From Deinococcaceae bacterium (lineage in GTDB: Bacteria; Deinococcota; Deinococci; Deinococcales; Trueperaceae): a DNA stretch of 17,086 nt. The DNA lies in contig JBDZWC010000063.1 of NCBI GenBank assembly GCA_040256005.1, positions 1 to 17,086 of the forward strand, read 5' to 3'. Positions 1-17,086 of this stretch are shown piece by piece (positions within the stretch are counted from its first letter, which is position 1; every line of letters starts with the position of its first letter). The notes below the pieces were generated by a model. The model worked only from the letters and a program-made list of their open reading frames with translations, made no database searches and was not told where the DNA came from. The translations under genes and the position numbers were made by a program.

Positions 1-262
1 AGCTCGAAGTGGCCGCGAGTGTGAGCGCTGCGCATGACGTGCATGTCCAGGTCGAGTGCATCCTCGATGGCCGGTGGCAACGCCAGCACCGCCTCGCGGT
101 CACCCTTCAGCAGCGCCATCGCGATGTCCGACCGGCGCCTGCCCTCACCGAACGACACGCGCACGCCCTTGGGCAGCGCCTGCTTGAGGACCTGCGCCTG
201 TACCTGCAGGGCCCGCCTCTCGGGGGGCAGGCTCCCTCGTAGCTCGCCTGCGCCGTGGTCCA

Positions 263-263
<1 letters not shown>
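1..263 (-). CDS. Hypothetical protein, N-terminal part (runs off the left edge); probably translationally coupled to proS
   Basis: Not in the ORF track. ATG at 263-261 overlaps the proS TGA (TGATG). The frame is open to the window edge: MDHGAGELRGSLPPERRALQVQAQVLKQALPKGVRVSFGEGRRRSDIAMALLKGDREAVLALPPAIEDALDLDMHVMRSAHTRGHFE. Confidence 0.65.
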
Positions 264-1822
<1,559 letters not shown>

Positions 1823-3475
1823 TCACGTGACGAGCACGGGCAGCCGGGTGTGGGTCACCACGCGGTCCACGAGCGAACCGGTCAGCTCCTCCAGCCAGCG
1901 GTTGTACTTGTAGCTGCCCATGAGGATCAGGTCGGCACCCACCCGCTCGGACACCTCCAGGATCGCCGCGTCGACGGCGCCCCTCTCGGCATGGAGGTCG
2001 GCCTCCACACCGAACTGCCCGAGGTACGCCCCGGCGCGCTCCAGCAGCGGCTCGGCGGGGCGGCCCAGCTCGGCGACGCTGACCACGACGGGCCTGGAGC
2101 CGAGCGTGACGGCGAGGTAGGCGGCGGCGAACAGCGCCAGGTCGGCTCGAGCGCGGCCGTCGTAGGCGACCAGGGGGCGCTGGTACCCGACGGGCGCGTC
2201 CCGCACCACCAGTAACGGGCGGGGGCAGCGGCGCAGCAGTGACCGGAGCCACCCTTCCATCCTCTCGCCGGGCTCAGGCCCCGCCACGACGACGAGGTTC
2301 ACGTATGCCGCCCTGGCCAGTATCGCCTGGATGGGCTCGCGCTCGACGACGGCCAACTGCGCCTCCACGCCCGCGGCCTGAGCGCGCCTGGCGAACTCCT
2401 CGCGCTCCCGTGCGGCGGCCTCTCCCGAGGCCGGCAGGCCCAGCCGCAGGGCGAGCAGGTTGGCGTTCTCCACGGCGGCCACCTCGAGCGCGGCGGTCAG
2501 TGTCCGCTCCGGCTGGGCGCCCGACATGACCACGAGCACCCCGTCTATCAGGTTCTCGACCGCTCGCTTCTGGGCCTCGTCACCCCCGATGGACTGCATG
2601 AGGCGCCGCTCCTGCTCCTCGAGCCCGAAAGCGGGGCTCAAGCCCACGGCCAGTTGCGGGCCCTCCAGGCTCCAGCCGAGCTCGCGTTCCAACCTGCCAC
2701 GGTGCTCGGAGAGGAAGAGGTAGAGGTCGGTCACGGTCCGGTTCGGGAACCGCGCCAGCAGACCGTGCTCCTCGATCTCCCTGGCCACGGGTAGGTAGAC
2801 GGTGTCGTACCAGTGCGCCACCGCCTCCTCCCAGCCCACGGGGCGGTCCTCGTCGATACCCATGTAGTACTGGTGCACCCGGATGTGCTCGAGCAGCGAG
2901 ACGTACCTGAGCGACGCGGTCAGGCGCAGGTCGGCCTCCGGCCTCAACCGGTCGATGCCGGTCTCTTCCAGGAACGAGGCGTAATCGCCGGCCAGGGTCA
3001 GCTCGTCGGGACCGACGTCCGGCCCCAACGGGACGCGCGTATGCACCGGCGTGACGTAGGCGTTGATGGTCTTGGCGCCCAGCTGCCGCGCCACGGACAC
3101 CCTGTGGTTGCCGTCCTTGACGAAGTAGGCGTCGCCCACGCGGTAGAGCTCCACCGGCGGCACGCCCTCGAGCCCCGTCATGGCCATGCGCACCCCGACC
3201 CAGCGGCCCTTGTCCTCGTCGAACAGGGGCAGGAACTCGCGAGTGAAGTCCTGGTAGCGCCCCACCGAGCCGACGATGGCGTCCAGTGGCACGTCCTGAA
3301 GCGTGACCTCGTGCCCCTCCACCGCACGCAGCCGGCGCCTCACCTCCTCGTACGGCAGGAGCCGGTCCGAGTCGGTGCCCAGCAGGCGGGCGAACACCGA
3401 TCGCAACGCCGCCCGTCGTCGGGCGCGCTGGAAGTCCATCCCGGCCGAGACGCGTGTGGCACCACCTTCGGGCAT
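1823..3475 (-). CDS. Fusion protein: ParB/Srx-like domain + DUF4032-like domain + two C-terminal universal stress protein (USP) domains
   Basis: IVGSVGRYQDF, PPVELYRVGDAYFVKDGNHRVSVA (ParB/Srx-like), LLEHIRVHQYYM...WYDTVYLPV (DUF4032-like), PLVAYDG and ILMGSY...GSLVDRVV...PVLV (USP). Start placed at ATG 3475 because TGG-CAGAAT lies 7 nt upstream; 3484 and 3439 are alternatives. Confidence 0.85.
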   Translation of the reverse strand: MPEGGATRVSAGMDFQRARRRAALRSVFARLLGTDSDRLLPYEEVRRRLRAVEGHEVTLQDVPLDAIVGSVGRYQDFTREFLPLFDEDKGRWVGVRMAMTGLEGVPPVELYRVGDAYFVKDGNHRVSVARQLGAKTINAYVTPVHTRVPLGPDVGPDELTLAGDYASFLEETGIDRLRPEADLRLTASLRYVSLLEHIRVHQYYMGIDEDRPVGWEEAVAHWYDTVYLPVAREIEEHGLLARFPNRTVTDLYLFLSEHRGRLERELGWSLEGPQLAVGLSPAFGLEEQERRLMQSIGGDEAQKRAVENLIDGVLVVMSGAQPERTLTAALEVAAVENANLLALRLGLPASGEAAAREREEFARRAQAAGVEAQLAVVEREPIQAILARAAYVNLVVVAGPEPGERMEGWLRSLLRRCPRPLLVVRDAPVGYQRPLVAYDGRARADLALFAAAYLAVTLGSRPVVVSVAELGRPAEPLLERAGAYLGQFGVEADLHAERGAVDAAILEVSERVGADLILMGSYKYNRWLEELTGSLVDRVVTHTRLPVLVT

Positions 3476-3627
3476 ACCGGGCATTCTGCCACCCCGGTCC
3501 CGGCAGGGTCGTCCGGCCCGGGAGACGAGGCACCGCTGCCATGTCGGCCCTGGACCAGCGCCCCCGTCGGGCAGGGGTTAGCTTGCCCTCACGAGCCCGG
3601 CCCTGAGGCCGGCGCTCCTGGAGGACG

Positions 3628-4335
3628 ATGAAGGTAGAGATCTTCTCCGATATCGCCTGCCCCTGGTGCTACATCGGCAAGACGCGCTTCGAGCGGGCCC
3701 TCTCGAACTACGAACACGCCGACGCCGTCGAGGTGGTATGGCGCTCGTTCCAGCTCGATCCCCACGCCCCGACGCGTGACCCGGGAACGAGCGTGGATCA
3801 CCTGGCGCACAAGTACGGGGTCTCCAGGGAGCGAGCCCTGGCGATGATGGACACCGCGACGCGGGTAGCGGCCGAGGAGGGTCTCGAGTTCCACCTGGCC
3901 AGGGCGCTCACGGCGAACACCTTCGACGCTCACCGGGTCGCCCACATCGCGGCCGCGCGCGGCAAGGCACGTGAGGTCATCGCGCGGCTCATGCGGGCGT
4001 ACCAGTCGGAGGGCGCCAACGTGGCCGACCGCGGCACGCTCGTCGCTCTGGCCGCCGAGGCGGGCCTCGACGAGACCGAGGTGCGTGAGGCCCTGGCGTC
4101 CGGCGCGTACGCCGACGCGGTCGAGGCCGACCTCGACAGGGCCGCTGCCTACGGCGTCACGGGCGTACCCTTCTTCGTGTTCGACGAGACGCATGGGGCG
4201 TCGGGGGCGCAGCCGGCCGAGTTCTTCCTGGCCGCCCTGAGGCAGCTGGGACCGCAGGTCGACCAGATCGACTCCCCCGGCGAAAGCGAGCCGAGCGAAC
4301 ACGGGGACGAAGGGCGTGGGGCCGCCACCGGCTGA
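3628..4335 (+). CDS. DsbA-family oxidoreductase / disulfide isomerase, FrnE-like (cytoplasmic)
   Basis: FSDIACPWCYIGK active site, WRSFQLDP, NTFDAHR, GVTGVPFFVF (cis-Pro loop), SGAQP. GGAGGA at 3620-3625, close to the ATG. No signal peptide. Confidence 0.92.
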   Translation: MKVEIFSDIACPWCYIGKTRFERALSNYEHADAVEVVWRSFQLDPHAPTRDPGTSVDHLAHKYGVSRERALAMMDTATRVAAEEGLEFHLARALTANTFDAHRVAHIAAARGKAREVIARLMRAYQSEGANVADRGTLVALAAEAGLDETEVREALASGAYADAVEADLDRAAAYGVTGVPFFVFDETHGASGAQPAEFFLAALRQLGPQVDQIDSPGESEPSEHGDEGRGAATG

Positions 4336-4364
4336 AGCGGTCGACGGAACCGTGGTTTCGCTGC

Positions 4365-4373
4365 TGCTATACT
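4365..4373 (+). promoter_or_regulatory. Extended -10 promoter of the metG leader
   Basis: TGC-TATACT at 4365-4373, a near-consensus extended -10 in a roughly 70% GC background. Predicted TSS about 4380-4382. Confidence 0.75.
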
Positions 4374-4381
4374 CTCGCGAG

Positions 4382-4423
4382 ATGGCGCGCCGCATGATGC
4401 ATCAGGGCCCTGTGTCGGGCTGA
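4382..4423 (+). CDS. Putative metG leader peptide MARRMMHQGPVSG (tandem Met codons)
   Basis: ATG GCG CGC CGC ATG ATG CAT CAG GGC CCT GTG TCG GGC TGA. The ATG is 8 nt after the -10 hexamer, the same geometry as proS. It lies upstream of a methionyl-tRNA synthetase gene. Confidence 0.6.
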   Translation: MARRMMHQGPVSG

Positions 4424-4457
4424 GCAGAGGCTCAGCACCCGCCGGGGCGCCGTGCAT
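4397..4457 (+). promoter_or_regulatory. Putative antiterminator hairpin of the metG leader
   Basis: Core GCTGAGC-agag-GCTCAGC (4419-4436). It extends imperfectly via 4407-4418 pairing with 4439-4448 and ATGCAT 4397-4402 pairing with GTGCAT 4452-4457, capturing the 5' arm of the next hairpin. Confidence 0.5.
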
Positions 4458-4479
4458 ACAGCCGGCGCCCTTGTCGTTT
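4444..4479 (+). terminator. Putative attenuator terminator upstream of metG
   Basis: GGGCGCCG (4445-4452) pairs perfectly with CGGCGCCC (4463-4470), followed by TTGTCGTTT (4471-4479). Confidence 0.55.
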
Positions 4480-4533
4480 GCCTAGGGACCAACCTGCATC
4501 AGACGAGTAGACGGCGCCTGGAGGAGCCAGCCG

Positions 4534-6582
4534 ATGAGCGATGGCACGCCCCGGAACCGCATCGTGCTCGATGAGCCGGAGGAGACCGTAGAGCCCGGTC
4601 CGCCCGTCGATCGGGGCCAGGAACCGCAGACCAGGGCGGAGCCGGCGCCCGAGCCGCAGCTCCAGGACAGAGACGCGTACTACGCGACGACGCCGATCTT
4701 CTACGTCAACGCCGAGCCTCATCTGGGTCACGCGTACACGACCTTGTTGGTGGACGTCGTCACGCGCTTCCACCGCCTCAAGGGCGACGACACGTTCTTC
4801 CTGACGGGCACCGACGAGCACGGCGAGAAGGTCCAGAAGGCCGCGGCCGCGGCGGGCAAGACGCCGGAGGAGTACGTCGACGACGTCTCCTCGCAGTTCC
4901 GCAACACGTGGGACCGGATGGGCGTGCGTTACGACGGCTTCATCCGCACCACCGACGCTCACCACAAGGAAGTGGTGCTGGAGGTACTGCAGAAGGTCTA
5001 CGACGCCGGCGACATCGTCTTCGGCGAGTACTCGGGCCTCTACTGCGTGAGGTGCGAACGGTACTACACGGAGAAGGAGCTCGTGGACGGCAAGTGCCCT
5101 CAACACGAGATCGAGCCCGAGTACCGCACTGAGGCGAACTACTTCTTCACGATGGAGAAGTACCGGGAATGGTGGCGCGAGACCCTCACAGCGAACCCCG
5201 ACCTGATCCGGCCCGAGCGCTACCGCAACGAGGTCTTGGCCATGCTGCGGGAGCCCATCGGCGATCTCTCGATCAGCCGCCCCAGGGACCGCGTGCCGTG
5301 GGGCATACCCCTGCCCTGGGACGACGGGCACGTCGCGTACGTGTGGTTCGACGCGCTCATCAACTACTACTCGGCGCTGGTAGCCCGCGGGACCGTCGAG
5401 CGCTACTGGCCGCACGTGAACCACTTCATCGGCAAGGACATCCTCAAGCCGCACGGGCTCTTCTGGCCGATCATGCTGAAGGCCGCCGGCATCCCGCTCT
5501 ACCAGCATCTCAACGTCCACGGGTACTGGTTGGTGGACGAGCGGAAGATGAGCAAGTCGCTCGGCAACGTGATCAGGCCGCTCGACATGGTGAGGCGCTA
5601 CGGCAACGACGCCTTCCGCTACTTCCTGTTGCGGGACATGACGTTCGGGCTCGACGCCAGCTTCTCCGAGACCGCCATAGCCGAGCGCGTGAACTCGGAC
5701 CTGGCCAACGACCTGGGCAACCTCCTCAACCGCACCCTGGGCATGCTGCAGCGCTACCGGGACGGCGTGGTGCCGGCCGCGGGAGCGATGGAGCCCGAGG
5801 ACGTGGAGCTGAGGAAGGCGTTCACCGACCTGCCGGCCAAGATGACGCGCTACTTCGAGGAGCTGCAGTTCGAGCGGGCGATCGAAGCGGTCATGGAGGC
5901 CGTGCGCAAGGCGAACAAGTACATCACCGACGTCAAGCCATGGGAGCTGGCGCGCGACCAGGCGAGCTCCGAGCGCCTCGATACCGTGCTCAACACTCTG
6001 CTCGAAGCTCTGCGTTGCGCCAGCATCCTGCTCGACCCGGTGATCCCGGCCAAAGCGCACGAGCTTCGGAAGCAGCTGGGCATCCGCAACGCGCCCTTCG
6101 ACCTGTCGAACGCCTCGCAATGGGCGCTCATCCCTGCCGGCACCCGCACCGCGCCGGGCGAGCCGCTGTTCCCGAAGATCGACCTCGATGCCCTCACCAA
6201 GGAGATCGAGGAGTCACACGCCGAGCCGGAGGCGCCCGCGGCGCTCGAGCACAAGGACGAGGTCACGATCGACGACTTCGGCCGCCTGGAGTTCCGCGTC
6301 GTGACCGTAGAGAAGGCCGAGGACCATCCCAACGCGGACAAGCTCCTGGTGCTGACGGTGCGCATGGGACCCGAGACCAGGACCGTCGTCTCCGGCATCA
6401 AAGCGCACTACTCCGCCGACCAGCTCGTGGGGAAGCGACTCGTGCTGGTCACGAACCTCAAGCCGGTGACCCTACGCGGCGTCGAGAGCCAGGGGATGAT
6501 CCTGGCCGCCGAGAACGACGAGGGCGTCCTCAGCCTCGTGACCCTCGACCGTGACCTGGCCGACGGCAGCGAGGTGCGCTGA
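4534..6582 (+). CDS. metG: Methionine--tRNA ligase with C-terminal tRNA-binding (Trbp111-like) domain
   Basis: TTPIFYVNAEPHLGH, LTGTDEHG, Zn knuckle CVRC...CPQH, YVWFDAL, IGKDI, KMSKSLGN, C-terminal HPNADKLL...NLKP..LRGVESQGMILAA. RBS GGAGGAG at 4520-4526. Confidence 0.98.
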   Translation: MSDGTPRNRIVLDEPEETVEPGPPVDRGQEPQTRAEPAPEPQLQDRDAYYATTPIFYVNAEPHLGHAYTTLLVDVVTRFHRLKGDDTFFLTGTDEHGEKVQKAAAAAGKTPEEYVDDVSSQFRNTWDRMGVRYDGFIRTTDAHHKEVVLEVLQKVYDAGDIVFGEYSGLYCVRCERYYTEKELVDGKCPQHEIEPEYRTEANYFFTMEKYREWWRETLTANPDLIRPERYRNEVLAMLREPIGDLSISRPRDRVPWGIPLPWDDGHVAYVWFDALINYYSALVARGTVERYWPHVNHFIGKDILKPHGLFWPIMLKAAGIPLYQHLNVHGYWLVDERKMSKSLGNVIRPLDMVRRYGNDAFRYFLLRDMTFGLDASFSETAIAERVNSDLANDLGNLLNRTLGMLQRYRDGVVPAAGAMEPEDVELRKAFTDLPAKMTRYFEELQFERAIEAVMEAVRKANKYITDVKPWELARDQASSERLDTVLNTLLEALRCASILLDPVIPAKAHELRKQLGIRNAPFDLSNASQWALIPAGTRTAPGEPLFPKIDLDALTKEIEESHAEPEAPAALEHKDEVTIDDFGRLEFRVVTVEKAEDHPNADKLLVLTVRMGPETRTVVSGIKAHYSADQLVGKRLVLVTNLKPVTLRGVESQGMILAAENDEGVLSLVTLDRDLADGSEVR

Positions 6583-6616
6583 AGCAGGGTTCTCACGTGC
6601 GCCAAGCGTATGGCGT

Positions 6617-6658
6617 GGCTGCTGGTGTCGCTTGGTACGGCGCCAGCAGCCTTCGTCT
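6617..6658 (+). terminator. Terminator hairpin downstream of metG (between convergent genes)
   Basis: 14-bp stem GGCTGCTGGTGTCG / CGGCGCCAGCAGCC with two G-U pairs on the + strand, a 7-nt loop and the tail TTCGTCT. Confidence 0.7.
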
Positions 6659-6664
6659 GCTCCT

Positions 6665-9322
6665 TCAGTTCAGCCGCGTCGTCCAGTAGGTGCAGCGGCC
6701 CGTCCAGACAGTGAGGCTCTTGCTCCTGGCCGGGTCCGGAGCGTTGACTTTCACCTCGACGCGGCAGTCCGAGGTGGCCTCCAGGGCGTTGTTGCCCGCC
6801 GCGAAGAGCAGGAACTCGCCCGTGGTGTCGCCGCTCAAGCTCCGGATCGTCAGGTCCGGGAAGCCGACCTCGGAGACGATCAGCTTCCAATCGAAGGTCA
6901 GCGCCTCCGACGTCGGGTTGGCGACCGTGACGGCCGCGCTGTAGCGCAGGGTATCGGGCGCCCCGAAGAGGTTGCAGGCCTCGTCGCGTAGGTCGATCGT
7001 GGCGCCAAGGCCCACCTGAACGGACCCGCAGCCTACCGGCGAACCGTTGAAGACCAGGAGGTCCTGACCGTAGACGCCGAACGTCTCGAACTGTGGATAC
7101 GGGTTGGCGCTGGCGGGCTCGACCGTGATCGTGGCCGTGTCCGAGCCTGCGCTGCCCTCGGTGTCGGTAGTGCGCGACGTCACGCTTCTGGGGCCCTCGG
7201 CGCCGAACGTGACCTGGACCTGGCAGCCGCTGCCGGTGACGACGTCCGGGGCCGCCACGGTCCACGTCATGTTGGCGCACAGCAGCGTGTTCCCGGATTC
7301 GTTGAGGTCGCTGGCCAGCGCCGTCAGCGGGTAGGGGAAGCCGATGTAGGCGTTGCCGGCGGGCTGTAGGTCGACGACCGGGGCGGAGTTGACGACGTCG
7401 AGGCCGAAAGAGATCGCAGCGCTCCGGCCGGAGTGACTGGCCGTGACGGTCAGGGAGTGCAGGCCCGGCGTCGTGAACGTGAGCGGCAGGTTCGGCCCGC
7501 CGAACGCACCGAACTTGATCGTGTAGGGGCCGTCGTAGACCGTCCCGGACAGGTTGGAGACGACCCTCAGGTTGACGCTGCTGGCGACGGAGTGCGTGAC
7601 GGTGAAGAACTGCCCGAGGTTGACGCTCACCCGCAGGTCGGCACGCCTGGGCACGGGGGCGGCGTTGAGTGCGATCGCCGGCGCCTCGGTGCTGCCGGGG
7701 TTGGCCTGCTCCTGGGTCCATGCGGTGCTCCGCCTGACGTCGAACTCGAGCACGTGCATGGAGTCGAAGATCTGCTCCACGTAGTCTGCGGGTATGTAGT
7801 AGTAGCCCCCGTCGCCGGCGCCACAGCCCCACGAGTTCTTGACGACGAAGTAGCCGCCTCCACCGACGTTCACCGGGAACTGCGGCGTGGAGAGCACGGC
7901 GTTGCTGAGGAACCCGACGATCTGCACGACGTGACCGCCGCACTTCTTCGTCGCGCCGCCGGCGCCGTCGCTGCACTCCTCGGCGTAGTCGGAGACGACC
8001 CCGTTCACGGCCCCGTTGAAGCCCTTGTAGACGGGGAACGAGGCGATGATCACGTGCCCTTGCGCCATGTACTGTCGATACCGGTTGAGGTCGAACGACT
8101 GGCCGGACGACCAGATCTGTCGTGAGTTGCTGGCGAGTACGCCGGCTCCCGTGTAAGTCATCGTCGAGAACCCGCAGAACATGACGGGGACGCCGTTGAG
8201 GGCGAAGGTCGTGCAGAAGCGCGGGCTCTGGTGCGCCGTCTCGGAACAGTTCCCCAGGTAGTTGGTGCAGGTGCCGACGTAGTCGGCGGCCGTGCCATCG
8301 GTGCTGCTGGCCTTCCCCGTGGCAGGGTTGTAGAGCCAGAACGTCTCGTCGGGCAGCCGTTGGTTCGCCGCCACGGCCCGCGACAGCGCCAACGGTGCGC
8401 TGTGGCTCTCGTTGTAGTCGTTGCGGTCCCAGACGAACTTCGCCTGGTTCACGTAGAACTGTTCGGAAAGGTCGACCGGGTTGCCGTTCTGAACGCGCTC
8501 GCGGCTCTCGATGGCTCCTATGGAAGCCATGGCCCAGCAGTCGTAGCGGCCAGCCTGGTTCTTGACCGGCGAGAGGAAGTTGCGGAGCGGGAACCAGAAG
8601 TTGGCGACGTAGCCGGAGGGAAGCGCACAGGGCGTGTCGTGGTCCGTACCGGGTACCGCTTGGGACGGGCCGATGGTCTCCTGCCAGAAGGAGGCCGGGT
8701 CGTAGCGCACCCGGTCGAGGTCCTCCACCGTCGCCAACAGGTCGTCGAGGGTCGCCAGTGCGGCCTGGATCTCGTCCACCGTCGCCCCCGCGAGTTCCTC
8801 GGGCGGCGTGGCCTGGGTCCTGAGCTCCTCGGGGAGCAGGTCGTAGCTCATCCGGTAGTCCGCGAGCGCGTTGTCGGCGTCGTTGGCTAGCTGCTCGGTG
8901 AGCACGGCCTGGCTGACGCGGTCCCCTATGCCAAGGAGCGTGACCTCGGTATCGCCCACCTCGATCGTCCCGCCGGGCTCGAAGGCGGTCAGGCCCTCGG
9001 CCGCCTCGAGCAACGCCTGCTGCGCCGGGCTCGGGTCCGGGATGTCCTTCAGTTGCTCGAGGTCGGCGACGAACGCCTCGTCGCGGGCCGCCGCTTGGTC
9101 CGCCTCATCGGTGACGAGAGTGATGACCAGCTCGCCCTCTTTGACGCGGCGGTAGAACTCTTCCGCGCTCAGCATCTGAGCGTCGCCGGGGGCCTCGCCT
9201 TCCCAGGCGGAGTCCGGTGTGAAGACGTCGCCGAAGTTCGGCTGCGGACTGCAGCCGATGACGAGCAGGACCAAGACGAGAACCGCAACCGACAGCCGAA
9301 CAGCACGCCAGCCACTCCGCAT
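6665..9322 (-). CDS. Papain-family (C1A) cysteine peptidase lipoprotein with acidic N-terminal region and C-terminal Ig/PKD-like beta domains
   Basis: Signal peptide MRSGWRAVRLSVAVLVLVLLVIG-C (lipobox). Catalytic motifs PVKNQAGRYDCWAMA (Gln, Cys), DLSEQ, GGHVVQIVG (His) and VVKNSWG (Asn). The tail is Thr/Val/Ser-rich. Start moved from 9361 to ATG 9322 because of an upstream GGAG and a promoter at 9352-9380. Confidence 0.88.
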   Translation of the reverse strand: MRSGWRAVRLSVAVLVLVLLVIGCSPQPNFGDVFTPDSAWEGEAPGDAQMLSAEEFYRRVKEGELVITLVTDEADQAAARDEAFVADLEQLKDIPDPSPAQQALLEAAEGLTAFEPGGTIEVGDTEVTLLGIGDRVSQAVLTEQLANDADNALADYRMSYDLLPEELRTQATPPEELAGATVDEIQAALATLDDLLATVEDLDRVRYDPASFWQETIGPSQAVPGTDHDTPCALPSGYVANFWFPLRNFLSPVKNQAGRYDCWAMASIGAIESRERVQNGNPVDLSEQFYVNQAKFVWDRNDYNESHSAPLALSRAVAANQRLPDETFWLYNPATGKASSTDGTAADYVGTCTNYLGNCSETAHQSPRFCTTFALNGVPVMFCGFSTMTYTGAGVLASNSRQIWSSGQSFDLNRYRQYMAQGHVIIASFPVYKGFNGAVNGVVSDYAEECSDGAGGATKKCGGHVVQIVGFLSNAVLSTPQFPVNVGGGGYFVVKNSWGCGAGDGGYYYIPADYVEQIFDSMHVLEFDVRRSTAWTQEQANPGSTEAPAIALNAAPVPRRADLRVSVNLGQFFTVTHSVASSVNLRVVSNLSGTVYDGPYTIKFGAFGGPNLPLTFTTPGLHSLTVTASHSGRSAAISFGLDVVNSAPVVDLQPAGNAYIGFPYPLTALASDLNESGNTLLCANMTWTVAAPDVVTGSGCQVQVTFGAEGPRSVTSRTTDTEGSAGSDTATITVEPASANPYPQFETFGVYGQDLLVFNGSPVGCGSVQVGLGATIDLRDEACNLFGAPDTLRYSAAVTVANPTSEALTFDWKLIVSEVGFPDLTIRSLSGDTTGEFLLFAAGNNALEATSDCRVEVKVNAPDPARSKSLTVWTGRCTYWTTRLN

Positions 9323-9351
9323 GACCCGTCTCCACTTCCGACTTGGCGCGG

Positions 9352-9383
9352 AATGTAGCACTTCGGCCGACTAGTTTCACTAG
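9352..9383 (-). promoter_or_regulatory. Promoter of the C1 peptidase gene with an inverted repeat over the -35
   Basis: Minus strand GTGAAA (9380-9375), 17 nt, TACATT (9357-9352) with extended TG. Inverted repeat CTAGT-ttc-ACTAG at 9371-9383. Confidence 0.55.
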
Positions 9384-9477
9384 GCGAACGGGCCGTATCC
9401 GCCGGGGCTATCCCGGCGTCGTCCGGGATCAGGGCGCTCACGCGCGCGGCCACTTGATCCGGCCTGGCCGACCGCCC

Positions 9478-9795
9478 TCAGCCCTCCTCGGCATGGGCCC
9501 GCAGGCGCTCCAGCGCCCGGTCCCAACCGGCCGAGATGCGCGCGAGGAACTCGCTCGCTTCCGCCAGCTGCTCGCCGCGCAGCTCGTACACGGTCTGGCG
9601 TCCTGCCTCCGTGCGGGAGACTATGCCGGCCTCATGCAGCACCGCGAGATGCTTGGTCACGGCTTGGCGGCTCACGCCCATGCCGCTCGTGAGTTGGGAG
9701 ACGTTCAGGCGCGAGCCGCGTCCTAGGCGGCGCACCAGCGACAGGCGGGTGGGGTCGCCCAGAGCCGCGAACGTGGTCACGGCGTCGACGCTCAC
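9478..9795 (-). CDS. ArsR/SmtB-family HTH transcriptional regulator
   Basis: FAALGDPTRL, VSRQAVTKHLAVLHEAGIV, GRQTVY. GTG start 3 nt after the SRPBCC stop. No Cys residues. Confidence 0.93.
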   Translation of the reverse strand: MSVDAVTTFAALGDPTRLSLVRRLGRGSRLNVSQLTSGMGVSRQAVTKHLAVLHEAGIVSRTEAGRQTVYELRGEQLAEASEFLARISAGWDRALERLRAHAEEG

Positions 9796-9798
9796 GCT

Positions 9799-10272
9799 CT
9801 ACGCCCCGAGGTGGGCGGCGATGCGCTGCGCCTGGATCTCCCAGCCCTGCGCGTTCTCCCGCATGGAGGCGGCGCGCCTCTCCTCGTCTATGGCCTCGAA
9901 GCCGGACTCCGTGATCGTGAGGCGAGTCCCCTCTGGCACCGGCTCGAGCTCGAACGTGACCAGCGTGGTGGGCTCGCCCTCGTAGCTCCGGGCGTGCGGG
10001 TCCCTGGGGTGCGGCCACCTGAAGGCGAAACGGTGCGGTGCGTCCATCGTGACGACGGTGGACGACCACAGGTAGTACTCGAAGCCGGGCTCGAGCATGC
10101 CGCCCGTCTGTGTGCGCCCCACCTCGAACGGCTGGTCGATGCGGGCCTTGAACCACGCGCCGAACTCGCGGTGGTCCGTGAGCGCGCGCCACACCCTCTC
10201 CACGGGCGCGTGCAGCACGACGGTCCTGACCACGCTCTGCGTCCCCTCGTGCTGAGACGGTCTCTCCGACAT
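9799..10272 (-). CDS. SRPBCC / AHSA1-like ligand-binding protein
   Basis: APVERVWRALTDHREFGAWF, RFAFRWP, TLVTFELEPVPEGTRLTITESGF, ENAQGWE. ATG 10272 is preceded by GGGAGG. Confidence 0.92.
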   Translation of the reverse strand: MSERPSQHEGTQSVVRTVVLHAPVERVWRALTDHREFGAWFKARIDQPFEVGRTQTGGMLEPGFEYYLWSSTVVTMDAPHRFAFRWPHPRDPHARSYEGEPTTLVTFELEPVPEGTRLTITESGFEAIDEERRAASMRENAQGWEIQAQRIAAHLGA

Positions 10273-10274
10273 TG

Positions 10275-10319
10275 GCAACCTCCCGGTTGCATATTAGACG
10301 TCTAAGCTATCAGGAGCAA
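10275..10319 (-). promoter_or_regulatory. Promoter and operator region of the SRPBCC-ArsR operon
   Basis: Minus strand TTGCTC (10319-10314), 17 nt, TAATAT (10296-10291). Inverted repeat GCAACC-N4-GGTTGC at 10275-10290 and palindrome TTAGACGTCTAA at 10294-10305. Confidence 0.7.
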
Positions 10320-10356
10320 GCCTGCCGGCTGCGGCGCAGAGGTCGCTGCTCTACCG

Positions 10357-12204
10357 CTATGGTCCGGAGCTGCCGCGAGCGGCGCTCAGGACCGACAGGA
10401 AGCGCTCGCCGTAGCGCTCCAGCTTGGCGGCACCGACGCCGGAGACGAGCGCGAGCTCCGACCTGCCGGCGGGCATGGTAGCGACCATCTCGCGCAGCGT
10501 CCTGTCGTGGAAGACGACGTATGGCGGCACACCTTGCTCCTTGGCGATCTGGGCGCGCAACGCACGTAGCTCCTGGAACAGGTCCTCAGCCGCGGCGGAC
10601 ACGGTGGCGGTCGGTGCGGCGCCCCTCCCCCGACCGGTGCGTGCCGCCCGGCGCCGGAGCCTGTCGCGACGCATGACGACCTCGACGTCGCCGCGGAGCA
10701 CGGCGCCCGCCCCGGGCCCCAGCCGGAGACCACCGAAACCGTCCGGGTCGGGCACCAGGTGGCCGTTGGCGAGCAGCTGCCTCACCACGGAACGCCAGCC
10801 CGCGAGGTCCAGCTCCGTGCCGATCCCGAACGTCGAGAGGCCGTCGTGGCGCAGGCTCCTGATCCTGTCGGTCTCCTTGCCGAGCAGCACGTCGATGAGG
10901 TGCCCGGCGCCGAAGCGCTGGCCGGTCCTCACCGCCGTCGAGAGCAGCTTCTGGGCTGCGACCGTGCCGTCGAACGTCTCCACCGGCTCGAGGCAGGTGT
11001 CGCAGTTGCCGCACGGTCGCGCTAGCTCCTCGCCGAAGTAGGCGAGCAGGGCCTGGCGCCGGCACCCGGGCGTCTCGCAGTACGCCAGTAGCGCTTCGAG
11101 CCGCTGCCGCTCGGATCGCTTGTGCATCTCGTCGCCGCCACCGCCGTCGAGCAGACGCGTGATCTGCACCACGTCCTGCAGGCCGTAGGTCATGAAGGCC
11201 TCGGCCGGCTCGCCATCGCGGCCCGCTCGGCCCGTCTCCTGGTAGTAGCCCTCCAGGCTCTTGGGCAGGTCCAGATGCGCGACGAACCTCACGTCCGGTT
11301 TGTCGATCCCCATGCCGAACGCGACGGTCGCCACCATCACGAGCCCGTCTTCGCGCAGGAAGCGCTCCTGCCTCTCTCGGCGCTCCTCGACCTCGAGCCC
11401 GGCGTGGTAGGCCAGAGCGTCGACCCCGCGGGAGCGCAGCCACGCGGCCGTGGCGTCGACGCCCTTGCGAGAGAGGCAGTAGACGATGCCGGGTTCGCCC
11501 TCATGGCCGTCCCGGTAGAAGTCCAGGAACTGCGCCTTGGCCTCGGTCTTCTCCACTACCCGGTAGCGGATGTTCGGCCTGTCGAAGCTGGCCACGAACC
11601 GCTTGGCGCCCTCCAGCCGCAGGCGCGCGGCGATCTCCTCGCGCGTGCGACCGTCGGCCGTGGCGGTGAGCGCGATGCGCCGCACGCCGGGGTAGCGCTC
11701 GGCCAGCATCCCGAGCCGGATGTACTCGGGCCTGAAGTCGTGGCCCCACTGGGAAACGCAGTGCGCCTCGTCGATCGCGAACAGGCTCAGCCGGTCGCGG
11801 GAGCGCAGGTCGTCGAGCAGCACCAGGAAGGGGTCGGTGAGCAGTCGCTCGGGCGCCACGTACAAGAGGTCGAGGCGGCCGCCCAGCGCGTCCCGCCGCA
11901 CGGCGCCGGCCTCCTCCGGCCGGAGCGTGCTGTTGAGGAACGCCGCGCGCACCCCGAGAACCTCCAGGGCCGTCACCTGGTCCTGCATCAGGGCGATGAG
12001 CGGGGAGACCACGACGGTAAGGCCCGGTAGGAGCAGGGCCGGCACCTGGTAGCACAGCGACTTGCCTCCGCCCGTCGGCATGAGCACCAGGGCGTCGTCG
12101 CCGGCCATCACGGCGTCGATGACCGCCGCCTGATGGCCCTTGAAGGCGTCGAAGCCGAATACCGTGCGCAGCACGTCGAGCGGGCCCGCGTAACGCCGCT
12201 TCAC
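10357..12204 (-). CDS. recQ: ATP-dependent DNA helicase RecQ (helicase + RQC + single HRDC)
   Basis: [60 protein letters not shown], Zn site CRR...[23 protein letters not shown]...[14 protein letters not shown] start. Confidence 0.97.
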
Positions 12205-12253
12205 GTCAGGCCGTGCCCCAAGCGGCCGTGCGCCGGATCGCCCGCGCCGCCCC

Positions 12254-13492
12254 TCAGCTCACCCACTCGCCGCGGCGCATCAGCGGCTCGACCTCGCCCG
12301 CCGCCAGCTCGCCGTCCACGTCCAGCTGATCGGAGCCGATCATGAAGTCGACGTGCGTGAGGGAGTCGTTGAGGCCCGCAGCCCGCCTCTGCTCGGCGTC
12401 CATGCCGGCGCCGCCTTCGACGGTGACGGCGTACGCCCGGCCCAACGCGATGTGACAGGCGGCGTTCTCGTCGAACAGCGTCTCGTAGAACAGGACCCCC
12501 ATGCGCGCGATGCAGCTCGAGGCGGGCACCAACGCGACCTCGCCAAGGCGTCTGGCGCCCTCGTCGGCCGCGAGGATGTTGTCCAGCGCCTCCTGCCCCA
12601 CCCCGGCCACGGCCTTCACGACCGCCCCGTCCTCGAACGTGAGCTCGAAGTCGTCGATGACGTTGCCGTTGTACGCCAGCGGCTTGCTGGCCCGAACCAC
12701 GCCGTCGACCTTCTCGCGGTGCGGCGCCGTGAAGACCTCTTCGGTGGGCATGTTGGCGACGAACGAGACGCCGTCGGGCGTGCACGAAGAGCCGCCGTCC
12801 CACACGTGGCCGTCGGCGAGACCGACCCTGAGGTCCGTGCCGGGGGCGCGGAAGCGCAGCGCCGCGTAGCGCTTGACGTTGAGGCGGCTCTTGGCTGCCA
12901 GGAGCAGGTCCAAGTGCGCCCGCCACGCCGCCACCGGGTCTTCCTCGTCCAACCTGACCGCCCGGAAGATCAGCTCCCACAGCCTGGCGACGGCCCGCTC
13001 CTCGTCCAGGTCGGGGAACACCCTCCTGGCCCAGGCGGGTGACGCGGCGGCTGCCACGGACCAGGCGATACCGTCGCGCATGGCGATGTCGTAGTAGGGC
13101 TTGAGCAGAGGGCGCCAGGACCTCAGGTACGTCGCCATGCGCCGCGGGTCGGTGCCCGCGAGGTTGCCGGGGTCGTCCGCGTCTATGGCGAGCGACGCGG
13201 CGCCCTCGTTGGCGAGCCGGATCATGGCCTCGGCGGTCTGCGCCGGCACGATGTCGAACGAGCCGTCGGGAGCGTGCTTGAAGCGGGACCGAGTGACGCG
13301 CTCGTCGGACCACATCACCTCGACGTACGGGCTGCCCATCTTGTAGGCGGCCTCCACGACCAGGCGGGTGAGTTCGACGGCCTCGGTCGAGGTGCGCACC
13401 ATCAGCTTCTGGCCTGGCTGCAGGTTGACGCCGACCTTCAGCAGAAGGTCCGCGTAGCGCCGCAACCGGCTCTCGTGTCGGGTCTTGTCCAC
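12254..13492 (-). CDS. Aminopeptidase, M29 family (AmpT/AmpS/PepS-like)
   Basis: [56 protein letters not shown]. Start moved to GTG 13492 (412 aa) because TGT-TACCAT lies 6 nt upstream. Confidence 0.95.
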
Positions 13493-13498
13493 CGGCGC

Positions 13499-13543
13499 AT
13501 GGTAACAGCCCAAGGTGGAACCGCCCGCTGTGGGCGGTATCAT
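13499..13543. promoter_or_regulatory. Back-to-back divergent promoters (aminopeptidase and rib operon)
   Basis: Minus strand TGT-TACCAT at 13507-13499; plus strand TATCAT at 13538-13543. Confidence 0.55.
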
Positions 13544-13593
13544 CGCCTAGGGACGGCGAGCCGTCCCGCGGGCCATGGCGGCCCCACAACCAG

Positions 13594-13730
13594 ATCCTTC
13601 GGGGCAGGGTGAGATTCCCGACCGGCGGTGTTCGGCTGCGTTCCCAGGCAGCCGTCAGTCCGCGAAGCCTGTCAGGCCCGAACCGGTGCGACTCCGGTAC
13701 CGACGGTGACAGTCCGGATGAGAGAAGGAG
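13594..13730 (+). ncRNA. FMN riboswitch (RFN element)
   Basis: Conserved blocks TCCTTCGGGGCAGGGTGAGATTCCCGACCGGCGGT, AGTCCGCGA, CCGGTGCGACTCCGGTACCGACGGTGACAGTCCGGATGAGAGAAGGA. P1 is TCCTTC (13595-13600) with GAAGGA (13724-13729). Directly upstream of ribD. Confidence 0.97.
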
Positions 13731-13765
13731 GCTTGCGACGGGTCGCCCACGGCGACCCCGGAAAC

Positions 13766-14917
13766 ATGTCGGTACCAGTTGACAACGGCGGACGGGCCTC
13801 GCGCAGGGCCGGCGCCAAACACATGCGTAGGGCGCTCGAGCTGGCGGCCAGGGGACGGGGACGGACGTCCCCGAACCCGCTCGTGGGATGCGTGATCGTC
13901 GACGAGGCTGGGGTGGTGGTCGGCGAGGGTTGGCATCCCTACGCCGGCGGGCCCCACGCCGAGGCCGCGGCGCTGGCCGCCGCCGGCACCGCGGCCAGGG
14001 GCGCCACGGCCTACGTGAACCTCGAGCCCTGCGACCACCACGGCAGGACGCCGCCCTGCACCGAGGCGCTCATCGCGGCAGGCGTGCGGTCCGTGGTCGT
14101 CGCCCATCTGGATCCGGACGAGCGGGTGTCTGGTCGCGGCGCCAAGCGTCTCGAGGAGGCCGGCCTCGCGGTGCGCGTCGGCCTGCTTGCGCGCGAGGCC
14201 GAGCGCCTCAACGAGGCCTACCTGACCTCCCAACGGCTCGGCCGGCCCCACGTGCTGTACAAGACGGCCGCTTCGCTCGACGGCAAGATCGCCACACGCA
14301 CCGGAGCCTCGCGGTGGCTCACCGGTGAGGCCGCGCGTACCCGGGTGCACGAGTGGCGCGACGAGGTGGACGCCGTGGCCGTGGGCGTCACTACCGTGTT
14401 GCTCGATGACCCGGCCCTCACGACGCGTTTGCCGGGCGGCAAGACGCCCATCAAGGTCGTCTTCGACAGCCGCTTGCAGACGCCGCCGACGGCGCGGCTC
14501 TTCGATCCGGACCCAGCAGGCGTGCCGGCCCGGGTCGTCGTCTACACCACCGCGGAGGCGCCGGCAGCCAGGGCGGCTGCGCTCGAGGGCCGGGGCGCCG
14601 CGGTGGTGCGGGTCGCCTCAGAGGCGGGCAGGCCGAGCGTCGCGGCGGCGTTGCGCGACCTGAACGGTAGGTCCGTGCGGAGCCTGCTCCTCGAGGGCGG
14701 CGGCACCCTGGCCTGGGCGTTCCTGGCCGCGCGGTCGATAGACAGGGTCGCCTGGTTCGTGGCCCCGAAGCTGCTGGGCGGTCAGGCACCCGGCCCGCTG
14801 TCCGGGGCCGGCGTGGAGACGCTGCAGGAGGCCTGGCTCATCGAGGAGACCACTTGCGAGAAGATCGGCGACGACCTGCTGGTGCGGGGGCGCGTCGCGT
14901 ACCCGGAGGTAGCCTGA
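13766..14917 (+). CDS. ribD: Bifunctional diaminohydroxyphosphoribosylaminopyrimidine deaminase / reductase
   Basis: TSPNPLVGCVIV, HAE, NLEPCDHHGRTPPC, ASLDGKIA, LLEGGGTLA. The track start at 13628 lies inside the riboswitch; ATG 13766 was chosen, with 13823 as an alternative. Confidence 0.95.
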   Translation: MSVPVDNGGRASRRAGAKHMRRALELAARGRGRTSPNPLVGCVIVDEAGVVVGEGWHPYAGGPHAEAAALAAAGTAARGATAYVNLEPCDHHGRTPPCTEALIAAGVRSVVVAHLDPDERVSGRGAKRLEEAGLAVRVGLLAREAERLNEAYLTSQRLGRPHVLYKTAASLDGKIATRTGASRWLTGEAARTRVHEWRDEVDAVAVGVTTVLLDDPALTTRLPGGKTPIKVVFDSRLQTPPTARLFDPDPAGVPARVVVYTTAEAPAARAAALEGRGAAVVRVASEAGRPSVAAALRDLNGRSVRSLLLEGGGTLAWAFLAARSIDRVAWFVAPKLLGGQAPGPLSGAGVETLQEAWLIEETTCEKIGDDLLVRGRVAYPEVA

Positions 14918-15567
14918 TGTTCACAGGCATAGTCGAAGAGGTCGGCTCCGTGGCCCAGGTCCACAAGTTGGACTCCGGCGCGCTGGGGCTCACGGTCTCG
15001 GCCAGCATCCCGTTCGTCAACGCGCTCCATGTGGGCGACTCGGTCTCCGTATCGGGCTGCTGCCTCACTGTGGTGGAGCGAGCCACCGTCTCGGGCGGTA
15101 CCTTCCGCGTCGAGCTGATCGAGGAGACGCTGAGCCGCACGGCCCCGAAGTGGACGCCCGGCTCCGACGTGAACCTCGAGCAGGCGATGAGGGCTGGAGG
15201 GGCGTTAGGGGGTCACGTCGTCACGGGGCACGTCGATGGAGTCGCCGAGGTCGTGGCGGTCGACATCACGCCCGGCGCGAGCGTGATCCGCTTCCGAGCG
15301 CCGGCCGCGCTGGCCGCTCAGTTGGTACCGAAGGGCAGCGTGACCGTCGACGGCGTCAGCCTCACCCTGGTCGACGTGGGTGGTCCCGGCGGCTCCCGGC
15401 CGGACTGGCCGCCGGCGGACTTCTCGGTCGCGCTGATCCCGCACACCCTGGCGGTCACGACCCTCGGGGCGCTGCGGTCCGGCGACAGCGTCAACGTGGA
15501 GACGGACGTCATCGCCAAGCATGTGGAGCGGATCTTGGCCCTGAGGGAGGCCGGTCATGCAGGGTGA
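14917..15567 (+). CDS. ribE: Riboflavin synthase (alpha chain; called ribC in E. coli)
   Basis: Begins MFTGIVEEVG at ATG 14917, overlapping the ribD stop (TGATG). Contains GDSVSVSGCCLTV, LGGHVVTGHVD, KGSVTVDGVSLT, LIPHT and VNVETD. Confidence 0.96.
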   Translation: MFTGIVEEVGSVAQVHKLDSGALGLTVSASIPFVNALHVGDSVSVSGCCLTVVERATVSGGTFRVELIEETLSRTAPKWTPGSDVNLEQAMRAGGALGGHVVTGHVDGVAEVVAVDITPGASVIRFRAPAALAAQLVPKGSVTVDGVSLTLVDVGGPGGSRPDWPPADFSVALIPHTLAVTTLGALRSGDSVNVETDVIAKHVERILALREAGHAG

Positions 15568-16795
15568 CGGCCGTGGCGGCTTCGCGAGCGTGGACGGCCG
15601 TGGCGGCTTCGCGACCGTGGACGAACTCGTCGCCGAGCTCGCCAGGGGCCGACCCGTCGTGCTCGTCGACGACGAGGACAGGGAGAACGAGGGCGACCTG
15701 GTGCTGGCGGCTCAGGCGGTATCGGCCGAGAAGCTGGCGTTCATGATCCGTCACACGGGCGGCGTGGTCTGCCTCGCCATGACGAACGAGATGGCCGACC
15801 GGCTCGACCTGCCGCCCATGGTCAGGCACAACACGGCGAGCCGCGAGACCGCTTTCACCGTCTCCATCGAGGCTCGCGCCGGCGTGACCACCGGCATCTC
15901 CGCCCAGGACAGGGCGACCACGATCCGCGCGGCGATCGCGGACGACGCGGGACCCGAGGACCTGGCGCGACCGGGCCACGTCTTCCCTCTGCGTGCCCGC
16001 GACGGCGGCGTCCTGCGGCGCGCCGGTCACACGGAAGCGGCCGTTGACCTGTGCCGCCTGGCGGGCTACAAGCCGGCGGCGGCCATCTCCGAGCTGATGC
16101 ACGACGACGGCACGATGATGCGGCTGCCGGATATCCGGGCGTTCGCCGACCAGCACGGCCTCCTCGTGGGGTCGATCGCGGACCTCATCGCCTACCGGCT
16201 GGCTCGCGAGGGCACGGTCAAGCACGTCGCCTCGGCCGAGCTGCCCACCGAGTACGGGCCGTTCCGCATCCACGGCTACGTCGACGAGCTGCGCGGCGAC
16301 GAGCATGTGGCTCTGACCCTCGGCGACGTGTCCGGCGGACAGCCCGTCCTGGTCCGCATGCACTCGGAGTGCCTCACCGGCGACGCCCTTCACTCGCTGC
16401 GCTGTGATTGCGGGTTCCAGCGCGACGCGGCGCTGGCCGCCATCGCCCGTGAGGGACGCGGCGTCCTGGTCTACCTCCGCCAGGAGGGGCGCGGGATAGG
16501 GCTCCTGAACAAGATCAAGGCGTACGCGATGCAGGACGAGGGCTCTGACACGGTGGAAGCGAACGAGAGGCTGGGCTTCGGGCCCGACCTGCGGGACTAC
16601 GGCGTGGGCGCGCAGGTGCTGGTGCACCTGGGGGTGCGGCGCCTACGGCTGCTGACCAACAACCCGAGGAAGATCGCCGCGCTGGCCGGCTTCGGCCTCG
16701 AGGTCACGGAACGCGTGCCGCTGAAGATCTCGCCCAACCCCTACAACGAGCGCTACCTGAGGGCCAAGGCGGACAAGCTGGGCCACCTGCTCTGA
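15557..16795 (+). CDS. ribBA: Bifunctional 3,4-dihydroxy-2-butanone-4-phosphate synthase / GTP cyclohydrolase II
   Basis: [76 protein letters not shown] upstream; overlaps the ribE end. Confidence 0.97.
15566..15623 (+). repeat. 27-bp in-frame tandem duplication at the 5' end of ribBA
   Basis: GACGGCCGTGGCGGCTTCGCGAGCGTG (15566-15592) and GACGGCCGTGGCGGCTTCGCGACCGTG (15593-15619), 26/27 identical, followed by a partial GACG. Confidence 0.95.
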
Positions 16796-16893
16796 GAGGC
16801 GCGCGAGCTCATCGGCCGCAGCCGAGGCCCGCCGGTGCCGTGCTGGGTCGTCCCGGTGCGTACCCGGGGAGCGGCCCGCGGCTACCGTCAGGC

Positions 16894-17086
16894 GTGGCGC
16901 TGTTCCGCGACAGGCTGCAGGCAGGCGAGGAGCTGGCGAAGGCCCTGGAGCGCTACGCCGGCCGTCCCGGCCTCATCGTGCTGGGCCTGCCGCGCGGTGG
17001 CGTGCCGGTGGCGCGCGTCGTAGCCGACGTGCTGGGCGCGCCTCTCGACGTGCTCGTCGTGCGCAAGCTGGGTGTCCCCGGCCATG
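16894..17086 (+). CDS. Phosphoribosyltransferase-family protein, N-terminal part (runs off the right edge)
   Basis: Not in the ORF track. From GTG 16894: [64 protein letters not shown], with the [15 protein letters not shown] and VRKLG.PG motifs typical of this family. TACCGT lies 5 nt upstream. Confidence 0.9.

Follow-up and report, generated by a model that had tools for sequence, protein, structure and literature searches.

In Firmicutes, metS and metG are controlled by T-boxes, which respond to the charging of Met-tRNA by binding the tRNA directly, without translation. The DNA analyzed here (“the window”: 17,086 nt, contig JBDZWC010000063.1 of assembly GCA_040256005.1, from a member of the Trueperaceae, Deinococcota) carries a methionyl-tRNA synthetase gene, metG, with no T-box signal in the window, which raises the question of how this gene might be controlled instead. 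Rfam searches of the window at gathering and E-value thresholds returned no relevant family (one unrelated sRNA appeared at E 0.92), bearing out the original prediction, which found no T-box here and proposed such a search to exclude T-box and SAM elements. The T-box (RF00230) was rejected, the sole weak match in the genome lying on another contig, as was SAM-I (RF00162), whose genomic copy likewise lies on another contig; the trp leader family (RF00513) also gave no Rfam match at the window leader. Here, we argue that the metG leader is a ribosome-operated transcription attenuator of the trp/pheST type that senses charged Met-tRNA, a reading to which sequence comparison and folding models lead us to assign a probability of about 85%.

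A near-leaderless ORF and two alternative hairpins precede metG

When the window sequence was re-read, all features of the leader, among them the −10 element, the upstream ORF (uORF), its ATG ATG pair, and the GC-rich hairpin, were found at the positions first given for them, on the forward strand. The extended −10 element (4365–4373; TG, one base, and the hexamer at 4368–4373) is separated by 8 nt from a near-leaderless ORF of 13 codons (4382–4423), identified from the sequence and its relatives, and transcription is expected to start at approximately 4380–4382. Within the ORF lie candidate Arg-Met-Met sensing codons (4391–4399, with ATG ATG at 4394–4399), singled out by the in-frame ATG excess described below. 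The antiterminator core (4405–4451; conservation and nascent folding) pairs 4405–4412 with 4443–4451 and closes an inner hairpin (4417–4439; predicted folds) containing the leader stop codon, and a 5′ extension of the antiterminator (4384–4402) is predicted to form only on untranslated RNA. The intrinsic terminator (4445–4479; folding and covariation) consists of the stem 4445–4452/4463–4470 and a weak tail at 4471–4479, and is followed by the Shine-Dalgarno site (4520–4526) of metG (4534–6582).

Profile matches identify the regulated gene as encoding a methionyl-tRNA synthetase (MetRS) with a C-terminal tRNA-binding domain (NF008900 at 829.8 bits, cut-off 598; TIGR00398, TIGR00399, and PRK12267 above their cut-offs). 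The MetRS N-terminus (4534–4680, forward strand) is an acidic, proline-rich extension of approximately 46 residues ahead of the family match, and its length differs widely among Trueperaceae. The ORF upstream of the leader (3628–4335) encodes a DsbA-like thioredoxin and ends 30 nt before the −10 element. A generic scan for promoters and terminators returned no sites in 3500–7500 of the window; it misses the leader promoter and terminator because there is no −35 element and the tail is T-poor.

Several other features of the window were recorded. A weak-tailed hairpin follows metG (6595–6630, forward strand), as first remarked; it is located between metG and a convergent gene with a papain-like C1 peptidase domain (6665–9361, reverse strand) and is possibly usable in both directions. 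The window also carries proS of the archaeal/eukaryotic-like family I (TIGR00408; 263–1711, reverse strand), in whose upstream region the leader ORF scans of the genome picked up none. An FMN riboswitch (RF00050, 96 bits; 13591–13733, forward strand) precedes riboflavin-like ORFs; the longest ORF call at 13628 overlaps it, and the gene therefore probably starts further downstream.

The leader ORF and its Met codons are conserved across Deinococcota

From approximately 300 genomes searched, 140 metG loci were taken, chosen among those with listed coordinates; after removal of nine duplicates and one locus lacking its 5′ end, 130 genomes from 44 genera and 5 families were left. An automatic rule, which called for a −10-like box, an ATG or GTG 5–11 nt on, and a stop within 5–35 codons with no Met required, found a uORF in 102 of the 130 loci, with an internal Met in 99. 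Curation by hand added four loci with weaker −10 boxes and removed two Met-less, unrelated-looking ORFs, giving 104 leaders, 103 of which have an internal Met. Thus, a −10 box followed by a near-leaderless, Met-containing ORF precedes metG in 103/130 Deinococcota loci, 36/44 genera, and all five families; because kin are not independent, these counts describe the spread of the leader and were not used for a statistical test.

Within the 1,348 leader codons, 175 internal ATG triplets are in frame vs 1 and 14 in the other two frames, and ATG makes up 13% of the codons vs 1.7% genome-wide. The internal Met is single in 45 leaders, double in 47, and more numerous in 11. The tandem Met-Met of the original prediction is therefore present in the window and unnecessary for the leader type, a single internal Met sufficing in 45/104. 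All 104 leaders have, as the selection rule dictates, a TANNNT box 5–11 nt ahead of the start codon, which is TG-extended in 57. In the 50 Trueperaceae leaders of 13 codons, a class picked by length, the start codon is conserved in all 50, Arg4 in 45, Met5 in 43, Met6 in 39, and Pro10 in 48, and translation ends at codon 14, where three different stops occur; named Trueperaceae records have the same 13-codon type. The commonest pattern in Deinococcaceae, seen in 13/22 leaders, is a last Met followed by four residues before the stop.

Among 16 metG loci from named Deinococcota records, which include neither D. radiodurans nor D. deserti, all 12 uORFs have an internal Met. A pattern scan for Thermus leaders placed 13 of its 19 matches upstream of metG, and in a further pattern scan all 12 matches fell in Thermus records; neither scan matched a record titled T. 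thermophilus. Of 15 sequencing runs listed, all in the form of contigs, four were compared with the leader and gave neither transcript starts nor ends; an RNA-labeled run and another whose kind is uncertain have contigs that span part or all of the leader and show neither transcription nor termination.

The leader is absent from 27 of the 130 loci, including 8/8 of one Trueperaceae genus and 10/11 of one family. In one of the 27 (L102), the leader is intact apart from a 1-nt insertion, which shifts the frame into that of metG and is either an assembly error or a genuine loss of control. Locus L085 has a Thermus-type leader lacking the inner hairpin, with the terminator directly after the stop. 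In 11/27 Deinococcaceae loci (e.g., L063, L065, L069, and L139), the stretch from the terminator to metG holds a further −10-like box, in agreement with the −53 start site of D. deserti discussed below, and two loci (L066 and L136) seem to retain only this promoter.

The same rule was applied to other genes and phyla as a control. An internal Met occurs in 0/21 leaders of pheS (30 loci), in 4/28 leaders of ilvB (30 loci), and in 5/21 uORFs of metG outside Deinococcota (64 loci). In the window's genome, a similar genome-wide rule gave 81 short leaderless ORFs, 13 of them with an internal Met and 4 followed by a terminator (ilvB, pheS, metG, and one transporter). Leaderless short ORFs in this genome also precede pheS, ilvB, cysS, leuC, and aspS (contigs C131, C121, C75, C163, and C180), where cysS, leuC, and aspS are named from protein starts and the pheS and ilvB identities are confirmed. 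Table S9 for D. deserti names the same targets, pheS, ilvB, cysS, leuC, and aspS, in the part of PMC4007540 considered here. In the window's genome, the pheS leader carries Phe-Phe and a terminator, the ilvB leader also has a terminator, and the leader of the putative non-discriminating aspS is Asn/Asp-rich. The pheS (21/30 loci) and ilvB (28/30) leaders are likewise conserved across Deinococcota.

Terminator and antiterminator share one strand and are both conserved

A hairpin with a T-rich tail, as selected by our hairpin-plus-T filter, is found in 94 of the 103 Met-containing leaders, at a median of 20 nt from the stop codon. The window terminator has an energy of −21.8 kcal/mol, and its tail is as weak as first described, with 6 T in 10 vs a median of 7. 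In an alignment of the 50 Trueperaceae 13-codon leaders (A1), 98.5% of 399 cells in the terminator stem are paired and 5/8 pairs carry two-sided changes (20 such changes); none of 500 shuffles reached any of the measures, and the terminator is the RNAalifold consensus structure.

For the antiterminator core, 93.3% of 299 cells in A1 are paired, compared with 29–77% in slid controls, and 3/6 pairs have two-sided changes (9 such cells). None of 500 shuffles reached its paired share and covariation score, and 16/500 and 33/500 did so on two stricter measures, such that covariation of the antiterminator among these related kin is modest. In one locus (L129), one substitution has its counterpart in each of three strands, namely the antiterminator arm, the shared strand, and the 3′ arm of the terminator. 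Terminator and antiterminator exclude each other, since one strand is common to both.

The long alternative hairpin of the original prediction is the minimum-energy fold of the window leader (z = −2.55; 3/200 shuffles as good), and it extends further than first stated, to 4384 and 4470. Beyond the core (4405–4412/4443–4451), the predicted fold pairs 4395–4402 with 4452–4460 and 4384–4392 with the terminator 3′ arm (4463–4470). Across A1, this extension averages a predicted 5.25 pairs per sequence for 4384–4392 with the 3′ arm and 4.95 for 4395–4402. The inner hairpin was counted on predicted folds rather than on A1 because MAFFT shifts its register; in these, the first two stop bases are paired in 69/94 stalled folds and GC/AU exchanges track the stop codon type. 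Altogether, the comparison with relatives that the original prediction had proposed finds conservation of the uORF together with its Met codons and the position of its stop, and conservation with covariation of both stems.

The untranslated leader is predicted to fold without a terminator

To describe the state of the leader RNA with no ribosome on it, we used equilibrium predictions, in which the terminator probability exceeds 0.5 in only 24/94 leaders and is 0.00 in the window. What disfavors the terminator is the pairing of its 3′ arm to the first codons and of its loop side to the Met codons. By a free-energy measure, no terminator is favored in 71/94 untranslated metG leaders vs 1/17 for pheS and 1/27 for ilvB, and a genome-by-genome comparison places metG toward the no-terminator side in 23/24 genomes. 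Shuffling the segment from the start codon to the first sensing Met weakened the no-terminator state in 76/93 leaders and 30/35 genera, and in the window 0/40 such shuffles matched its no-terminator value.

These contrasts have bounds of their own. The pheS control is imperfect, as the model forms an antiterminator in 0/17 pheS leaders even with a stalled ribosome, and the pheS mechanism may therefore differ; at the nascent stage, untranslated ilvB leaders are sequestered in 16/27, which weakens the metG vs ilvB contrast. Since no terminator is predicted on most untranslated metG leaders, a failure to initiate would turn the gene on. This agrees with the claim, made at the outset, that a ribosome failing to initiate also keeps the antiterminator; folding supports it, and it is the most distinctive point of the model. 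Thus, the default state of the metG leaders is apparently inverted, in these predictions, relative to that of trp.

Ribosome position is predicted to switch the leader

We next consider a translated leader. With the ribosome at the last Met and a 12-nt footprint, nascent RNA ending before the terminator 3′ arm captures the shared strand in 84/94 leaders. Widening the footprint to 15 nt lowers this to 67/94 (4/15 in Deinococcaceae and 3/12 in Thermaceae loci). In the nascent-fold model, the antiterminator is lost one to three codons beyond the last Met in 75/94. The nascent-fold value at the stop codon is zero by construction and was not used as evidence. When the full leader is folded at equilibrium, the terminator is favored in 93/94 leaders for a ribosome at the stop and in 72/94 for one at the last Met; in the window, its probability is 0.51 and 0.85 for a ribosome at the first and second Met codon, respectively. 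Since equilibrium favors the terminator in the stalled state, antitermination on stalling must be kinetic, and it is probably partial in the model. The claim that a ribosome stalled at Met keeps the antiterminator thus holds kinetically in the model and fails at equilibrium.

Sequence and comparison establish a promoter box, a leader ORF with in-frame Met codons, and a terminator and an antiterminator built on one common strand. On these parts, the proposed mechanism would proceed as follows. RNA polymerase would begin at or just ahead of the leader AUG, and a ribosome would load onto the near-leaderless 5′ end. With ample Met-tRNA, the ribosome would clear the Met codons and, within one to three codons, melt the core and inner hairpin, so that the terminator forms and metG is off. 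With scarce Met-tRNA, it would wait at Met5/Met6, and the core, lying beyond its footprint, would capture the 5′ arm of the terminator ahead of synthesis of the 3′ arm, allowing kinetic read-through into metG that leaves the gene partly on. With no initiation, the longer hairpin would bind the terminator loop and 3′ arm as well, and metG would be fully on.

This scheme allows a further reading, which we hold tentatively and at somewhat under even odds: that the leader is a default-on attenuator for the amino acid that is also needed at initiation. The leaderless AUG would read fMet-tRNA and the internal codons elongator Met-tRNA, the 5′ end would be selected to hold the terminator open without a ribosome, there would be three output levels, and the conserved CGA ahead of AUG would keep the ribosome longer on the sensing codon.

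A CGA-AUG signature and alternative signals

An Arg codon directly precedes Met in 81/103 leaders, Arg being their commonest residue (17.7%), and this Arg is encoded by CGA in 71/84 cases vs 21/152 for Arg at other leader positions and 4.7% of Arg codons genome-wide. In the untranslated fold, the C and G of CGA are often paired and the A is not (0.26), and pairing therefore accounts for only part of the CGA preference; a role in slow decoding is conjecture. The tRNA set of the window's genome, which is incomplete, includes no Arg-UCG tRNA. The signature opens the alternative that the attenuator is the same while its signal is arginine supply or ribosome speed at slow CGA, with the Met codons secondary, a reading in keeping with the antitermination of the trp leader by Arg starvation (as covered in part of PMC4615214). 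We consider it unlikely, since Thermus and several Trueperaceae genera have no Arg and retain Met at the same position, the regulated gene encodes MetRS, and CGC or CGG is the usual codon in the window, which has CGC before its Met, and in its genus.

More doubtful still is the possibility that the leader merely caps metG output or reports initiation through coupling, with no graded response to Met codons and possibly some leakiness in the window's strain. The 72/94 stalled leaders that favor the terminator at equilibrium would suit this reading, as would the size of the modeled contrast between translated and untranslated leaders, which is the biggest we obtained, the weak tail in the window's strain, and the several lineages that have lost or bypass the leader; however, it leaves unexplained both the strict in-frame placement of internal ATG and the fixed distance from Met to antiterminator. 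ThrRS binds the thrS leader directly by an anticodon-mimic type of recognition, and MetRS or another protein might similarly bind this leader RNA, for example through a CAU in the terminator loop. Such a CAU occurs in the window's terminator loop; across the terminator loops examined, however, it is found in just 13/94, on which ground the anticodon-mimic operator was rejected, and loop length and sequence vary freely while the conserved feature is the reading frame, making direct binding the most improbable of the three. We therefore retain the attenuator sensing charged Met-tRNA as our preferred explanation.

DISCUSSION

The E. coli pheM-pheST attenuator is a leader ORF with cognate codons ahead of a gene that, like metG, encodes a controlled synthetase. 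Mycobacterial leaderless poly-Cys ORFs are reportedly proposed to control amino acid genes or synthetases (10.1101/834739). In the E. coli trp leader (RF00513), a leader ORF with cognate codons likewise sets an antiterminator against an intrinsic terminator, as described in the portion of PMC4615214 drawn on here. The metG leader differs from trp and pheST in its Met specificity, its near-leaderless initiation, and the placement of its stop codon inside the antiterminator's inner hairpin. According to the same portion of PMC4615214, the trp terminator forms if the leader is untranslated, whereas the untranslated metG leader is predicted to be antiterminated, the terminator being favored, as a trp-style first hairpin would have it, in only 24/94. 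Because the untranslated leader is not predicted to terminate, we treat the metG leader as a variant of the trp/pheST type.

Leaderless attenuators have also been proposed in Streptomyces lividans (leuL2-leuS, trpL2-trpS, and metL-metNIQ; PMC8079986, in part). As far as that portion goes, they resemble the metG leader in being leaderless short ORFs ahead of synthetase or amino acid genes, and metL is proposed to be Met-dependent; metL differs in serving a transporter operon, in having, according to its authors, no typical intrinsic terminator, in containing Cys codons too, and in belonging to another phylum.

The closest precedent is from the same phylum. Contrary to the original prediction, which knew of no Met-codon attenuator for metG in this lineage, Deide_09379, one of 14 attenuator peptides already predicted in D. 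deserti, is given as the putative leader peptide of the methionine-tRNA ligase (de Groot 2014, PMC4007540, Tables S4, S9, and S10, consulted in part). In the same parts of the paper, the mapped start site of this metG leader coincides with the A of its ATG, 182 nt upstream of metG, and a second, stronger start at −53 (3,317 vs 966 reads), from a second promoter after the leader, bypasses it; section 13 describes −10-only promoters with leaderless starts as typical of the species. Deide_09379 thus resembles the window leader in gene, leaderless ORF, internal Met codons, and proposed attenuation, and its peptide, Met-Arg-Met plus four residues before the stop, matches the commonest Deinococcaceae pattern; by position and peptide pattern, it is a putative homolog. 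Unlike the present work, it stands in the portions of the paper at hand as a one-species table entry without structure, conservation analysis, or functional test. A literature search covering few subscription journals returned nothing that tests a Met attenuator of metG functionally or describes its structure, and metG is not mentioned in the available portions of PMC2965389 and PMC4833913. What is already known, then, is the prediction of a Met-tRNA-ligase leader peptide in one Deinococcus species; what is new is the phylum-wide conservation, the structure, the conserved CGA-AUG, and an apparently inverted default.

If our reading is true, a one-line prediction from 2014 becomes a defined, phylum-wide RNA family missing from Rfam, and the seven-codon Thermus leader with its single internal Met offers a minimal system for attenuation on leaderless mRNA. 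Methionine is an awkward amino acid for attenuation, since its starvation should also block leader initiation, an event that leads to termination in a leader of trp design; the predicted inverted default would solve this problem. The metG leader would thereby show how a whole phylum may control MetRS without a T-box.
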